In this document: positions 1 through 61,877 of the stretch, in pieces
How positions within the stretch are numbered: the first letter of the stretch is position 1
How the letters are laid out: each line of letters opens with the position of its first letter
DNA from: Promethearchaeota archaeon
GTDB lineage: Archaea > Asgardarchaeota > Lokiarchaeia > Sigyniarchaeales > SOKP01
Assembly: GCA_014730165.1 (NCBI GenBank)
Contig: WJIS01000026.1
Coordinates: 1-61,877, forward strand
Length of the DNA stretch: 61,877 bases
Direction of reading: 5' to 3'
Made by a program: the position numbers and the translations under genes
Notes under the pieces: model-generated
What the model saw: only the letters and a program-made list of their open reading frames with translations
What the model was told of the DNA's origin: nothing
The model's database searches: none

Positions 1-1143
1 AGCTATGGAAGAGTTAGCGCGCACCTTTTTCTGAAGCAATTTAAATGCATATAAAGACGATGAAAACGTTTTTGCATTGTAACGTTCTACAACTTCCTTT
101 AATTCATCATCAAATACTCTTACAAAGATTTCTATATCTGGGTAACGCAAAGAGATTTTTGAACTTAAATAAATCGCTTCATCAAATTCTGTTCTACTTG
201 TCCAAAAAATATAGACTTGTGTGAATTCATTTAAGTTAACATGTTTGCGAATATCACTTAAAAATCGTGGAAATTCACTAATTATGTGTAATTTATCATT
301 TTCTGGAAATTCAATTCCATCATGGACATGATCGAAAAGATATGCTTCACGATCCTCTTGAAGTGAGATATCATAAGCAAGTCGATGACAGAGGTGATCA
401 TATCCAATTATGAGTGCTTTTCCCTTTCTTGCACGGGACCATATAATCACAGCATCCATTGCCCATTCTGACATAGAAAACGCAAACGCATTCAAGGGTT
501 CCTGTTCGAGATAATCGTGAACATGATCTTCAAACACCCGTACATATATAGGACATGTTTTATTATAGTTTCTGATTTTTTCCGAGCATATTATTGAGAT
601 ACGGACATCATTAGTACAAATAAATACTTCTTTTGCGTCATCTATGTTAGCATTAATTAAATTTCCTGTCTCAGTAGGGTCTCCCACAAGAACTGGAAAG
701 CCATTATTAATGTAATCTTCCACCTTCTCTTCATTATCTTCTATAATACAAAAAGAACGTTTATTTTCTATACAATGTTCAATAATTCTAACAGACAGAT
801 GGTCATATCCTATAATAACGGTATGATTATGTATAAAATGACATAGAATCCTACTAGTAATAACGGGATTATATTGTTCTAGTAACTCTCCAATGATAAA
901 TCCAAAGATCACCACTTCAATCAAAATCGGAAACACAAGTACATAAAAGCTAGCAAAATCTCCACCTATTGATGATGTTCTTACAGTAATTGATAATAAG
1001 AATATTTCCCCGATGTTTTTAGTAGGTTCAATTATTAGAAAGAAAAGGAATCCTAAAAACCAAAAGAGAAAGAGAATGATAAACGGTAATTTATAGTGCT
1101 TAATTTTGAGTTCCAAATCTATTATTTTATTTATTAGACTCAT
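1..1143 (-). CDS. RCK/TrkA-N domain ion-channel-like membrane protein (partial; C-terminus runs off the window start)
   Basis: Own minus-strand translation from ATG at 1143-1141 stays open to base 1 (381 codons); it is absent from the ORF track because no stop lies in the window. Two N-terminal hydrophobic helices flank a pore-loop-like SITVRTSSIGGD. Two Rossmann-like repeats follow (TVIIGYDHLSVRIIE..., ALIIGYDHLCHRLA...), typical of RCK/TrkA-N domains. Confidence 0.55.
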   Translation of the reverse strand, partial: MSLINKIIDLELKIKHYKLPFIILFLFWFLGFLFFLIIEPTKNIGEIFLLSITVRTSSIGGDFASFYVLVFPILIEVVIFGFIIGELLEQYNPVITSRILCHFIHNHTVIIGYDHLSVRIIEHCIENKRSFCIIEDNEEKVEDYINNGFPVLVGDPTETGNLINANIDDAKEVFICTNDVRISIICSEKIRNYNKTCPIYVRVFEDHVHDYLEQEPLNAFAFSMSEWAMDAVIIWSRARKGKALIIGYDHLCHRLAYDISLQEDREAYLFDHVHDGIEFPENDKLHIISEFPRFLSDIRKHVNLNEFTQVYIFWTSRTEFDEAIYLSSKISLRYPDIEIFVRVFDDELKEVVERYNAKTFSSSLYAFKLLQKKVRANSSIA

Positions 1144-1295
1144 TATAGGTAAAACTAAATCATTTAAATATAAAAAAGTAATGCTACTATGGATTGTTGA
1201 TATTAAGTAAGTTTAGGAAAAATAAATTTTAAAAAAAGGATAATAAAAAAGAACTAGATTCGTTTAATTTTTAGATCCCAGATTTCGAATCTAAT

Positions 1296-2714
1296 TTAAG
1301 TAAAGGTTGGTCTTTTATCTTGCCAAGGTTGAATTTTTTCAAATGCTCTTGAGACTTGAAGCACTGTTTTTTCATCAAATCTCCTTCCAACTATTTGCAT
1401 ACCAATGGGGGTACCTTTACTTGACCATCCACAAGGAATTGAAGCCGCCGGTAATCCTGTAATATTGAAAGGTCCTGTATATGCGTACCATCCCGAATGA
1501 GAAATTGCTCTTCCATTAATTTTTAATGGTCCGGGAATTCCTAATTCAAACGCCGGAATAGCTGTTGTTGGAGTTATTAATAGATCAAAAATTTTGAAGT
1601 ATTCATACATAAGTTTGTTAAGTCTTATTCTCTGTTCAATAGTTCTTTCGACATCCATGGCTGATAATGGATATGCAACTTCAATCTGTTTTAATAATGT
1701 AGGGCTTAGATCGGTTTTCCATTCTTCAAGTAATTTTTGTAGATCATATGCAATTCCCTTAGTAGAAAAAGTATACATAATATTTTCAGCCTTTCTTAAT
1801 CTTAATTTAACCTCTTCGACAGCCCAATCTTGATTTTCAAATAAATGAACTGATTTTAAGAAGGTTTTTTCTACATCCTTATTCACTACTTTGGAAACAC
1901 CTAATTTTAGGTCATAACCGATTCTTAATTTTTCTGGTTTTTCATTTATTACTTCAAAATAACTAATAGTATCATCCGGTAAGGAAAATGAATCTCCCAT
2001 ATGAGGTCCTTTTATTATGTCTAAAAGAAGAGCAGCATCCGTTACATTTCGAGTGATAGGACCATAATGATTTAGAGAATAATCCATATTTCCAATTCTG
2101 GGATAGATAGGGACTCTCCCATGGGTTGGTTTAAATCCATATGTACCACAAAGTGCGCTAGGGACTCGAATGGAGCCCCCACTATCTGAGCCTATAGCTA
2201 AAGGACTAATTCCTGAAGCGACTGCCGCAGCAGCCCCTCCACTGGAACCACCTGGCGTTTTGGAGAGATCCCATGGATTTTTTGTTTCTCCAAAAATAGG
2301 ATTATCAGTAATTGTGATATGACCGAACTCAGACGTATTTGTTTTACCTAAGATAACACAAGATGCCTTTTTTAATCTGTTAACAACAATTTCATCATTT
2401 TCAGGTATAAAATTCTCATATATCTTAGATCCAAACGTTGTCCGTATTCCTTTCGTCATTATTAGATCTTTGATGGAGATTGGAATACCATAGAGAGGTC
2501 CTATCTCTTTTAAGTTCTCTAAGGATTTATCTAACTTTTTAGCTGTTTCTATAGCCAATTCATAGGTGGGTGTGGAATAAGCATTGATGAGGGGATTGAT
2601 TTTTTTTGCTCTTTCAATAATAGCATTTACAATTTCTTCACAACTAAGTTCTTGAGATCGTATTTTTTTTGCCATTTCATATGCTGGCATAAAACAGACT
2701 TTTTCTTGTTTCAT
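1296..2714 (-). CDS. Amidase-signature family amidase (GatA-like)
   Basis: 472-aa ORF with the Gly/Ser-rich amidase signature GGSSGGAAAAVASG, GSDSGGSIRVP and SIKDL. It is the tandem paralogue of 2811..4229. Confidence 0.85.
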   Translation of the reverse strand: MKQEKVCFMPAYEMAKKIRSQELSCEEIVNAIIERAKKINPLINAYSTPTYELAIETAKKLDKSLENLKEIGPLYGIPISIKDLIMTKGIRTTFGSKIYENFIPENDEIVVNRLKKASCVILGKTNTSEFGHITITDNPIFGETKNPWDLSKTPGGSSGGAAAAVASGISPLAIGSDSGGSIRVPSALCGTYGFKPTHGRVPIYPRIGNMDYSLNHYGPITRNVTDAALLLDIIKGPHMGDSFSLPDDTISYFEVINEKPEKLRIGYDLKLGVSKVVNKDVEKTFLKSVHLFENQDWAVEEVKLRLRKAENIMYTFSTKGIAYDLQKLLEEWKTDLSPTLLKQIEVAYPLSAMDVERTIEQRIRLNKLMYEYFKIFDLLITPTTAIPAFELGIPGPLKINGRAISHSGWYAYTGPFNITGLPAASIPCGWSSKGTPIGMQIVGRRFDEKTVLQVSRAFEKIQPWQDKRPTFT

Positions 2715-2810
2715 ATCAAATACCTCAAAAATCTATATCCATAATTAAAAAATATTCACATGTAATCATTAAATAAAGAAAAAAAGAAAAGATTTAAAAA
2801 GTAATCTAAT

Positions 2811-4229
2811 TTAAGTAAAGGTTGGTCTTTTATCTTGCCAAGGTTGAATTTTTTCAAATGCTCTTGAGACTTGAAGCACAGTTTCTTCTTTGAATCGTTT
2901 TCCGATAATTTGCATTCCAATGGGGGTACCTTCACTTGACCATCCACAAGGAATAGAGGCGGCGGGATTCCCAGTTAAATTAAAAGGGAAGGTAAATGAC
3001 ATCCATGCAACCGGAGAAGCTCTTTTTCCAGCTATTTTTGAAGGAAACATTTTTCCAAGCTCAAAAGGATATACAGCTGTGGTAGGAGTGAGGATTACAT
3101 CAAGGTTTTTAAATTGTTTAAAAATTTCTTCATGTATAAGTTTTCTCTGATACATAGCTGCTTCCAGATCTACTGCTGAATAGCTAAGCCCTGCTTGTGT
3201 CATAAGAACTAAATTTCGACTCATTCTGTCTTGCCATTCATCGAGATATGATTCTAGATCATGTGCTAATCCTGCGGTGACTAAAGTATTGAATGTCATT
3301 TCAGGTCGTTTGAGCTTCATTTTAATTTCTTCTAAGGTCCAGTTAAGATCTTCGAATTTTTTAATTGAATCCATAACAACTTTTTCAACTTCGGGATTAA
3401 CTGCTTTTATAAATCCTAGATTAAATGAATATCCAATCTTTATATTTTTAGGTTGTATATCAACAAGATCAAAATATTTGATATCATTTTTTGGTAAAGA
3501 ATGTCTATCCCCTTCAAATGGTCCTGCCATTACATCCAGCATTAATGCGGCATCTTTTACATACCTTACAATAGGTCCATAATGGTCTAAACCCGTCCAT
3601 TTTATTCCAGCAGAGGGATAATGTGGAATTCTCCCATACGTTGGTTTCAAACCATATACTCCACAAAAACTACTTGGAATTCGTATTGATCCTCCTCCAT
3701 CAGATCCAAGTGCTAATGGTCCCATCCCAGTTGCTATAGACGCTCCAGCACCTCCACTAGACCCTCCTGAAGTACGTTCCAAGTTCCATGGATTTTTTGT
3801 TTTCCCAAAAATCGGATTATCAGTGACTGCTTGATGACCGAACGCAGGGGTGTTTGTTTTTCCAAGCAATACCATTCCTGCATTTTTTAGTCTTTCAATT
3901 ACCACCTCATCTACCTCGGGGACATTATTCTCATAGATAATACAACCGAATGTTGTCCTAATTCCCTTTGTCAAGACTAAATCTTTTATGGAAGTAGGTA
4001 CACCATGTAGAGGAGGGAGGTTTTTACCCTTCTTTATAGCCTTATCAGCTTCTTTAGCTGAATCTCTGGCGATATCAAATGTGGTTGTGCAATATGCATT
4101 TATCCGTTCATTGAACCTTTCGATCCGTTCGATAATCGCTTCAGTTATTTGTAAGGAAGTTAATTCTTGAGTTTTTATCTTCTCTATCATCTCGTAGGCT
4201 GGGAGATAACAGATTTCTTCTTTGTTCAA
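2811..4229 (-). CDS. Amidase-signature family amidase (GatA-like), tandem paralogue
   Basis: 472-aa ORF with GGSSGGAGASIATG, GSDGGGSIRIP and SIKDL. It has the same length and the same C-terminal 24 aa as the neighbouring amidase. Confidence 0.85.
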   Translation of the reverse strand: MNKEEICYLPAYEMIEKIKTQELTSLQITEAIIERIERFNERINAYCTTTFDIARDSAKEADKAIKKGKNLPPLHGVPTSIKDLVLTKGIRTTFGCIIYENNVPEVDEVVIERLKNAGMVLLGKTNTPAFGHQAVTDNPIFGKTKNPWNLERTSGGSSGGAGASIATGMGPLALGSDGGGSIRIPSSFCGVYGLKPTYGRIPHYPSAGIKWTGLDHYGPIVRYVKDAALMLDVMAGPFEGDRHSLPKNDIKYFDLVDIQPKNIKIGYSFNLGFIKAVNPEVEKVVMDSIKKFEDLNWTLEEIKMKLKRPEMTFNTLVTAGLAHDLESYLDEWQDRMSRNLVLMTQAGLSYSAVDLEAAMYQRKLIHEEIFKQFKNLDVILTPTTAVYPFELGKMFPSKIAGKRASPVAWMSFTFPFNLTGNPAASIPCGWSSEGTPIGMQIIGKRFKEETVLQVSRAFEKIQPWQDKRPTFT

Positions 4230-4391
4230 TTAAAATCACCTCATATTTCATTAAAAAGAGTATTGATAATTTTTAATATAAATACTTTCCTTCTTAAATT
4301 AAAAAATTTATACTTTATTTGGGAAAAATCTATAACTTCCGATTTTTCATATATAGTAGATTCAATTACGAAAATGAGTTAGATTTATTTT

Positions 4392-6044
4392 ATGAAAGAA
4401 TACAAATTAACTAAATTAAGTAATTTTTCAGGGAGAAACGGTCCTCTCGCTTTAATCATAATGGATGGAATTGGATTAGCTCATAAGGGAGAGTCTAATG
4501 CATTTAACAGAGCAGAAACACCTTTTTTGGATAATGTAATTATTAAATGTATCAAAAAAAATCTCTATACCTCTCTTAAAGCTCATGGAACATCAGTCGG
4601 ACTTCCCACCGATAATGTAATGGGTAATTCGGAAGTTGCGCATAATGCTCTTGGTGCTGGAAGAATTGTCAAGCAGAGAGCAACTTTAGCAAAAGAAGAA
4701 ATACTTTCTGGAGATCTGTTCAAGTCTGAGAAGTGGAAGCAAGCTATGTCTGCTTTAAAAGCAAAAAAGAAAACTTTACACCTAATTGGTTTATTATCAG
4801 ACGGATATGTGCATAGTCACATTTCTCATCTTTTTGGATTAATAGATGGAGCAGTTAGATCGAATATAGAGCGAGTAAGGATCCATGCATTACTAGATGG
4901 AAGAGATGTTCCTCCACAATCTTCATTAGAATATATTTCAAGCCTTAATAAGAAACTGAGTAATATTAATAATGAAAAGTTGTTTGATTATCGAATAGCA
5001 TCTGGAGGAGGAAGAATGCACGTTACAATGGATAGATATTATTCGGATTGGGAAGTGGTCCGGAGGGGATGGGATGCTCATGTATGTGCAATAGCAGAAG
5101 AAAGCTCTGGTTATGAAGGATATTTCAAATCTGCGACTGAAGCCATTCAAAGAGCAAGAGAACAAGATCCTGAAATAAGTGATCAATATTTACCCTCCTT
5201 TGTTATAGTTAATAATGATAATCAACCCATCGGGAAGATGGTCGATGATGATTGTGTAATTAATTTTAATTTTAGGGGAGATAGAGCAGTAGAGATTTCA
5301 GAAGCATTTGACGATAAAGAGTATGGTTTTGAAAAAAAATGTAATCCGAATGTTGTATATTATGGTTTAGAACAATATGATAAAAAAAAACAACTCCCAA
5401 GGAATTATTTTATCGAGCCACCGGAAGTTGAAGACCCACTTTCAAAATATTTATGCAATGCTAAAGTTAGACAATTTGCTCTCGCTGAAACTCATAAATA
5501 CGGACATATCACCTATTTTTGGAATGGGAACAAAGAAGGATATGTTTGTCCAGATTACGAAGAATATATTGAGATAAAATCAGATCCAAGTGAAATGATT
5601 GAAAATAACCCCGAAATGAAAGCTTTTGAAGTTAAAAATAAGTTCCTCAATGCACTTAAATCAAAAACTTATGATTTCTTAAGGGTTAATTTTGCTAATG
5701 GAGATATGGTGGGTCATACAGGTAATATTAACTCTGCAATTATCGCAGCTGAAACAGTTGATAAATGCATAAAAGAAATAGTTGATAGGGTAACTGAATT
5801 GGAAGGTATTGCGTTAATAACCGCTGATCATGGTAATCTTGAGGAGATGGAAAAAGGAAAAGAAACTGCCCATTCACTCAATCCGGTAATGTTTGCTATA
5901 GTAGACTCGCAATATAATAATGAATATCAAATAAACAAAAATATAAAAACTCCGGGTTTAGGAAATGTCGCTGCTACGATTTTAAATTTATTAGGCTATA
6001 ATAAACCCAAAAGCTTTATGGAATCATTATTAGATTTTAAATAA
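4392..6044 (+). CDS. gpmI: 2,3-bisphosphoglycerate-independent phosphoglycerate mutase, GpmI type
   Basis: 550 aa. Motifs are MDGIGL near the N-terminus, GNSEVAHNALGAGRIV and C-terminal ITADHGN/GDMVGHTG, characteristic of cofactor-independent PGM of the alkaline-phosphatase superfamily. Confidence 0.85.
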   Translation: MKEYKLTKLSNFSGRNGPLALIIMDGIGLAHKGESNAFNRAETPFLDNVIIKCIKKNLYTSLKAHGTSVGLPTDNVMGNSEVAHNALGAGRIVKQRATLAKEEILSGDLFKSEKWKQAMSALKAKKKTLHLIGLLSDGYVHSHISHLFGLIDGAVRSNIERVRIHALLDGRDVPPQSSLEYISSLNKKLSNINNEKLFDYRIASGGGRMHVTMDRYYSDWEVVRRGWDAHVCAIAEESSGYEGYFKSATEAIQRAREQDPEISDQYLPSFVIVNNDNQPIGKMVDDDCVINFNFRGDRAVEISEAFDDKEYGFEKKCNPNVVYYGLEQYDKKKQLPRNYFIEPPEVEDPLSKYLCNAKVRQFALAETHKYGHITYFWNGNKEGYVCPDYEEYIEIKSDPSEMIENNPEMKAFEVKNKFLNALKSKTYDFLRVNFANGDMVGHTGNINSAIIAAETVDKCIKEIVDRVTELEGIALITADHGNLEEMEKGKETAHSLNPVMFAIVDSQYNNEYQINKNIKTPGLGNVAATILNLLGYNKPKSFMESLLDFK

Positions 6045-6101
6045 GCAATGGTTAAATAGGATTTTGTACTTTTATTTTCAGATTTCCTTAAACGATATTT
6101 T

Positions 6102-6344
6102 TTAGAATCTTCTTCTTTTTCGAAAATAGGAATAGCCATAATATCTTTTATTCGGTTTGAAAGGTTTCTCAGGACGGTTGAAGAAGCATTCGGAACAATA
6201 TTTTGAAAGATGTGGAGTTTTCCAGATTTCATGTACTTGATCAAACGACAATGAAGGACTATTTCGTCTAAAGTCAAAAAAAGTAATCTCTTTTCCGCAA
6301 TCACAACATTTTTGAGTTTTAGGTTTAATTTCTATTATCTTCAT
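6102..6344 (-). CDS. Small zinc-ribbon protein, basic C-terminus
   Basis: 80-aa ORF with CCDCG...CSEC cysteine pairs and a KRRRF tail. Preferred over the overlapping 5996..6304 ORF, which has no motif. Confidence 0.4.
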   Translation of the reverse strand: MKIIEIKPKTQKCCDCGKEITFFDFRRNSPSLSFDQVHEIWKTPHLSKYCSECFFNRPEKPFKPNKRYYGYSYFRKRRRF

Positions 6345-6487
6345 ATTTGCTTGTATATTAAATTCTTCAATATTATTAAACTACGAACCCATTTAATTTA
6401 GAGAATTTGTTATTTTTATTTTATTTGAAGTATCTTTTTATTTTTTGAATTGCTTACCTTATAATTAGTAGAGGGTATTTTACAAAA

Positions 6488-8230
6488 ATGACGGATATGG
6501 AAGATACAAGAGAAAGAATTAGGTCGGGTTTGGGTATTGCTCGTTTTTTAAAAGAATATGGCGTTAAGCATGTGTTTGGGATTCCTGATGGGCATACTCT
6601 AGGATTTTATGATGGTGTCTATCAAACAGACGGAATTGATCACATTCTCGTTAATGACGAGCGAAGTGCTGCCTTTGCTGCAGATGCATATGCTCGAGTA
6701 AGTGGTATGGTAGGAGTTTGCGATGCTGGAGCTGCTGGAGCAATGAACTTTCCGGTCGCATTATCAGAAGCAGAAGGTTCAGGAAGTCCTGTAATTGCGA
6801 TTGTAGGTGTTATAAAATCTAAGGAAGTATTAAAAAATATACCCCATGATATTAATGTTGAAGATACTCTATCACCAATAACAAAATGGACGGGAAAAGT
6901 ATTAGATGCAGAATATTTACCTCGCTTCCTACGGCATGCATTAAGACAAGGTATTAACGGAAGACCAGGACCAGTTGTACTTGTTGTTTCTGAGGATGTT
7001 ATTAGAGTTAAAGACATAAAATTGAAGGAATTTATTCCGCGAGAAGGGGGATCTTGTGCAATTAACAGTTGTCGAATAGCTGCAGCGGAAACTGAGATTG
7101 AAGATGCTGTTGATATGATTCAAAAAGCAAAACAACCCGCATTTTTCACGGGATCAGGGGCTCTTACATCGGGTTCCTATTATGAGCTAAAAGAGCTTAG
7201 TTATAAGTTAAAAGCACCAGTGTTCTCAACAATTTCCGGAAAAGGTATTATGACTTCCGATGACCCAATGTATTTCGATACGGTGGGATTATTTGGAGAA
7301 AAACCAAATCATAAATTCATCCGAAAACGAACAGATCTGCTGATAGTTGTAGGAAATCGATTAACCGAGGATGATACTGCCAACTTTAAAGTTCCCACCA
7401 CCGCAACAAAGATGATACAAATAGATATAGATCCAGCTCAAATTGGATTATCATATCATCCATATGGAGTGATAGGAGATCCGAAATCGGTATTAGCAGA
7501 CATTTTAGAAATAATATTAAACGAAGGGATAATCAAGAATAATAACGAAAATCAAATATTATCCGAACGCGAAAAGAATATTACTGCTTTAAGATTAGAA
7601 CTTGAGCAATATCGAGAAGAGGATAGAAAGAAATGGATAAACGCTGATCCTGTTAAACCACAAAGAATATTAAAAGCAATCTCAGATAATATGACCAAAT
7701 TCGATTATCTTGTAACTGATGCTAGTGCGAGTTCTCGCTGGATTGGCGCTTATTACCCTGTAAAAGGAATTGGACGAAAAATAATCTCTCCAAGAGGAGT
7801 AGGTCCTACAGGTTTTGGAATAGGTGCGCTAATTGGAACATATATTGCTGCCGATACCTACACACCCTCAGATCCTTCGTCGAAAAAAGTCTTGTTTACT
7901 GGTGATGGAGGATTAATGAATGGCGGAATAAATGAATTCGAAACGATAAATAAACTAGGAATGGATTGTACTATAGTTGTTATAAACAATAGAGCACTTG
8001 GTTTTGTTAAATTTGGACAAGCAATGCTATATCGAAAGAGATATTATCAAACGGATCGTCCAAATACAAATTTTGCCAAAATAGCTGAATCATTTGGTGG
8101 TAATGGAAAAAGAGTTGAGAAACTTGCTGAGTTAGATGATGCAATTAAAGATGCAATTAATTCAAAAGGATTTAATTTGGTTGATATAGTTGTAGATCCA
8201 TGGGAATTCCTGCCTCCAAATAATTATTAA
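6488..8230 (+). CDS. Thiamine-diphosphate-dependent enzyme (acetolactate synthase large-subunit-like / 2-oxoacid decarboxylase family)
   Basis: 580 aa. ThDP-binding motif GDGGLMNGG...VVINNRALG (GDG-X-NN) and an N-terminal Pyr domain (NDERSAAFAADAYAR). Substrate cannot be assigned from the sequence alone. Confidence 0.8.
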   Translation: MTDMEDTRERIRSGLGIARFLKEYGVKHVFGIPDGHTLGFYDGVYQTDGIDHILVNDERSAAFAADAYARVSGMVGVCDAGAAGAMNFPVALSEAEGSGSPVIAIVGVIKSKEVLKNIPHDINVEDTLSPITKWTGKVLDAEYLPRFLRHALRQGINGRPGPVVLVVSEDVIRVKDIKLKEFIPREGGSCAINSCRIAAAETEIEDAVDMIQKAKQPAFFTGSGALTSGSYYELKELSYKLKAPVFSTISGKGIMTSDDPMYFDTVGLFGEKPNHKFIRKRTDLLIVVGNRLTEDDTANFKVPTTATKMIQIDIDPAQIGLSYHPYGVIGDPKSVLADILEIILNEGIIKNNNENQILSEREKNITALRLELEQYREEDRKKWINADPVKPQRILKAISDNMTKFDYLVTDASASSRWIGAYYPVKGIGRKIISPRGVGPTGFGIGALIGTYIAADTYTPSDPSSKKVLFTGDGGLMNGGINEFETINKLGMDCTIVVINNRALGFVKFGQAMLYRKRYYQTDRPNTNFAKIAESFGGNGKRVEKLAELDDAIKDAINSKGFNLVDIVVDPWEFLPPNNY

Positions 8231-8584
8231 GAGCCCATTTCAAATTGGCTAAAGTTCTATGCCATGATATTATAAAGTAAGAGCAAGTAGATCAATTTAT
8301 ACGCTTGAAATATTCGAGCGATTTTGATGGTTATCTACAAAACTTACTTAAACCTGAAAAGGCAGAGGAGGAGAGAGCGCGATAATTTAAAAAGAATGAG
8401 GCGTGATCTATATCTCTTCCCTCAATAGAGATAAGATATGTTAAGATTTGATTATTCAGGGAGAGAATTTAAAGCAATTTTAAACCATTTTATACATGGA
8501 AATTGTTCCATTGCCTTCTGTCTTTTGGGAGTGTTAAAGTAATATTCGCAATCTTTTACTTACCTTTTTTCTATAATGTATGAA

Positions 8585-9898
8585 TTATTCGATAATTGGT
8601 TGGTCTAATCGAACCTTTTTTGAGTATAGGTTAGGATGCATCCGGAAATCGATAAAGAGAATAATAACTATCAGAATTCCAATAATAACTGCAGTATATC
8701 CAATGAGTTGATAGGAATCCAAGTAAAAGAACCCAAATGAAATTCCATTGATTTGTAGATACCATGTTGCTATTAGCGGAGCGATGATCTGAGCGATGGA
8801 TTGGAAGTTTGTTGTCCATCCACTTATTTCTCCCTGTTGATCGGCATCTACAGCCCGAGTTAGATTAGTTTGGATTAAGGGGGGTAATGCTGCCATTCCA
8901 AACACGAATGGGAGGATAATGATAAACATCATCCAAACCTCGGTTAAGTAAGGTATGATGGCGAATGTAATTATCAGCATAAATATGCCCATAAAAATAA
9001 GATTTTTCTCACCGAGTTTTTGTATCAACGGCTTCAGAAGAAGCCCCGCATAAACCATCAAGGCAATTCCAGCAACCGCAATGATTAACCCAATCAAGGC
9101 TGTATCTGCCCCATATTTTTTATCAAGAATGAGTGAAAGGCTTGAATTTAACATTACAGTCATCGTAAAAACTAATAAAATCTGTAGGAGTCTAATTAAT
9201 ACCTCCCGGTTTAACACCTTTCGTTTAATATTTCCTGGAATGGTTTGGAAGGAATTTTTTTCGGCTTTAATATCTTCTATTCGTTCTTTAGGCATACTCT
9301 CAATTAAAACTTTGATAGTCAAGAGGATGGTCACTATTGAAAATGAACTCGCCACTAATGGAGGATATCGCCAACTTAAGATACCCAAAAAGCCACCTAA
9401 GAGTGGTCCAATGATCATTCCTATAGTATGTCCCACCATGATCTTACTCATTTCTTGGGAACGCGTCTCCGGAGTTGTTATATCTGCAATATAAGCTCTT
9501 ATGACAGGAATCTGCCCTCCAAAAATACCATCTGAAATGCGAGCAAAGAGAATTATCCAAAAGTTAGGAGAAAGTGCTAAAATGAGAAAGGAAATTCCTG
9601 TTCCGACTTGTGAAATTAGCAATATTTTTTTTCTCCCGTAATTATCACTAAGTTTTCCCCAGAAGGGACCGAAGATGAGAGTAGTAAAGGCATTTGAGGC
9701 AATCAAAAGACCAATTAAGAATTCTGAAGCGCCAAACGATTGACCTATTTCGGGTAATAAAGGTAATACCATGCTATATCCTAGAACATCAACTAAAATG
9801 CTGAGGATGATGGTTAACATTGCACGATTAGCATCAATATTATATTTCTTAAGATATTCCGCTTGTTCTTCCTTATTTAAGTATTTCCTATCAGCCAT
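8585..9898 (-). CDS. Major facilitator superfamily transporter
   Basis: About 12 hydrophobic segments and the loop 2-3 MFS signature-like GKLSDNYGRKK. Start moved to the ATG at 9898 (MADRKYL), because the track start at 10024 would overlap the divergent gene. Confidence 0.75.
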   Translation of the reverse strand: MADRKYLNKEEQAEYLKKYNIDANRAMLTIILSILVDVLGYSMVLPLLPEIGQSFGASEFLIGLLIASNAFTTLIFGPFWGKLSDNYGRKKILLISQVGTGISFLILALSPNFWIILFARISDGIFGGQIPVIRAYIADITTPETRSQEMSKIMVGHTIGMIIGPLLGGFLGILSWRYPPLVASSFSIVTILLTIKVLIESMPKERIEDIKAEKNSFQTIPGNIKRKVLNREVLIRLLQILLVFTMTVMLNSSLSLILDKKYGADTALIGLIIAVAGIALMVYAGLLLKPLIQKLGEKNLIFMGIFMLIITFAIIPYLTEVWMMFIIILPFVFGMAALPPLIQTNLTRAVDADQQGEISGWTTNFQSIAQIIAPLIATWYLQINGISFGFFYLDSYQLIGYTAVIIGILIVIILFIDFRMHPNLYSKKVRLDQPIIE

Positions 9899-9997
9899 AC
9901 AGTTCAACTTATTTTTAGATATATTTTTAAACGAAATATTATTTAAAAGGATTGTGAACAAAGTATAACATTGTGCACAAGCATTCAAGTGAAAATT

Positions 9998-10564
9998 ATG
10001 AAAGAAGAAAGTAAGAAATCTCATGCATTTGGTGTGAGATTAAATAATAAGCAATACGAAAATTTGCTTGATTTCAGCCATGAATTTCATTTAAAAAAGA
10101 GTCAAGTCTTAAAGAAAGCATTTGATGAATGGATTGCACTCAAAAAGAGTTTCATGGATGAAAATATTATATTAATTAGTAAAGCATTGTTTCAAGAAAT
10201 TCTTGCAATCATCAGCGATGATGAAATTATACGCATAGGGCAGATGATGGCAAACAATTTCATCAGTAGACTTCATTTCAAGTTTATGAATAATGAAGGT
10301 GGCATAAAAATGCTCGATTTTCTCGATAGAGCATTAATTAACCTTGGACCTGAGGGTCATGCCTGGTTTAATGATATTAGTTTTAAATTCTTAGATAATC
10401 GGGAAATTGTAATTTTTGGGAGCCATTCCATCAATAAAAATTTCTCGAAATACATAAAAACAGTTCTTCATCCAATTATGAAGGAATTATTTAAGTATAA
10501 ATTAATAGATTCTCATATCTCAAATAACACGATCGAATTGAAATTCATCCCCATTCAAGATTAA
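9998..10564 (+). CDS. Hypothetical protein, possible ribbon-helix-helix N-terminus
   Basis: The ORF 9971..10564 has its first ATG at 9998 (MKEESKK). The N-terminal FGVRLNNKQYENLLDFS...SQVLKKAFDEWI resembles a CopG/RHH strand-helix-helix. No other motif seen. Confidence 0.4.
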   Translation: MKEESKKSHAFGVRLNNKQYENLLDFSHEFHLKKSQVLKKAFDEWIALKKSFMDENIILISKALFQEILAIISDDEIIRIGQMMANNFISRLHFKFMNNEGGIKMLDFLDRALINLGPEGHAWFNDISFKFLDNREIVIFGSHSINKNFSKYIKTVLHPIMKELFKYKLIDSHISNNTIELKFIPIQD

Positions 10565-10641
10565 AATATTAAAATTATCAGAAAAAAATACATTCAGAAT
10601 AACTCCAAGTTTAAAATTAATAACACAAGAAATGAATAAAA

Positions 10642-11763
10642 ATGAAAGATCTCTATGAAATAATTTTAAAGAATATGAGGGAGTATCCGAACGACATTCC
10701 AATGATAGATGGGAAAGTTTCGCCATCATTTCGAGAGTTTGTGGAATTGTTGTTTACTCCTAAGGAAGCTGAAGTGGTGCAATATTTAACCGTTAAACCC
10801 CAATCTATAAATCTTATTTACAAGAAAGCAAAAAAAGATGGTAAAACTAAAGAAGAGGTTCAACAAATTCTTGAAGATTTAGCAGACAATGGATTAATAC
10901 ACGATATTGGTGGATATTCGCATTATTTGGCAATGCCCCACTTGATGAACATGGGTTTTAAACTCCCAATAACGAGAGAGCGTCTAGGAATTAAGGCGGC
11001 AGAACTTTATCAACAGTTTTTTATTGAAGAGAAGTTTTATAAACGTTACGAATCCTCTGATGCAGGTACATCGTTCACGCGAGTTGTTCCAATTAATAAA
11101 TCAATCGACCATAAATCTGATGTTTCAAATTATGAAGAAATTCACGGAATAATTGATGATTGCATAGGTCCTATTGTAATCACGGATTGTCCCTGCCGTG
11201 CTCGTACAGACGCGCTTGATATAAGAGAGGAGAAGTGTAAGAAAACTTTTCCCATTGAAGGAACATGTTTTCAAATAGGATTATTTGGGAAATATTTCTT
11301 AAGAAGAAGGGAAGGAAAGGAGTTAACTCGGAGTGAAGCTCATGCGTTAGTCGATGATATAGCTCGAAGGGGATTAGTTTTCACCGTCAATAACGCAAAA
11401 GGAAAAATGCATCAAGTAATTTGTTCTTGTTGTCCGTGTTGCTGCGCGATATTAAGAGGAACGACACGGTTTGAAGATAAAAACGATTGTTGCACTGCCA
11501 AGGCAAATTTTATCTCAGTCGTTAATGAAAGTCTATGTAAGGGATGCGGATTGTGTGCAAATCGATGTCCGTTTAATGCAATCACTATCGAGAATGATAA
11601 AGCTAAAGTGAATGAGAATTCTTGTTGGGGGTGCGGTGTCTGTGCGTTCACCTGTCCAACTGATGCAATTAAACTCCACCGATTAGAGCGTTCATATATC
11701 CATGAAAATCCATTAGAATTAATGGAAACAATATATAAAGAAAACAGAAAGGAAATAGATTGA
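10642..11763 (+). CDS. 4Fe-4S dicluster domain protein
   Basis: 373 aa. Two ferredoxin motifs (CKGCGLCANRCP, CWGCGVCAFTCP) and an additional Cys-rich block (CSCCPCCC). Confidence 0.7.
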   Translation: MKDLYEIILKNMREYPNDIPMIDGKVSPSFREFVELLFTPKEAEVVQYLTVKPQSINLIYKKAKKDGKTKEEVQQILEDLADNGLIHDIGGYSHYLAMPHLMNMGFKLPITRERLGIKAAELYQQFFIEEKFYKRYESSDAGTSFTRVVPINKSIDHKSDVSNYEEIHGIIDDCIGPIVITDCPCRARTDALDIREEKCKKTFPIEGTCFQIGLFGKYFLRRREGKELTRSEAHALVDDIARRGLVFTVNNAKGKMHQVICSCCPCCCAILRGTTRFEDKNDCCTAKANFISVVNESLCKGCGLCANRCPFNAITIENDKAKVNENSCWGCGVCAFTCPTDAIKLHRLERSYIHENPLELMETIYKENRKEID

Positions 11764-12081
11764 AAAAAAGAAATTCTAATTCTTTCCAAAATCTGAATCG
11801 ATCGGATAGATGATTTCGTAATTAAGCTTATATATATGCTATAAAACAATTCTACTATTAGCTTTGTAGTGATAATTGTAACGATAATATAAATTCAGAA
11901 GATTATAATATCAAGAGAAACTCTTTGAAATAAAGCTTAATTTAGAGGAATTTAAAGAAACGGGAATAATGCATAATAGACTAATTTAATATATTATCTA
12001 TAAACATAAATATATGCTTTCAGAAAGGATCAATCTTCAAGAATTTGGTAATACTTACAACCCATATAAATAGAAAATTTC

Positions 12082-12489
12082 TTAAAATTTAAAGTCTTTC
12101 TGCCAGTTTTTATAGCCAAGACTCCATAATTTCAAGCGAGCCTTATCGATTTTATTGTCTAACTCCACACCAGGTTTTGGATTGTCCATAACTTCTCGAT
12201 AACGAAGATAATATTCATCAGCATCGGGATGACCCTTGATTAATTGTAAAATTGCTCCCTCAGTGAAATAAAGAAGGAGATCAGGTTCGATACCTGGATT
12301 ATCTCGTGTCATTTCTAATGTATTATCATCCTTTTTGTAAAGAAAATAATGAAGTTTTGGAGTTTCTTCTTTAGTAGATTTTTCTGTAATGAAATATTCC
12401 CAACACGCATTAACTTTCAAATGTCTCATCAAATCAAGATTGTTAGGAAAATATGCTTCCAATGTTTGATATAATTCTTTAGAATCCAT
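12082..12489 (-). CDS. Small protein, possibly SCP2-like fold; paralogous to the C-terminal extension of the Fe-S subunit at 14055..15707
   Basis: 135-aa ORF, last gene of the co-directional cluster. It aligns by eye to the tail of the CCG Fe-S protein (EETP..Y..DD...DL.L...A...LI....Y......NP....D......K...GY). Confidence 0.5.
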   Translation of the reverse strand: MDSKELYQTLEAYFPNNLDLMRHLKVNACWEYFITEKSTKEETPKLHYFLYKKDDNTLEMTRDNPGIEPDLLLYFTEGAILQLIKGHPDADEYYLRYREVMDNPKPGVELDNKIDKARLKLWSLGYKNWQKDFKF

Positions 12490-12506
12490 TTCATTAAGCC
12501 ATTCTT

Positions 12507-14000
12507 TTACTTAATTTTATCTAAATTTACTGGTGTTTGATCATTAATATATTTCTGAAAAACTAACTCTTGGGGATAGTATTTTGCACCCGCTGGATAT
12601 GCGGAATCTTTAATACCACCAAGAGCGACGGTTATATCGGTTAACATGGGTTTCGCATTAACATAGATATTCGCTGCTTCTAACCTTTTCTTAAAAATCT
12701 CAATTTGATCTAAATCACTTGAATAGACCACAGCTCGCATTCCATAATTACTTGCATTAGCTAATCGAATTGCGTCATCCATATCATCTGCTTTAGTTAC
12801 AGAGCGTACAGGCCCGAATGCTTCTTCTCTCCATAAGAATGGTGCTTTGCTTAAATCTTCGCATAATTCTGGTTTAATTTCTACAAGAGTTGGCAAGTAA
12901 AACAGTCCATAATCCTCTCCCGTATCAATTTTATCTCCACCAGTATATATCTTTGCATCATATTTTTTCGCATCAGCGACCATAACTTCCATCATCATTA
13001 AAATTTTTCTGCTACCTAACGGACCAATATCGGTTTGGGGATCTGTTGGGTCACCGTATTTCATTTTTTCTATTTCCTTTATGAGTAGTTCTATATAATC
13101 ATCATAAATATCTTTATGAACTATAATTCTCTTCATTGAGAAGCATTGTTGTCCAGAATTTGTATAACTTGCCATTGCATTCCACTTAGCTACTTGTTCT
13201 AAATTTACATCATCCATGATAATTCCTGCATCATTTCCGGCACATTCAAAAACGAATTGTTTAAATGGCATATTATACATTGGGATTCCCATTGATTTGT
13301 CAACTCGTTTTTTAAGTTCTTTAGCATATCTTACAAGAATATCCTTTGCAGTATGAGAAGAACTAATTGAAAGAAAGACTTTAATCAAATCAGATTTTAT
13401 AAATTCATTAACTGCCCATTGTCCGGGTGCGATTACTAGGTTTAAAGCACCTAGAGCGGGAATATCCATATCTTCCATCATAGAATACGCTTTAAGCATA
13501 GTGAGTGGACAAGCAGTAGAAGGTTTAACTAACGCAGGATTTCCTACCAAGTAATTAGCTCCAAGCTGATATAAGGGTAAACTAAGTGGGGTATTTCGTG
13601 GAGAGACACACGCGGCGATTCCCTGTGGGATATGCCTAATTTTTACAAAATCCTCTCCTTCAATGCTAGTAAGAGTTTTTTCCTCTATAAACTGATAATA
13701 CCATTCGCAAAATTTAAATCCATTAGAAACTATTGCGATTTCCCATTCAGAATATTTAATAGGTAAACCCCCCTCAGCAACTATTAATTTTTTAAGGTCT
13801 TTCTTTTTAAAACGTATTCTAGTTGCAAATTTTGAGAGAATTTTGGCTCGTTCGTGGAAATCCAACTCTCTTAATTCTTCTTGATTTCTCGCGATTGTCT
13901 TTATTTTCGTCTGTAACGTCTCTGCATTATCGGCGGGAATAGTATCGATTAACTCGCCGGTGTATTTATTCTTTATTTTTAATTCTTGTCTATTTGACAT
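12507..14000 (-). CDS. Aldehyde dehydrogenase family protein
   Basis: 497 aa. Catalytic Cys context GQQCFSMKRIIVH, Glu context FECAGNDA and the EEAFGPV motif. Confidence 0.8.
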   Translation of the reverse strand: MSNRQELKIKNKYTGELIDTIPADNAETLQTKIKTIARNQEELRELDFHERAKILSKFATRIRFKKKDLKKLIVAEGGLPIKYSEWEIAIVSNGFKFCEWYYQFIEEKTLTSIEGEDFVKIRHIPQGIAACVSPRNTPLSLPLYQLGANYLVGNPALVKPSTACPLTMLKAYSMMEDMDIPALGALNLVIAPGQWAVNEFIKSDLIKVFLSISSSHTAKDILVRYAKELKKRVDKSMGIPMYNMPFKQFVFECAGNDAGIIMDDVNLEQVAKWNAMASYTNSGQQCFSMKRIIVHKDIYDDYIELLIKEIEKMKYGDPTDPQTDIGPLGSRKILMMMEVMVADAKKYDAKIYTGGDKIDTGEDYGLFYLPTLVEIKPELCEDLSKAPFLWREEAFGPVRSVTKADDMDDAIRLANASNYGMRAVVYSSDLDQIEIFKKRLEAANIYVNAKPMLTDITVALGGIKDSAYPAGAKYYPQELVFQKYINDQTPVNLDKIK

Positions 14001-14054
14001 TTTATATCATTTATCTAATTTTTTGAATATAATTTAATAAATTAAAAAAAGAAA

Positions 14055-15707
14055 TTAAGCTACTTCATCTTCATCTTCCAATATTCCTGCTGCTTCAGCA
14101 AACTTACCATAACCCATATTTATTAAAGTCTTTGTTCGTTTATGAAGCAGAAAATCAATCCAACCTTCATCAATATCAGGCTCATTATAAAAATCTCCAA
14201 AAAGACTAGCATAGTCATTTTTCGAATTCATTTGAATTAATTTTGCTACCGCTTCCTTTGAAAGAGCTAGTTCAAGATCCGCATCATCAGCTTTACCGGA
14301 ATGTATCTGAATTCCATCATCCGTTCTGTAAACATGAAATATATCCATGGGAGTCTCATCTTCAAAATCTTCAAATGAATCATATATAGCAAAGTCCATG
14401 TCAGAGCCAGTAATTAAATCTGAGAAGATTTCAGGATATTGTCCTAAAAATTCCATATAATTCTGACAAATTTTAGATTCAGATCCAGATTGATCTAAAA
14501 CTTGGCTGGATAAATCCTTTTGATAAGTTTCACATAAAATTTCCGAAATATCGTTTATTTGATATCCATTTGCGTTTTCTGGAATACCATCTTTCAGATT
14601 TCTCTCGCAGAAAGGACATGCAGAAATTAAAATATCGATAGATTTGTCTAACGCTTCCATATTTCGATTTGAAGCAACTTGTACGGCTAATTCAGAATTG
14701 GATGATTTAACACCTCCTCCAGCACCACAGCAATGACTATAATTTCTTAGCGTATCAAGTTCTATGAAAGTAGAATTTTCAATATTACGTAATAAGACTC
14801 TTGGAGCTTCATATACTCCGGAATGTCGACCTAAATGACAAGGATCATGGTAAGTGATTTTTTTGTGGGTTTTCAATTTAAAGCCAACGGGATGGGTTGT
14901 AAAATAATCTTCTAAAAATTCAGTAAGATGAAGAAATTCAATATCAGTTGTATTAAAATCTTCATAATCACTTTTATACGTTCTATAACAACCAGCGCAT
15001 GGAAAAATTATTTTCTTAGTTTTTTCCTCTTTCAAATATTTCAAATTTTCTTCAGCGAGGTGTTGGAACGCATCTCTATATCCATATCGTTTCAAAATTG
15101 ACCCACAACAAGGTTCATCTTTTAATATTCTATAATTTACATCTAAGCTATCTAATAGTTTTATAGTTGAGATAGCAATATTCTGTTGCCGATATGATGA
15201 GGTACACCCTAAATAAAGTACATATTCTGCTTCATCTCTTTTAGCCTCCCCATTTAAAAATTTAAATCTGGTAGCTTTAGGTTCTCCGTAGGGATTTTGA
15301 TTTTTTCGAATACTTTCAAGAATTCTATCATGTTTTTCAATTTTGAATTCATTATCAACTAAATCTTGACGTAATGCTTCAATTAAAAGAGGAGTATCTA
15401 TTCCACCTTCAATCGCTAAGCAAGTTTCTCTACAACTGCCACATTGAGTGCATGAATAAGCCCAATTTAGAAAACTGTCATCAATCTTGAAGTTATTGTC
15501 AACTAAGGTTTTCATAATTAAAATTCTCCCTCTAGCATCATAAGCTTCAAATCCCATTACATTCTTAATAGGGCAAGGTTCACTCACATGTCTTTTTGCG
15601 GTTGAGATCTGTGTTCCCGAAGTACCGCAATCTCCACATTTTCCGCAGATTTGTAATAAATCTTCATGTTTTTTTAATTCAGAATAATTTACCATAATGT
15701 TCACCAA
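14055..15707 (-). CDS. Fe-S oxidoreductase with two CCG domains (GlcF/GlpC/HdrD-like) plus an acidic C-terminal extension
   Basis: Ferredoxin-like clusters CGKCGDCG and CTQCGSCRETC are followed by Cys-rich CCG-type blocks (PCCGS, CAGCY, HCCGAGGG, CPFCERN). About 150 extra C-terminal residues are rich in D/E. Confidence 0.75.
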   Translation of the reverse strand: MVNIMVNYSELKKHEDLLQICGKCGDCGTSGTQISTAKRHVSEPCPIKNVMGFEAYDARGRILIMKTLVDNNFKIDDSFLNWAYSCTQCGSCRETCLAIEGGIDTPLLIEALRQDLVDNEFKIEKHDRILESIRKNQNPYGEPKATRFKFLNGEAKRDEAEYVLYLGCTSSYRQQNIAISTIKLLDSLDVNYRILKDEPCCGSILKRYGYRDAFQHLAEENLKYLKEEKTKKIIFPCAGCYRTYKSDYEDFNTTDIEFLHLTEFLEDYFTTHPVGFKLKTHKKITYHDPCHLGRHSGVYEAPRVLLRNIENSTFIELDTLRNYSHCCGAGGGVKSSNSELAVQVASNRNMEALDKSIDILISACPFCERNLKDGIPENANGYQINDISEILCETYQKDLSSQVLDQSGSESKICQNYMEFLGQYPEIFSDLITGSDMDFAIYDSFEDFEDETPMDIFHVYRTDDGIQIHSGKADDADLELALSKEAVAKLIQMNSKNDYASLFGDFYNEPDIDEGWIDFLLHKRTKTLINMGYGKFAEAAGILEDEDEVA

Positions 15708-15714
15708 ATAAATA

Positions 15715-17160
15715 TTATAAACCGAAAGTTAATGGATTGATTATGTTTTTTGGATCTAGGGTCTTTTTTAATTGTTTGAGCGTCTTATAAAAGGAAGGGT
15801 TTACTCTTTTTAGAGCATAAGGCTCCCATAGTTTTCCTGTCCAATAAGGAACTCCGTCCAATTCCATTTCTAATTCTCTCAATTCATCCCATACTTCATA
15901 TGTAATCTCTTTATTAGACCGATCTTTCATAAAAATAGTTATCCAACCTGAAGTGAAGCAATGATCAACACCCAAAGCTGAGATAATCCAGTTAAATCCA
16001 TTCTTTTTTAATTCATATTTATTAGCTAGATGATGAAATCCTTCAATCAATTGGGGTAAGGTTGAGATTGGACGAATGTGACAAGTATTATACCAAAAGC
16101 CTTCTTCAAATAAGCTTTGAACCAAGTTAAACATATTTAGCCAGTGAGCCTTGGATAAAAACATACCTATAGATTTACCACCATATTTTCTTACTATCTT
16201 TTCACACATTTCTTTCTTTTGTTGTGCAATTTCCTCATTAGGCTCTTCAATTATTACCGCTAATATGCATTCTATATTTTTAAAAGTAGAACGATAACTT
16301 GAAGCGAGAAGATCAATTGAATTTGTATCTCCGAGCATAACTGCTTCCTCAACCAGATGATTACTTTGAATCTCATGAAATGCTTTAACAGCTTGTTCTA
16401 TGCTAGAAAATCCAAAATCAGAATATGCCTCGCCTTTCGGAAGAGGAAAGATTTTCAATGTCGCTTTGGTTTTTATACCAAGAGAACCATGATCTCCAAG
16501 AAATATACCGCTCATATCATTAAACGTACAATATCTTGCATAACTACCTTCAAACTTTGATGTTTTTATTCTCCAATTACTTCCTGTATTAATAATCTCA
16601 CCTGTGCTTAAAACCACTTCTAAACCGGTGATATTATCACATGCTCCTCCGTGAGAAGACGCCCCACAACCAATACTATTGGCGCTTAATGACCCCCCGA
16701 TTGTTCCAGCATTTCCTCCATAAGGACCTCTAAATCCTAATTTATATCCCTTTTCCTTTAATCTGTGAATTAACTCTGACCATGTGATACCTGATTGAAC
16801 AGTCACAGTCATTATATCTTCGTTAATCTCAATAATATCACGCATTCGTGTCATGTCTATCATAATTATTCCTGAAACTCGTGGAATGGTTGATCCATTT
16901 ATCGAACTTCTTCCACCAACAGGTATTACTGGGATATCTCTTTCATATGCAAATTCCATTATTCTCGAGACTTCATGTGCATTATTTGGTCTAACTACTA
17001 TTTGAGGTAAATTACCTTCAAAAGGGGAGGCATCTTCGGAATATGATATTAAAACGAATCTTTCTGAAGATACATTCTTTTCTCCAACTATTTTTCCTAA
17101 CTCTAGTCCTAATTTCCCATTCAGTTCTACTATTGTCATTTTTAATTCCTTATGATTCAA
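15715..17160 (-). CDS. FAD-linked oxidase (GlcD / D-lactate dehydrogenase-like)
   Basis: 481 aa. N-terminal FAD-binding PCMH-type region (VVRPNNAHEVSRIMEFAYERDIPVIPVGGRSS). It lies immediately upstream of the CCG Fe-S partner, as in GlcD-GlcF type systems. Confidence 0.75.
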   Translation of the reverse strand: MNHKELKMTIVELNGKLGLELGKIVGEKNVSSERFVLISYSEDASPFEGNLPQIVVRPNNAHEVSRIMEFAYERDIPVIPVGGRSSINGSTIPRVSGIIMIDMTRMRDIIEINEDIMTVTVQSGITWSELIHRLKEKGYKLGFRGPYGGNAGTIGGSLSANSIGCGASSHGGACDNITGLEVVLSTGEIINTGSNWRIKTSKFEGSYARYCTFNDMSGIFLGDHGSLGIKTKATLKIFPLPKGEAYSDFGFSSIEQAVKAFHEIQSNHLVEEAVMLGDTNSIDLLASSYRSTFKNIECILAVIIEEPNEEIAQQKKEMCEKIVRKYGGKSIGMFLSKAHWLNMFNLVQSLFEEGFWYNTCHIRPISTLPQLIEGFHHLANKYELKKNGFNWIISALGVDHCFTSGWITIFMKDRSNKEITYEVWDELRELEMELDGVPYWTGKLWEPYALKRVNPSFYKTLKQLKKTLDPKNIINPLTFGL

Positions 17161-17207
17161 TTCTCATGTTTCTTCAATTATTATAATTCCTATGATGATT
17201 TAATAAC

Positions 17208-18260
17208 CTATGAGTTAACAACATTGATTTCAGTCAAAACATCGCTAACTATTCTTGGTTCATCATCCACTTTTCCATTCTTATCAATATAATCTTTATA
17301 CCATTTCACAGTTTTTTCTAATCCTTTTTCAAGTGGAGTAATCGTATAATCTAATATCTCTTTTGCTTTTTCCGATGAGTATGATCTATTTAATTCAAAA
17401 CTATCTAACGTAGCTCTGGTTATATAGGGTATTTTTCCCGTAATTTTTGATTTTAATTCACATAACCAAGCGTAAAATTTAGCTGCTGACATTGGAAAGT
17501 GTCTTGGTTCCTTCTTTTCCGCGATATCAGCAATCATGCATAGATATTTGTCAAACTTTATGTTTTCTCCTCCGAGAATAAAATCTTCTCTTTGGATATT
17601 TTCCATTTCTAAGACCTTAACTAAAGTGTCAACTAAATCAAACACATAAGAAAAGCATGCCATGGAATCCCCATCTCCTGGACATCCCATAAATTTTCCT
17701 CTTACAATATCATAGAGCATCTCTCCAAAAATATTGAAATCCCCGGGACCGTAAACTATTCCCGGATAAAAAATTACTCCATTTAACCCTTTTTCAAAAT
17801 ATTTTTGAACTACCTTCTTACCTTCATATTTCGTTCTCTCATAATTAAGATAGAACTCGTCTGTTTTTTCATAGTGCTCACTAACCGGTTCTTCTGGAGT
17901 AGGTCCAAGAGCCGTGAATGAACTAATATAAATTAAACGTAGATTATTTTCAAAAGCTGTCTGTGCGATATTTTCGGTTCCTTTCACATTAATATTTTCA
18001 TAAACCTTATCATCTTTAGCCCATATACCTGTGTAAGCGGCTAAGTGGTAAATTACTTCAATATCTTCTGCAGCTTTTTGAATACTTTCAAAATCAGTAA
18101 TATCTCCAATAAAATATTCAATACCCTCTAAATCTTTAAACGGAGATATGTCACTTGTTTTTCTAACAAGCAACCTTAAATCATATCCTAATTCATATAG
18201 TTTTTTAACGAGGGGGATACCTATAAATCCAGTACCTCCGGTAACTAAAATTTTCTTCAT
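17208..18260 (-). CDS. NAD(P)-dependent epimerase/dehydratase-type extended SDR
   Basis: 350 aa. Rossmann motif VTGGTGFIG and the catalytic YERTK (YxxxK). Confidence 0.8.
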   Translation of the reverse strand: MKKILVTGGTGFIGIPLVKKLYELGYDLRLLVRKTSDISPFKDLEGIEYFIGDITDFESIQKAAEDIEVIYHLAAYTGIWAKDDKVYENINVKGTENIAQTAFENNLRLIYISSFTALGPTPEEPVSEHYEKTDEFYLNYERTKYEGKKVVQKYFEKGLNGVIFYPGIVYGPGDFNIFGEMLYDIVRGKFMGCPGDGDSMACFSYVFDLVDTLVKVLEMENIQREDFILGGENIKFDKYLCMIADIAEKKEPRHFPMSAAKFYAWLCELKSKITGKIPYITRATLDSFELNRSYSSEKAKEILDYTITPLEKGLEKTVKWYKDYIDKNGKVDDEPRIVSDVLTEINVVNS

Positions 18261-18538
18261 AATTACAACCTAAGAAATGTATTAAATGAGGTGAAAAGGA
18301 ACATATATATGAAATTATAAGGTTTTGTGTGTCTTAATTTTTAAACAAAATCAAATTTATCCAAATCTCAATCATTAAAAATATGAATGTTCGTAAAGTT
18401 GAGTCTCTTAACTATAATATTATGAAAAGGGGGGAAAATAAAGTACTCCGTTTTATATATTCTAATAATTCTAAATAAATTAGTACTTATATAATAATTC
18501 AAAATATATTTAGATTCAGATCAATATTAGAATATAGC

Positions 18539-19090
18539 ATGAGCGAAAAAAATTATTATAATTTCTTATCTCAACTTGAGTTACCATTTTTAGAAACTCA
18601 TCATGATGATTTAATTTCTATTTTCACTATTTTGGAAGATAAATTTGGGTTAAAACCAAACTCAACTCAAAAATTAATTGATTTAGGTGCGGGTGTTGGA
18701 GGAATCATATTATTCTCTGGAATAAATTATGAGATTGAATCATTTGGCATCGAAATTAACCCAACTTTAATTGAAGAATTCCTTCAGAAAATTGAGAAAC
18801 TCAAAAATGGTGATAAGATTTCCTCTGAACTTTTAAAAAAAATTAAGATGATTCATGCAGATCTATTCGAGCAAAATTTAGAACAATATGATTACATATA
18901 TCTCTATTCACTACCCACAATGCATAAATATCTTAGGCATGTAATTAAAACTGCTCAAAAAGGAGCAATTTTTATATCTTACAAATATCCTCTGAAAGAT
19001 TTCAAGAGGATACTGAAGAGGAGATATCAGCTAAAATTAGAAGAGAATAAACAGAGTATTGAGGTGTTTTTTTACGAAAAAATTACTTAA
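18539..19090 (+). CDS. Class I SAM-dependent methyltransferase
   Basis: 183 aa. Motif I is LIDLGAGVGG, with an acidic residue after beta-2 (GIEIN). Confidence 0.6.
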   Translation: MSEKNYYNFLSQLELPFLETHHDDLISIFTILEDKFGLKPNSTQKLIDLGAGVGGIILFSGINYEIESFGIEINPTLIEEFLQKIEKLKNGDKISSELLKKIKMIHADLFEQNLEQYDYIYLYSLPTMHKYLRHVIKTAQKGAIFISYKYPLKDFKRILKRRYQLKLEENKQSIEVFFYEKIT

Positions 19091-19313
19091 CATATTATAT
19101 TATTCTTTGGTTATTAGCTTGTAAGAACTCATATCTAATCTAAGATAACTGACTAATATTTAGAAAACTTACTTCTGAGAGCGAATTCGAGTAAAATTTA
19201 GAAATGCTTTACTCACTCTTTATTTAAATATCTTCATATAATTTACTTTGTTATATCAAGATCCGTGTGTTGATACAATAATTTTTATAAACGCATAAAA
19301 TAGTGAGGAAAAA

Positions 19314-19793
19314 ATGGCTTCGAATGTTTATATAGAAGGAATACATATCGAAAAATTTTTCCAACAAAAGGATCTTGATATTAAATTCAAAATAGAAACA
19401 GACGAAATAGATCTACATGAACGTAAGTATAATTTTATTTCCGAGCTTATCTGTGTATTTAGTAACTCTAATGACTCCCTAATTTTTTCAAAAAAATTTA
19501 CTCCCATTATTGATATTCTCTGTAAAGTTCCTTCGAAATTATTTAAAAATCAAGAATTTAAATCGTGTTTAATTGAAAAACCAAATTATAATGAGTCAAA
19601 GGTAAATATTTCTTTGAATAAAGAAAAACTCCTTCAAGAAAATGATTTTTTAACACTATTAGATAAGCTTAGGATAATAATCGATGCTGTAAATGACTTA
19701 GATTGTAACAAAAAGGCTGATCTATGTAAAATGGAACGTTCACTTATGAAATTATACTTAAAAAAACTCTCAACCAAATTCCAAAATATATAA
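19314..19793 (+). CDS. Hypothetical protein
   Basis: 159-aa ORF in a clean intergenic context. No recognisable motif. Confidence 0.35.
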   Translation: MASNVYIEGIHIEKFFQQKDLDIKFKIETDEIDLHERKYNFISELICVFSNSNDSLIFSKKFTPIIDILCKVPSKLFKNQEFKSCLIEKPNYNESKVNISLNKEKLLQENDFLTLLDKLRIIIDAVNDLDCNKKADLCKMERSLMKLYLKKLSTKFQNI

Positions 19794-19851
19794 TCCTTTT
19801 CGAAACTCTTAAGAACTAATTTTTTATGGAAAATATTATTTAATCACTTAA

Positions 19852-21027
19852 ATGGTTAATATTAAATATTCTTTCCAAAAACGACTTGAAAAAGTTCAGA
19901 ATTTACTTATAAAGTTAGATTTAGACTTTTTTATTATAACAAATATTCAAAATCTATATTGGATTACTGGTACTGCTCAATACGGTGTCTTGGTGGTTTC
20001 AAGAGAAGATTATCCTGTATTTTTTATCCGTAGAAATCTTTTTCTGGCAAAAAAAGAAAGTTGGTTAGAAAACATCCGAGAGATGGAAAAAACCTCGCAA
20101 GTGAAAGAATATCTCATATCAAAAGGAAGAAATTTAGATAATCTAAAAATTGGGATGGAATTGAATTCATTACCTGCTTCCTTTTATCTGTATTATAGAA
20201 AAATGCTTAAAGAAGCGGATTTATCAAATGTTGAATTTGATTTAAGAAAATTAAGGATGGTAAAAGATCAAAAGGAGTTAGATATATTTCGTACCGCGGG
20301 TAAAGTAGCTCAAAAAGCTCAAGAAATAATTCCAGAAAAACTAATACCAGGAATAAAAGAACATGAAGTTGCCGCAGAAATTATCAAGGTTGCTCTAAAA
20401 AATAAATCAGTTCATTTCAGTAATGTTAACAGCACGTTTGGTCAAAATTGGTTTATTCTAACAAGCGGTGAAAACTTATGGACTCCAAGCTATTTTCCTA
20501 TACTGTCCGGAACGGGCTTATCGAATGCCATCCCTTATGGATATTCAGATAGGATAATAAAAAAGGGGGATATCGTAATGTGTGATTATGCAATCAATTA
20601 TATGGGATATCATGCGGATCATGCTCGTACATATTATGTTCAATCAATACCAGATAAGTTCAAAGAGAGATATCTAATTTTAAAACGAGCATATGATATA
20701 ATAACACAAGATTATCTGAGAGCGGGAACTCCCGCAAATCAAATCTTTCTAGAGATGAAAAAAATTTTGGAAAAAGAAAATCTTGGGAAATATTTCCAAG
20801 GAAATGGATATTACTATCAGGGACTTGGACATGGAATAGGATTAGAATTAGATGAGCTCCCCAATATAACCGAGAAGGATACAATAGTCTTAGAAGAAAA
20901 TATGGTAATCGCTTTGGAGCCAAAAATTATAATTCCAAATTGGGGGGCAATTGATTTAGAAGATGATTTTATAATTAAGAAAGGAAAACCAGAACGAATT
21001 ACTCACACAGAGTACTTGTTTGATTAA
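19852..21027 (+). CDS. M24 family Xaa-Pro peptidase
   Basis: 391 aa. Creatinase-N-like N-terminal half and an M24 pita-bread core with metal-ligand contexts (CDYAINYMGYHADHART, HGIGLELDE, ALEPK). Confidence 0.8.
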   Translation: MVNIKYSFQKRLEKVQNLLIKLDLDFFIITNIQNLYWITGTAQYGVLVVSREDYPVFFIRRNLFLAKKESWLENIREMEKTSQVKEYLISKGRNLDNLKIGMELNSLPASFYLYYRKMLKEADLSNVEFDLRKLRMVKDQKELDIFRTAGKVAQKAQEIIPEKLIPGIKEHEVAAEIIKVALKNKSVHFSNVNSTFGQNWFILTSGENLWTPSYFPILSGTGLSNAIPYGYSDRIIKKGDIVMCDYAINYMGYHADHARTYYVQSIPDKFKERYLILKRAYDIITQDYLRAGTPANQIFLEMKKILEKENLGKYFQGNGYYYQGLGHGIGLELDELPNITEKDTIVLEENMVIALEPKIIIPNWGAIDLEDDFIIKKGKPERITHTEYLFD

Positions 21028-21111
21028 CCATTTATGCTTTTTTATTATGGTATTTTGTCTTTAATAAAATTTGACTAAAACTTATAAAATTAGGTGTACA
21101 TTTTATTTTTT

Positions 21112-22299
21112 ATGCTAAATCATCGACTTATTAATCCATCTAAAGACCCAAAGCTATTTGTGAAAAATTCTATTTCGTTTTTAAAGAAGTATGCTTCTAA
21201 TAAAAGGGTATTTTGTGCATTATCAGGAGGGATTGATAGTTCATTAACATATTTACTGCTCAAAAAGGCAGATATTGATACCATACCGGTATTTATTGAT
21301 CATGGTTTAATGAGAATTATTCGGGGTAAGGAAGAGCGGGAACATATCAAGGATCTATTTCCCGATGTTTTAATTATTGATATTCGGGATGAGTTTTTAC
21401 CAAAAATATATGAAGAAGGAGATGCTGAAAAAAAACGATCTTTGTTTAAAGATGCTTACTCCTCAGTAATTAGTAAAGTAATAAAGGATGAAGAATGCGA
21501 TTTACTAGCTGATGGAACTATTTTACCCGATATTGAAGAAAGCTTTGGAGTGAAAATTGAAGATCTTAATGAAACTATGAGTTTAGAGGAAGAAAAACAG
21601 TTCCTCAAACAATATAAAAAAGGATTTGTAAAAAGTCAGCATAATCTAAATATAGAATATGAAGTAGAAGCAACTATACAACCTGTTGCAAGTCTTACGA
21701 AAGATGAAGTGCGTCAGATGTTAAAATATTTAGAAATGCCCTCGGAATTAATTTACAGAAAAGCTTTTCCAGGACCCGCACTGGCAGCAAGGATTATTGG
21801 TGTTGTATCAGAAGAAAATCTAAGATTTGAGAAGCAAGTGCACGATATTGTCGAATCTTCGATAAACGATTTTTATATGGAAAAATACGGAAAGTTTATG
21901 ATCATAAACGAAAATGGTGAACAAGAACCTTTCCAAGTATTTGCAGCGATAGGAGAGGATATTTTGAATAAAAAAGTGACTGGAGTTATAGATGGAATGA
22001 GAAAATATGAATTTCCTCTTTCTGTGGATTGTATATGGAATTTTGAAAAGTTAAGTCAAATTGCTAAGAATCTCCGAGGGTATTCGCGATTGCTCTATAG
22101 GTTAGAAAATAGAAAAAAGGGTAAATATGATGTAATAATTAGAAGCATTAATAGTATCGATGCTCGAAGTGCCAGTGTGACTCATCTCCCGATTGATTTG
22201 CTAACAAGGATCTCTCGAAAATTATTAGAATTAGAACGAACCCAAAATATCTTTTTTGATATCACTCCAAAACCACCTGGAACTATTGAATATGTCTAA
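21112..22299 (+). CDS. guaA: GMP synthase subunit B-like PP-loop ATP pyrophosphatase (with insertions)
   Basis: PP-loop ALSGGIDSS, LTKDEVRQM...YRKAFPGPALAARIIG and C-terminal FFDITPKPPGTIEYV match the archaeal GuaA-B pattern. First ATG is at 21112; the track starts at a GTG at 21094. It is longer than typical subunit B. Confidence 0.7.
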   Translation: MLNHRLINPSKDPKLFVKNSISFLKKYASNKRVFCALSGGIDSSLTYLLLKKADIDTIPVFIDHGLMRIIRGKEEREHIKDLFPDVLIIDIRDEFLPKIYEEGDAEKKRSLFKDAYSSVISKVIKDEECDLLADGTILPDIEESFGVKIEDLNETMSLEEEKQFLKQYKKGFVKSQHNLNIEYEVEATIQPVASLTKDEVRQMLKYLEMPSELIYRKAFPGPALAARIIGVVSEENLRFEKQVHDIVESSINDFYMEKYGKFMIINENGEQEPFQVFAAIGEDILNKKVTGVIDGMRKYEFPLSVDCIWNFEKLSQIAKNLRGYSRLLYRLENRKKGKYDVIIRSINSIDARSASVTHLPIDLLTRISRKLLELERTQNIFFDITPKPPGTIEYV

Positions 22300-22407
22300 T
22301 AGAATTTGGTTGAAGATATCTATCAAAGAACAAGATGATAACAAATAAGTTAAATAGCTAATTCTCTTTTTTTCAGGTTATTATGATTTCTTTTTCATAA
22401 AAAAATT

Positions 22408-23223
22408 TCAACTCTTTGAAAAACCTCCATGATGGAACTCAATATGGTAATTGAGCTCTTTTTGTTCACAATATTTTTTAATTTTCATTTCAATAAAGTC
22501 CCAATAACTTGATTCCTTTTGGATCTTTTTATATTTTGAGAGCAGGTCTTTTTTATATTTAGTAATTATCTTATTTATTCTGTGAATATTGTGTGTCCTG
22601 AAATTCAGGTTTTCAAAACTAAAATTAGTTGTAAAATTTACCGCTTTTTCTATAATCTGTTCAAAATCAGTAATTTCTGGAAAAAAAGGAGATATAAAAA
22701 CGTAAGTATCTATCCCTTCCTCAGCAATTTTTTTAAGGGCCATTAAACGGTCTGAGGGTTTAGAGGCTGCAGGTTCAATTACTCTTGAGAAAACGTCATC
22801 TAATGTATTTAATGAGATACCAACTTTAATGTTCTCAAATTTTTTAAATAAATCAATATCACGTGTTACCAATTTCGATTTTGTCAGAATTTGTATTTCA
22901 GCTGTTGTTCCTATAAGAGCCCGTAAAATCTTTTTTGTATTTTCATATTTTTTTTCTAAGGGTAAATAAGGATCTGTGACAGAGCTAAGGAGGATTTTCT
23001 TTCCATCATATTTAGAAGGTTTAATTTTATTAAAGTCGTACTTTTTGATATCTAAAAAATCACCCCATTTCTCACCCTTATGGCCTGTAAATCTAATCAT
23101 AAATTCTGCATAGCAATAAATACAACCGTGCTGGCACCCAGTGTATGGATTTATTACAAAATCTATGGTGGGTATTTTACTTTTAGTTATAATACTTTTA
23201 GCTTCTCTAATTTCGACCTTCAT
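22408..23223 (-). CDS. Radical SAM protein (SplB/COG1533-like)
   Basis: 271 aa with a CQHGCIYC (CxxxCxxC) cluster motif about 30 aa from the N-terminus. Confidence 0.7.
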   Translation of the reverse strand: MKVEIREAKSIITKSKIPTIDFVINPYTGCQHGCIYCYAEFMIRFTGHKGEKWGDFLDIKKYDFNKIKPSKYDGKKILLSSVTDPYLPLEKKYENTKKILRALIGTTAEIQILTKSKLVTRDIDLFKKFENIKVGISLNTLDDVFSRVIEPAASKPSDRLMALKKIAEEGIDTYVFISPFFPEITDFEQIIEKAVNFTTNFSFENLNFRTHNIHRINKIITKYKKDLLSKYKKIQKESSYWDFIEMKIKKYCEQKELNYHIEFHHGGFSKS

Positions 23224-23491
23224 TGTTTTATTTCTCCATTTATTAAGTTAATGAATCATATGTTTATTTTTTTTAAAAAATTTAATCTTAAGGTTAGGAA
23301 GAATCATAAGGGTCTGGAATTACCTAAAAACCTATTACATTGTCCTTATGAAAAAACTATTGTTATAATCGGAATCAAATCGGAAGTAAAAGGTGCATTA
23401 ATCAATACAAAAATAAACAAATATTAATTTAATTAAAAAAAGATATTAAAGAAAAAGATAATAAATAAAAAATTATTAAGAATAAGTTATT

Positions 23492-24058
23492 TTATTCGAT
23501 TTTCGAGCCGCAATTTTCGCAAAAAGCTGCCCCAGGTCTTAATTGATGACCGCAGTATACGCAAAAGTTCTTTTCAGATGACTTAAGAGGTTTATCAACC
23601 TTTTTAGGTGGTGTGAAATCTTCAACAGGTTCGTATTCAACTTTCTGTCCAAGATTTATCTCACCTGTTTCAGGATCAAATTTATATCTAATCTCTCCCT
23701 TCTGTCGAAGATCTAACATAACGCGAAGAACATCTGAAGGTTTTATACCAGTTTCTAAAGCGATATTTTCAAGTTTATGAGTTCCTTGATAATTCCTTTC
23801 AGCAATAGCCGCTTTAATGGATCTTTTATATTTGTAATTGGTATATAATTGCTCAAATCCTCCAATAAAAATAAAGAATGCGGGAATAAACAACCAAAAA
23901 CCCCAAGTTTTTAGACTTATGAAGTCTATATCTAATGCAATAAATACCAATGATAATATTGCTACAAAAACAAATACAATAGCTACAGCAAATGTGCCTA
24001 TTGCCGCTTCATATTGTCCCTTCTTATAATACCGATCATATGATTTCTTTTCACTCAT
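23492..24058 (-). CDS. Membrane protein with C-terminal zinc ribbon
   Basis: 188 aa. Two hydrophobic helices, a helical segment (IKPSDVLRVMLDLRQKGEI) and a terminal CVYCG...CENCG. Confidence 0.5.
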   Translation of the reverse strand: MSEKKSYDRYYKKGQYEAAIGTFAVAIVFVFVAILSLVFIALDIDFISLKTWGFWLFIPAFFIFIGGFEQLYTNYKYKRSIKAAIAERNYQGTHKLENIALETGIKPSDVLRVMLDLRQKGEIRYKFDPETGEINLGQKVEYEPVEDFTPPKKVDKPLKSSEKNFCVYCGHQLRPGAAFCENCGSKIE

Positions 24059-24281
24059 TTACATCACTTTTCATTTGATTAGTTCTTATTTAACAAAGTA
24101 GAATGTGATATATAAAGAATAGTTAATCCAATTTTTTTAAATTTATTTTGCAAGTTTATATTAGATTTTTTCTTGTTCCTAAATCGTTTGGTGTAAATTT
24201 TGATTATGTTTTAAGTCTAGAATATTTAAATATCCAAAAGTCTACAATATCAATAATTATAAAATATTTTAAAAATTAATC

Positions 24282-24794
24282 ATGAGCGAAAGAAAATGGT
24301 ACCACTTAACTTTCAGTGAAGAGAGTAAGAAGACTAGAAAAGCAATTGCAACCTTCCTTTTAATTTTAGTGATACTGGGATACTTAGGATTGATAGCGCT
24401 TAATGGATATATAATAGCATCAGCAGCATTCATACGGATCTATCCGTTAGGCTTTACATCATCTTCAAATTCCACATCATTCAATCTAACGGGATCTTTT
24501 ATCGTGCAAAATGATCATTGGAATTCGATTGACGTATCTAATATTAACTTGAACTTTTCTCTGTTTACAGATAACAATACTCAATTACTTGGGGAACAAA
24601 AAGATTTAGGATCTATTCAACGATTACAGAACACCTCAATTGCTATTGATCTTTTCTTTAATGCTTCTGAAATTACACCAGTACAATTTGAAGCTTTGAA
24701 TAATACAAACTCGATTCTTTTTGATGTGTCTTTATCATTCAATTATTTCTTATATGGATTTTATGTAAGAGTAAAATTAAATACAACAATTTAG
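24282..24794 (+). CDS. Membrane-anchored extracytoplasmic protein with many N-x-S/T sequons
   Basis: 170 aa. One N-terminal TM helix followed by a beta-rich region with at least 8 N-glycosylation sequons. Confidence 0.45.
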   Translation: MSERKWYHLTFSEESKKTRKAIATFLLILVILGYLGLIALNGYIIASAAFIRIYPLGFTSSSNSTSFNLTGSFIVQNDHWNSIDVSNINLNFSLFTDNNTQLLGEQKDLGSIQRLQNTSIAIDLFFNASEITPVQFEALNNTNSILFDVSLSFNYFLYGFYVRVKLNTTI

Positions 24795-24803
24795 AGGGTA
24801 AAA

Positions 24804-25268
24804 ATGACAAATTTATTAATTAATTATAAAACTCTGTTTAGAAATCTAATTATTTCGGGGATTTTTGGATTATTACTTCCCTATATCGCTTTAACTTTTC
24901 TAATTCCCTCCAATTCAGTATTTGATTTAGCTCTTATCACGACAAATGGGATTATTTTCATACTTGCATATACCGCATTAGGAATGTTTCATAAGAATAC
25001 ATTTTACCGGTTTTTAATCGGTATGGGTTATGTAGTTCTTTTGATCTATTTCTATAGTGTTGGAAATAATATCTTCACATTTTTCTTACCTCACACGGGA
25101 TTTGGATATCTTTTTGTGAGTGGTACGGTATTTGGAATACCCATAACGGTTGGGTATAACTATGCTTGGGTAGTGGTTGTGATAATAATCTTAACAGGTT
25201 TAAATATCTTGAGAAAATTTATCAAACCCCTCAAGGAAAAACAAGAAAAACCGGGAAAGACGGAATAA
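24804..25268 (+). CDS. Integral membrane protein
   Basis: 154 aa with about 4 hydrophobic helices, starting 9 nt after the preceding gene. Confidence 0.5.
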   Translation: MTNLLINYKTLFRNLIISGIFGLLLPYIALTFLIPSNSVFDLALITTNGIIFILAYTALGMFHKNTFYRFLIGMGYVVLLIYFYSVGNNIFTFFLPHTGFGYLFVSGTVFGIPITVGYNYAWVVVVIIILTGLNILRKFIKPLKEKQEKPGKTE

Positions 25269-25830
25269 TTGAGCTTTACGTATTTTTTTATTTAACTTTT
25301 TTTAATCTTAATAGCCATTAATCGATATATAATTATTGCCTTTGTTAGATTGATGAGTGAATGTGTAGATTTAATGTAAATATTTATATGCTTCATTGAG
25401 AAATTATATATAATACAAAGAAAACCAATATAGGTGGATTAAGATTAAAATCCCCAAACAATTAAAATGTCCTTTTTGTGAAGAACTAATTAATCTAGAA
25501 TTTGATGAAAAATGTAGAGTTAAAACTGTTGATTTGATTAGTATACGTGTAAGAACCCCAATCCTAATAGATTCAAACACTTTAAAAGAAACGAATGTAG
25601 AAGTCAATATCTGCGCGAAATGTAATTCAATTCTTGGGGTTGGACGTAAGATGTGATTTCAGAAACTAAATAGTTATGTAAATTACGTTTAACATTATTA
25701 TTTTCTTTAATTATTTTTTTTAGACTCTTCTTGAGGTATGCGTGTATCATTTTTAAAGGTTCCAAAGATTTAAATATTGATGTAAACTATACTTTACATA
25801 GTAGTTTAAAAAAAATTTGAGGTAAGAAAA

Positions 25831-26670
25831 ATGAGTAAAAATCAATTGAGTTATGAAGGAACGATAAATAAGAAGTATATTAAAAAAGAGATGGTTAAAT
25901 CAACAATAATACTTTCGGTTATCTTTATTGGAATTTTTTTATTCATATGGCTACTAATTTGGGGAATAAGTTTAGATGAGGGTTTTCCCTATCCAACAAT
26001 GTTATTAACGTTTATCACGATTACAACTGGACTAATTCCATTTTCAATGATATTAATATCTTCATACGCTTACGAGAAGGCTTATGTCAAAAACTTCTAT
26101 TATGTTATACAAGAAGATAGTATTGTTATTCATCACGGAGTATTTACTAAAGTAAAAGCAACGATACCCTATTCACGGGTCCAAAATATCAATATTACAA
26201 ACGGAGTATTTGATAGAATGTTTAATCTATTCACCGTAAAGGTAGAGACTGCTGGAAGTAGTGCCGCCGCTCAAGCTGCTCAAGGAGGAGTAATTCGACC
26301 TGAAGGTTATATACCTGGACTGGAAAATCCCAATATCATTGAGGAAAAGATAAGTGAGATGATGACAAAATATTCCAACATTCCATCTGGACTAGAAGAT
26401 AAGGTTTTCAAACCAGAAGAACTTGCTTTCGATAATTTTATCAGTTATATACTTTCTAAGATGCGTGAAGGAGAGAAGCTGAAAACCTCTATTAAGGATC
26501 TCAGAGAACAACAAGATATGAGCGCTGCTAAACTTGCCGAAAGTGTTGGTGTTCCCATACAAACCATAAATTTTCTGGAAGAAGGAAGATATAATCCAAG
26601 TATACTTCTAGCATACAAAATTGCTGAAACATTAAATTGTAAAGTTGAAGATTTATTCAAAGTTCCTTAA
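25831..26670 (+). CDS. Membrane bPH (YdbS/YdbT-like) domain protein fused to a C-terminal XRE-type HTH
   Basis: 279 aa. Two TM helices, a bPH_2-like block (YYVIQEDSIVIHHGVFTKVKATIPYSRVQNINITNGVFDRMFNLFTVKVETAG) and a C-terminal Cro/C1 HTH (MSAAKLAESVGVPIQTINFLEEGRYNPS). Confidence 0.6.
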   Translation: MSKNQLSYEGTINKKYIKKEMVKSTIILSVIFIGIFLFIWLLIWGISLDEGFPYPTMLLTFITITTGLIPFSMILISSYAYEKAYVKNFYYVIQEDSIVIHHGVFTKVKATIPYSRVQNINITNGVFDRMFNLFTVKVETAGSSAAAQAAQGGVIRPEGYIPGLENPNIIEEKISEMMTKYSNIPSGLEDKVFKPEELAFDNFISYILSKMREGEKLKTSIKDLREQQDMSAAKLAESVGVPIQTINFLEEGRYNPSILLAYKIAETLNCKVEDLFKVP

Positions 26671-26732
26671 TTTGATATTTTTATAATTTTTTAATTGTAT
26701 TTTTTTTATATTATAATAATTTATAGTAATGG

Positions 26733-27149
26733 TTGAGGTTCTTGAGATTTAAGAAAAGTATAAAGACGAAAGTAAAGGAATTACGAGAAATAGCAGGAAT
26801 GACTCAAGAGCAATTAGGAGAAAAATTAGGGGTGTCTCGTCAAACTGTTTATTACTTAGAGAAGGGAGATTATAATCCAACTTTAACTCTTTCGTTTAAA
26901 CTCTCAGAAGTATTTGGAAAATCCATTGATGAAATCTTTTATCAAGAGCCCATTATTAAAGATGTCATAGAACAGAAATCTCTAAAAGAATTAAAAACAA
27001 TTGCTGAATCTATTGGAATTTCCTATAATAAAATCAGTAAATTAACAGAAATAAAGGAAGAGAGATTATTGGAAGAATTTGATGAAGAGTTACTAAGAAA
27101 TATAGCAGATGGATTAGATTTTGAATTTAACAAACTGTTTGAAGATTAG
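26733..27149 (+). CDS. XRE-family HTH transcriptional regulator
   Basis: 138 aa. HTH is MTQEQLGEKLGVSRQTVYYLEKGDYNPT. The only in-frame start that keeps helix 1 is a TTG at 26733. Confidence 0.7.
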   Translation: MRFLRFKKSIKTKVKELREIAGMTQEQLGEKLGVSRQTVYYLEKGDYNPTLTLSFKLSEVFGKSIDEIFYQEPIIKDVIEQKSLKELKTIAESIGISYNKISKLTEIKEERLLEEFDEELLRNIADGLDFEFNKLFED

Positions 27150-27186
27150 TGTCAAAAAATTTAAGTTAATTGTCAGAATCGAATGA

Positions 27187-30100
27187 TTATAGATTAGATT
27201 TAATCAATTGAATTTTTTGAATAATTTCATAGATTTGATCATGGATATATTCAACTTTTGGAGTGGGAATAATACTCTCTTCATATAAACAATATACCGT
27301 AGAATTCACAATTTTCATTGTAACAATGGTATGATCCAAAGTAGTTGAAATATTCATATCCATTGATAATTCAAATAAAGTAGCTTCAAGTTGGATAGCT
27401 GCACATGTGAAAAATTTTATAAGCGGTTTTCCTTTACATCCGAGTTCAGCTTGAGAGTAGTCTTTAAGATTTAAGACTTGTACTTCAGTATTAGCTATTT
27501 GGTAGCCTAAACTGGTCTCCTTGATATAATCCACAGAGTTTCCCATCAATAGGACTAAAAAATTACGAATTTCATGTAATTTCGATATGATATACTGAGC
27601 AGCCTTGTCTTCAATTAAATTAAGTTTATTGAAAAACACCGTTTCGAACTCTGTTATTTCTATTAATACTTGAGCGATTGCGTCTTTAAATAAACTACAT
27701 GTTAGATTTCCATCCAGTGTTTTTTGATAAGCAATTCTTAAAAATTTCTGAGCTAAGGACAGCTTGAATCTAATAGTTGAAGCGATAATCGAATATAATT
27801 CATTGTCTACATATTTTTTCATCTCTTCAATTTCATTATCTAAAAATAGAAAACAATCTTCTAATGAAATATTTAGTAGTGTCAAATGTGAAATTGATTC
27901 AATGTCCCCATTCCATTCATTATCATTATTTGTCGCATTCACAATTAGCGTGTAAGTTTCTGGTTTAAAGGGAATCCTTATTCTATATAATTTGTTTTCC
28001 ATACTAATTATTCCTTCATCCCAAATTTCTCCAGAGGAATCAAATACAATATAGTTTCCAGTCGCTTTACTGTCTTGATAGCCATCAATATCACTAATCA
28101 TAATGTCCCAACCAAAGGCACTTTCATAAATATTTATCTCAGGAGGACTTAGATCATCATCATATATCGTTAAGGTTGAATTCAATGTTGTACTCAATTG
28201 GTCGTTTAATCTGTCTGTATCATTATCTATTGCTCTTACTGAAAATTTGTAAATTCCTGGAATAATAGGATTAGAAAGATTGATGTATCCTTGAGAATCA
28301 GTTTGAATTATCTCATTCATGAAGTTTATTAAGATATTACTTAGTCCGGATTCATCTTTGGCAGTAATTTTTAATCTTATTGTTTCCGAGCTATCATATA
28401 TTTTAGTATCTAAAACTTGGATACTTTCAATAATTGGGGTACTGGTATCATCATCCTCCACCTTGATATCAAATTTTCTTTGAGATATAAGCTGATCATT
28501 TATTCTGTCTGTATCATTATCAATTGCAATAATTTGAAGTGAATAACTACCGGGTTTTTTTGGATTATCAATTTTAACAATATTATTCTCATCGATAAAA
28601 TACTCCTCACCTTCAAATACGGCGTATATTTCTGCTATATCCGACACATCTTGAGCAGATATTTGAACTTTAAAGTATATATCTGAATCATATACGGGAT
28701 CTGTTAACAAAATGATGTTATTTATAGTTGGAGGAGTAATATCGTCATCTACTACTTTAAAAGAGCTATTTATTGATGAATTTAATTGATCTCCTTCATG
28801 ATCGGTGTCATTATCAATTGCTACTAAAACAAAATCATAAAGACCAAGAAGAATAGGATTTGGAAGAATTATATGATTATTTTCATCAGCATGGTATATT
28901 ATATCTTCAAAAAGTATATATAATTGAGATAAACCAGATTCATCATTTACGACTATTTCAAATTCAATAAAATCAGCGCTATCATATATGGGAGAATTTA
29001 AGATATTTATTTGTTCTATCTCTGGAGGGTTGATGTCGTCATCAGAAACCTCAAATGTAGAATTCACTACTTCAATTGACATGTCTCCTTCCCAATCATC
29101 ATCTCCATCAATAGCAAAAACTTGAAAAGAATGAATACCAGAAGTTTTTGGATTTGGGATAAATATGATATTCCCACTTATAGAATCATATCGCTGTTCA
29201 TTAAAAATAATAAATAAGTCAGCTATTCCAGATGCGTCATTTACAACTATTTCAAATTCAATAAAATCAACGCTATCATTTAAAGGAGAATTTAAAATAT
29301 TTATTTGTTCTATTTCTGGTGGATTGATATCATCATCTTTAACTTCAAATGAAGAATCGAATGTGGCGTTTAATTGGTCTTCATTTTGGTCGGAATCTCC
29401 ATCTACCGCAATCACTGAGAACAAATAATTATTTGGAAGAATAGGGTTAGGAAAAATAATCCTATTGTTTTCATCAGCATGATATATTGATTGATTAAAA
29501 ATTGCATAAAGTTCAGACAATCCGGATTGATCTTCAACAATAACCTCGAACTCGATGAATTCAGTTGAATCATAGAACGGTTCATTAGTAAAATCTATAC
29601 TAAAAATCTGTGGAGGTGTAATATCATCATCAAAGACCTCAAAATTTGATGTTAAAGTGGTTTCTAATTGGTCTCCCTCTCGATCTTTATCGTTATCAAG
29701 TGCTTTAATTGTATATTCATAAGTTCCAGGTATCTTCGGATTGGGAATGGTTATGATGTGATCGTTATCATCATCCAAATATATATTATTTTGGAATTTA
29801 ATAGAAAGTTCTTCTAATCCAGAATCATCCTCTACATCAATCCTAAATTGAATTATATCTTCGTTATCCAAGATTGGTGCGTTAATGATGCTTACATTAG
29901 AAATAATTGGAGGGACCGAATCATCGTCAATTATATTAAAAGTTGAGTGAATGGATGTGGTTAATTGATCATTATGTCTGTCTTCATCCCCATCAACTGC
30001 AAATAATGTATATTCATATTGACCGGGATTTCTTGGGTTTGGGATGATAGCACGATTATTGGAATCTATATTATACTGAATATCGTCAAATAGTACATAA

Positions 30101-30903
30101 AAGTCTTCTAATCCTGAGTTATCGTATGCTTGAACCTCAAAAATAATATTTTCTTGAGCCTCCGTTATTGGAGAGTTTAAAATTTGATAATCTGATATGA
30201 TCGGTGGAATCGTATCATCATCTATTATTCTGAGAGTTTTTTTATCAAAATTAGTTGTCCAAAACTCACTTACTTCAAATGTTTTGTAATAATAATATGA
30301 ATGCCATCCATTAGATTCCAGCACTTCAATTTTATACAACACTTTTATTTGAACGAAAATTTCGGGATCTAATCTCTCAGGGAAATTTTTTACCGCTAAA
30401 TATTCTTTTTCTCCATTCTCCCATACGTTATTATCGCGTAATATTTGAATAAAATCATTTCCCATGAAACTTAAATCAGGATTTAATTCATTTTCTGATG
30501 GTGTTTCTTCGGGTGTATAATACTTCGATGTACTTCCATCCTCAAATTTCTGGTTATCGTTGCTATCTGTGTCTAAAGTATCATAATCCAGAAAAGAATA
30601 TACTCTTGAGACTTTTTGATTATATATTTCAAATTTCTCATCTTCTAAATCAAGAAGAAATTCTAATTCAAATTTCTCATCTGAAAAACTTTTCAAATCA
30701 GATCCTTCCAAAGGAAGATTTCTGAACCCACGAAATCTTATAGAAGGCCCTTCAAGAGGAAATCCCACACTTTGGTTAGCTTGCAGTTTTTCACTATTAA
30801 AAATGGTTGGATTATTGTTAAAATTGTATTTTAAGGCAACTAGAAACGTATTAATTATAAATAGAAAAATCAGTAGAAGAGAAATTTGTTTTTTATATCT
30901 CAA
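27187..30903 (-). CDS. Large secreted/anchored surface protein with 8 tandem ~98-aa domains and a helical C-terminal region
   Basis: 1238 aa. N-terminal hydrophobic signal/anchor (ISLLLIFLFIINTFLVAL). Eight units start with DDDxxPP and carry NPxxPGxY...A(I/V)DxDxDxxxDQL. The last ~290 aa look alpha-helical. Confidence 0.8.
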   Translation of the reverse strand: MRYKKQISLLLIFLFIINTFLVALKYNFNNNPTIFNSEKLQANQSVGFPLEGPSIRFRGFRNLPLEGSDLKSFSDEKFELEFLLDLEDEKFEIYNQKVSRVYSFLDYDTLDTDSNDNQKFEDGSTSKYYTPEETPSENELNPDLSFMGNDFIQILRDNNVWENGEKEYLAVKNFPERLDPEIFVQIKVLYKIEVLESNGWHSYYYYKTFEVSEFWTTNFDKKTLRIIDDDTIPPIISDYQILNSPITEAQENIIFEVQAYDNSGLEDFYVLFDDIQYNIDSNNRAIIPNPRNPGQYEYTLFAVDGDEDRHNDQLTTSIHSTFNIIDDDSVPPIISNVSIINAPILDNEDIIQFRIDVEDDSGLEELSIKFQNNIYLDDDNDHIITIPNPKIPGTYEYTIKALDNDKDREGDQLETTLTSNFEVFDDDITPPQIFSIDFTNEPFYDSTEFIEFEVIVEDQSGLSELYAIFNQSIYHADENNRIIFPNPILPNNYLFSVIAVDGDSDQNEDQLNATFDSSFEVKDDDINPPEIEQINILNSPLNDSVDFIEFEIVVNDASGIADLFIIFNEQRYDSISGNIIFIPNPKTSGIHSFQVFAIDGDDDWEGDMSIEVVNSTFEVSDDDINPPEIEQINILNSPIYDSADFIEFEIVVNDESGLSQLYILFEDIIYHADENNHIILPNPILLGLYDFVLVAIDNDTDHEGDQLNSSINSSFKVVDDDITPPTINNIILLTDPVYDSDIYFKVQISAQDVSDIAEIYAVFEGEEYFIDENNIVKIDNPKKPGSYSLQIIAIDNDTDRINDQLISQRKFDIKVEDDDTSTPIIESIQVLDTKIYDSSETIRLKITAKDESGLSNILINFMNEIIQTDSQGYINLSNPIIPGIYKFSVRAIDNDTDRLNDQLSTTLNSTLTIYDDDLSPPEINIYESAFGWDIMISDIDGYQDSKATGNYIVFDSSGEIWDEGIISMENKLYRIRIPFKPETYTLIVNATNNDNEWNGDIESISHLTLLNISLEDCFLFLDNEIEEMKKYVDNELYSIIASTIRFKLSLAQKFLRIAYQKTLDGNLTCSLFKDAIAQVLIEITEFETVFFNKLNLIEDKAAQYIISKLHEIRNFLVLLMGNSVDYIKETSLGYQIANTEVQVLNLKDYSQAELGCKGKPLIKFFTCAAIQLEATLFELSMDMNISTTLDHTIVTMKIVNSTVYCLYEESIIPTPKVEYIHDQIYEIIQKIQLIKSNL
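27880..30235 (-). repeat. Coding tandem repeat array, period 291-297 nt (8 units, the last divergent)
   Basis: The DDD linker codons (atcatcatc / gtcgtcatc on the + strand) recur at about 30226, 29928, 29631, 29337, 29043, 28749, 28457 and 28161. Confidence 0.85.
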
Positions 30904-31072
30904 GGACTACACCTTTATGGAAATCGATTATAATATCTATTCTTGATCTTTATAAATGTTTTTTTGATTTATTAATAATTTGGTTAATTTTATAAAGCAA
31001 GAGCAAAACAATAAGATTTTTTAATAGAAATATAATTTTAATGCTTAGCAGTTTTAGATTAATAAATTGAGG

Positions 31073-32038
31073 ATGATCCAAATCATAACCAAGCATTCGA
31101 GGAAAGCCTTATTGTTAATAATTTTAATGATATTTGCAATAAATATCCTTTTAATTATGATTTCACTTCTATATGGAAATCAGGATATTAGACATCAATC
31201 TCTAAAAACCAGTGCCCCTCCAATATCCATAAACGGAAATTCTGAACTCTCATCCGAATCTACAGGAGGAACTGGAACGTATAATGACCCCTATATAATA
31301 GAGAACACATATATTGATGGTTTGGGAAGTGATTTCTGTATTAATATTTCTAATACTAATAGATATTTCATGATTGAAAATTGTACTTTAATAAATCAAG
31401 CACCAAAAGCTTCATTGAAGTTTAATAATGTTACTAATGGAATTATTATTAAAACAAAAATAAATCAAGGTTTGGTTTTTATTAGTAACTCTGTGAATGT
31501 CACTATAGCTCATAATAACATATTTAACGGTTCTAGCATCGCATTATCTAATATGAACAATTCAATTTTCTATAATAATTCGGTTATCAAATGTGAAGAA
31601 GTGAGAATGCTTGATTGCTATTCAAATAACATGAGCCTAAACAATATCATTAATAGTACATATGCGGGATTAATATTAAGTGGGTCGAATAACAATACGG
31701 TTCAAAATAATGAAATCTATGATGGAGATCAATACGGAATTGCCATTTGGGACAATAGTAAAGACAATAATGTGAATAATAATTATGTTTATAATAACAA
31801 AGATGGGGAATTCGATATTGATACGGGATTGGAACTTCAAAATGTAATTGAGGATAATTATATTAAATATAAGGAAGAACCCTCGAATGGAGATAATTTT
31901 CCACCGATCGATTGGAGAATAATATTAATTTATACTATTATTATAGGTGGTATAGCAGCTTTAGTTATAGGAGTTCCCGTTTATCTTCATAGACGCTCGG
32001 TTAAAGAAAAGAAAAAATACATGCTTCCCGAAGATTAG
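31073..32038 (+). CDS. Right-handed parallel beta-helix repeat surface protein with a C-terminal TM anchor
   Basis: N-terminal hydrophobic segment, Asn-rich PbH1-like repeats (NN..NN...I.....GI), a C-terminal helix (IILIYTIIIGGIAALVIGVPVYL) and a basic tail. First ATG at 31073; the track starts at a TTG at 31067. Confidence 0.6.
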   Translation: MIQIITKHSRKALLLIILMIFAINILLIMISLLYGNQDIRHQSLKTSAPPISINGNSELSSESTGGTGTYNDPYIIENTYIDGLGSDFCINISNTNRYFMIENCTLINQAPKASLKFNNVTNGIIIKTKINQGLVFISNSVNVTIAHNNIFNGSSIALSNMNNSIFYNNSVIKCEEVRMLDCYSNNMSLNNIINSTYAGLILSGSNNNTVQNNEIYDGDQYGIAIWDNSKDNNVNNNYVYNNKDGEFDIDTGLELQNVIEDNYIKYKEEPSNGDNFPPIDWRIILIYTIIIGGIAALVIGVPVYLHRRSVKEKKKYMLPED

Positions 32039-32043
32039 GTATA

Positions 32044-32796
32044 TTAGGTAGATGTATCCGTTAAAGATTTAAGCCAACTTGAATCCTTATTGAGCTTTTC
32101 ATATTCCTCGCAATCTCCGAAATCTCCTCTAAACTGATCTCTTTTCATTTTTATTATTCGAACTTTCCAATCTTTATTCTGTATTCCCATTGATATAGCT
32201 TCGGGCACTTCAAGCTCTCCCCGTTTTGAAAGATTTAATTCCTTGATTTGATCGAAAATCTCAGTAGAAAGAATAAAGATCCCGCAGTTATTTAAATTCG
32301 TGTTTAATTTGGGATTAGAAGGTTTCTCAATCATTTTCTTTATATATCCGTTTTTAGAGAATATTGCACATCCTTTACTTAGATCATCCATGTAATTTGT
32401 TACTAAGATGTTATTATCTCCCTTCTCATTAAAAACATCATATACACGATTATAAACACTATAAGGAACCAAAATGTCTCCCCAAGTTAAAAAAAAATTA
32501 CAGGATTTGATTTTATCTTCACATAAAAGTAAGGCTCCTCCAGTTCCATTTAGTTCGGTTTGTTCTACATATTCAATATTAATATTTTTATTTTTTCCAT
32601 CCTCAAAATACTCAATAATTTGTTCCTTTAGATATCCAACCACCAAAATAATATCCTTGAATCCCGCAAATATTAGTCCATCTATAATATATTCTAACAA
32701 GGGTTTGCCGTGAACGGGAATCATAGTCTTTTGATATTTTTCAGTATAAGGTAACATACGAGTTCCATATCCAGCACATAATATAATAGCTTTCAA
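32044..32796 (-). CDS. Sugar-1-phosphate nucleotidyltransferase
   Basis: 250 aa with the N-terminal MKAIILCAGYGTRM (GxGxR) NTP-transferase motif. Its start overlaps the upstream kinase stop by 4 nt. Confidence 0.8.
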   Translation of the reverse strand: MKAIILCAGYGTRMLPYTEKYQKTMIPVHGKPLLEYIIDGLIFAGFKDIILVVGYLKEQIIEYFEDGKNKNINIEYVEQTELNGTGGALLLCEDKIKSCNFFLTWGDILVPYSVYNRVYDVFNEKGDNNILVTNYMDDLSKGCAIFSKNGYIKKMIEKPSNPKLNTNLNNCGIFILSTEIFDQIKELNLSKRGELEVPEAISMGIQNKDWKVRIIKMKRDQFRGDFGDCEEYEKLNKDSSWLKSLTDTST

Positions 32797-33896
32797 AAGA
32801 GTTGAACTCCTCCACTAGTATTTATAGAATAAGCTTTTAAATTAAGATTAGAAAAATTTTTGATGAGGATGTCTTTGTTATCGTTGGTCAAAATAAAAAA
32901 TGTACCTCCAAATCCAGAACCATTTATTTTTCCCGCTATAGCTCCTTTTTGGATAGATTTATCGATCATGTGATCAATTTTCTCTGTCGTTATTCGAATA
33001 TTATTTTTTAGTTGTAAATGATGTTGATTTAGCAATTCTCCTAACGTTTCGTAAAAAAAATTGATATCATTAATATTTTTTGCTTGAGTCAATATAGGTC
33101 CATACTTTATAAAAAGGGAATATGCTTTTTTCGTAAGATCTCGATTAATCAAATTTCCAATAATTTTTTCTTGATATTCATTTTTCAAAGAGGGTAGATA
33201 TCCTTTGATATCATCTAATTTAGTAGAATATTTGTTGAAATTATCCATAATATCATTTAATGCTTGAAATGCGGTTAATGAAGTGGATTTTATATTTTTT
33301 AAATCTTCGACCGTGCTTTTTTTCTGCCGTGAATCTACTAAAACAAATCTTTCTAAATCTAAATTCCATTTGATATATTCTGGATAATCCCCTTGGTTTT
33401 CTAAATAGATTAGGTTTCCAAATATAGAATTAAAAAAATCCATCATTCCACCAGCCTCACCAAATTCCCCCACTTCAGTTTCATATGCTAATAGAGTTAA
33501 TTTATATTTACTAAAAGGTCTACCAGAAATTAGATTCAGAAAATATAACCATGCAACTACTAACGCAGATGAACTTGCCGCACCAGCATTAATAGGTATA
33601 TTTCCATTTATAGATATTTCATACCCCTTATTAAAGCTTATACCACTCCTCAGGAATTGATTGAAGCCGCTTATAAGATAATCTCTATTATTTCTATATT
33701 GCTTCTCTTTACCTAGATTATCAATTAAGATTTCTTGGTTCATATCCGGTAATATTATTTTGAACTTATTTTCATCTATCCTTTTTGCTTTTAAAAAAAT
33801 AAATCTTGAGATTGCCATAGAAATCGTTGGATATCCCAAATAATCTTGGTGTTCACCAAATAAACAGATTCTTCCGGGAGATCTTATTCTTATCAT
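32793..33896 (-). CDS. GHMP-family sugar kinase (galactokinase-like)
   Basis: 367 aa. Galactokinase-type signature RICLFGEHQDYLG and a GHMP motif-2-like PINAGAASSSALVVA. Confidence 0.75.
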   Translation of the reverse strand: MIRIRSPGRICLFGEHQDYLGYPTISMAISRFIFLKAKRIDENKFKIILPDMNQEILIDNLGKEKQYRNNRDYLISGFNQFLRSGISFNKGYEISINGNIPINAGAASSSALVVAWLYFLNLISGRPFSKYKLTLLAYETEVGEFGEAGGMMDFFNSIFGNLIYLENQGDYPEYIKWNLDLERFVLVDSRQKKSTVEDLKNIKSTSLTAFQALNDIMDNFNKYSTKLDDIKGYLPSLKNEYQEKIIGNLINRDLTKKAYSLFIKYGPILTQAKNINDINFFYETLGELLNQHHLQLKNNIRITTEKIDHMIDKSIQKGAIAGKINGSGFGGTFFILTNDNKDILIKNFSNLNLKAYSINTSGGVQLF

Positions 33897-34100
33897 AATC
33901 TTCTTTAAGGGTTTTTTGATTTGTATGTGTTAGATCTTGATGAATCATCTTGAATAATCTATTATCGTAGTATGAATGAAGTTAGTATTATTTGTATATC
34001 ACAAAAATTTTTACTTTAAATAGTTAGTATATAAAATATTCAATTGAATAAGTTTTCTTTCAGTTTTTAAAATTATATATAGAAATATATTTGAGAAACA

Positions 34101-34874
34101 ATGATCAGAGATGTTTTAGTTATCAAGGATGGTCTGCCTCTTTATTCCAAGAATTTTTGTAATTCAAAGAACTTCATCTCTGATAAAAATAATTTAATTA
34201 TGGTTTCGGGATTTCTGAGCGCCCTTAATTCCTTTTCAGAGGAATTTGAGGATCTTGGAAGTATTAAAGAACTCAAGCTTTCTAATACAGATCTTAGATT
34301 AGCTTTTTTGAAAAATAACACAATACCAAATTTAATATTCCTCGCATCTTTTGATGAAAAGACAAATACAGTTAATGTCCAAAGATTTTTAAAAAAAATG
34401 TCGTATGCGTTCTTAAAAAAATATAATATAAATAGAATAAACAATTGGACGGGACAAACAAATGAATTTGATTCATTTGAAGACGTGGTTTCATTATATT
34501 TCAAAGAAGAAAACGAAGAGAATAATCTCATTTTTAAACATAAAATGGTTGATTTGTTTGAGGAGATCAAAGATGCGATTGATGTTGAGGAAAAGCATCA
34601 AATTATTAGTGTAAACAAGAGATCTAAAATAAATGATAATGCAAATGAATCTCCGAATTTTTTAAAAAAGATACCAGTATTAAAGATTGCTGAAGGATTA
34701 AACCCCAAACATTATCTAACAGGAAATTTAGCATTAGAAATAATAAAAAAAATCGATAGCCGTAAAACAGTTCAAAAAATTGCACAAGAACTAAATGTTT
34801 CGGGAGTTAAAGTTCATAATTCGTGTAAGAATTTAATCAAATTAGGATTTATTGTCCTTAAAAACTCTCATTAA
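34101..34874 (+). CDS. Longin/roadblock-like N-terminal domain protein with a C-terminal winged-helix-like region
   Basis: 257 aa. The N-terminal ~125 aa follow the longin/TRAPP-type pattern (VLVIKDGLPLYSKNF...VSGFLSALNSFSEE...LRLAFL...LIFLASFD...VQRFLKKMSYAFLKKY). The C-terminal RKTVQKIAQELNVSGVKVHNSCKNLIKLGFIVL looks like a wHTH. Fold assignment is by pattern only. Confidence 0.35.
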   Translation: MIRDVLVIKDGLPLYSKNFCNSKNFISDKNNLIMVSGFLSALNSFSEEFEDLGSIKELKLSNTDLRLAFLKNNTIPNLIFLASFDEKTNTVNVQRFLKKMSYAFLKKYNINRINNWTGQTNEFDSFEDVVSLYFKEENEENNLIFKHKMVDLFEEIKDAIDVEEKHQIISVNKRSKINDNANESPNFLKKIPVLKIAEGLNPKHYLTGNLALEIIKKIDSRKTVQKIAQELNVSGVKVHNSCKNLIKLGFIVLKNSH

Positions 34875-34923
34875 CATCATTTAATACAAATTTCTGATTT
34901 TAAATAATAAGAATGCTGGTTTA

Positions 34924-35199
34924 TTACTTCTTTTGTTTTTTCTCTTCTATTTGCTCCTTTAGTTTCTTTAATTCTTCCTTGTTTTTTGCCTCAAACTTAA
35001 ATTGACCTTCAATTTTGCTTTCTTCCTTTTCTCTAGTCTTAGAGATTTTTTCAAAAGAAATAGAGATGGGTTTATCTTGATTCATTGCTAAGTTTATAAA
35101 ATTAATGAATCCTATATGTTTACTGGGTGCGATATTGAATTTTATAGACACTTCCTTTCCATTCTCTGTAACTGTTTTCAGAACTAATCGCAATTTCAT
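34924..35199 (-). CDS. Hypothetical Lys/Glu-rich small protein
   Basis: 91-aa ORF with a charged C-terminal tail. No motif seen. Confidence 0.3.
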   Translation of the reverse strand: MKLRLVLKTVTENGKEVSIKFNIAPSKHIGFINFINLAMNQDKPISISFEKISKTREKEESKIEGQFKFEAKNKEELKKLKEQIEEKKQKK

Positions 35200-35263
35200 A
35201 ATATAATAGTAATTATATTTTATGTTTAAAAAAATATTTTAAAATTGAATTTTCCAGCAATAA

Positions 35264-35366
35264 TGGGACACGTGAATTAAACCCCCCTCAAGGTGGGTGC
35301 TTCACCATTTGGTCAGGTCTTTGCGACACTCACCTCATTCGGTTGTTCGGGACATTCAAAGGTCCC
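35264..35366 (-). ncRNA. Candidate omega-RNA/right-end scaffold remnant
   Basis: The minus strand downstream of the tnpB stop holds the hairpin GGGAC-ctttgaat-GTCCC. A second stem GGTGAGTG...CACCCACC pairs at 7 of 8 positions. The segment ends in ...CACGTGTCCC. In TnpB systems the guide RNA derives from this position. Confidence 0.35.
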
Positions 35367-35640
35367 TCATCCCAACGAAGTCGTTATCCGGTGGGTTATG
35401 TTGATACTGGCGTTCAAGTCCCTATCGTACATAAGCCCGCAATGAGGACAGCTAAAGTTCCTATGGAAGCCCACATTAGTTATGGTGTCACAGCGATGGC
35501 ATTGTTTTGAAGTGTGCGTAGGGTCTGTATACTCACGGTAATACCCCGTTTGAGGGTTTTATATTCGATGTAAGTTTGGAGCTTACGGAAAGGTAAGGAA
35601 TTCATCCTTCGGTTCAACCTTTTTCCTTGAGATAATCTAT
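35367..35640 (-). pseudogene. tnpB: tnpB (OrfB) C-terminal fragment, 5'-truncated and frameshifted
   Basis: Own translation. One frame gives RMNSLPFRKLQTYIEYKTLKRGITV. A second frame, after a shift near 35521-35536, gives DPTHTSKQCHRCDTITNVGFHRNFSCPHCGLMYDRDLNASINI then a stop at 35369-35367. This is the (Y)TSQ-CxxC...CxxCG...DRDxNA(A/S)xNI zinc-ribbon/RuvC-III end of TnpB. A TAA blocks the second frame upstream. Confidence 0.7.
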
Positions 35641-35775
35641 TTAATTCTAACAAATACTATTTAAATTCAAAATTTAAAATCTTAATCTCTTTTTTCTGAA
35701 AAAAAGCATTTAGAAATAAATATTAGATTTGTATTATTGACTAAATCAATCGCAGATTATTTTTTTGAGTTAAAA

Positions 35776-36396
35776 ATGCCATCAAAATTTCGTTTACGTT
35801 ATGTATTCAAACCTTTAATAAAAGTTCTTGCGAAGGGATTGAATAAAATAGGTCTTAGTCCTAATATGGCAACGATATTAATGTTAATTAATTCAATTGT
35901 AAGTATTTTATTTCTAATTATTTTGGAAAATCTATTGTTATTTTCTATCTTTGTTTTCTTGACTGGTATATTTGATGGAATAGATGGAGCTATCGCGAGA
36001 TTGGAAAATAAATCTAGTGCTTTCGGAGGATATTTTGATTCAGTTATGGATAGATTCTCTGAATTTGTTATTTTATTTGGGCTACTAATTTATTTTAGAG
36101 ATTTCATTTTATGGAATATAATAGACATGAAATTAATTATTTTAATCACTCTTTTAGGTTCCATTATGATAAGTTATTCCCGTGCGAGAGTAGAAGTTCT
36201 CTATAAAGGGGATTTTGATATCGGATTAATGGCAAGATCAGAACGATTGTTTTATATCTTTCTTACAATGATAATTTCACATTTTTGGGATTATGAAGAA
36301 TTCTTTATCTTTCTATTTATGATATTTGTATTATTAACTGCTTTTTTTCGCTTCTTTAAAATAAGAAATATAATTAATAAACACAATTTCAAATAA
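35776..36396 (+). CDS. CDP-alcohol phosphatidyltransferase (archaeal phospholipid head-group synthase family)
   Basis: Signature DGIDGAIARLENKSSAFGGYFDSVMDRFSE (D-G-x2-A-R-x8-G-x3-D-x3-D) and multiple TM helices. First ATG at 35776; the track starts at a TTG at 35737. Confidence 0.8.
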   Translation: MPSKFRLRYVFKPLIKVLAKGLNKIGLSPNMATILMLINSIVSILFLIILENLLLFSIFVFLTGIFDGIDGAIARLENKSSAFGGYFDSVMDRFSEFVILFGLLIYFRDFILWNIIDMKLIILITLLGSIMISYSRARVEVLYKGDFDIGLMARSERLFYIFLTMIISHFWDYEEFFIFLFMIFVLLTAFFRFFKIRNIINKHNFK

Positions 36397-36413
36397 GAAA
36401 ACAGATCTTTGGG

Positions 36414-37133
36414 TTATTTACTTATTCGATTTAATTTAATCGCTAACTGATCTCCATCTTTGAGATCGAAATAGTCTCTCAAATAAGGTTTTGCTAAGAT
36501 TTCGATGATATTCTCTTCGTGATGTGTTCTTTTAATATCTAAGATAGCGGCTTTTCTTTTTTTTTTTCTATCGAACAGAGGATAAATATAGACATCATAA
36601 CAATGAACAGGCCCATATTTTCTATCTTGATCTTGGAATCCTTCTATAACTATTGGATCCACTTGACACATTAGCTCCTTTAATATTTTTAAATCCATAT
36701 GTCTTAGTTTTAAATTTAGAGTTCCTTTATATGGCTCAAAACCTAATTTTTCTTTGAATTGATCATAGTAACCCTTAATTGAAACATAGTATCCACCTTC
36801 TCCCATTCCTTCACTCACTTTTCCAACAATAAGAATTTTCTCAATTATTTCTTTTAAATCTTCATACATCTTAAACAATATATTAATTCCAAGTTGAGTG
36901 AGAGAAATCTCTTGACCTTTTCCAACAATCTCCCTTTCAATCCAACCTAATTCTTCTAAATCTTTTATTCTCCTACTCGCAGTTTGTTGACTAAGATTTA
37001 GTAATTCTCCAAGCTCAACGCTACTTATTTTCAGGGAAGGGATATTTTTTGCATGATTTCCAAGAGTATATAAAGCAAACCAATTTGCGTAATTGTCTGG
37101 AGCTACTTTCATATTTAGATTATCGTTATTCAT
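36414..37133 (-). CDS. ribK: Archaeal CTP-dependent riboflavin kinase fused to an N-terminal wHTH (RbkR-like)
   Basis: 239 aa. N-terminal HTH (LGELLNLSQQTASRRIKDLEELGWIE). C-terminal GKVSEGMGEGGYYVSIKGYYDQFKEKLGFEPYKGTLNLKL matches the archaeal RibK pattern. Confidence 0.75.
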   Translation of the reverse strand: MNNDNLNMKVAPDNYANWFALYTLGNHAKNIPSLKISSVELGELLNLSQQTASRRIKDLEELGWIEREIVGKGQEISLTQLGINILFKMYEDLKEIIEKILIVGKVSEGMGEGGYYVSIKGYYDQFKEKLGFEPYKGTLNLKLRHMDLKILKELMCQVDPIVIEGFQDQDRKYGPVHCYDVYIYPLFDRKKKRKAAILDIKRTHHEENIIEILAKPYLRDYFDLKDGDQLAIKLNRISK

Positions 37134-37591
37134 AATTCATTCTCATCTTGTAAATATGTTTTGAAGATTTTGTTTTTTATTTTACTGGAACTATTTAACT
37201 GGAATTTTTCATAAAAAGTATTAAGTCTTCTGACTTCTAATGATTTTAATCCTCTTTCTCTGAGTGCAGTTTGTAATTTTTTTTCATCAAAATTTTGATC
37301 TGGTCCTAACAATACGATGTCCGGATCTATTTCCTCCACAGTTTTTAAGGTATTGTTATCTTTTCTTCCCAATACTGCTTTTTTTACGTTTTTAACATTC
37401 TTTATTATTTCCAATCTCTGATCTTCCGATACAATTGGCGATTTTCCCGAATATAACTTCCTGTTTTTATCCGTAGCAACAACTACATATACTTCACCCA
37501 ATTTCGCAGCCTCATTAATTAAATATATATGTCCTGGATGCAGAATATCAAAAGTCCCAGCAATCATTATTTTTTTTTTCATCTTATCCAA
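37130..37591 (-). CDS. ribL: FAD synthase, archaeal RibL type (cytidylyltransferase fold)
   Basis: 153 aa with IAGTFDILHPGHIYLI (HxGH nucleotidyltransferase motif). Its stop overlaps the ribK start by 4 nt. Confidence 0.75.
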   Translation of the reverse strand: MDKMKKKIMIAGTFDILHPGHIYLINEAAKLGEVYVVVATDKNRKLYSGKSPIVSEDQRLEIIKNVKNVKKAVLGRKDNNTLKTVEEIDPDIVLLGPDQNFDEKKLQTALRERGLKSLEVRRLNTFYEKFQLNSSSKIKNKIFKTYLQDENEL

Positions 37592-37603
37592 CTTGAAATT
37601 TTT

Positions 37604-39163
37604 TTATTTTACTACTTCAAAAGACAATCCAATAAATACGGGCCCTCTAATATCTACTTTCTTTTGATTAGAATGAATATATTCCATTATAATATCGTTA
37701 ATCTCGAGATTTATTTCTGATGCTCTGTAGCACATTTTAACTCTATATTCATATGATTCTTTTTTTTGGTCTAAAAGAATTTCAATATTATATGCCATCT
37801 CATTTGCTATTCCTTCCAAATAAGATTTTTCTGTATTATATGCATCATCTGGAGCCTTTTCAGAGGGAACTCCTATAATATTACCGTCTTTTATCCAAAT
37901 TTCATTCAGAGCTGCTGGACCTAGGAGGGTAACACCTACATCTCTTTCCCATATTTTAACTTCAATTTTTTTATCATTTACTTCTCCTTCCCAAACGGAT
38001 ATTTCAGTGGGGGATTTTTTTACTATATTATCTAAAGCAGATTTTATAATCGCATCTCGGATTTCAATTCCTTTTTGAGTTGAAGGTTTATATTTATATT
38101 TAATTCCTTTAGCGATTTCCTTATTAGAAAATGAGATATCTTCATAAAAATATGGATATACTAATTTTCTGATATCTTCGATTCCAGATTTAATCATACA
38201 TATCCTCTCCACTCCAAATCCAATATTAAACACAGGATATTCAATGTCGTATTTCGCAAGACTAATTGGGCTATAAAAACCGCCATCTCCAATTTCTATC
38301 CATTCCTTCGTTGTTGGATGCTCAACAAAGATTTCAAATTCGGTTTGCGGAGCATAATACTTTGATGTGGCTTTCTTGATTTCCGTTTTATTATTTTTAA
38401 AACCTAATTTCTTGGTAATATCTGATGCTATTTTTTTACAATCTTCTAATGAAATTTTATCTGCCATAATTACTATAGATAAAGTATACGAGTCATAGAG
38501 ATGAGTAGCATCTATTTTTTGCTCTCTTCTAAATTTTTTTGCAACTGAAAAATATTGAAGTGGCAAAGCTTTCTTTTTTTTAAGCTCGCTTAAAACTATA
38601 AACCATAACGCGGTAGTGTGACTTCGAAGTGTTGTTTTCGTAGGAATAGGTTTTAATTCTTTTAATTCCGGAAAGATTTTATCGATTATTTCAGTCGCCT
38701 GACTTTCCAAAATTTGTAAATTTTCAACAAATACTTCGATCAAATCGTCAGCCTCAATTTCTCCTTTTTTATATTCTCTAAAAATGTGTTTTAGCTCATC
38801 AATTTTGCTAAATTGAGGGATTAATGATCTTATCTTATTTATTTTTTCATTTGAAAGACCAATATCTGGTCTAGGGAGTCCTGCTAGATAAAATAATCTA
38901 TCCAGAATAAGAACTGCTTCAGGACCGTATTGTTTATAGATTTCATCCTCTTCTACAAACATTGGTAGAATTAACTCTTCAAATCCTAAGTTGATAAGCA
39001 TATTTCTTGAATCTTCAATAAAATCTTGAATTTCATGAGACTTGCCTTTTTTTTCAAGTGAAAAATAATCACCTTCTAATAATAACTCATTTTTTGATTC
39101 TAACCATGCGTTTTCATAATCTTTCTTTGCTTCTCTTTTAAGCTTTCCTACGTCAAATGGCAT
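37604..39163 (-). CDS. sepS: O-phosphoserine--tRNA(Cys) ligase (SepRS)
   Basis: 519 aa. Strong resemblance to methanogen SepRS blocks: IYKQYGPEAVLILDRLFYLAGLPRPDIGLSNEKI, LRSHTTALWF, KKFRREQK, YYAPQTEFE, FNIGFGVERI and LLGPAALNEIW..GNIIGVP. Confidence 0.85.
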   Translation of the reverse strand: MPFDVGKLKREAKKDYENAWLESKNELLLEGDYFSLEKKGKSHEIQDFIEDSRNMLINLGFEELILPMFVEEDEIYKQYGPEAVLILDRLFYLAGLPRPDIGLSNEKINKIRSLIPQFSKIDELKHIFREYKKGEIEADDLIEVFVENLQILESQATEIIDKIFPELKELKPIPTKTTLRSHTTALWFIVLSELKKKKALPLQYFSVAKKFRREQKIDATHLYDSYTLSIVIMADKISLEDCKKIASDITKKLGFKNNKTEIKKATSKYYAPQTEFEIFVEHPTTKEWIEIGDGGFYSPISLAKYDIEYPVFNIGFGVERICMIKSGIEDIRKLVYPYFYEDISFSNKEIAKGIKYKYKPSTQKGIEIRDAIIKSALDNIVKKSPTEISVWEGEVNDKKIEVKIWERDVGVTLLGPAALNEIWIKDGNIIGVPSEKAPDDAYNTEKSYLEGIANEMAYNIEILLDQKKESYEYRVKMCYRASEINLEINDIIMEYIHSNQKKVDIRGPVFIGLSFEVVK

Positions 39164-39328
39164 TTTTGGACTTGTATTGACAAATTTTGTGATAATGATG
39201 TCATATATCTTTAATAATTAGACAAATATCTGATTTTATTAGAATTTTTTTAAATAATTAAATCCACTATTGATACTTGGAAATTTAAGAGATTTATCAT
39301 AAAAAATATGTATAAATAAAATCTCCTA

Positions 39329-39946
39329 TTATTTATTTGAATTTTCCTTTAGTAATTCAGAGAGTTTATCCATTTGTAAAGATAGAGAAATATCTCCTCT
39401 CGTTTTTTCAATTAAACGCCGTGCAGTATCTGTTTTATGTCTTAAATCTTTAGTTAAACCACTCGGATAATCTAAGGAAAATAAATAAGTATATATTTCA
39501 TCCATTGTTTCTAAAATTCTGTTCAAATTATCAATATCAGAATTTCGTATACTATCAAGAATAAAGCGTCTCAATTCTCCAACAACATCAGCTAAACCTA
39601 AAGTGTAATGAAGGGCATCCACTTCTAATTCTTCATAATTTGGAATTTTTTTTTTCTGGATAATTGAATATAAACAAATTGCTTCAACATATTCTTGCTC
39701 TGGTGTGCTTAAATATTTATGAAAATATCCGGGATTAGTATTGATTAGATCTCTATATTCATTTAAGTCTCTTTTAATAATTTCTATTTGATTTTCATAA
39801 TCATTAAATTCTTCTCTATGTATTGCTTTTATAGCATTACTACATTTTCTCGTGATTTGTCGAGAAATTTTTAAAATTTTTTCTCGATTTTCATCCAATT
39901 TGTCCAAGTTATCAGTTACCTTTGAAATATTGTTTTTAAGAGTCAT
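39329..39946 (-). CDS. Translin-family protein
   Basis: 205 aa, all-helical. REKILKISRQITRKCSNAIKAIHR and YTLGLADVVGELRRFIL match the archaeal translin (COG2178-type) pattern. Confidence 0.65.
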   Translation of the reverse strand: MTLKNNISKVTDNLDKLDENREKILKISRQITRKCSNAIKAIHREEFNDYENQIEIIKRDLNEYRDLINTNPGYFHKYLSTPEQEYVEAICLYSIIQKKKIPNYEELEVDALHYTLGLADVVGELRRFILDSIRNSDIDNLNRILETMDEIYTYLFSLDYPSGLTKDLRHKTDTARRLIEKTRGDISLSLQMDKLSELLKENSNK

Positions 39947-40057
39947 AATTAAGATAAAATTAGAAATAATTATTTTGAATTTTTAATAATAATAATTATC
40001 AAAAATATTTGATTTTTATCTAAATATAGTTAATCAAACTTATCCGATGCGATATTA

Positions 40058-42115
40058 TTGAAAATTTTATTGATTCATTCCAAAGATGTTGAAGTTCATA
40101 AGAATAAGGAAGCTACTACTAATCCTCAAGAGTTTGAGAAAGATCTAATCAAAATGGAAGGATTAGTATTAGTTGCATTTGTATCTGTTGAAGATCAAGA
40201 TACTTACGACACAGAAATAATAGCAAAACAAGGAGCGGAAGTAATTGAAGACGCAATTTTATCAATCACGAGTTTTCCCGATAAAATACGCCAAAAAAAT
40301 GAAGAAATTAGAGAATATAATAGAAAGATTGAAAAAGAAGAAAAAAAAGGAAAACCACGTAAATTAAAAGAATTAATATTAGACAGAGAACTTTACAGAG
40401 TTGATAAGGTTTTAGTATATCCATGGGCTCACTTAAGCAAATTTCTAAGTAGCGATCCACGAGCTATGGATGTTTGTCCAAGAATTGCGGGGTTATTACA
40501 AGAAAAAGGTATAGAATCCGCATATTCTCCTTTTGGTTGGTATAAATCATTTAAAATTAATTGTTTAGGTCATGAATTAGCTGAAATGTATCGGGATATA
40601 AAATTGTACATACAACCTGAAGAACATCTAGAATCCGCGAAATTTAAAGTAATTACTCCTGATGGAAAGGAACTTGATATTAAATTTGATAATGAGAAAA
40701 ATTATATTCGGCTAGATGAAATAAAGGATTTGGACTTTCATCTTTTCCTAGAATCTGAACTGGGAAGTAGACGAGTAGATAAAGGAGAGGAACCAATTCA
40801 TATAAAAAATATGAAGGAATTCGAGTTAATTGATTTTGAACCCAATACTGATTCTGGAAACTTAAGATGGTATACAAAAGGTGTAATAATGAAGAATTTG
40901 ATCAAGCGATATACCGAAGATTCCTTGATAGATTTTGGAGCAATATTAGTTGATACTCCTATAATGTATACTGTTAAGAATGATAAATTAACCGCGCAAA
41001 CTGCAAGGTTCCCTGCACGAACTTATTGGGTTGAATCAGGAAATGACAGATATTTACTAAGATTTGCTGGAGATTTCCTTCAATTTGACATGTTAAGCAA
41101 TATGAATTTAAAGCCCCAGTATTTTCCTCTAAGACTATATGAATGGGAGCAATATGATTTTCGAAGAGAGCAAGAAGGGGAATTAAGCGGATTGAGGAGG
41201 TTAAGGGGTTTTGTAATGCCCGATTTTCATACTCTTTGTAAAGATCTTGATTCAGCAATAGTTGAATTCAAAAACCAATACAAGTTAGATAGGAAACTTG
41301 AAGAAGATTTAGGTATCAAATCAAATTTAATATTTCGAACTACGCAAGATTTTTATGAACAGAATAAAGACTGGATAATAGAACTCATCAATTCAGAAGG
41401 GAAACCTGCATTATTGGAATTATGGGAAGATAGATACTATTATTTTATTTTGAAATTTGAACGTACTGTCCTTTCTGCTCAAGATAAAAGTGCTACTTTA
41501 GCGACCATCCAGATAGACGTAGAGAGTTCTTTGGAATACATCGAACAAGACGGAAAGAAAAGGCAAAAATATAATATAAAATTCGAAGATACTGATGGAA
41601 AAGTTAAACATCCTGTGATCCTTCATAATTCTCCAACGGGAGGATTAGAAAGAATATTATGGGGTTTAATTGAAATAGCAGAGCGTGACATTGATACTTG
41701 TGTACCTGGATTTAAAGCTTGGCTTTCTCCCGTACAAATTCGTGTTCTAACTATAAGTGAAGAACAAAATGAGTATGGAAACAAGATAATGGAAGAATTA
41801 AATCAAAGAGGTTTTAGAGCGGATTTAGATGACAGGGATGAGTCTTTAGGCAAGAAAATTCGACGAGCAGAAGTTGATTGGATACCTTATACCATTATAG
41901 TCGGAGGAAAAGAAGAGGAAAATGAAACCATTTCCATACGTAAACGTCTTATCGGAGAGAAATTTGGAGCAAAGAAATCAACCTCGAAACAAATTAATAA
42001 TATCAGTTTAGAAGACCTCATTGAAATGTTGAATGAGGATACTAAAGGATTTCCAAAATATAAACTCCCAAAACCTTTTAGAAAATTTTCAACAAAAGTT
42101 TACTTTAGAAAATAG
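40058..42115 (+). CDS. thrS: Threonine--tRNA ligase, archaeal type with N-terminal DTD-like editing domain
   Basis: 685 aa. The N-terminal (M)KILLIHSKDVEVH... is typical of the archaeal ThrRS editing domain. Class II core and anticodon-binding C-terminus follow (HNSPTGGLERILWGLIE; ISIRKR). The start codon is a TTG at 40058, with no in-frame ATG nearby. Confidence 0.85.
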   Translation: MKILLIHSKDVEVHKNKEATTNPQEFEKDLIKMEGLVLVAFVSVEDQDTYDTEIIAKQGAEVIEDAILSITSFPDKIRQKNEEIREYNRKIEKEEKKGKPRKLKELILDRELYRVDKVLVYPWAHLSKFLSSDPRAMDVCPRIAGLLQEKGIESAYSPFGWYKSFKINCLGHELAEMYRDIKLYIQPEEHLESAKFKVITPDGKELDIKFDNEKNYIRLDEIKDLDFHLFLESELGSRRVDKGEEPIHIKNMKEFELIDFEPNTDSGNLRWYTKGVIMKNLIKRYTEDSLIDFGAILVDTPIMYTVKNDKLTAQTARFPARTYWVESGNDRYLLRFAGDFLQFDMLSNMNLKPQYFPLRLYEWEQYDFRREQEGELSGLRRLRGFVMPDFHTLCKDLDSAIVEFKNQYKLDRKLEEDLGIKSNLIFRTTQDFYEQNKDWIIELINSEGKPALLELWEDRYYYFILKFERTVLSAQDKSATLATIQIDVESSLEYIEQDGKKRQKYNIKFEDTDGKVKHPVILHNSPTGGLERILWGLIEIAERDIDTCVPGFKAWLSPVQIRVLTISEEQNEYGNKIMEELNQRGFRADLDDRDESLGKKIRRAEVDWIPYTIIVGGKEEENETISIRKRLIGEKFGAKKSTSKQINNISLEDLIEMLNEDTKGFPKYKLPKPFRKFSTKVYFRK

Positions 42116-42127
42116 TTTTAGAAGAAA

Positions 42128-42751
42128 ATGGCGATTAAAGCAATCATATTTGATTTAGGAGGGGTTATAGTAGAGTTAGATTTCTCTAAATTTTATGAGG
42201 AGATAATTTCACCTTCTCCGTTAAATAAACCACAAGCGCCATTGATGTTAAAGTTTTTTCGACAATCAGATATATATCACCAAGGAAATATGTCTGATGA
42301 GGAGTTCTATCATTTAGCATGCAATATACTTCAAACAGATAAATGTATATTAGATGAAGAGAGATTCTTCAAAGCCTTTAATAGTATTATATCTGGGAAA
42401 AATGATGAGATTATAGAGATATTAAAAAAAATCAAAGAGAATTATAAATTAATGTGTATTTCCAATATTAATTCAAGTCATTGGGAATATTTACAACAAA
42501 AGAATTGGGAATTTATCGAATATTTTGATGAACTAATATTATCGCACGAAATCCATATGACGAAACCTAATCCAGAAATATATCAATACACTATAGAAAA
42601 AGCAGATTGTAATCCAAATGAGATTTTATTTATTGATGATGGATTGAATAATGTACAAGCTGCAGAAAAATTTGGAATCATTGGGATTAAGTATCAGAAT
42701 CCTAAACAATTAATTAGAGAATTAAGTAATTTTGGTGTTAAAGTTGAATAA
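42128..42751 (+). CDS. HAD-superfamily hydrolase (subfamily IA-like)
   Basis: 207 aa. Motif I is IIFDLGGVIV and motif IV-like is LFIDDGLNNV. Confidence 0.75.
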   Translation: MAIKAIIFDLGGVIVELDFSKFYEEIISPSPLNKPQAPLMLKFFRQSDIYHQGNMSDEEFYHLACNILQTDKCILDEERFFKAFNSIISGKNDEIIEILKKIKENYKLMCISNINSSHWEYLQQKNWEFIEYFDELILSHEIHMTKPNPEIYQYTIEKADCNPNEILFIDDGLNNVQAAEKFGIIGIKYQNPKQLIRELSNFGVKVE

Positions 42752-42799
42752 AGTGAAAAACCAATTTGATTTTATATAATTTCCGTAAGTAAGATCTCT

Positions 42800-43303
42800 T
42801 TATACAAGATTTTTTACGGCAGATTTCGCGATTAAAGTAAAAGCATCCTCGACATTATTACCTGTTTTTGCTGAAGTCTCCATATATTCACAACTTAATC
42901 GCTTTGCTAGATCTTCTGCTTCCTTTCTATCTACTTTTCTTTCTAAATCAATTTTATTACCGATAAGAATCATTGGAATATTTTTCTTCACTGATTTTTT
43001 AATGGATGAAATCCAACCAGGAATTTTTAAAAGCGATTGAGGGTCTACCACATCAAAAATTCCAAGGGCAGCATTACTTCCCTTAAAGTAGATCGTTCTT
43101 AACCTTGCGAAATTAGTTTGGCCTGCAATATCCCAAATTAACATTCTTACTTCCGTTCCATCAACTCTTACATCTTTAACCAAGAAGTTTGACCCAATTG
43201 TTTTCTTTAAATCTGAGCTGAAAGTATTTTTGACATACCTCTGTACTAATGACGTTTTTCCAACGCCCTCTGGTCCAAAAAGGCATAATTTTATTTTTAA
43301 CAT
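42800..43303 (-). CDS. Ras/Rab-like small GTPase
   Basis: 167 aa with all G-boxes: G1 GPEGVGKTS, switch I T (KKTIG), G3 WDIAGQ, G4 GNKIDL, G5 ETSAK. No C-terminal Cys prenylation motif. Confidence 0.85.
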   Translation of the reverse strand: MLKIKLCLFGPEGVGKTSLVQRYVKNTFSSDLKKTIGSNFLVKDVRVDGTEVRMLIWDIAGQTNFARLRTIYFKGSNAALGIFDVVDPQSLLKIPGWISSIKKSVKKNIPMILIGNKIDLERKVDRKEAEDLAKRLSCEYMETSAKTGNNVEDAFTLIAKSAVKNLV

Positions 43304-43455
43304 GATTTAGAAGATAGTGTTATAATTAGTAAGTGAAATGAAACTATATTCAATATTTCTAATATAGTCTTATAAATATTTATATATTTATGAAATCAGC
43401 AAAAGAAATTAATAATTTTATGTAATTTGGTTTTAATTAAATTTTATAAAATCTG

Positions 43456-44796
43456 TTAAGATAATTCTTTTTCTATCGATTTTATACCCTTCTTTGCTTT
43501 TTCATAAGCTTTCTCCGAAGTTTTCTTTATCCCATCTCCTGTTTTTTCCCCGATTCTGCCCATTTGAATCATTAACCATTCCGGAGAGCCAACTCCTCCA
43601 GCAAAATGATTCCATATATACATCATAAAACCTAATAATCCAACAAATCCAAAATAGGCAACAGCAAAATACCAAACTGGAAGAAATCGTGCATAAATAA
43701 ATATAAAACCGAAATGCATCATAAATAATGAGAGAGAAATCTTTCCATAAAAGATCATCATTCGAACAAATTTTCCTTTACGTTCATTGATGTCTATTAA
43801 ATATAAAGAAACTGAAATTATCATCAAAGCAGCTCCAAGATTATATAACATTTGTGACGACATGTTTCTAATAAGAAATTCAGGCATACCAGGAAAATTA
43901 AAAGTTGGGATTATATTTTGTGAATTTGCTGTTTCTAATAGGAAGATATGTGGATATAAGTCAGAATTTATGGTGTCCAAAGTATGTAGACGAAATCCAA
44001 AAATGATCCCACTTATTAATAATGTTATTCCCCAGAATAAAAAAAGTCTAACTAATCCAATAAAAGCATCTCTGGTATCTTTCTCCATGGCTTCATACAA
44101 GTACTCTCCGAAAATTGTTGATATAAAACTAATCGAGATCCATGGAAGAACAGGCATCTGAGCTACGGGTGAGGTTGCTATAAAATCCAATATCCAGAAA
44201 AGAATATTGGTATCTTTTCCTTGATAAAATAATTCTACTAAGGCAGGTGAATAAAAGATAATAATCAATCCAAGAATAATTCGCGTCATTTTGCTCATTT
44301 TTAAGCTGTAATATGAAAAAATCTGAGAAAATCCTATGAAAAATAGAATATTCCAGCCCCATAGACTAAAAGGAAAAATGTAGGTATTAAAATTGACTAA
44401 TGCATTAAAAATAGCACCAATCAGAATTAATGTTAAACCTCTTGAGAATATTCTATTTCGAATAATCTTTTGAGGGAGGCGCTTTTCTTTTCTTTTAATA
44501 CTAAAGATCACAGATAAAGCAGATAAGAATGTAAATAATGATGGGCCCAATATATCTAACCAAGCAAATACAATCCCAACAAGAAAAAGCCACTGATTAT
44601 TTAACCATTCAGCTCCTATATGTGCTAACATAATGAAAATTATTGCGAAACCCTTTACAAAATCTATACTCTCCAATCTTTTTGGAGAAGCATAATCTTC
44701 TATATCCTCAATTGGGATTTCTTCCCGTAAATAATTAAAAACATGTGGAGATTCGGTGTTTTTCTTCTCAATAAATCCTTTCTGATTGGTTGACAT
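43456..44796 (-). CDS. Polytopic membrane protein, DUF1624/acyltransferase-3-like
   Basis: 446 aa with more than 10 TM helices. The N-terminal RLESIDFVKGFAIIFIMLAHI resembles the R..s.D..RG..i..M...H start of HGSNAT-like/acyltransferase-3 proteins. Confidence 0.45.
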   Translation of the reverse strand: MSTNQKGFIEKKNTESPHVFNYLREEIPIEDIEDYASPKRLESIDFVKGFAIIFIMLAHIGAEWLNNQWLFLVGIVFAWLDILGPSLFTFLSALSVIFSIKRKEKRLPQKIIRNRIFSRGLTLILIGAIFNALVNFNTYIFPFSLWGWNILFFIGFSQIFSYYSLKMSKMTRIILGLIIIFYSPALVELFYQGKDTNILFWILDFIATSPVAQMPVLPWISISFISTIFGEYLYEAMEKDTRDAFIGLVRLFLFWGITLLISGIIFGFRLHTLDTINSDLYPHIFLLETANSQNIIPTFNFPGMPEFLIRNMSSQMLYNLGAALMIISVSLYLIDINERKGKFVRMMIFYGKISLSLFMMHFGFIFIYARFLPVWYFAVAYFGFVGLLGFMMYIWNHFAGGVGSPEWLMIQMGRIGEKTGDGIKKTSEKAYEKAKKGIKSIEKELS

Positions 44797-44935
44797 ATCT
44801 CATTCAGTAAGTTCTAACTAATTAATTATATTTAAAAAAATTATAAATTCCGTTAAACTATTATTTTAATGATATTGTATATTAAGTTTATTGTTTATTA
44901 TCATTTTGATTAATAGTAATTAAAAAAATTTGATT

Positions 44936-45355
44936 ATGATGAATTTAAAGTCGTTTCTAGATATTAAGCTCTTAGGAATTGTTGGAGCCATTTTAGTTTT
45001 ATTATCCGAAATTCTACCTTGGAGTTCGAGCTATAGTCTTCTTGAAATATATGTTATCACGATAAATGTTCAGATCGAGAATGCTTTTCTATTTCTTTTT
45101 CCAATTGTAAGTGGAATTTTATCCCTTATAGCAAATATAATCCAATTTACTAAACTTAAAGAAAAAGTGGAATTTTATATTTTAGACATAATGAGTCTCG
45201 GTTTATTGTTCCTTTTTTTCTTTGAAATAATTCCAGATGAGTTAATTTATTATTTAGATTATATCGGAATTTATTTTTGTATCTCTGGATTGTTATTTAT
45301 TTTAATTAATCTGATCCTCAGATTAACCTCTAATAAAAAGAAGGATGTGAAATAA
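44936..45355 (+). CDS. Small integral membrane protein
   Basis: About 139 aa with 4 hydrophobic helices. Its stop overlaps the next gene's ATG (TAATG). Confidence 0.45.
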   Translation: MMNLKSFLDIKLLGIVGAILVLLSEILPWSSSYSLLEIYVITINVQIENAFLFLFPIVSGILSLIANIIQFTKLKEKVEFYILDIMSLGLLFLFFFEIIPDELIYYLDYIGIYFCISGLLFILINLILRLTSNKKKDVK

Positions 45356-46245
45356 TGGCTCAAGATAAGTTTCCTAAAGAACTAAGAGAAAATAATGATA
45401 TAGATCTTGATGAAAAAGAATCGGAATTTTACTACGCGCTTGGTCATGATCTAAGAAGGAAAATCATAAAAATAATCGGTGAGAATGAATACTCCTCATT
45501 TACTAGCCTAAAAAAACAATTAGAAGTATCAACAGGAACGATTTATCATCATCTTGAAACCCTTTCGAAGTTGATTGGACAAAAAAAGAATAAGAAATAT
45601 TACTTAACCGATTTAGGATTGGTCGCATACAATTCTCTGCAAAATAATATTAAAATAATTGAAACTCCTGAATTGGATGGAAAGGAATTAAGAATGCCCC
45701 TTTTTGCTGAGATTTCTGATTTTTTATTAAAAAACACGATAAAATTCGAAAAGAGAAGTAAAATTTATTCTTTCATTATCGTTTTTGGATTTCTTATTGG
45801 AGGATTTATCTTTTGCGAATTAAATAGAAGTTATTCAATATTACTCTTTTTCAGAAGGTTTGAGAATTTTGAGGTACCAATATTTTATGGAGTAAGCTTT
45901 CTTCTCAACTTTATCGTGTTCTATTTTCTCATAGAAGCAATGTCAAGAATAATTTATGGAAATTATACTAATTCTAAGATATTCTTAAGATCCTTTCCCA
46001 TAGTTTTTTTTCCAATCTTGTTATACCTTGTAATAGATTGGCTATTTCTTATCTCTGGGATAATTGATAATACATTTGGATATTTAATAAATAAGATGCT
46101 TATGATCTTCTTACAAGCATGTTCGATTTGGGTTCTATCTTACACGTTAAATCGAATAAAAGAGATTAAAATGGAAAGTGGATTGATAATTGGATTACTA
46201 ATTTATTTAAGTGGGTTTATCATCATTTTATTTGCTTCTTTATAA
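45355..46245 (+). CDS. ArsR-like wHTH fused to a multi-pass membrane domain
   Basis: 296 aa. N-terminal YALGHDLRRKIIKIIGENEYSSFTSLKKQLEVSTGTIYHHLETL, followed by about 5 TM helices. Confidence 0.55.
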   Translation: MAQDKFPKELRENNDIDLDEKESEFYYALGHDLRRKIIKIIGENEYSSFTSLKKQLEVSTGTIYHHLETLSKLIGQKKNKKYYLTDLGLVAYNSLQNNIKIIETPELDGKELRMPLFAEISDFLLKNTIKFEKRSKIYSFIIVFGFLIGGFIFCELNRSYSILLFFRRFENFEVPIFYGVSFLLNFIVFYFLIEAMSRIIYGNYTNSKIFLRSFPIVFFPILLYLVIDWLFLISGIIDNTFGYLINKMLMIFLQACSIWVLSYTLNRIKEIKMESGLIIGLLIYLSGFIIILFASL

Positions 46246-47550
46246 TATTATAAAATCCATTTCTTCCAATTCCCTTTTAATAGATAAGATCTTATTATTA
46301 GACTCCCTTAAAGTTTTTTCATTTGTTGCTATGAAGCAAGAATAATTAGAGTTAGATTCAAATGTTATTGGTGGGGTTATAAATTCTGGAAACCGTTCCA
46401 ATAGAGGAGAGATTATTCTCTCATTGATTTCTAATTGAGAAGAACTACCCTTATATTTCAAATCAAGACGCTTGAAAACAGAGGTTTTATTCTTCTGAAT
46501 ATTATTTTCCAAATCATCCACATGCATTTCACCCGTTACTGATTTTAAAATTAATTCAGCAGGGTTCAGTTTGAGTATATTTCTTATACCCAGATATGAA
46601 GTGGTTAATCTTGGATTTATTTCAATATACATAGGATAACTATTGGTTGAGATGAGATCAATACCAAAATAACCGACGAAATTGGTAAGATCCATCGATT
46701 TGAGATCACGACGGATAATCTTAGATAAATCTATATCTTCATCTACAGGAGTATATCCCCCTAAATACTCTGAGGAATTATGATTCTTAGTGAGTCTAAT
46801 ATTTTGAGCATTAAATGATAATATAAAAGGGTGGATATTGGATTTCTTATTATTTTCAATTCCAATTAGAGATAGACTTAAATTCTCACCGGCAATATAT
46901 TCTTGCAAGATATATGAACGATCTTTTTCAATAAAGTTAACCTTATCTTCATAGAATTGATTTATATCTTCTTTTGTTTCAAAATAGAATATGTATTCTG
47001 CTCCAACTCCATCTTCAGGTTTCACTATGATAGGAGAGTTAAGATCTTTCAGCTTTTTAATAAGAAACGCCTTTTTTGGAAGATTATCGTGGTTTGGAAC
47101 AATATAGGTTTTGGGAGTAGATAACTCATTCGCTAGAAAATACTTATATGTGCTAAATTTTGAGGTTGCTAGTTCTATTGCTTTAGGATTAACATTTAAT
47201 AACTTTTTACCGGCTTTTATTACTAGTTTGGTTAATTCCAGTAAAATATTTGAAAATTCAGGAGCAATAATATAACAATAATCAGATTTTGAAATAGATT
47301 CCTTAAAGAGTTTAACATATTCTGAATTTTTTGAGCAAATTATGAAATTATCAATTGGAAGTAATTCATGGAGAAAGGAGATTCTCTCATCTAATAGGGT
47401 TATTATCTTAAATCCTATCTTCTTCAAATCAGTACAAATAGCTCTTAACATACTAAATCCCTCACAAAATAAAGATACTGGGATTTGTTCTTTATTGAAC
47501 CCCCCTCCAGAGACAAATTCACAAATAAAAATACAATTTGACATTTCCAT
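46240..47550 (-). CDS. ATP-grasp ligase (COG1821/MfnD-like architecture)
   Basis: 436 aa. N-terminal FICEFVSGGGF...CEGFSMLRAI, then ATP-grasp blocks IIVKPEDGVGAE, ILQEYIAGENLSLSL and YIEINPRLTTSY. Confidence 0.55.
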   Translation of the reverse strand: MEMSNCIFICEFVSGGGFNKEQIPVSLFCEGFSMLRAICTDLKKIGFKIITLLDERISFLHELLPIDNFIICSKNSEYVKLFKESISKSDYCYIIAPEFSNILLELTKLVIKAGKKLLNVNPKAIELATSKFSTYKYFLANELSTPKTYIVPNHDNLPKKAFLIKKLKDLNSPIIVKPEDGVGAEYIFYFETKEDINQFYEDKVNFIEKDRSYILQEYIAGENLSLSLIGIENNKKSNIHPFILSFNAQNIRLTKNHNSSEYLGGYTPVDEDIDLSKIIRRDLKSMDLTNFVGYFGIDLISTNSYPMYIEINPRLTTSYLGIRNILKLNPAELILKSVTGEMHVDDLENNIQKNKTSVFKRLDLKYKGSSSQLEINERIISPLLERFPEFITPPITFESNSNYSCFIATNEKTLRESNNKILSIKRELEEMDFIIL

Positions 47551-47711
47551 AATTCATTAAATTATTCCAATTTAAATGTTAATAAATTCAGATATAATAA
47601 AAGCATATTATTTAATAATTCCAATAATTGAAATTTCTCCGTTCATTCATTAAATTAAATATTATTCTTTCATAACTTAAATTAATATAAATATAAAAGA
47701 AAGGATGTAAA

Positions 47712-48959
47712 ATGGGATTTAGCAAATTTTTTCCAGATGAAGAAATCGTTCAGAGAATACGATACTTACATTTTAAAATAAAACATTTAGAAGAAGCTCT
47801 AGAGAAAGATGATGAAGTTATTGATTTGGATGATTTAAATTTCATCTTGGAATATACAAGAATTTTAAATATAAATTATGGTGCGGTCAATCATAAAGAA
47901 ATTATTGAAGAATTAGATATAACGCAAACTTTCCATGATCCAAAATCGAATAAAGATTTAGAAATCTATGATATTCTATTCGAGATTGCCCGAGTTCTTT
48001 GGGTATTGGGAAAAGCTTATTCAAATTTATCAGAAGGTTTTGAAGAAAAGGAACAATGGCAAAATGCAGTTGTTTCAATGGTAGAAAGTAGTAAAACGTT
48101 CAAAGCTGCTGCTTATTTCAGTGCTGCTTCAGCATTTCAGAGAGAAAAAGGTGAAACCTTATCCGCTGAAAATTTAGAATTAGATTCTGAAGAAACAAGA
48201 ATATGGGCACAAGGCATTGCTGCTACGAAGGAAGAATCAAAAAATAACATTTACTTTGCTTCTAAACTATATGCAGGACTCTCAGCACTTTCAAAAAGAT
48301 TATTTTATCTAAAGGAACATAATGAGAAAAAAAAACAACAGATTAGGGCTCAATTTCACTATGATATGGGAAGGGCTTGCACATTAAAGGCTCGAGCTTC
48401 AATCGAATCTTCAATCACCCCGATTAATCAGGAGAAGGTAATGAAATTAAAGCAAAAAGCTGATTTCTACTATAATAAAGCGAAAGAAATATGGAGCTAT
48501 ATGCTGGATAAAATTAAGGACATTTCACCAGATGAGAGAGAAATAATCAATAACAATCTAACTATAGTTGGAGAAAATATCAAAGATAATGATGTAGAAT
48601 CATTAGAATATGATGAGATTAAAAAGATCCAAGATCCCGAACCTATTATTATAGTTCCCGAGAATTTAGCTCCATTTGTTCCAAAATCAACTGTGTATTT
48701 AACCAAGTTTGTTCCAAAAGATGTGAACGAAATTCGATTCCACAGGTTTAAAAAGAAGAAACTTGAGAAAAAAATACCCTATAACAAAAAAGAAAAACTT
48801 CTTGATAAAAAAGCGGGTATTTTAAGAACAATTAACGAGCTCAAGGTCTTGAAAGATGATAATGAGGTTGATCTGGAAAAATTTGCTGAACTTATGGAGA
48901 AGTATTCTGTAAAACTCAAAATGATTGATACAGCCCTTCAGAAAATTGCGAAGAGTTAA
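47712..48959 (+). CDS. Hypothetical all-helical protein with a basic/coiled-coil C-terminus
   Basis: 415-aa ORF. No enzyme motif seen. Ala-rich helices (TFKAAAYFSAASAFQ) and a K-rich tail. Confidence 0.4.
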   Translation: MGFSKFFPDEEIVQRIRYLHFKIKHLEEALEKDDEVIDLDDLNFILEYTRILNINYGAVNHKEIIEELDITQTFHDPKSNKDLEIYDILFEIARVLWVLGKAYSNLSEGFEEKEQWQNAVVSMVESSKTFKAAAYFSAASAFQREKGETLSAENLELDSEETRIWAQGIAATKEESKNNIYFASKLYAGLSALSKRLFYLKEHNEKKKQQIRAQFHYDMGRACTLKARASIESSITPINQEKVMKLKQKADFYYNKAKEIWSYMLDKIKDISPDEREIINNNLTIVGENIKDNDVESLEYDEIKKIQDPEPIIIVPENLAPFVPKSTVYLTKFVPKDVNEIRFHRFKKKKLEKKIPYNKKEKLLDKKAGILRTINELKVLKDDNEVDLEKFAELMEKYSVKLKMIDTALQKIAKS

Positions 48960-49069
48960 ATAAAACTTATTAATTTTTATCTAATCTATATAAAGATAAG
49001 AGATTCAATTATTCTTTCATTTTAACATTCCTCGAAAATATTATTATTTTTAAAATTCTTATATAAAAC

Positions 49070-49336
49070 ATGTCCGATTCGCTATCATTGCTTATTTATA
49101 TTAAAAATATGCTATCCGATCTCACGTTTATTAATGGAGTTATCGCAACAGAGTTAATGAAAATTACTGAGAATTTAGCTGCCTTAAGAAAAGGTGAGGA
49201 AGTTCTTCAAAAGAGTAATTGTTTAAAAGAACATCATGAATTAAATGAAAAAATAATCGAGATAATTAAGAAGTATAAAATTAAACCGGAAGATTACGAA
49301 ACTCTGGAAAATCATATCCTCAAGCATGAGGATTAA
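49070..49336 (+). CDS. Hypothetical small helical protein
   Basis: 88-aa ORF upstream of iscU. No motif. Confidence 0.3.
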   Translation: MSDSLSLLIYIKNMLSDLTFINGVIATELMKITENLAALRKGEEVLQKSNCLKEHHELNEKIIEIIKKYKIKPEDYETLENHILKHED

Positions 49337-49385
49337 AATTTTGTTATAGAGAAGATAGTTTAAACTATTTTTAAAGGTGGAAAGG

Positions 49386-49823
49386 ATGAAAAAGGATAGT
49401 TTCGATAAATTTGTTGACGAATTACAAGAGGAAATCATTAAGCAAGAGTTAGAGGAATTTAATGAGACGATTGTTAATCTTTTTCATAATCCCAAAAATT
49501 GGGGGAAGCTCGAAGATTCAGATATATCAGTTGAGCATTCTTATTTGGGACCATGTGGAGATACAATGCGTTTTTTTCTTAATATTAACAGAGATGGGAT
49601 AATAGAAAAAGCAAATTTCATCACAGATGGATGTGGAGCTTCTGTGGCTACCGGTAGTCAGACAACTATGATGATTCAAGGAAAAACAATAGAAGATGCT
49701 AAAAAATTGACACCAGAAGAAATTGACAATGCACTTGATGGATTACCAGATGACCATAAACATTGCGCGGAACTTGCAGTTAGAACATTACGCCAAGCAA
49801 TTCAGAAATATAAAAAGCATTAA
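49386..49823 (+). CDS. iscU: IscU/NifU-N-type Fe-S cluster scaffold
   Basis: Three conserved Cys contexts: GPCGDTM, TDGCGASVATGS and DHKHCAELA. First ATG at 49386; the track starts at a GTG at 49377. Confidence 0.8.
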   Translation: MKKDSFDKFVDELQEEIIKQELEEFNETIVNLFHNPKNWGKLEDSDISVEHSYLGPCGDTMRFFLNINRDGIIEKANFITDGCGASVATGSQTTMMIQGKTIEDAKKLTPEEIDNALDGLPDDHKHCAELAVRTLRQAIQKYKKH

Positions 49824-49840
49824 CATCAAATAATTATAAT

Positions 49841-50557
49841 ATGGTAAAACTCGAAAAGGAAGATATTGAAATCCCAGTAGAAGAAGATAATATTTCTCTT
49901 AAAGCAAGCATCTATTCTACTTCTAATACACCAACCAGTGCTCCTTTCATTATTAATATGCCCGGGCTATTAGACCACAGAGAAAGTAAATTTGTTAAAT
50001 TTTATAGCGAAAAATTTGCTAAAGCTGGTTTTTATGTGTTAGTATATGATTATCGAGCACATGGAGAGACTAAAAAAGAAACAGGTTCACGCTGGGATAA
50101 AATGATACTCGAAATCTTTTCTGATCTTGACAGAGTTATTAATTGGACATTAAAAACCCAATCAAAAAAGATACAGAATAGGGAACTTCATCTTTTTGGA
50201 AGAAGTTTAGGAGGAGCAATAATATTAACTCATGGATTTATGAACGATCATACCACTAAATTAATTGCCTTATGTACTCGCTATGATTATCATACAACAA
50301 TTATTAAATTTCCAGAAGAGACTATAAGAAAAATGAGTCCAAAATATTTCCTCGAGACAAGAAATAATAATAATAAGAGAATCATGATTGCTCATTGTAA
50401 TGATGATAAACGCATACCTTTTAAAAATGTTAATCAGATTCAAAGTCATCTTGGTTTAAGTAACAGTAATGTTTTACAATATGAAAGTGGGGGGCATTCA
50501 TTTAGAGGACATCGAGAGGAAATATTTAAAAAAGCTCTTGAATTCTTAAAAAACTAA
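49841..50557 (+). CDS. Alpha/beta hydrolase
   Basis: 238 aa. Nucleophile elbow GRSLGG (GxSxG), a late Asp (CNDDKRIP) and a late His (GGHSF). Confidence 0.7.
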   Translation: MVKLEKEDIEIPVEEDNISLKASIYSTSNTPTSAPFIINMPGLLDHRESKFVKFYSEKFAKAGFYVLVYDYRAHGETKKETGSRWDKMILEIFSDLDRVINWTLKTQSKKIQNRELHLFGRSLGGAIILTHGFMNDHTTKLIALCTRYDYHTTIIKFPEETIRKMSPKYFLETRNNNNKRIMIAHCNDDKRIPFKNVNQIQSHLGLSNSNVLQYESGGHSFRGHREEIFKKALEFLKN

Positions 50558-50608
50558 AAGAAATATTATTCACTAATTTATTAAATTTAAAAAAAAGAGT
50601 GAGATATT

Positions 50609-51520
50609 ATGGAAAAGCTTGAAAAGTTTGTAATAGTTGGACCGGGATCCCAATTACTCGGTGTAAAAATCGCTAATATTTTAGGAATAAATCATATAAA
50701 TACAGAATTTAAATCCTTCCCTGATGGGGAAATTTATCTGAGACTTAATTTGGAAGATGAAACATTATTAGAAAATAAGGAAATAATAATTATCCAATCG
50801 ACAGGACCTAGTGCTAATAGTGACCAAAACTCTCGTCTTTTTGAACTTTTAATGATAATTGATGCAGTTAAGCGAATTGGAGTGGAAAAGATTAGTGTAA
50901 TTGTTCCTTATCTTGCTTATGCGAGACAAGACAAGATTTTTAGACCTGGCGAATCAGAATTTGCGAAAAGAGTATTAAAGCTAATTGATATAATGGGGAT
51001 TGATGAATTTTTTGTTGTAGACATTCATGCTCCAGAAGTTTTAGAGGTAATGAGTTGTAAGACAGTTAATATCGATTCTATGGATGTGTTAGCAAAATCG
51101 ATCCGAGATATGGGAGCAGAGGATATTGTTGTTGTCTCTCCTGATAAAGGTGCGATTGAACGCTCAAAAGCTTTTGCGAAGCATTTTGGAGATAATATCC
51201 TTGTGGATGTTTTTGAAAAGAAACGAGATGTAAAAACCGGAGAGATTACAATGTCAGGTTCATTAAGCTTGGAAAACAAGGATGTAGTTATCGCAGATGA
51301 TATCATCGCAACGGGAGGGACAATGGCGACTGCAATCAAGTTAGCCCGTAAAAGTGGAGCAAATAAGATATATGCCGCTGCAACCCATGCATTAATGCTC
51401 CAAAATGCTAAATATAGAATTTTAAGCGCAGGAGCAGATGAGATTATTGGTACTGATTCAATAGATAATGAGGTAAGTAGAGTTTCTTTGGCAAATGTTA
51501 TAACAGATTACTTAAAATGA
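50609..51520 (+). CDS. prs: Ribose-phosphate pyrophosphokinase
   Basis: 303 aa. Motifs are FPDGEIYLR, YLAYARQDK, VVDIHA and the PRPP-binding VVIADDIIATGGT. Confidence 0.85.
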   Translation: MEKLEKFVIVGPGSQLLGVKIANILGINHINTEFKSFPDGEIYLRLNLEDETLLENKEIIIIQSTGPSANSDQNSRLFELLMIIDAVKRIGVEKISVIVPYLAYARQDKIFRPGESEFAKRVLKLIDIMGIDEFFVVDIHAPEVLEVMSCKTVNIDSMDVLAKSIRDMGAEDIVVVSPDKGAIERSKAFAKHFGDNILVDVFEKKRDVKTGEITMSGSLSLENKDVVIADDIIATGGTMATAIKLARKSGANKIYAAATHALMLQNAKYRILSAGADEIIGTDSIDNEVSRVSLANVITDYLK

Positions 51521-51534
51521 ATTAGTCGACTAAA

Positions 51535-52077
51535 TTAGTAATTATTAATTATTTTAATACAAAGCTCTTTTGTTTTTTTTTTTAGATCCGATTTTGTGGA
51601 TTTATTTTCTATAGTATAATTTGCATTCTTGATTACTTCATTTATACCAAAATTTTGTTCTCTTTTATCCCGAAGATTTAAATCTTCTATAGTTTTAGGA
51701 TCATCTTCCCTAGATCGTTCCTTAATAATTCTAAACCTTTTCTTATCAGAAATAATTATAGCTATTACCGGAAATTTCTGCTGTTTTCGAAAGTACTTAA
51801 CTTCATCCATAGATCTTAATCCATCAACAAAAATTGTATCTATGTTCATTGTTTTGATTTCTTCCATACAGCGTTTGGCAATAACCTCTGGTCCATATTT
51901 ATCTCTCAATTCTTTAGCGATTTTACCAAGGTTTTTATCGTTTAGTTCGATATCACGTCTTAATAATTCATCTCTCACAACATCACCCATATTCATCACT
52001 ATCCCTAAATCTTTTACCGCATCTATCGCTGTACTTTTACCAGAGCCAGCTAATCCACAGAATCCAATCAATTTCAA
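51535..52077 (-). CDS. P-loop nucleotide/dephospho-CoA-kinase-like kinase (UPF0200-like)
   Basis: 180 aa. Walker A is GFCGLAGSGKST. Start is a TTG at 52077. The first 32 nt of the CDS lie inside the 65-bp direct repeat. Confidence 0.6.
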   Translation of the reverse strand: MKLIGFCGLAGSGKSTAIDAVKDLGIVMNMGDVVRDELLRRDIELNDKNLGKIAKELRDKYGPEVIAKRCMEEIKTMNIDTIFVDGLRSMDEVKYFRKQQKFPVIAIIISDKKRFRIIKERSREDDPKTIEDLNLRDKREQNFGINEVIKNANYTIENKSTKSDLKKKTKELCIKIINNY

Positions 52078-52110
52078 GAGATTTCACTTTATTGTAAAGA
52101 TAGATTTATA
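52046..52110. repeat. Direct repeat copy 1 (att-like), spanning the kinase gene 5' end and 33 nt upstream
   Basis: ccagctaatccaCagaatccaatcaatttcaagagatttcactttattgtaaagataGatttata; 63/65 identical to 56910..56974. Confidence 0.9.
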
Positions 52111-52397
52111 TCCCAATATTGCATTTCTTAACCAAATTTTATATGTTTTAATCTCAAATAAATATATTTACTAGTCCTTATCCGATAAATTTCCGATAAG
52201 AGGAGGAAATATAAATGAAGTTAGTGGAAAGAGGGTAACGATCACTTGAGCCGTTATCTTATCTGCCTTCAAAAAGATTAAATAACGTGCCAAATCAAGG
52301 TTGGAACTTTGTCTATTAGGTACGCCACGAGCAATATTCCTTAGCATGGAATACCTATCGAGAGCAACTCTTAGCCGACATTGGAGAGCAAGTCTTT

Positions 52398-53591
52398 ATG
52401 TCAGTCACCGCCTCTTTAGTAAGTAGTATAATCATTTCTGTATTAACCGCAGCAAGTTGGGGAGTAGGAGAACCCGCTGCGAAAGCAATAGCTCATCTCG
52501 CCTATTTGAGAATTTATACCTTAATGACCAAGATGTTTATCGACATGGATATGAAAATTGCTGAAGCTCAAAAACGAGCGAGCACATTCTATCCCGTTGG
52601 AAAAGAAAAGAAGGATCCCGTCTCTCTTAATGAACGTTGTCTCACCGATAGGCTATTAGGAGAAGGGATGATCGCTGCCCTAATCGGAGCGCCTGGAGGG
52701 GTTTACACCACCGCTACCGGAGGAGACCCGGGTAATCGCTACAGTGCCGAAGTCTTAGTGACTCCTCCAAACTACGCTCGTATGGGAAGAAGTTTAGGAG
52801 GATTTATCGATCTCTTATGGGAAAACTTCTGGAGCATAGGAACCTCTGACCCCGATACTTTTACCGCCTTAGATTTCGATGATCAAAACATCGATTATTT
52901 CATGCTTACCAGCCAATTAACCTCACTCAATTATAATCCCTCCATCACCTTCACTCCTTCAAACGATCCGCTCAATCCATATCATATGTACGGGTTAAAT
53001 ACCTTAGGATATGCAGAAGGAATTGTTTCAACCGCTTCTGATGATGAGTTTAATACGATTCAAGCAACCAATATTAATGGCAATCCGCATTATGAATTTG
53101 TAGATGGAATTCGTACCTATGATACCGTGTTACCGCAATCCGGCTTATATCATCCGTTAGTTTTATCTCAAGACAGACTGGGAAAAGTACATCTTCCAAA
53201 AGGACATCTTATTATTGAGGTAAGAGCTACGGGTCTCGGAGGAGAGCGAAAGGGAATGAATCCTCTCAAAATGAGTGCGGCAGAACACACCGCCTACGAG
53301 CAGAAGATTCCCCTCAATCCAAACGGCTTCCATTATAACATTACAAAAGTATGGGTCGATGTCGCCCGAGAAGCCGAATTTGAACAAAAAACCTCTTCAT
53401 ACGGTACCGGTAGCAAGATCATTACCAGCATCCCAATACAAGATATTGCGGTAAATCAAAGTGATTATGTTATTGAGAATGGAAATCTCTATTTTACGAA
53501 ACCTATCGAAGAAATTATAGGTTCTGTCGCAGGAGCATCTTATCAATCCGATCTCAGAACATCCTTAAAAGGAGAGGGGAAATATATTTAA
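52398..53591 (+). CDS. Orphan protein with a hydrophobic N-terminus, GC-richer than its surroundings
   Basis: 397-aa ORF with a Gly/Thr/Pro-rich composition unlike neighbouring genes. The frame stays open for 26 codons upstream of the ATG, back to a TAG at 52317-52319, so the 5' end may be eroded. Confidence 0.5.
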   Translation: MSVTASLVSSIIISVLTAASWGVGEPAAKAIAHLAYLRIYTLMTKMFIDMDMKIAEAQKRASTFYPVGKEKKDPVSLNERCLTDRLLGEGMIAALIGAPGGVYTTATGGDPGNRYSAEVLVTPPNYARMGRSLGGFIDLLWENFWSIGTSDPDTFTALDFDDQNIDYFMLTSQLTSLNYNPSITFTPSNDPLNPYHMYGLNTLGYAEGIVSTASDDEFNTIQATNINGNPHYEFVDGIRTYDTVLPQSGLYHPLVLSQDRLGKVHLPKGHLIIEVRATGLGGERKGMNPLKMSAAEHTAYEQKIPLNPNGFHYNITKVWVDVAREAEFEQKTSSYGTGSKIITSIPIQDIAVNQSDYVIENGNLYFTKPIEEIIGSVAGASYQSDLRTSLKGEGKYI

Positions 53592-53607
53592 ACAATTATT
53601 TTAATAT

Positions 53608-53646
53608 TCTCCCTCCCCCGTGGTGCCCCCTCCTGAAAATTCCTCC
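53608..53646 (+). repeat. C-rich ...TGAAAA 3'-flank motif, copy a
   Basis: tctCCCTCCCCCgtggtgCCCCCTCCTGAAAAttcctcc, 17 nt after the stop of 52398..53591. Confidence 0.7.
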
Positions 53647-53747
53647 TAAAAAATTTATAAATCACTCATCCATTCAAAACTTTTTTGAGAATCTATTCTA
53701 ATATAAGTTAGATAAAAATTAAAAGTATGTAATACATACTTACATAC

Positions 53748-53978
53748 ATGAGAACTAATATTGTGATTGATGATGAGTTAAAGGAGAAGTGGTGGGAGAT
53801 TAAAAGAGAAGCAGATCATCTTAACATGAAAATTGGCGATTATATTATTTTTTGTCATGATCTCAGAAAAAAGATGGCGAATAAGGATAAGATTCTTGAG
53901 ATTTTAGGAAATCCATTATCAGATGGTTTAAAAGATGTAGATGTAATAAAGGCAAGTAAGAGTATGTGGAAATCATGA
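53748..53978 (+). CDS. vapB: VapB-like antitoxin
   Basis: 76 aa. The N-terminal MRTNIVIDDELKEKW is typical of VapB-type antitoxins. It overlaps the downstream PIN gene. Confidence 0.65.
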   Translation: MRTNIVIDDELKEKWWEIKREADHLNMKIGDYIIFCHDLRKKMANKDKILEILGNPLSDGLKDVDVIKASKSMWKS

Positions 53979-54388
53979 GGGGGATAGATTCGAATATTCT
54001 TGTGTATGCATTGAATAAAGATCTTCCTGAACATTTACCTTGTAAGGAACTTTTAATAGATATCGTTAACGGAAATGAACTTGTGAGTATTCCTTCAATT
54101 GTTTTTATGGAATGTTTCCACGCATTAGTTAAAGCATTTAAATATAAAGAAGTTGAGGTTAAGAAACGATTAATTGCAATCATCGATTCAAAAAATATTA
54201 ATGTCTTAGACATATCGACTTCCTCAATTTTATTTGCATTTGAGATTGCTGAAAAATATAGAACGGGAGGGAGGGATTCCTTAATCGCAGCAAGTTTATT
54301 AGAAAATAAGATTCAAGAGATCTATTCTCATGATTCAGATTTTGATAATATAAAACTCATAAAACGGATTGATCCAATTCAATTTTAA
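53975..54388 (+). CDS. vapC: PIN-domain toxin (VapC-like)
   Basis: GIDSNILVYAL (first acidic residue), ECFHAL, GGRDSLIAA and SHDSDFDNI supply the PIN acidic quartet. The ATG at 53975 overlaps the vapB stop (ATGA); the track start is 53966. Confidence 0.8.
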   Translation: MRGIDSNILVYALNKDLPEHLPCKELLIDIVNGNELVSIPSIVFMECFHALVKAFKYKEVEVKKRLIAIIDSKNINVLDISTSSILFAFEIAEKYRTGGRDSLIAASLLENKIQEIYSHDSDFDNIKLIKRIDPIQF

Positions 54389-54405
54389 ACTAGCTAAAGT
54401 AATAA

Positions 54406-54451
54406 TCTCTCTTTTCTACCTACCTCCCCCATGTTTTCCCCTCTTGAAAAG
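54406..54451 (+). repeat. C-rich ...TTGAAAA 3'-flank motif, copy b
   Basis: ...ctaCCTCCCCCatgttttCCCCTCTTGAAAAg, 18 nt after the vapC stop. Confidence 0.7.
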
Positions 54452-54539
54452 CTAATTTCAAACTTCCAAATTGTTTTTCTTCAGTAATCCTTTTTTTGCT
54501 TCTTAAATACAATTATAAGGAGATTCTGCATACTTTTCA

Positions 54540-55046
54540 TTGAATTTGAGTGGAAATTTGGATGGAAATAGAATAAAAGAATTACCAAATTGCATCTCGA
54601 ATTTACTCAATTTAGAAGGATTAATAATGCGTAATAATATTATAAAAAGTATACCAAATTCAATAGGGAATATGAAGAGTTTAGATTCCATTATTTTGAG
54701 TAATAATCAAATTTCAAATATTCCAAATTCGATTTGCCAGCTCGGAAATCTTGAAACATTAGCATTAGATAATAATCAAATCTCAAAATTGCCCGAATGT
54801 ATTGAGAATTTAACGAATCTTATCGATCTTTCCTTAAAAGATAATGAATTAAAGGAATTACCTAAAACTTTTATTAATCTAAAACAATTAAGTGGGTTAG
54901 ATTTAAGTAATAATAATTTTACTGAATTTCCCGAAATTTTAAAAGAAATGAATCTATTTGAACTTGACATCTCGGGAAATCCAATCGAAGAATTTCCAAA
55001 CAAGCTAAAGAATATCAAGATGAAAGAAAAAGGTAAGTATATATAA
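54540..55046 (+). CDS. Leucine-rich repeat protein (LRR-only, possibly a fragment)
   Basis: 168 aa. Six to seven 23-aa LxxLxLxxNxIxxIP repeats (e.g. LDSIILSNNQISNIPNSICQLGN). TTG start and no partner domain. Confidence 0.65.
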   Translation: MNLSGNLDGNRIKELPNCISNLLNLEGLIMRNNIIKSIPNSIGNMKSLDSIILSNNQISNIPNSICQLGNLETLALDNNQISKLPECIENLTNLIDLSLKDNELKELPKTFINLKQLSGLDLSNNNFTEFPEILKEMNLFELDISGNPIEEFPNKLKNIKMKEKGKYI

Positions 55047-55363
55047 TCTTACGCTACTAGATCGGTTTGGTTAACATCTTATCCTTTTCACTTGCAATAA
55101 GATTCTATTCTAAAAAGAATCTATATCTATCTAATAGACTTTGAGATGAGGATAAAACACGTTCCCAAAGGTTGATCCTTTTGTCGAAGAATTTTCTAAT
55201 GGTCATTAATCCAATGTATTTTTTATCTTCTCACATGGAGACAGATCCTGTGTGCAGATAGTGATCATGAACGATCTTGATCTCCACGTCAAATCTCGTG
55301 AATTGGTAAACATATTAACCCAGAAACCGAAAAAAGGCAAAAGAGCTTCAAGCACTCCGTAGA

Positions 55364-55654
55364 ATGCGCCCAATTCGTGAACCATCCATTAAGATCTATT
55401 TATTTTCAAACTCTTTGGAGAGTCATATCGAGCCAACTCATTATATCAACTTAAACAGTCTCAAGAAAGCATCCGATATTTTCAATGATAATTATGAAGG
55501 ATTAACCAAAACCGAGATTTATAACAAAATCGCTGGTAAAACCACTGAAAAAATCAGAGCTATCGAAATCTTACAATTCACGGGAAAGAAGATATGTCGG
55601 GTAAGGGTAAGACACTATGGAGATCGGATTAAACCATCCGTTTTACTCTGCTAA
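55364..55654 (+). CDS. Hypothetical protein (possibly a gene fragment)
   Basis: 96-aa ORF. A separate short ORF in another frame (MNDLDLHVKSRELVNILTQKPKKGKRASSTP) lies directly upstream, suggesting a disrupted gene. Confidence 0.3.
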   Translation: MRPIREPSIKIYLFSNSLESHIEPTHYINLNSLKKASDIFNDNYEGLTKTEIYNKIAGKTTEKIRAIEILQFTGKKICRVRVRHYGDRIKPSVLLC

Positions 55655-55830
55655 TTACCCATTTCTCTTCTTTTATTATTATAGAGGGGAGGAAAATTAA
55701 GCTATCTAAAAGGAGTTAAAATTATTTTTATCTATTTCTTATTATTTTGCTAACTTTTGGGTAAAAATTTCAATCAAAAATATTGTAATCTTCCACAGAC
55801 TAACAAGATTTCCGCGTTGAGAAAAAAGAT

Positions 55831-55860
55831 CCCTTTCAAAGGGAGGAAAAGGATGGAGAG
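55831..55860 (-). repeat. C-rich ...TTTGAAA 3'-flank motif, copy c (minus orientation)
   Basis: The minus strand reads ctCTCCATCCttttCCTCCCTTTGAAAggg, starting 13 nt after the stop of the minus-strand PIN gene. Confidence 0.65.
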
Positions 55861-55873
55861 ATATATTCAGTCA

Positions 55874-56284
55874 TCATAAATTAATTCCCTCGTAGAATAA
55901 ATCCGTATTGAATTTTGCTTTGAAAAGTGCTAGTCTCTTGTCCAGAGCCCCGATCCCCTTACTTTCTATTGATAAAGCTAATGCGATAAATGGAATATCT
56001 TTGGGATCTATTTTGCCAATAATTTTTTCAGCTCTATTCATTTCATCAAAATATTCCTCTTCTACTACAACAATAATCTTTTCATGGATAATTTTAACTA
56101 ATTCATCTAATTCCTTTTCAGTACCACCGAATTTCTCAAGAATAGCGGATTTATATTTCTCTAATTCAATATTGTAAAAATCTGGAATGTAAAATGTAAA
56201 ATTAGGACTTAATAAGATTTCTCTAGTTATTGATTTTTTCATAAGTTCCGAGAAGATGATGTTGGAATCTATGATTAACTTCAT
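55874..56284 (-). CDS. PIN-domain protein (toxin of a second TA pair)
   Basis: 136 aa. The N-terminal MKLIIDSNIIFSEL has the conserved Asp, with further acidic positions (EEEYFDE, DPKDIPFIALA). It shares a 4-nt overlap with the upstream small gene. Confidence 0.65.
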   Translation of the reverse strand: MKLIIDSNIIFSELMKKSITREILLSPNFTFYIPDFYNIELEKYKSAILEKFGGTEKELDELVKIIHEKIIVVVEEEYFDEMNRAEKIIGKIDPKDIPFIALALSIESKGIGALDKRLALFKAKFNTDLFYEGINL

Positions 56285-56523
56285 TTTTTCAAGGTTTCCA
56301 AGTAATATTTATATCTCTGCCACATTTTTTCCTTTATTTCATCCCCGAATTTGTCTGCCTCTTCCAATGTGAAATTACTTTTTTCTGCTAATTTATTCGC
56401 AACCTCCAGTTTCTCTAAATAGTTTTCAATTGCACATTGAGCTACCTTTTCCCAATTAATTTCGGGGTATTTTTTCATTTTTTCCAATATATCTTGTGAA
56501 AAGGAAAATCTGATATCGGTCAT
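56281..56523 (-). CDS. Putative antitoxin partner of the PIN protein
   Basis: 80-aa helical ORF, translationally coupled (ATGA overlap) to 55874..56284. Confidence 0.5.
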   Translation of the reverse strand: MTDIRFSFSQDILEKMKKYPEINWEKVAQCAIENYLEKLEVANKLAEKSNFTLEEADKFGDEIKEKMWQRYKYYLETLKK

Positions 56524-56774
56524 ATTCCATCTATAAATTTTATGGAAGGTAGAATTTATAATTTTTTCTCTTTATTTCTATTCTTCCTCAGATTATTAGT
56601 TTCTGACTATTCTTTTTAGTTACAAAGTTAATTTTTTCTATTATATATAGGTATATTAAGTTCTGAGTTCTAAGGTATCCTCAGTTCTCAGATCCTATAT
56701 ACCCTCTTTTTTCATCATCAAAATTTATGTATTCATTTAAAAACCAACTGAGACTTCCCGCCGAAAGAAAGAAT

Positions 56775-56808
56775 TCTTTTCAAAGGGGAGGGAAAGGAAG
56801 GGGGTATA
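56775..56808 (-). repeat. C-rich ...TTTGAAAA 3'-flank motif, copy d (minus orientation)
   Basis: The minus strand reads tataCCCCCttcctttCCCTCCCCTTTGAAAAga. It lies about 20 nt after the stop of a 13-codon minus-strand ORF remnant next to repeat copy 2. Confidence 0.65.
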
Positions 56809-56909
56809 TACCATTCTCATGACTTTAAATCTCTGTAAAGAAAGAGGAGTATTGAATTATATCCATAAATAGAAACAAATGATGAAAAAAAGCCCTCCGA
56901 CAAAGTTAC

Positions 56910-56974
56910 CCAGCTAATCCATAGAATCCAATCAATTTCAAGAGATTTCACTTTATTGTAAAGATAAATTTATA
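56910..56974. repeat. Direct repeat copy 2 (att-like), carrying a truncated duplicate of the kinase gene start
   Basis: ccagctaatccaTagaatccaatcaatttcaagagatttcactttattgtaaagataAatttata. On the minus strand it reads TTG-KLIGFYGLAG and then a stop. Confidence 0.9.
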
Positions 56975-57102
56975 AAACATTGAATAAAACTTAAATCTAT
57001 ATAAAATATTAAGCATAAAAAATAAAATAATATTAGCAAGATCCTATATTGTTATAGAGATTTCACTTCTTGAATATAATTCAGATCCAGATTGAATTAA
57101 TT

Positions 57103-58323
57103 ATGGTGAATTATTCTAATAATAGAAAGAGTGAACAAAACAAAGAGGGAACCTATGAAAGATCGCTTCGTAGTCCTGAATTGATGAAGTTCCTCAAAAA
57201 AAAAGATAAGACTGATGATAAGGAACAAGATAGATTTATTAAGGTTAAGTGGAAAGCATATCGTCGGATAGTTGGTTATGCGATTAGGTATGCAAACAAA
57301 GATATATCCTCTAGTAAATGGAGAGAAGTTTATGGAATTTTAGTGGGGAGCATAGAGGATAAGAATATTGTTTTGGTAAAAGATGCTATACCAATGATAG
57401 TTGGTGATAGAGCAGGTGTAAAATATGAAAACAAACAGTATGTAGATATGGCACAAATTGATGCTTCAATTTTTGAAAGATCTATACATGATAACAAGAA
57501 TGATTTTATTATAGGTTGGTGGCACACGCATCCGGGATTTGGATTTTTTTTATCTCCTATTGATTGTCTAACTCAATTAGGGTATCAGATACCGAATCCA
57601 AAAGCCATCGGACTTATTTTTGATCATACAAAAATGGATTCTAAATCATTAGGAATTGGTGTCTTAACGTTAAAAAATCCAGAAATAGGTGTGAGGTCTA
57701 GTTATCACATTATCGAAAATATAGAATATGAATTAGAACAATCGAAAATGGTTAAGAAAGCTAGAAAAATCATGGATAGAGTAAAGAAAAACAATGAAGA
57801 TATAATAGAAAATATTAATTATATCCAAGAAACTCTCATAAATAAAGGGTATTATAAATTACAAGAGGAATTCGGACTCATACCAGAACGAAATCAGAAT
57901 GAGGTCCCGATTGATGAGCAAATTCAACGCATAAACGAGGAAAATGTGGAATTTATTTGGGATATGACGGATTCAGAAGCAGATTATACCATCCCCAAGT
58001 TTCGGCAAGACTTAGAGGAGGAACTCAAAGATTATCATGAAGAACTCAAAAAGCTCCAAGAGGATGAAGAAAAAGGAAAATTAAAACAGAAAAAAAAGAA
58101 ATATAATAAGAAAATAATTTCGAAGCTAGAAAAACCAACCCAATGGTATCTCAAGTTATTGAGTGATTTCAATGATAAATTAGAGAAGATATCAGATTTT
58201 TTCGATTATCTTGACACAAATGAACGCAAAACGATAGAGAGCTTCGAAAAAAAACTTTCTAATTATCATGATGTGTTGGAAGAAATTCTCCATTGGGCAG
58301 AATTTTCTGTATTTGAGAGCTAA
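57103..58323 (+). CDS. JAMM/MPN+ metalloprotease domain protein with a long coiled-coil C-terminal tail
   Basis: Complete JAMM motif: EVYGILVG (Glu) and GWWHTHPGFGFFLSPID (HxHx7Sx2D). The C-terminal ~200 aa are K/E-rich heptad-like. First ATG at 57103; the track starts at a TTG at 57070. Confidence 0.8.
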   Translation: MVNYSNNRKSEQNKEGTYERSLRSPELMKFLKKKDKTDDKEQDRFIKVKWKAYRRIVGYAIRYANKDISSSKWREVYGILVGSIEDKNIVLVKDAIPMIVGDRAGVKYENKQYVDMAQIDASIFERSIHDNKNDFIIGWWHTHPGFGFFLSPIDCLTQLGYQIPNPKAIGLIFDHTKMDSKSLGIGVLTLKNPEIGVRSSYHIIENIEYELEQSKMVKKARKIMDRVKKNNEDIIENINYIQETLINKGYYKLQEEFGLIPERNQNEVPIDEQIQRINEENVEFIWDMTDSEADYTIPKFRQDLEEELKDYHEELKKLQEDEEKGKLKQKKKKYNKKIISKLEKPTQWYLKLLSDFNDKLEKISDFFDYLDTNERKTIESFEKKLSNYHDVLEEILHWAEFSVFES

Positions 58324-58488
58324 TTCTTGTTCGTTTTTGAACTTTTTTCAAGTATGTTTTAAATTTACTGAAGCAAAAGTATTAATAAGAATTAGACAAA
58401 TTTTATATTAATTAGTTTACTAACTATACATGAGCTTCTTTTAAATTTATAATACGAATATTTCAAAAATAAAAAGGATCATTTTATA

Positions 58489-58797
58489 ATGCATAATAAC
58501 ATTATCAATATTCGAAGGAGAAATGACCGCGATCAAGCAATAAAGGACGCAATATTCGCTTTCTCTGGAGGACAAAAATCTGTTTTAATCAAAGGAGAGG
58601 GAAAAGAGATATCCACAGCGGTAGAGATCGCAGAAATCTTAAAACAACGAATGTATCCTTCTATTGAAATATCGGAAGTTAATTTAGGAAGTCGACCTTA
58701 TTTTAGAAAAAGGGGACAAAACCGAAGGAATAAAAAGAGATTCAATAAAGACATCATTTCAAATATAGTAATTGAAATATCAAAAATAGAGATATAA
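58489..58797 (+). CDS. Alba-superfamily-like nucleic-acid-binding protein
   Basis: 102 aa. NIINIRRRNDRDQAIKDAIFAFSGGQKSVLIKGEGKEISTAVEIAEILKQR follows the Alba beta-alpha-beta-alpha-beta-beta pattern (V.IKA.G.AIs.AV.vAEil). It has a basic tail. Confidence 0.5.
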   Translation: MHNNIINIRRRNDRDQAIKDAIFAFSGGQKSVLIKGEGKEISTAVEIAEILKQRMYPSIEISEVNLGSRPYFRKRGQNRRNKKRFNKDIISNIVIEISKIEI

Positions 58798-58816
58798 TCT
58801 AATCGAGTGAAAAGAA

Positions 58817-58981
58817 TTGACTTTTGAGGAATTAGGACCTCTACTTAAAGAAGAGCGTACACCAGCAGTTTGTGAAATATGTAATAACTATATTTATAAG
58901 AGAGTTTATCATGATGAGAACTCTAAGGGTAAAAAGAAGACTGTGTTTGTGTGCAAAAATTGTTTAAACAACAAGAAATAA
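58817..58981 (+). CDS. Candidate 54-aa zinc-ribbon protein (TTG start)
   Basis: Own translation: (M)TFEELGPLLKEERTPAVCEICNNYIYKRVYHDENSKGKKKTVFVCKNCLNNKK. It has CxxC...CxxC and starts 20 nt after the Alba-like gene. It falls below the track's size cutoff. Confidence 0.3.
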   Translation: MTFEELGPLLKEERTPAVCEICNNYIYKRVYHDENSKGKKKTVFVCKNCLNNKK

Positions 58982-59121
58982 CCGTGTAAGTTAGCAAACT
59001 GAATGAAATACACTCTATATTATTCTTTAAGAGCAAAAAGGTTCTGATCTAAAACCAGGAAAAACCACAATGTGATTAGTTAAATCACATTAAGGAAAAA
59101 AAATTAAGAACAAAAATATTT

Positions 59122-59964
59122 CTATTTTTGTGTAATTTTCACATCCTTCTTAACGTCTTTATTCTTTTTCTGCTCTCTTTCTTTAAGGTATTTGTTCCAA
59201 TCAAAGCCAATTATAAAGAACATGATAGTTATCGTAAATAGAAGCATAATAGCTTCGGTTATCACACTCGAAAAATCGCTGGTATCTGCTCCTGTAGCTA
59301 ATAAGCCCATTGCAATCAGAATTGGCCAGCAACAATAGAAGATTGTGGTGATGTTTTTCCCTAACCATCCAGGGATTAGAGCTTTCCAAATTGGATATTT
59401 TATAAGCCCTAAAGGTAGAAATAATATATCGTCAGGTAAAGGAGTCAAAGCAAATAAGAAAACGTATAAAGGAGTACGCTTTTTATTTCGTAAAATCAAC
59501 TTTCCAAAACCGTCAATGTTCTTTAATAAATCAGAGTTTTTAGTCTCAGCAAATTTCTTAGCTCCAAAACCAACAATATATCCTGAAAACTCTCCTAAAG
59601 CAGAACCTAATCCTCCCAAGATAGATAAGCCAAGAATTTCAAACCAGAAATTTGGAGATGCTAAAACTTGATTTAGAGTAAGCAATTGACCTAAATATCG
59701 TAAATAAACTGAATTTGAAAGAGTAAATAACACAAATGGAAACGGAACCGGAAATCCAATCGAAGCGGAACCTAAAAAACATATTACAAATGAGATGAGC
59801 AGTGCCCATAAATAGTTAGAACCTTCTGTAATACCCGCAACATTTTTCCTTATGTCAATTATAAAGTCTTGAAATGGCTTTACAAAGAAGAATAAGAGTA
59901 GATATGAAATAACTAGAAGATAAATAATAACAAAAACTATTGTCAATCTTTTCATGAATACCAT
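59122..59964 (-). CDS. VTT-domain (DedA/TVP38/TMEM41-like) membrane protein
   Basis: 280 aa, multi-pass. GEFSGYIVGFGAKKF and LTPLPDDILFLPLGLIKYP resemble the DedA/VTT re-entrant loop motifs. Confidence 0.5.
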   Translation of the reverse strand: MVFMKRLTIVFVIIYLLVISYLLLFFFVKPFQDFIIDIRKNVAGITEGSNYLWALLISFVICFLGSASIGFPVPFPFVLFTLSNSVYLRYLGQLLTLNQVLASPNFWFEILGLSILGGLGSALGEFSGYIVGFGAKKFAETKNSDLLKNIDGFGKLILRNKKRTPLYVFLFALTPLPDDILFLPLGLIKYPIWKALIPGWLGKNITTIFYCCWPILIAMGLLATGADTSDFSSVITEAIMLLFTITIMFFIIGFDWNKYLKEREQKKNKDVKKDVKITQK

Positions 59965-59976
59965 AGTGAATACCAG

Positions 59977-60363
59977 CTATTTTGTAATTTTTGTATTTAA
60001 TCCATTTCTTGCCTTTAGTATTAAATCCAAATTATCTTCAATAATTCCTACTTTATTGACTCTATTTGGCATCATTAAATCTTCAAGCATTATGATAAAT
60101 TCATCTGTTTTAGGGTTATAGATTAAATCTCCTTTCTCAACTTCTTTTTTCGCATGACTGAGATTTGGTCCTTTAAAAATTTCTAATCCAGGAAGGGTCC
60201 AATATTTTTTGGAGCCAAAACTAAACCTTCCTCGGAGAACTAGAGGTATTTTATCAAGGATAGCGTCTGCAGATAATGGCGCTATATGTCTAATAATTTT
60301 ACCTTTTAATTTCCCAATTCCAAATAATTCCACTTTTATTGGTACATCCGCCGCATTTGACAT
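59977..60363 (-). CDS. Small conserved archaeal protein, possibly cyclophilin-like fold
   Basis: 128-aa ORF. The pattern A..I...LP......WG.E.Y is loosely similar to TM1367-type cyclophilin-like proteins. Weak. Confidence 0.3.
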   Translation of the reverse strand: MSNAADVPIKVELFGIGKLKGKIIRHIAPLSADAILDKIPLVLRGRFSFGSKKYWTLPGLEIFKGPNLSHAKKEVEKGDLIYNPKTDEFIIMLEDLMMPNRVNKVGIIEDNLDLILKARNGLNTKITK

Positions 60364-60915
60364 AGTATTTGGTTTGTTAACTCTAATATAAATCTTTTTT
60401 TAATATATTGTAAATTATGTACGATCAATTAATTCATAAATAAAGGTTATCAATTTTAAATCTGAGCAAAATCCGATTAGATTTTATTGAAGTTATAATA
60501 GGGTTCATAATATTTATTCCTTTTATTATAAAAAGATTTAAATAATCTAATTCTTATTGCTTATTCGGACAATAGAAAATTTAATTGCATTGGTTTGAAT
60601 ACTTTAATGCTCCAATTTTCAATGAGAGTAATTTAATTTTTACGCGATAGTAATAACTGAGAAACCTATGATGATTTTTTTAATACTATGATACTTAATT
60701 TTTAATTTTCTTCTATATCAAAGATCAAGAAACTTAATCGCAGAGAGGGTATCTGAGTTCATTGAATTAATGAGTTCACTAACTTCTATTAAATAATCAT
60801 TTCGATATATTTTGCAATTTTGATAATATTCGAGGATTTTGAACAAATATCATAAAAAAACGTTTAAACAACATCAAATGATTTCTCTGAAGCAAGCTAC
60901 AGAATATACATTGTT

Positions 60916-61773
60916 TCATTGAAATCTATTGTCCATTTCTATTTTCTTTTCGAGATTTTTCATATCTGATAAAAAATCGATATCATAAAATTCAAGGGCT
61001 TTTTTCAATTTTATCGCAAGAATGTCATGTTTAGATTTACAATAATAATTAGCCAGGTTCTTAATTGATTTAACTTCATGTCTCTCAGCTAAATTTATCC
61101 ATAATTTAAATTTCGAAAAGGGTAGGACAAATATCGGAAAAATCTCATTTATTATATCATCTGTCCGTATTTTAGAGAGAGTTCTTGTATATATTTCGGA
61201 TAGGATATCGAATTTATCACTCAATCTAAAAAATTTTACACATGAGATATTTTTTTCTGAAATATCTTTGATATATTTGAATTTTTTAGTCAGATCCTTC
61301 TTTTTAACTGTCTTATAGAAAATTAATGGCTCTTCCAAGGTGCTGGGAATCGATTTAATGATTTTTATGATAACCTGAAATAGTGATTCTTGAAATATGG
61401 TATCTCCAGGGATTATTAATAATATAGAATTTTCGTTTAGTAATTTAGAATGTTTTTTAATAGAGAGCAATGAGTATAGCGGTCCTTTTTGATATTCCCC
61501 CTCTGAATCAATAACATTAATTGTCAAATCTTCAGAAAAAGAACTTCTTACATTACTGGAAACATAATCATCTATTTTATCACCTAAATAACCTGTAATT
61601 ATAATTAGATCATCAACTCCGTATTTTAATAGTTTATGAATTGAATAATTAAGAGTTGATTGAAAAGGTAAATTTTCTATTCTTAACAACGGTTTGGGAG
61701 TAGATTGAGTTAATTTTCCCAGTCGAAGACCTTTTCCAGCACACAATAAAACGCCAACTATTTTTTCATTCAT
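60916..61773 (-). CDS. Nucleotidyltransferase (sugar-phosphate NTP-transferase family)
   Basis: 285 aa. N-terminal GVLLCAGKGLRLG (GxGxR) and KPLL. Its start overlaps the upstream gene's stop (ATGA). Confidence 0.65.
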   Translation of the reverse strand: MNEKIVGVLLCAGKGLRLGKLTQSTPKPLLRIENLPFQSTLNYSIHKLLKYGVDDLIIITGYLGDKIDDYVSSNVRSSFSEDLTINVIDSEGEYQKGPLYSLLSIKKHSKLLNENSILLIIPGDTIFQESLFQVIIKIIKSIPSTLEEPLIFYKTVKKKDLTKKFKYIKDISEKNISCVKFFRLSDKFDILSEIYTRTLSKIRTDDIINEIFPIFVLPFSKFKLWINLAERHEVKSIKNLANYYCKSKHDILAIKLKKALEFYDIDFLSDMKNLEKKIEMDNRFQ

Positions 61774-61877
61774 TCTCTAGTAATAACTATTGTATTACCA
61801 TCCATATCAATAACGATGGTATGTTCTTCTTGAGCTACAGGTTTTTTGCTTCTCTCAATTAAGATATTATATTTATC
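61770..61877 (-). CDS. C-terminal end of an M24-type peptidase (methionine aminopeptidase-like), partial
   Basis: Own translation of the minus strand: ...DKYNILIERSKKPVAQEEHTIVIDMDGNTIVITRE then a stop. The AQ.EHT..V..DG...T ending is typical of MetAP/M24 enzymes. The N-terminus lies beyond the window. Confidence 0.45.
   Translation of the reverse strand, partial: DKYNILIERSKKPVAQEEHTIVIDMDGNTIVITRE

Follow-up and report, generated by a model that had tools for sequence, protein, structure and literature searches.

What placed 4,864 bp of extra DNA between a housekeeping kinase gene and its usual neighbour in an Asgard archaeon (Promethearchaeota/Loki), and why does the beginning of the kinase gene occur at both borders of that DNA? 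The locus lies on a metagenomic contig of 61,877 nucleotides, the whole of which is called the window here; the inserted stretch is referred to as the island. In the present study, we examined the borders of the island, its position relative to conserved Asgard gene order, its contents and any trace of the machinery that might have brought it there, in an attempt to establish how it arose.

Direct repeats and the kinase gene

The island is bounded by a 65-nt direct repeat (copy 1, 52046-52110; copy 2, 56910-56974), the two copies of which are identical at 63 of 65 positions, as the initial annotation had reported. A repeat finder and a pattern search agreed in returning exactly two copies with 2 mismatches, and two matches were obtained in none of 100 dinucleotide-preserving shuffles, which places the repeat far above chance. 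The mismatches fall at positions 13 and 58 and leave a perfect core of 44 nt between them, and the ends of the repeat are sharp, the local alignment scores of the flanks being no higher than those of shuffled sequence. Inverted-repeat similarity was looked for at the ends of the island, and obvious inverted core-binding arms within the 65 nt, and none were found.

The repeat spans the 5' end of a minus-strand gene for a P-loop kinase (51535-52077; 180 aa; AAA_17/AAA_18), from a TATA-like box through the TTG start to codon 11; the gene product reads MKLIGFCGLAGSGKS. Reading of the ORF thus bore out the previous assignment of the repeat to the kinase 5' end, with the start at 52077 and 33 nt of upstream DNA. 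The gene is intact, and its product aligns from end to end with 180-aa Asgard relatives, the best at 60% protein identity; the source annotation describes it as "dephospho-CoA kinase-like". Copy 1, which is attL-like, holds the live codons 1-11 together with the 33 nt upstream, the far end of which is the TATA-like box, with TATAAAT as its minus-strand sequence. This box, presumably part of a working promoter, stands at -33 to -27 of the kinase, and the relatives have one at the same distance. Copy 2, which is attR-like, is a dead duplicate of the promoter, the start and the 11 codons; it reads MKLIGFYGLAG and then a stop, with Cys7 changed to Tyr, just as had been noted when it was first called a dead partial duplicate.

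On the far side of the island stands a JAB/MPN-domain gene (57070-58323, plus strand), which is conserved as a neighbour transcribed divergently from the kinase. JAB and kinase are divergent neighbours in 32 of the 37 Asgard loci that we fetched, with a gap of 118-312 bp in the three loci with gene calls, and prs comes after the kinase gene in the conserved order (JAB <-> kinase-prs). In the window, the pseudo-start of copy 2 (56941) lies 161 bp from the ATG of the JAB gene (57103), and the DNA outside the island (56975-57102) is native kinase-JAB intergenic sequence. By synteny, copy 2 therefore sits where the 5' end of the kinase gene lay ancestrally, in keeping with the earlier proposal that the DNA just outside this copy is the original promoter side. 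The conserved adjacency, the extra DNA and the presence of copy 2 at the expected kinase start together demonstrate a true insertion with the geometry of attL and attR. The empty site, which had been proposed as a check, is seen in the same 32 loci as synteny in distant relatives and not at the nucleotide level, since the closest kinase is 60% identical. It had also been asked whether relatives share the duplication, and a duplicated kinase 5' end was present in no other Asgard locus examined. Furthermore, a 28-mer from the repeat core had no match in the metagenome and viral collections searched, and in none of the collections did a second copy, an attP or an occupied site turn up, so that attP and a second integration have no independent sighting. 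Of the original reading as attL and attR after site-specific integration, the insertion and its geometry stand, while the site-specific mechanism is one that we infer from geometry only.

Mosaic content of the island

The interior is a mosaic of a giant-gene fragment, a VapB-PIN pair, an LRR-only ORF, a P-loop remnant and an RHH-PIN_2 pair. Next to copy 1 lies an arm of 129 bp (52111-52239) without a recognisable gene, in which a GAGGAGG resembling an RBS and an ORF of 7 codons beginning with ATG are found. It is followed by a pseudogene on the plus strand (52240-53591), the homology of which is to residues 3281-3669 within an ORF of 4954 aa; the tblastn match covers 52314-53522 (43.6% identity, E 2e-95), and the 5' extension to about 52240 was judged by eye. 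An in-frame stop at 52317-52319 precedes the annotated 397-aa ORF (52398-53591). This ORF, formerly described as a GC-richer orphan, is in fact an internal piece amounting to about 8% of a giant Loki gene of 4,500-5,000 aa. A foreign origin of the ORF is not established, because the matching region is enriched in GC in all genomes with the giant gene. In the one locus examined in this respect (L102), the giant-gene family adjoins Lokiactin, F420-type redox genes and other housekeeping-type genes, which makes the insert unlike a coherent element backbone.

The leucine-rich-repeat content reported initially was confirmed as a TTG-started LRR-only ORF of 168 aa (54540-55046, plus strand), which begins within a repeat unit and is therefore probably a fragment. 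Several ORFs are broken, as had been stated, and one of them, a 96-aa ORF (55364-55654), is now read as part of the 3' remnant of an uncharacterised gene for a P-loop protein of about 490 aa. The remnant (55286-55654, plus strand) corresponds to residues ~384-476 of P0225/P0227, that is, to the C-terminal fifth. Walker A/B-like motifs were seen by eye in the ~490-aa protein; its family gave no match in Pfam, PHROG, NCBIfam or PDB, and its AF2 model has a pLDDT of 51. Three of the five coding units of the island are fragments.

The remaining two units are toxin-antitoxin (TA) pairs, and both PIN domains mentioned in the initial annotation were recovered. In the first pair, on the plus strand, a VapC-like PIN-domain toxin (53975-54388; PF01850, E 4.7e-14) is preceded by a 76-aa ORF (53748-53978) with a weak VapB_antitoxin match (E 0.027), which is putatively a VapB-type antitoxin because it lies upstream of the PIN gene. 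In the second, on the minus strand, an RHH_12-type antitoxin of 80 aa (56281-56523; relatives annotated PF26688) precedes a PIN_2 toxin of 136 aa (55874-56284; PF10130, E 1e-22), the C-terminus of which is disrupted after about residue 107 in comparison with relatives of 142-150 aa. In both operons the antitoxin comes first and overlaps the toxin by 4 nt (ATGA), so that each has a PIN toxin following a small overlapping antitoxin gene, the arrangement of type II VapBC-like modules. Relatives of the second pair also couple RHH_12 with PIN_2, and DNA identity to copies elsewhere delimits a mobile TA cassette at 55878-56664 (minus strand): 92.4% over 788 bp with L107, 90.3% over 568 bp with L110/L111 and about 77% with L108/L112, all of these having different gene neighbourhoods and the copies at 90-92% lying on other Loki contigs. 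It may be observed that this cassette is 90-92% identical elsewhere in DNA, whereas the relatives of the host kinase reach at most 60% in protein.

A rare C-rich motif of about 30 nt, TCCCTCCCCCGTGGTGCCCCCTCCTGAAAA, occurs four times in the island, each time at a junction of unrelated segments, and nowhere else in the 61.9-kb window. Two copies are on the plus strand (m1, 53599-53648; m2, 54411-54460, E 1.6e-10) and two on the minus strand (m3, 55823-55876, E 1.8e-7; m4, 56767-56819, E 1.2e-8), and the motif is not palindromic; m3 adjoins the point beyond which the PIN_2 gene and its relatives are no longer homologous in DNA. The 30-nt core of m1 (53610-53639) shares 100% identity with two copies that lie downstream of the giant gene in L098, even though the giant protein there is only about 40% identical. 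Among the data available the motif is carried by two genomes only, and it is absent from the sequenced flanks of the closest TA relatives, L107 and L110.

Search for a recombinase or element backbone

In agreement with what had first been reported, Pfam scans detected no recombinase or transposase in the island ORFs, and no integrase remnant in any of the stop-to-stop border fragments and small ORFs at E<=10. Scans with PHROGs and NCBIfam were likewise negative for the unannotated island ORFs other than the 96-aa ORF and the two PIN toxins. Outside the locus the window has 38 ORFs of at least 150 aa; a scan of 30 of them, each at least 180 aa long, gave no recombinase. Tests of all island ORFs listed with 40 aa or more identified them as TA components, the LRR-only ORF or gene fragments. 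No hallmark gene of mobile genetic elements was identified in the island, the P-loop remnant being the sole backbone candidate, and the 4.8-kb interior holds no replication gene.

Origin of the island

On balance we lean towards the view that the island is what remains, in decayed form, of a Campbell-type integration, its recombinase having been lost. A circular DNA would have carried an attP-like segment of about 65 bp matching the kinase core promoter and first 11 codons, and would have crossed over with the copy in the chromosome at a point within the 44-nt perfect core, most likely by means of a site-specific integrase of the tyrosine type. The resulting attL (52046-52110) would leave the kinase whole, its own TATA box and start included, and a dead promoter-plus-stub would form attR (56910-56974), beside the unchanged JAB-facing part of the former intergenic DNA. 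The integrase may later have been deleted, and the insert eroded and reshuffled until two selfish TA pairs and three gene fragments remained, one TA pair having been acquired recently and being already damaged; the island would now be unable to move by itself. Several observations agree with this scenario. The repeat holds exactly what an integration into the 5' end must replace, namely the TATA-like box, the start and 11 codons; the mismatches in the arms around the core are expected of a crossover between a slightly different attP and attB; and the cargo, with two TA modules, one of them 90-92% identical in DNA to copies elsewhere, and truncated genes, is that of an eroded island. Against it stand the failure to detect an integrase, a remnant of one or a hallmark gene, the presence of the giant-gene fragment, the lack of an independent sighting of attP or of a second integration, the want of obvious inverted arms in the repeat, and empty sites that are seen as synteny in distant relatives. 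Of the three options offered initially (a decayed element, one mobilised in trans, or one using an unrecognised recombinase), the decayed element therefore fits best, given the fragments and the disrupted toxin.

The same geometry would result if an element recombinase had never been involved and RadA-type homologous recombination of the host had joined the chromosome, by a single crossover over the 65 bp, to a circle carrying the kinase 5' segment, for example one excised or looped out of a near-identical genome. The failure to find a recombinase, a remnant of one or a recognisable recombinase core in the repeat is consistent with this, as is a patchwork of giant-gene fragment and LRR-only ORF that does not resemble an element backbone; nevertheless, we consider it fairly unlikely, since 44 nt of perfect identity is a short segment, the source of the circle was not seen, and the exact bounds from TATA box to codon 11 look selected for preservation of the target, like evolved att sites. 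Loss of mobility might also be doubted: the att-like copies are still 97% identical, the TA reading frames are intact in both operons apart from the disrupted C-terminus of one toxin, and both the unannotated DNA and the uncharacterised P-loop family leave room for a non-autonomous element moved in trans or by an unrecognised recombinase of its own. Such an element is improbable in view of the identity of every tested ORF, the lack of a second copy, attP or occupied site in the collections, and the negative scan of the further window ORFs.

The C-rich motif invites the thought that the island was assembled piecemeal at a variable intergenic hot spot, its segments having been joined at the motif, either by recombination between copies or by insertion at them, and the 65-nt repeat being a by-product of one such event and not a classical att. 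Its four copies, confined within the window to the segment junctions, and the conserved core in L098 would suit that history, and the JAB-kinase intergenic site is altered in L015, L022, L034 and L037 as well. We judge it slightly more improbable again: the motif leaves the duplication of the kinase 5' end unexplained, has two orientations, is not palindromic as attC sites are, and is limited to two genomes and missing beside the nearest TA relatives. Bolder still, and a long shot, is the conjecture that the C-rich site, which marks every segment junction in the island, is the recombination site of an undescribed cassette-shuffling system of Loki-type Asgard archaea, and that the island is a piece of such an array transplanted to the kinase promoter by a trans-acting recombinase; if true, that enzyme would recognise an att made of a promoter plus a 5' end. 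An assembly artefact, in which the metagenome assembly ran a free circle, or DNA of another strain or locus with the same 44-nt core, into the chromosome, is just as hard to credit. The window is a whole metagenomic contig, repeats are classic points of mis-joining, and the attB/attP-hybrid pattern of mismatches is expected whether the circle was integrated or co-assembled. However, ordinary reads are longer than the repeat, which has 65 nt with 44 nt exact, and should therefore span both junctions directly; an interior without a replication gene could not persist as a free replicon; and a threaded circle would still mean a real attP-attB pair.

Comparison with known systems

Transposons, insertion sequences and casposons were rejected as models, there being no terminal inverted repeats, transposase or Cas1, and the 65-nt duplication is too long; the target site duplication of casposons is 14-15 bp. 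Integron cassette arrays, which have been reported from archaeal MAGs too, offer a likeness in that they consist of short units the size of a gene, often TA pairs, with a short conserved site after each. An integron-like array was nevertheless discarded, as the island has no IntI-type integrase, its motif is C-rich, non-palindromic and present in both orientations, and the nearest TA relatives lack the site. SSV1-type integration shares with the island the archaeal host and the fact that an integrated element can appear without an intact integrase. A split integrase of that type was not borne out, since island-side frames crossing either repeat are at most 50 aa long and unrelated to integrases, and no integrase-like fragment lies beside them.

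The aloposons of Heimdallarchaeia, which integrate at tRNA genes, carry complete giant genes (3,000-6,000 aa) in tandem, with a conserved block of four genes upstream, one of which encodes a ParA/MinD ATPase (Wu et al. 2022, PMC8813620). The island likewise has an Asgard host and sequence from a giant gene, and truncated, fragmented giant-gene pieces have been noted in genomes (Wu et al. 2022, PMC8813620). It is no aloposon itself, having only the small internal fragment and no ParA, and there is no tRNA gene in the window; this comparison rests on gene content and integration site. With selfish chromosomal VapBC-like cassettes the island shares its two small antitoxin-PIN operons, one of them with close copies elsewhere; such modules account for what persists in the island, not for its origin or its 65-nt flanks.

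Among the closest known systems are the integrated elements of archaea, in which direct repeats likewise overlap the end of a host gene that stays intact. Unlike the cryptic integrated elements and the integrated plasmids and viruses of Crenarchaeota, which are defined by their integrase, the island has none, and it carries fragments and TA modules in place of replication, partition or structural genes. The protein-gene targets in Thaumarchaeota are hit in the 3'-distal region in 14 of 14 cases (PMC6563490), whereas the island repeat covers the promoter and 5' end of the kinase. The 65 bp of the repeat fall within the 29-69 bp that Krupovic et al. (2019, PMC6563490) give for crenarchaeal att sites, and the 4.9 kb of the island within their 2.6-98 kb for cryptic integrated elements. 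Taken together, the island looks like a worn-out integration scar and not like a mobile element that still works or is of a new kind.

The 65-nt direct repeat

The 65-nt sequence occurs exactly twice in the window, at 52046-52110 (attL-like) and 56910-56974 (attR-like), as found by a repeat finder and an approximate pattern search. The two copies differ at two positions (repeat positions 13 and 58), share an identical central 44 nt, and in no dinucleotide-preserving shuffle of the window was such a pair of matches obtained, so that the direct repeats claimed in the initial annotation are confirmed, with sharp boundaries. When the 200 nt flanking each copy on either side were aligned locally, scores were no better than those of shuffled controls, and no inverted repeats were found between the two ends of the island (the DNA enclosed by the copies); with flank alignments at shuffle level, both terminal inverted repeats and an originally longer duplication were rejected. 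Inverted core arms within the repeat amounted to a trivial 5-mer. A 28-mer from the core of the repeat had 0 exact matches in the metagenome and viral contig sets.

The repeat had also been described as a duplicated gene start with a dead distal copy, and this was borne out. In minus-strand reading it consists of the first 32 nt of a P-loop kinase ORF (51535-52077, minus strand, TTG start, protein beginning MKLIGFCGLAGSGKS) together with 33 nt upstream, ending in TATAAAT, and the translation of copy 2 reads MKLIGFYGLAG, followed by a stop. Many relatives carry a TATA-like box about 28-34 nt 5' of the kinase start codon, e.g., TCTAAATATTTAAATTATATTC in loci L005, L007, L010-L012, L027, L028, and L030, and the TATAAAT of the window lies at the same distance from the start, at the extreme edge of the repeat, an agreement of position that is weak evidence because the DNA is AT-rich. 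Such placement is consistent with a repeat made up of core promoter, start codon, and 11 codons, and this would fit exactly what the element side must supply to keep a gene targeted at its 5' end working.

The 13-mer AGAGATTTCACTT lies within the repeat, directly 5' of the kinase start (52078-52090 and 56942-56954), and occurs again at 57056-57068, 114 bp away, ahead of a divergent JAB/MPN-domain gene; it may represent a shared operator of the divergent intergenic region, or chance. Just inside copy 2 (56880-56895, minus strand), GGAGGGC is followed by a run of seven T, which could be a candidate terminator for transcripts from the duplicated kinase promoter, ahead of the RHH-PIN_2 operon on the same strand.

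The insertion site

The kinase belongs to the PF13207/PF13238 families and has 556 relatives, the best of them 60% identical, with the top named matches coming from Promethearchaeota/Lokiarchaeota and other Asgard MAGs; against 180-aa relatives it aligns over its full length. The window itself is a whole contig of 61,877 bp. Exact look-up of the kinase and of a 397-aa island protein returned no identical record, and a first single-sequence genome scan gave no matches; a profile-based scan with one genome per species yielded 80 more kinase loci. Gene calls around three relatives point to the conserved arrangement Alba - JAB/MPN <-> kinase - PRPP synthetase - hydrolase - NifU, with JAB transcribed away from the kinase across a gap of 118-312 bp. 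In a tblastn survey of 37 Asgard loci, 32 had JAB immediately 5' of the kinase gene, and almost every locus had PRPP synthetase on the 3' side of the kinase. In the window, the kinase side of the island carries NifU, hydrolase, and PRPP synthetase genes and the opposite side those for JAB, Alba, VTT-domain, and cyclophilin-like proteins, with 161 bp from the pseudo-start in copy 2 to the ATG of JAB and 4,864 bp between the copies. From these shared flanking genes and the 161-bp spacing it follows that the 4,864 bp are an insertion and that copy 2 marks where the 5' end of the kinase gene originally lay. The empty site that the initial annotation had suggested looking for is seen only at the level of gene order, in the JAB-kinase adjacency; the collections hold no genome close enough for nucleotide comparison.

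A second copy of the locus's own kinase 5' region was found in 0 of 39 Asgard loci, giving no sign of recurrent use of this gene end as an att site. The JAB-kinase interval is nonetheless changeable elsewhere: in L037 the gene for a 1144-aa secreted protein (1710-5144) lies inside it, and in L015 (9439-10001), L022, and L034 no JAB adjoins the kinase gene, none of these four altered loci having a duplicated kinase 5' end. Elsewhere in the window, a tandem pair of 472-aa amidase paralogues (PF01425, E 4e-114 and 8e-120) occupies 1296-2714 and 2811-4229, both on the minus strand.

A mosaic of modules and fragments

The interior, previously described as two PIN toxin-antitoxin (TA) modules, an LRR-only ORF, and broken ORFs, does match a mosaic of selfish modules and pieces of genes. 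The 397-aa ORF formerly labelled a GC-richer orphan loses that label: it has five homologues (42-45% identity), all of them longer and extending past both its sides, and it is part of an internal shard (52240-53591) of a giant Loki gene. Giant-gene relatives were found in 20 metagenomic loci (family loci include L102 77-14941, L098 374-13945, and L090 5-14359), with full-length ORFs of 4,523-4,954 aa. The shard corresponds to residues 3281-3669 of the 4,954-aa ORF, about 8% of the gene (tblastn 52314-53522, E 2e-95), and its frame runs on upstream across an in-frame stop at 52317. No Pfam domain was found in the giant gene, and a search for toxin or immunity domains in the C-termini of the giant proteins and their downstream ORFs returned nothing significant. 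In L102, the sole locus examined for context, the giant gene stands beside Lokiactin and F420-type redox genes. The GC content here is 42.6% vs 31%; since in each of the nine other loci checked this region of the gene also exceeds the locus mean, by 2-11 GC points, the excess is partly intrinsic to the gene, and it was rejected as proof of foreign origin.

A 96-aa ORF belongs to the 3' remnant (55286-55654) of a gene for a protein of about 490 aa, whose relatives P0225 and P0227 are encoded at L114 506-1981 and L115 1111-2592. It matches residues 402-476 of these ~491-aa proteins at 63% and 41% identity, and tblastn placed the remnant at 55286/55331-55588. By eye, the family shows Walker A (GTGKS) and Walker B (LIIDES)-like motifs and two Cys clusters, and it had no match in sequence searches of Pfam, PHROGs, NCBIfam, and PDB; an AlphaFold (AF2) model with pLDDT 51 was too poor for fold search. 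Its genes are found on short contigs, amid small overlapping unannotated ORFs that run in the same direction. The family may represent a helicase of a mobile element.

Of the two TA modules, one comprises an antitoxin-like small ORF overlapping a PIN toxin gene (53748-54388), and the other is an RHH_12-PIN_2 pair (55874-56523, minus strand). The latter cassette (window 55878-56664, about 140 bp of upstream DNA included) matches L107 (1-780) at 92.4% DNA identity over 788 bp, L110/L111 (L110 7652-8216) at 90.3% over 568 bp, and L108/L112 at about 77%, each copy standing in a different gene neighbourhood. Because the DNA identity of 90-92% compares with a protein identity of at most 60% between the host kinase and any of its relatives, the cassette appears to have moved recently and horizontally between lineages. 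Beyond about residue 107, the PIN_2 toxin of the window diverges from every relative. The LRR-only ORF (54540-55046) starts inside a repeat unit and is probably a fragment. In L103, a 1147-aa truncated giant-gene relative is followed by an LRR-only gene; special kinship of the latter with the island LRR was rejected, the likeness being generic repeat similarity only.

A C-rich motif at the junctions

The most unusual by-product is a conserved C-rich 30-mer tied to giant-gene loci and island junctions. The motif TCCCTCCCCCGTGGTGCCCCCTCCTGAAAA, of about 30 nt, has four copies in the island and none elsewhere in the window: m1 (53599-53648, plus), m2 (54411-54460, plus), m3 (55823-55876, minus), and m4 (56767-56819, minus), scoring E 6e-11 to 2e-7 under a sequence-only model in which the next match had E 0.67. 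In 0.8 Mb of Asgard loci only two copies were found, both in the Loki contig L098 (14893-14922 and 15752-15781), downstream of the giant gene, on either side of a unit of 859 bp that carries two small paralogous ORFs; an NN gap follows one copy, and the contig ends at the other. The 30-nt core of m1 equals the L098 copies base for base, the giant proteins being about 40% identical. Viral contigs gave no match to the motif.

Every island copy sits at a boundary between unrelated segments: m1 between the giant fragment and VapB-PIN, m2 between VapB-PIN and LRR, m3 between the P-loop remnant segment and the truncated 3' end of PIN_2, where the DNA homology to L107 ends, and m4 between the TA upstream region and the attR arm. 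Since the sequenced flanks of the nearest TA relatives are without it, the motif does not belong to this cassette.

Origin of the island

The claimed absence of a recombinase, transposase, or replication gene was upheld by profile searches. With Pfam, no island ORF matched a family of integrases, transposases, Cas1, or replication proteins, and stop-to-stop fragments of the arms and gaps showed no recombinase remnant at E<=10. No frame of more than 50 aa crosses either repeat, and an SSV-type split integrase over the repeats is therefore excluded; a tRNA target was likewise rejected, as the window contains no tRNA gene. Rfam gave just a sub-threshold snoRNA match (E 0.14) in 51400-57400. None of the 30 further window ORFs scanned (180 aa or longer) encodes an integrase; all have ordinary metabolic or housekeeping roles. 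A scan of viral contigs covered PIN, PIN_2, the 96-aa ORF, P0225, and the family of the giant-gene fragment, and returned no relative of any of them.

The locus combines two sharp-ended direct repeats, a target gene restored on one side, and a dead stub at the native side, and both mismatches fall in the arms that flank a perfect core. This is the geometry of a single crossover between circular DNA and chromosome over a shared segment of about 65 bp. The repeat falls inside the range of 29-69 bp given in the literature for crenarchaeal att sites, and the insert is within the size range of archaeal cryptic integrated elements (PMC6563490). Because of crossover geometry, att-range length, and insert size, we favour, with moderate confidence, a relic of site-specific integration, in which one crossover would have inserted the circle, the recombinase and backbone would later have been deleted, and the leftover DNA would have been reshuffled; we infer how the crossover came about, that the donor was circular, and that an integrase was lost, none of which the sequence itself demonstrates. 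Among the options offered by the initial annotation, whose finding is real and correct in outline, that of a decayed element is thus the best supported.

The same crossover might instead have been made by general homologous recombination, with an element integrase never present, which we regard as doubtful. A still-mobile, non-autonomous element served in trans seems improbable, and piecemeal accretion linked to the C-rich motif found at the junctions a little more so. Least of all do we expect an assembly artefact, which is very unlikely because reads of ordinary length exceed the 65-nt repeat and the interior could not act as a replicon.

Comparison with known systems

Few integrated elements have been described for Asgard archaea, and a 2024 study stated that aloposons were the sole non-viral ones reported until then (PMC11529989); the present locus adds a clean att-like scar in a Loki-type genome. 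It does not overturn current ideas, and, with no recombinase and no second copy, it cannot alone reveal a new integration mechanism. It does indicate that a promoter and 5' gene end can be the target while the target gene survives, that Loki lineages exchange TA cassettes (about 90% DNA identity), and that pieces of enigmatic 5,000-aa giant genes are scattered around genomes, accompanied by a rare, perfectly conserved C-rich 30-mer.

The island works like an integrated element of the integrase type, but the defining integrase is absent, and for this reason it falls outside that class. Catalogued archaeal protein-gene integrations use the 3' end, as do all such catalogued targets in Thaumarchaeota (PMC6563490), whereas here the promoter and 5' end are the target. 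A transposon or casposon was rejected, there being no TIRs, transposase, or short TSD, and so was an integron-like array. An aloposon (PMC8813620) was rejected as well, since the island is without tandem complete giant genes, a ParA block, and a tRNA target; the same paper notes fragmented giant-gene pieces, which the giant-gene shard of the island echoes. The island is best regarded as a genomic islet with att-like flanks, or the remnant of a cryptic integrated element, from a lineage that has been little sampled.

Follow-up and report, generated by a model that had tools for sequence, protein, structure and literature searches.

An approximately 40-nt mirror-repeat element, E1, coincides with recombination breakpoints between gene cassettes in Loki-type Asgard archaea

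Recombination breakpoints in Loki-type Asgard archaea coincide with a conserved sequence element of about 40 nt, which we call E1. Two of its copies, a and b, lie in the window (the whole 61,877-nt stretch of DNA analyzed here), where a preliminary description had noted four copies, a to d, of a C-rich motif punctuating the genes of one island. E1 is one conserved family that includes copies a and b; c and d could not be assigned to it. In our judgment there is an even chance that E1, including a and b, is a DNA boundary element at which cassettes are gained, lost, and exchanged in Loki-type chromosomes. E1 would then be the recombination junction of an integron-like cassette system, with a mechanism that we infer as follows. 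Recombination between two E1 copies would delete or insert the intervening block, and cassettes would thereby move between arrays and between distantly related genomes. The 26-nt core would be recognized in a sequence-specific manner by a factor, probably a recombinase, whose gene lies elsewhere.

The four sequences in the window were confirmed at the positions originally given (Table 1). A pattern fitted to them post hoc matches only these four copies in the 62-kb window, where shuffles expect 0.01, and nothing comparable lies downstream of any of the roughly 50 other genes there. The window has many C-rich pyrimidine tracts (72 on the plus strand and 83 on the minus strand), and copies c and d have no relatives elsewhere; both observations would fit chance low-complexity C/T tracts. 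The probability of that explanation is negligible given the excess over shuffled sequence, the match of copy a, without mismatch across 27 nt or more, to copies in at least 11 other genomes (Asgard MAGs), and a block common to c and d whose chance expectation is 0. The explanation is already refuted for copies a and b.

Treating the four copies as one motif was only partly justified. The motif is real, a being related to b (81% identity over 31 nt) and c to d, but it is heterogeneous: the E1 model used to score the window copies, which was built from copies in other genomes, barely detects d and does not find c. The 20/21-nt block common to c and d, TCCTTT(T/C)CCTCCC(C)TTTGAAA (as a pattern, TCCTTTYCCTCCC...TTTGAAA), is absent from all 157 loci fetched. 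These two copies may represent a very decayed or variant form flanking a second toxin-antitoxin unit. The tail of copy a appears to be duplicated (CCTCCTGAAAAT / TCCTCCTAAAAAAT), reaching approximately position 53653, and homology between the window and other vapBC loci starts exactly at this copy. Copy b occupies the position at which a canonical E1 follows vapC in two other loci, L027 and L035.

Table 1. Coordinates of the island features in the window
Feature	Position	Strand	Description
65-nt direct repeat, left copy	52046..52110		Promoter and first 11 codons of AAA-kinase gene 51535-52077(-); kinase domain found
397-aa ORF, fragment cut at both ends	52398..53591	+	Aligns to residues 147-514 of 562-aa P0002; homologs >679 aa
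Copy a, canonical E1	53605..53640	+	CTCCCTCCCCC-GTGGTG-CCCCCTCC-TGAAAA; 41.2 bits vs E1 model
vapBC cassette, E1-to-E1 unit	53641..54416	+	vapB 53748-53978; vapC 53966-54388, PIN domain
Copy b, decayed E1	54417..54453	+	CCTACCTCCCCC-ATGTTTT-CCCCTCTTGAAAAG; 28.5 bits vs E1 model
LRR ORF, C-terminal fragment of longer LRR protein	54540..55046	+	Pfam LRR; starts just past copy b
Partial box TTTTCCTCCCCTCT	55683..55696	-	10 nt in common with box 2 of copy c; read by eye, statistically unsupported
Copy c	55831..55860	-	C-rich box, then TTTGAAAGG; 13 nt past PIN_2 stop; not recognizable as E1
RHH antitoxin and PIN_2 toxin operon	55874..56523	-	Pfam PIN_2; RHH_12 in homologous loci
Copy d	56775..56808	-	20/21-nt block in common with c; 5 bits vs E1 (tail only; E about 10)
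65-nt direct repeat, right copy	56910..56974		Truncated duplicate of kinase 5' end

The placement of the copies relative to genes is less regular than it had seemed. A distance of 13 to 20 nt from the preceding stop codon applies to a (17 nt past the end of the 397-aa ORF) and c (13 nt), but not to b (31 nt) or d. The only ORF that copy d follows, 44 aa long and spurious, lies within the duplicated start of a gene, and d is effectively upstream of the RHH-PIN_2 operon. The degenerate copy proposed to follow the LRR ORF (55076-55101) does not align with the E1 that follows homologs of that ORF and is unsupported. The G-rich fragment at 55683 has a 10-nt box, TTTTCCTCCC, in common with copy c when read by eye but shares nothing further with it.

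The consensus of E1 is tATTAT-CTCCCTCCCCC-GTGGTG-CCCCCTCCT-(A/G)AAAAAG. Its core is near-invariant and forms an 11-6-11 mirror repeat around GTGGTG, perfect over 22 nt. At least 131 strong copies were found in at least 98 low-GC loci (locus GC, 24 to 35%), mostly contigs from marine sediment, and E1 is present in at least 11 Asgard MAGs; the genome scan pattern required TGAAA, and the metagenome figures are among the matches listed. With a search pattern that left the spacer free, GTGGTG or a one-base variant was found in 15 archaeal low-GC loci (11 MAGs), whereas bacterial matches had random spacers. Positions not imposed by the search pattern are 84 to 96% conserved. TTGAAA, which closes the motif as first described, is not the conserved core: 72% of copies in the wider family have TAAAAA at that position. 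In partial copies, or half-sites, the break adjoins the central GTGGTG. Viral contigs contained no match to any of the patterns used (a/b, c/d, the E1 core, and E2), and a viral origin of the motif was rejected on these grounds. A full-text literature search with the core sequence gave no match, and we found no description of E1 in the literature searched on Asgard mobile elements, integrons, and defense islands.

E1 copies are arranged in arrays, in which 44 of 46 adjacent pairs are co-oriented and 2 are opposite. The spacing, typically 0.55 to 2.7 kb with a minimum of 342 nt, led us to reject a CRISPR repeat, for which regular arrays with spacers of 25 to 50 nt would be expected. Each interval carries one or two accessory genes, including toxin-antitoxin pairs, defense ATPases, CBASS components, GNAT acetyltransferases, LRR proteins, and hydrolases. 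Among the 37 units with called ORFs, the genes are co-oriented with E1 in 20, anti-oriented in 11, and mixed in 6, contrary to the claim that the motif is always oriented as the gene it follows. The co-orientation of E1 within arrays holds whichever direction the enclosed genes point.

Gene 3' ends adjoin E1 on both sides, and the upstream neighbor is co-oriented with it in 78 cases versus 37. In the 40 nt preceding E1, T is abundant and G scarce (7%), runs of at least five T's occur upstream of 50% of copies and downstream of 26%, and T6 is found on the opposite strand. These features, the lack of a recombinase near E1, and the imprecision of some junctions described below could also be explained if the main role of E1 between accessory genes were transcriptional insulation or regulation through a bound protein, for example as a bidirectional terminator or roadblock, with shuffling as a by-product of homologous recombination between 40-nt copies in the absence of a dedicated recombinase. 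We consider this possible but rather unlikely. For homologous recombination, identical copies suffice and a single sequence fixed across divergent lineages is not required, and 40 nt is short for the process to be efficient. Further, a strand-specific transcription signal would not require the array-wide constant orientation of E1 regardless of the genes, and the E1 core has no T-run. If E1 is a cassette boundary, the T-tracts that flank it on both strands probably insulate the cassettes transcriptionally.

Alternatively, E1 might be the promoter and operator of each cassette, in which TATTAT is a TATA box, the C-rich core is the operator of a common repressor, and transcription starts in the A-run. 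About 32 nt separate TATTAT from the A-run downstream, by our own reckoning close to archaeal promoter geometry, and in several loci an E2-type ORF starts about 8 nt after E1. Nevertheless, this role is improbable: the downstream neighbor is co-oriented with E1 in only 58 cases versus 57, 11 of the 37 units hold anti-oriented genes only, in about 30 cases the end of a convergent gene is no more than 60 nt from the 3' side of E1, and the vapBC cassette has a TATA-like box of its own further downstream.

Comparisons between loci support E1 as a cassette boundary. The vapBC unit of the window recurs in four other contigs (L027, L035, L007, and L141) with 92 to 96% protein identity and unrelated outer flanks, and the homology extends from the upstream E1 to the vicinity of the downstream one. 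In contrast, the core JAB protein has no relative with more than 55% identity, a difference that suggests horizontal transfer of the cassette. Similarly, positions 4124-4823 of L033 match positions 1359-2058 of L143 (96.6%), and positions 309-1411 of L143 match positions 1922-3024 of L118 (91.8%); barring short E1-E1 matches, these are the only segments common to those loci. Where pairs of E1 copies have similar flanks, the similarity is confined to the upstream flank in 22 pairs and to the downstream flank in 86, and extends to both in 1. The left and right flanks of E1 assort independently. One contig, SDBT01006632.1, has the arrangement U-E1-[9.5 kb]-E1-D, and L083 and L108 have U-E1-D, a precise insertion or deletion; the 9.5-kb block of defense genes contains SMODS, SAVED, HNH, and GNAT genes. 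Some junctions look imprecise, with linkers of 10 to 45 nt between E1 and the conserved vapBC core, and the point at which one and the same downstream sequence joins E1 differs slightly between L097 and L057.

Independent assortment of the flanks also bears on whether E1 is itself mobile. E1 is short, repeated, intergenic, and restricted to one lineage, in keeping with a tiny, nonautonomous, MITE-like element that inserts in intergenic regions. However, a lone insertion would keep both flanks common to related loci, no terminal inverted repeats or target-site duplications are present in or around E1, and no pair of loci differs by E1 alone in a data set composed almost entirely of E1-containing loci. 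We therefore regard this explanation as very improbable. For copies a and b, the earlier suggestion of modular cassettes with a unit boundary and possible recombination site is upheld by the recurring vapBC unit, the co-oriented arrays, and the shared E1-to-E1 segments, but copies c and d remain unplaced.

The island in the window is a 4.9-kb insertion in the conserved kinase/JAB intergenic region, bounded by a 65-nt duplication. The two copies of the 65-nt direct repeat are 97% identical and spaced 4864 nt apart, and the kinase and JAB genes are only 120 to 137 nt apart in other Asgard genomes. The segment from copy a through vapBC to copy b would be one E1 unit inside this 4.9-kb patchwork of cassettes and gene fragments. 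The RHH-PIN_2 operon has d upstream and c downstream, in direct orientation and about 944 nt apart; at the PIN_2 3' end, homology to other genomes ends 24 nt short of copy c. The possibility that the motif travels with this operon was rejected because homologous RHH-PIN_2 cassettes (L158 to L164) contain neither E1 nor the c/d box. Travel with the 397-aa gene was likewise rejected, as the homologous loci L001 and L002 lack the motif. The LRR ORF aligns to the C-terminal part of homologs of 280 to 294 aa, and a canonical E1 follows those homologs.

The preliminary description, which took the motif for neither an oligo-T terminator nor an attC site, was right on attC and probably also on the terminator. 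E1 is not attC-like because it forms no hairpin: RNA folding of six candidate sites in the window gave z-scores of +0.3 to -1.4, with no structure, and 57 members of the E1 family had a median z-score of -0.4. G-rich partner sequences are not enriched up to 155 nt from E1, a further ground for rejecting an attC-like site. An element-specific 3' RNA signal found no backing in the folding, which detected no RNA structure, and the proposed resemblance of the CCUCC cores to an anti-Shine-Dalgarno sequence is unsupported. There is no canonical three-tetrad G-quadruplex motif, and none was predicted by ViennaRNA with G-quadruplexes enabled. A C/D-box sRNA was considered because AUGAUGA and CUGA occur near copy c, and was rejected because the other copies lack these boxes. 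Rfam gave no match in the window at the gathering score; between 52000 and 57100, its sole match was a subthreshold SNORA27 at 55633-55724. tRNA-linked integration was rejected, since neither the window nor 60 E1 loci contain a tRNA gene. In the Pfam listing for approximately 280 neighboring ORFs, no recombinase or transposase recurs near E1, on contigs that are mostly short and without array heads.

Several observations count against E1 as a recombination junction: the lack of a recurring recombinase, the mirror-repeat arms, the imprecise junctions, the absence of a tie between E1 and copies c and d, and the homologous RHH-PIN_2 cassettes without any such site. Neither circular intermediates nor excision at the population level were observed. 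Known tyrosine and serine recombinases act on sites with inverted arms, in contrast to the mirror-repeat arms of E1. Possibly, though less likely than not, E1 has a more specific role as the attachment site of an Asgard-specific cassette-capture system, an integron analog with a hairpin-less mirror-repeat site that might use a recombinase or a structure-dependent (triplex-type) mechanism to assemble antiviral defense and toxin-antitoxin genes and exchange them among distant lineages. Among known prokaryotes, Asgard archaea are the closest relatives of eukaryotes. Their accessory gene pools and defense repertoires are large and under intense study, and how such genes move is poorly understood. 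Exchange at E1 would account for near-identical cassettes in lineages with core proteins only about 50% identical. E1 could be a new class of recombination site; it also offers a concrete, testable handle on the mechanism of gene exchange and a simple marker for accessory and defense islands in fragmented MAGs.

E1 invites comparison with several known systems. REP/BIME, Neisseria DUS, and Correia elements, intergenic repeats that also serve as terminators or recombination handles, are dyad symmetric, very abundant, and distributed genome-wide. Like them, E1 is a short conserved intergenic sequence adjoining gene 3' ends, but it has no dyad, is apparently low copy, and is clustered in accessory islands. 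Homopurine-homopyrimidine mirror repeats form H-DNA triplexes and are recombination hotspots. The arms of E1 are similarly a perfect pyrimidine mirror repeat around a 6-nt center; because they are short (8 to 11 nt) and C-rich, any triplex at E1 would depend on protonation or supercoiling.

An enrichment of integron-type arrays in Asgard MAGs has been reported (PMC9668308); the E1 core sequence was not found in three supplementary text files of that report. Arrays of E1 resemble integron attC arrays, including integrase-less clusters (CALINs) and the VCR repeats of chromosomal super-integrons, in their short sites of one orientation and in cassettes of 0.5 to 2.7 kb with one or two genes. In both, the cargo is rich in toxin-antitoxin pairs, acetyltransferases, defense genes, and unknowns, and the same cassette can turn up in identical form in more than one array and genome. 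An adjacent integrase is usually lacking, for E1 among the listed Pfam families. Unlike attC, E1 has no hairpin and no R''-L''/L'-R' dyad, is conserved in sequence rather than structure, and has no GTTRRRY core in the consensus of 128 copies. Unlike in integrons, the cassette genes point either way, vapBC at least appears to have its own promoter, and no IntI was found among the listed Pfam families of neighboring ORFs.

E1 differs from pdif in its arms, a mirror repeat that is C-rich on the same strand on both sides, and in its copies, which are direct repeats. The pdif (XerC/XerD) modules of Acinetobacter plasmids have sites of about 28 bp with an 11-6-11 layout, inverted-repeat arms, and flanking sites that are oppositely oriented. 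E1 shares the length of about 28 bp and the 11-6-11 geometry, CTCCCTCCCCC-GTGGTG-CCCCCTCCTAA. Both bound small modules, often toxin-antitoxin, in many contexts, and the recombinase that acts on pdif is encoded elsewhere, as that of E1 would be.

The four C-rich motif copies of the preliminary description, designated a to d, were recovered at their positions, and the gene context it gave for the island (ORFs and domains) was confirmed. A pattern fitted post hoc to all four copies, TTCARRRGRRRN{3,12}GGRDGRRG on the complementary strand, matched the window at these copies only, compared with 0.01 matches from shuffles. When the 80 nt 3' of 57 likely genes were inspected, motif-type sequence was confined to genes within 53.6-56.8 kb, in agreement with the claim that no comparable copy lies elsewhere; ordinary oligo-T tracts followed most other genes. 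The claim that the motif follows a gene fails for copy d, where the preceding 44-aa ORF arises from reading a duplicated gene start out of frame. Folding of each copy with its flanks gave no structure signal.

Features of the window and of loci fetched from other genomes or metagenomes (L-numbers)
Feature	Locus	Position (nt)	Strand	Remark
AAA-kinase gene	window	51535-52077	-	
65-nt direct repeat	window	52046-52110; 56910-56974		97% identical
397-aa ORF	window	52398-53591		island gene
Copy a	window	53605-53640	+	
Apparently doubled tail, copy a	window	53626-53653		CCTCCTGAAAAT, then TCCTCCTAAAAAAT
vapB/PIN-vapC unit	window	53641-54416		island genes, between a and b
Copy b	window	54417-54453	+	
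LRR ORF	window			island gene
96-aa ORF	window			island gene
Copy c	window	55831-55860	-	
Antitoxin (RHH)/PIN_2 operon	window	55874-56523	-	island genes, between d and c
Copy d	window	56775-56808	-	
JAB/MPN (Rpn11-like) gene	window	57070-58323		
Shared unit	L033; L143	4124-4823; 1359-2058		96.6% identity
Shared unit	L143; L118	309-1411; 1922-3024		91.8% identity
LAGLIDADG-domain protein, 437 aa	L143	2679-3992		just past last E1 of a three-cassette array
E1 half-copies	L150; L057	7581-7601; 1191-1213		also L064, L091, L144, L097
E2	L054	1123-1170		also L083, L108, L122, L150, about 35 others
E2-N-terminus family	L013	1258-2805		
E2-N-terminus family	L035	3797-5029		
E2-N-terminus family	L018	52-1455; 4746-6122		
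E2-N-terminus family	L020	257-1297		

Sequence comparison assigns copies a and b to an element of about 40 nt, here called E1, that is widespread and almost invariant. When a single genome per species was scanned with CCTCCCCCN{5,9}CCCCTCYTGAAA, the spacer being left free, 35 loci were returned. Spacers were random in the 18 bacterial or high-GC matches; in 15 low-GC archaeal loci, from 11 MAGs labeled Promethearchaeota, Hermodarchaeota, or "uncultured archaeon," the spacer was GTGGTG or a one-base variant. When metagenomes were scanned with the E1 core, at least 120 stretches matched. A profile derived from the genome copies detected at least 131 strong copies in at least 98 loci, every locus having 24 to 35% GC; Loki's Castle contigs (LAZR01) are among the E1-bearing loci. 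Across 128 copies the consensus reads tATTAT-CTCCCTCCCCC-GTGGTG-CCCCCTCCT-(A/G)AAAAAG.AG, in which positions left free in the search pattern are 84 to 96% conserved, and CCTCCCCCGTG and GTGCCCCCTCC together form a 22-nt perfect mirror repeat. TGAAAA, previously taken as the typical tail, is a minority variant (G in 22% and A in 72% of E1 copies). E1 is a conserved, lineage-restricted sequence; pattern scans did not find it in viral contigs, and a full-text literature search found no paper containing it.

Breakpoints between homologous and nonhomologous DNA fall at E1. VapB and VapC of the window have counterparts of 92 to 96% identity in L027, L035 (chromosome CP070831.1), L007, and L141. In the DNA alignment, the loci are unrelated to the left of the upstream E1; similarity starts at E1, spans vapBC, and fades 10 to 45 nt short of the downstream E1, beyond which the loci are again unrelated. 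L027 and L035 have a canonical E1 at the position of copy b, which is therefore a decayed E1 and exemplifies decay toward a T-rich spacer. Two further units, shared by L033 with L143 and by L143 with L118, are the sole segments common to otherwise unrelated loci, short E1-E1 matches aside, and each spans one E1 to the next. Among 110 E1 copies having both flanks, pairs were similar upstream only in 22 cases, downstream only in 86 (many through E2, a separate short element), and on both sides in 1; the two flanks of E1 thus assort independently.

Blocks bounded by E1 are also present or absent between loci. Contig SDBT01006632.1 reads U-E1-[9.5 kb]-E1-D, where U and D are the upstream and downstream flanks, while L083 and L108 read U-E1-D, and the U-side and D-side alignments overlap within E1. 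Within the 9.5-kb block lie genes for a SMODS nucleotidyltransferase, a SAVED effector, an HNH nuclease, a GNAT protein, and a protein resembling YaaC. Further indels of 3 to 4 kb distinguish the same region of this contig (L052 and L057) from L083 and L108. We put the chance that E1 is a dedicated recombination junction at about even; cassettes would then have moved by recombination between E1 copies.

E1 copies occur in co-oriented arrays. Neighboring copies had the same orientation in 44 of 46 pairs (binomial p about 3e-11), mostly 0.55 to 2.7 kb apart, and a 51-kb contig carries at least seven on a single strand over 31 kb. The motif had been said always to take the orientation of its gene; of the units, 20 had only genes co-oriented with E1, 11 only anti-oriented genes, and 6 a mixture, and 2 had no called genes. 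Because copies are co-oriented while the enclosed genes point either way, E1 orientation belongs to the array and not to the adjacent gene, which points to a role at the DNA level rather than as a strand-specific RNA signal. Upstream neighbors were co-oriented with E1 in 78 cases versus 37, with the stop a median of about 50 nt ahead of E1; downstream neighbors were divided 58 versus 57, with many convergent stops less than 60 nt away. The 40 nt 5' of E1 are T-rich and G-poor, with T6 on the opposite strand, and thus suggest oligo-T terminators toward E1 from both sides. Alternatively, E1 could serve insulation or regulation and its copies recombine through homology, a reading we consider rather unlikely; promoter, MITE-like, and chance explanations jointly take up the remaining weight.

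Copies c and d are so far candidate members of E1. They are identical at 20 of 21 nt, are built like E1 (C-box, short spacer, C-box, (T)TGAAA), and bracket the RHH-PIN_2 operon as direct repeats, parallel to a and b around vapBC. The c/d block occurred in none of the 157 fetched loci, and seven loci with homologous RHH-PIN_2 operons have no c/d-type site. The proposal of a boundary that marks modular cassettes, and may be a recombination site, is upheld for a and b, whose unit is shared from E1 to E1 between unrelated flanks; c and d lack such relatives. The shuffles argue against a chance resemblance of C/T tracts for the pattern. The E1 profile gave c no score and d 5 bits (a, 41; b, 28.5).

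L165 and L166 (= CP070805.1), both Asgard, retain the order NifU, hydrolase, PRPP synthase, kinase (-), JAB (+), Alba, VTT, with only 120 to 137 nt between kinase and JAB; the window therefore has this conserved core neighborhood interrupted by a 4.9-kb insertion. The 65-nt repeat, which spans the kinase promoter and the gene's first 11 codons, encloses the entire island, within which no integrase was found. The island is a patchwork. The LRR ORF corresponds to the C-terminal portion of 280- to 294-aa proteins, PIN_2 loses homology three codons ahead of its stop, and the 397-aa ORF aligns to residues 147-514 of a 562-aa homologue, further homologues exceeding 679 aa. This ORF is an internal piece of a far larger, functionally uncharacterized protein; homologues of the ORF come solely from marine-sediment metagenomes, three from Loki's Castle (LCGC14). 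A 279-aa homologue in L001 ends shortly past an NLYFTK motif, near which the window homology also stops. The JAB protein has 472 homologues at E 1e-30 or better; those listed are largely from Asgard archaea, none above 55% identity, and the collections searched therefore apparently include no close relative of the source organism. The vapBC cassette, by contrast, has its near-identical counterparts elsewhere. Invariance of the E1 core across lineages this divergent would reflect sequence-specific recognition.

The 594 ORFs close to E1 fall into very small families, the biggest having 10 members. Repeated domains are PIN, LRR, GNAT, Ras/Roc, AAA_15/AAA_21 ATPases (matching AriA, GajA, AbiL, Old, and PtuA models), Schlafen/AlbA_2, SAVED, HNH, and hydrolases. 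No integrase or transposase was among the families listed, and no tRNA gene occurred in 60 E1 loci.

E2, TGGAA(A/T)GGTAAATTCAG(A/C)GTCTGATTTCAATGAAAATTCCTTTGAAAA, is a near-invariant 48-nt element that includes GGTAAATTCAGAGTCTGATTTCAATGAAAATTCCTTTGAAAA. It has 60 copies in 40 fetched loci, several of them 1 to 70 nt 3' of E1, and is absent from the window. Its peptide, M(N)GKVNSESDFNENSFE, begins the proteins of a family that combines a peptidase-S24-like domain with variable C-termini, and conservation of E2 extends to synonymous positions. The reading frame closes within 40 codons in 33 of the 39 strong copies, so most E2 copies appear to be orphan 5' fragments. The protein family most often found next to E1 has this N-terminus and a peptidase-S24/S26-like domain; its C-termini vary, and some look HNH-like by eye. 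Downstream of its gene there is typically a small variable gene (LRR, DUF2695, or unknown), with E1 next, a layout resembling polymorphic toxin-immunity loci.

E1 half-copies retain one arm and GTGGTG, the other arm being swapped for unrelated sequence. In L097 and L057, identical downstream sequence (TATTACTTGG) meets E1 at slightly shifted positions. The apparently doubled tail of copy a could be a recombination footprint or coincidence; TGAAAATTCCT, in this region, has 11 nt in common with E2.

E1 was rejected as a MITE, as a CRISPR repeat (given the spacing of its copies), and, by Rfam comparison, as an Rfam family; no canonical G-quadruplex was predicted. The earlier judgment that the motif is not attC holds for E1, which has no hairpin, G-rich partner, or GTTRRRY core. 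Archaeal integrons, mostly integrase-less attC clusters, are reported to be enriched in Asgard MAGs (PMC9668308), and the three text supplementary files of that paper do not contain the E1 core. Mirror rather than inverted arms and direct-repeat copies rule out a Xer-type site, although E1 has the 11-6-11 geometry of such sites.
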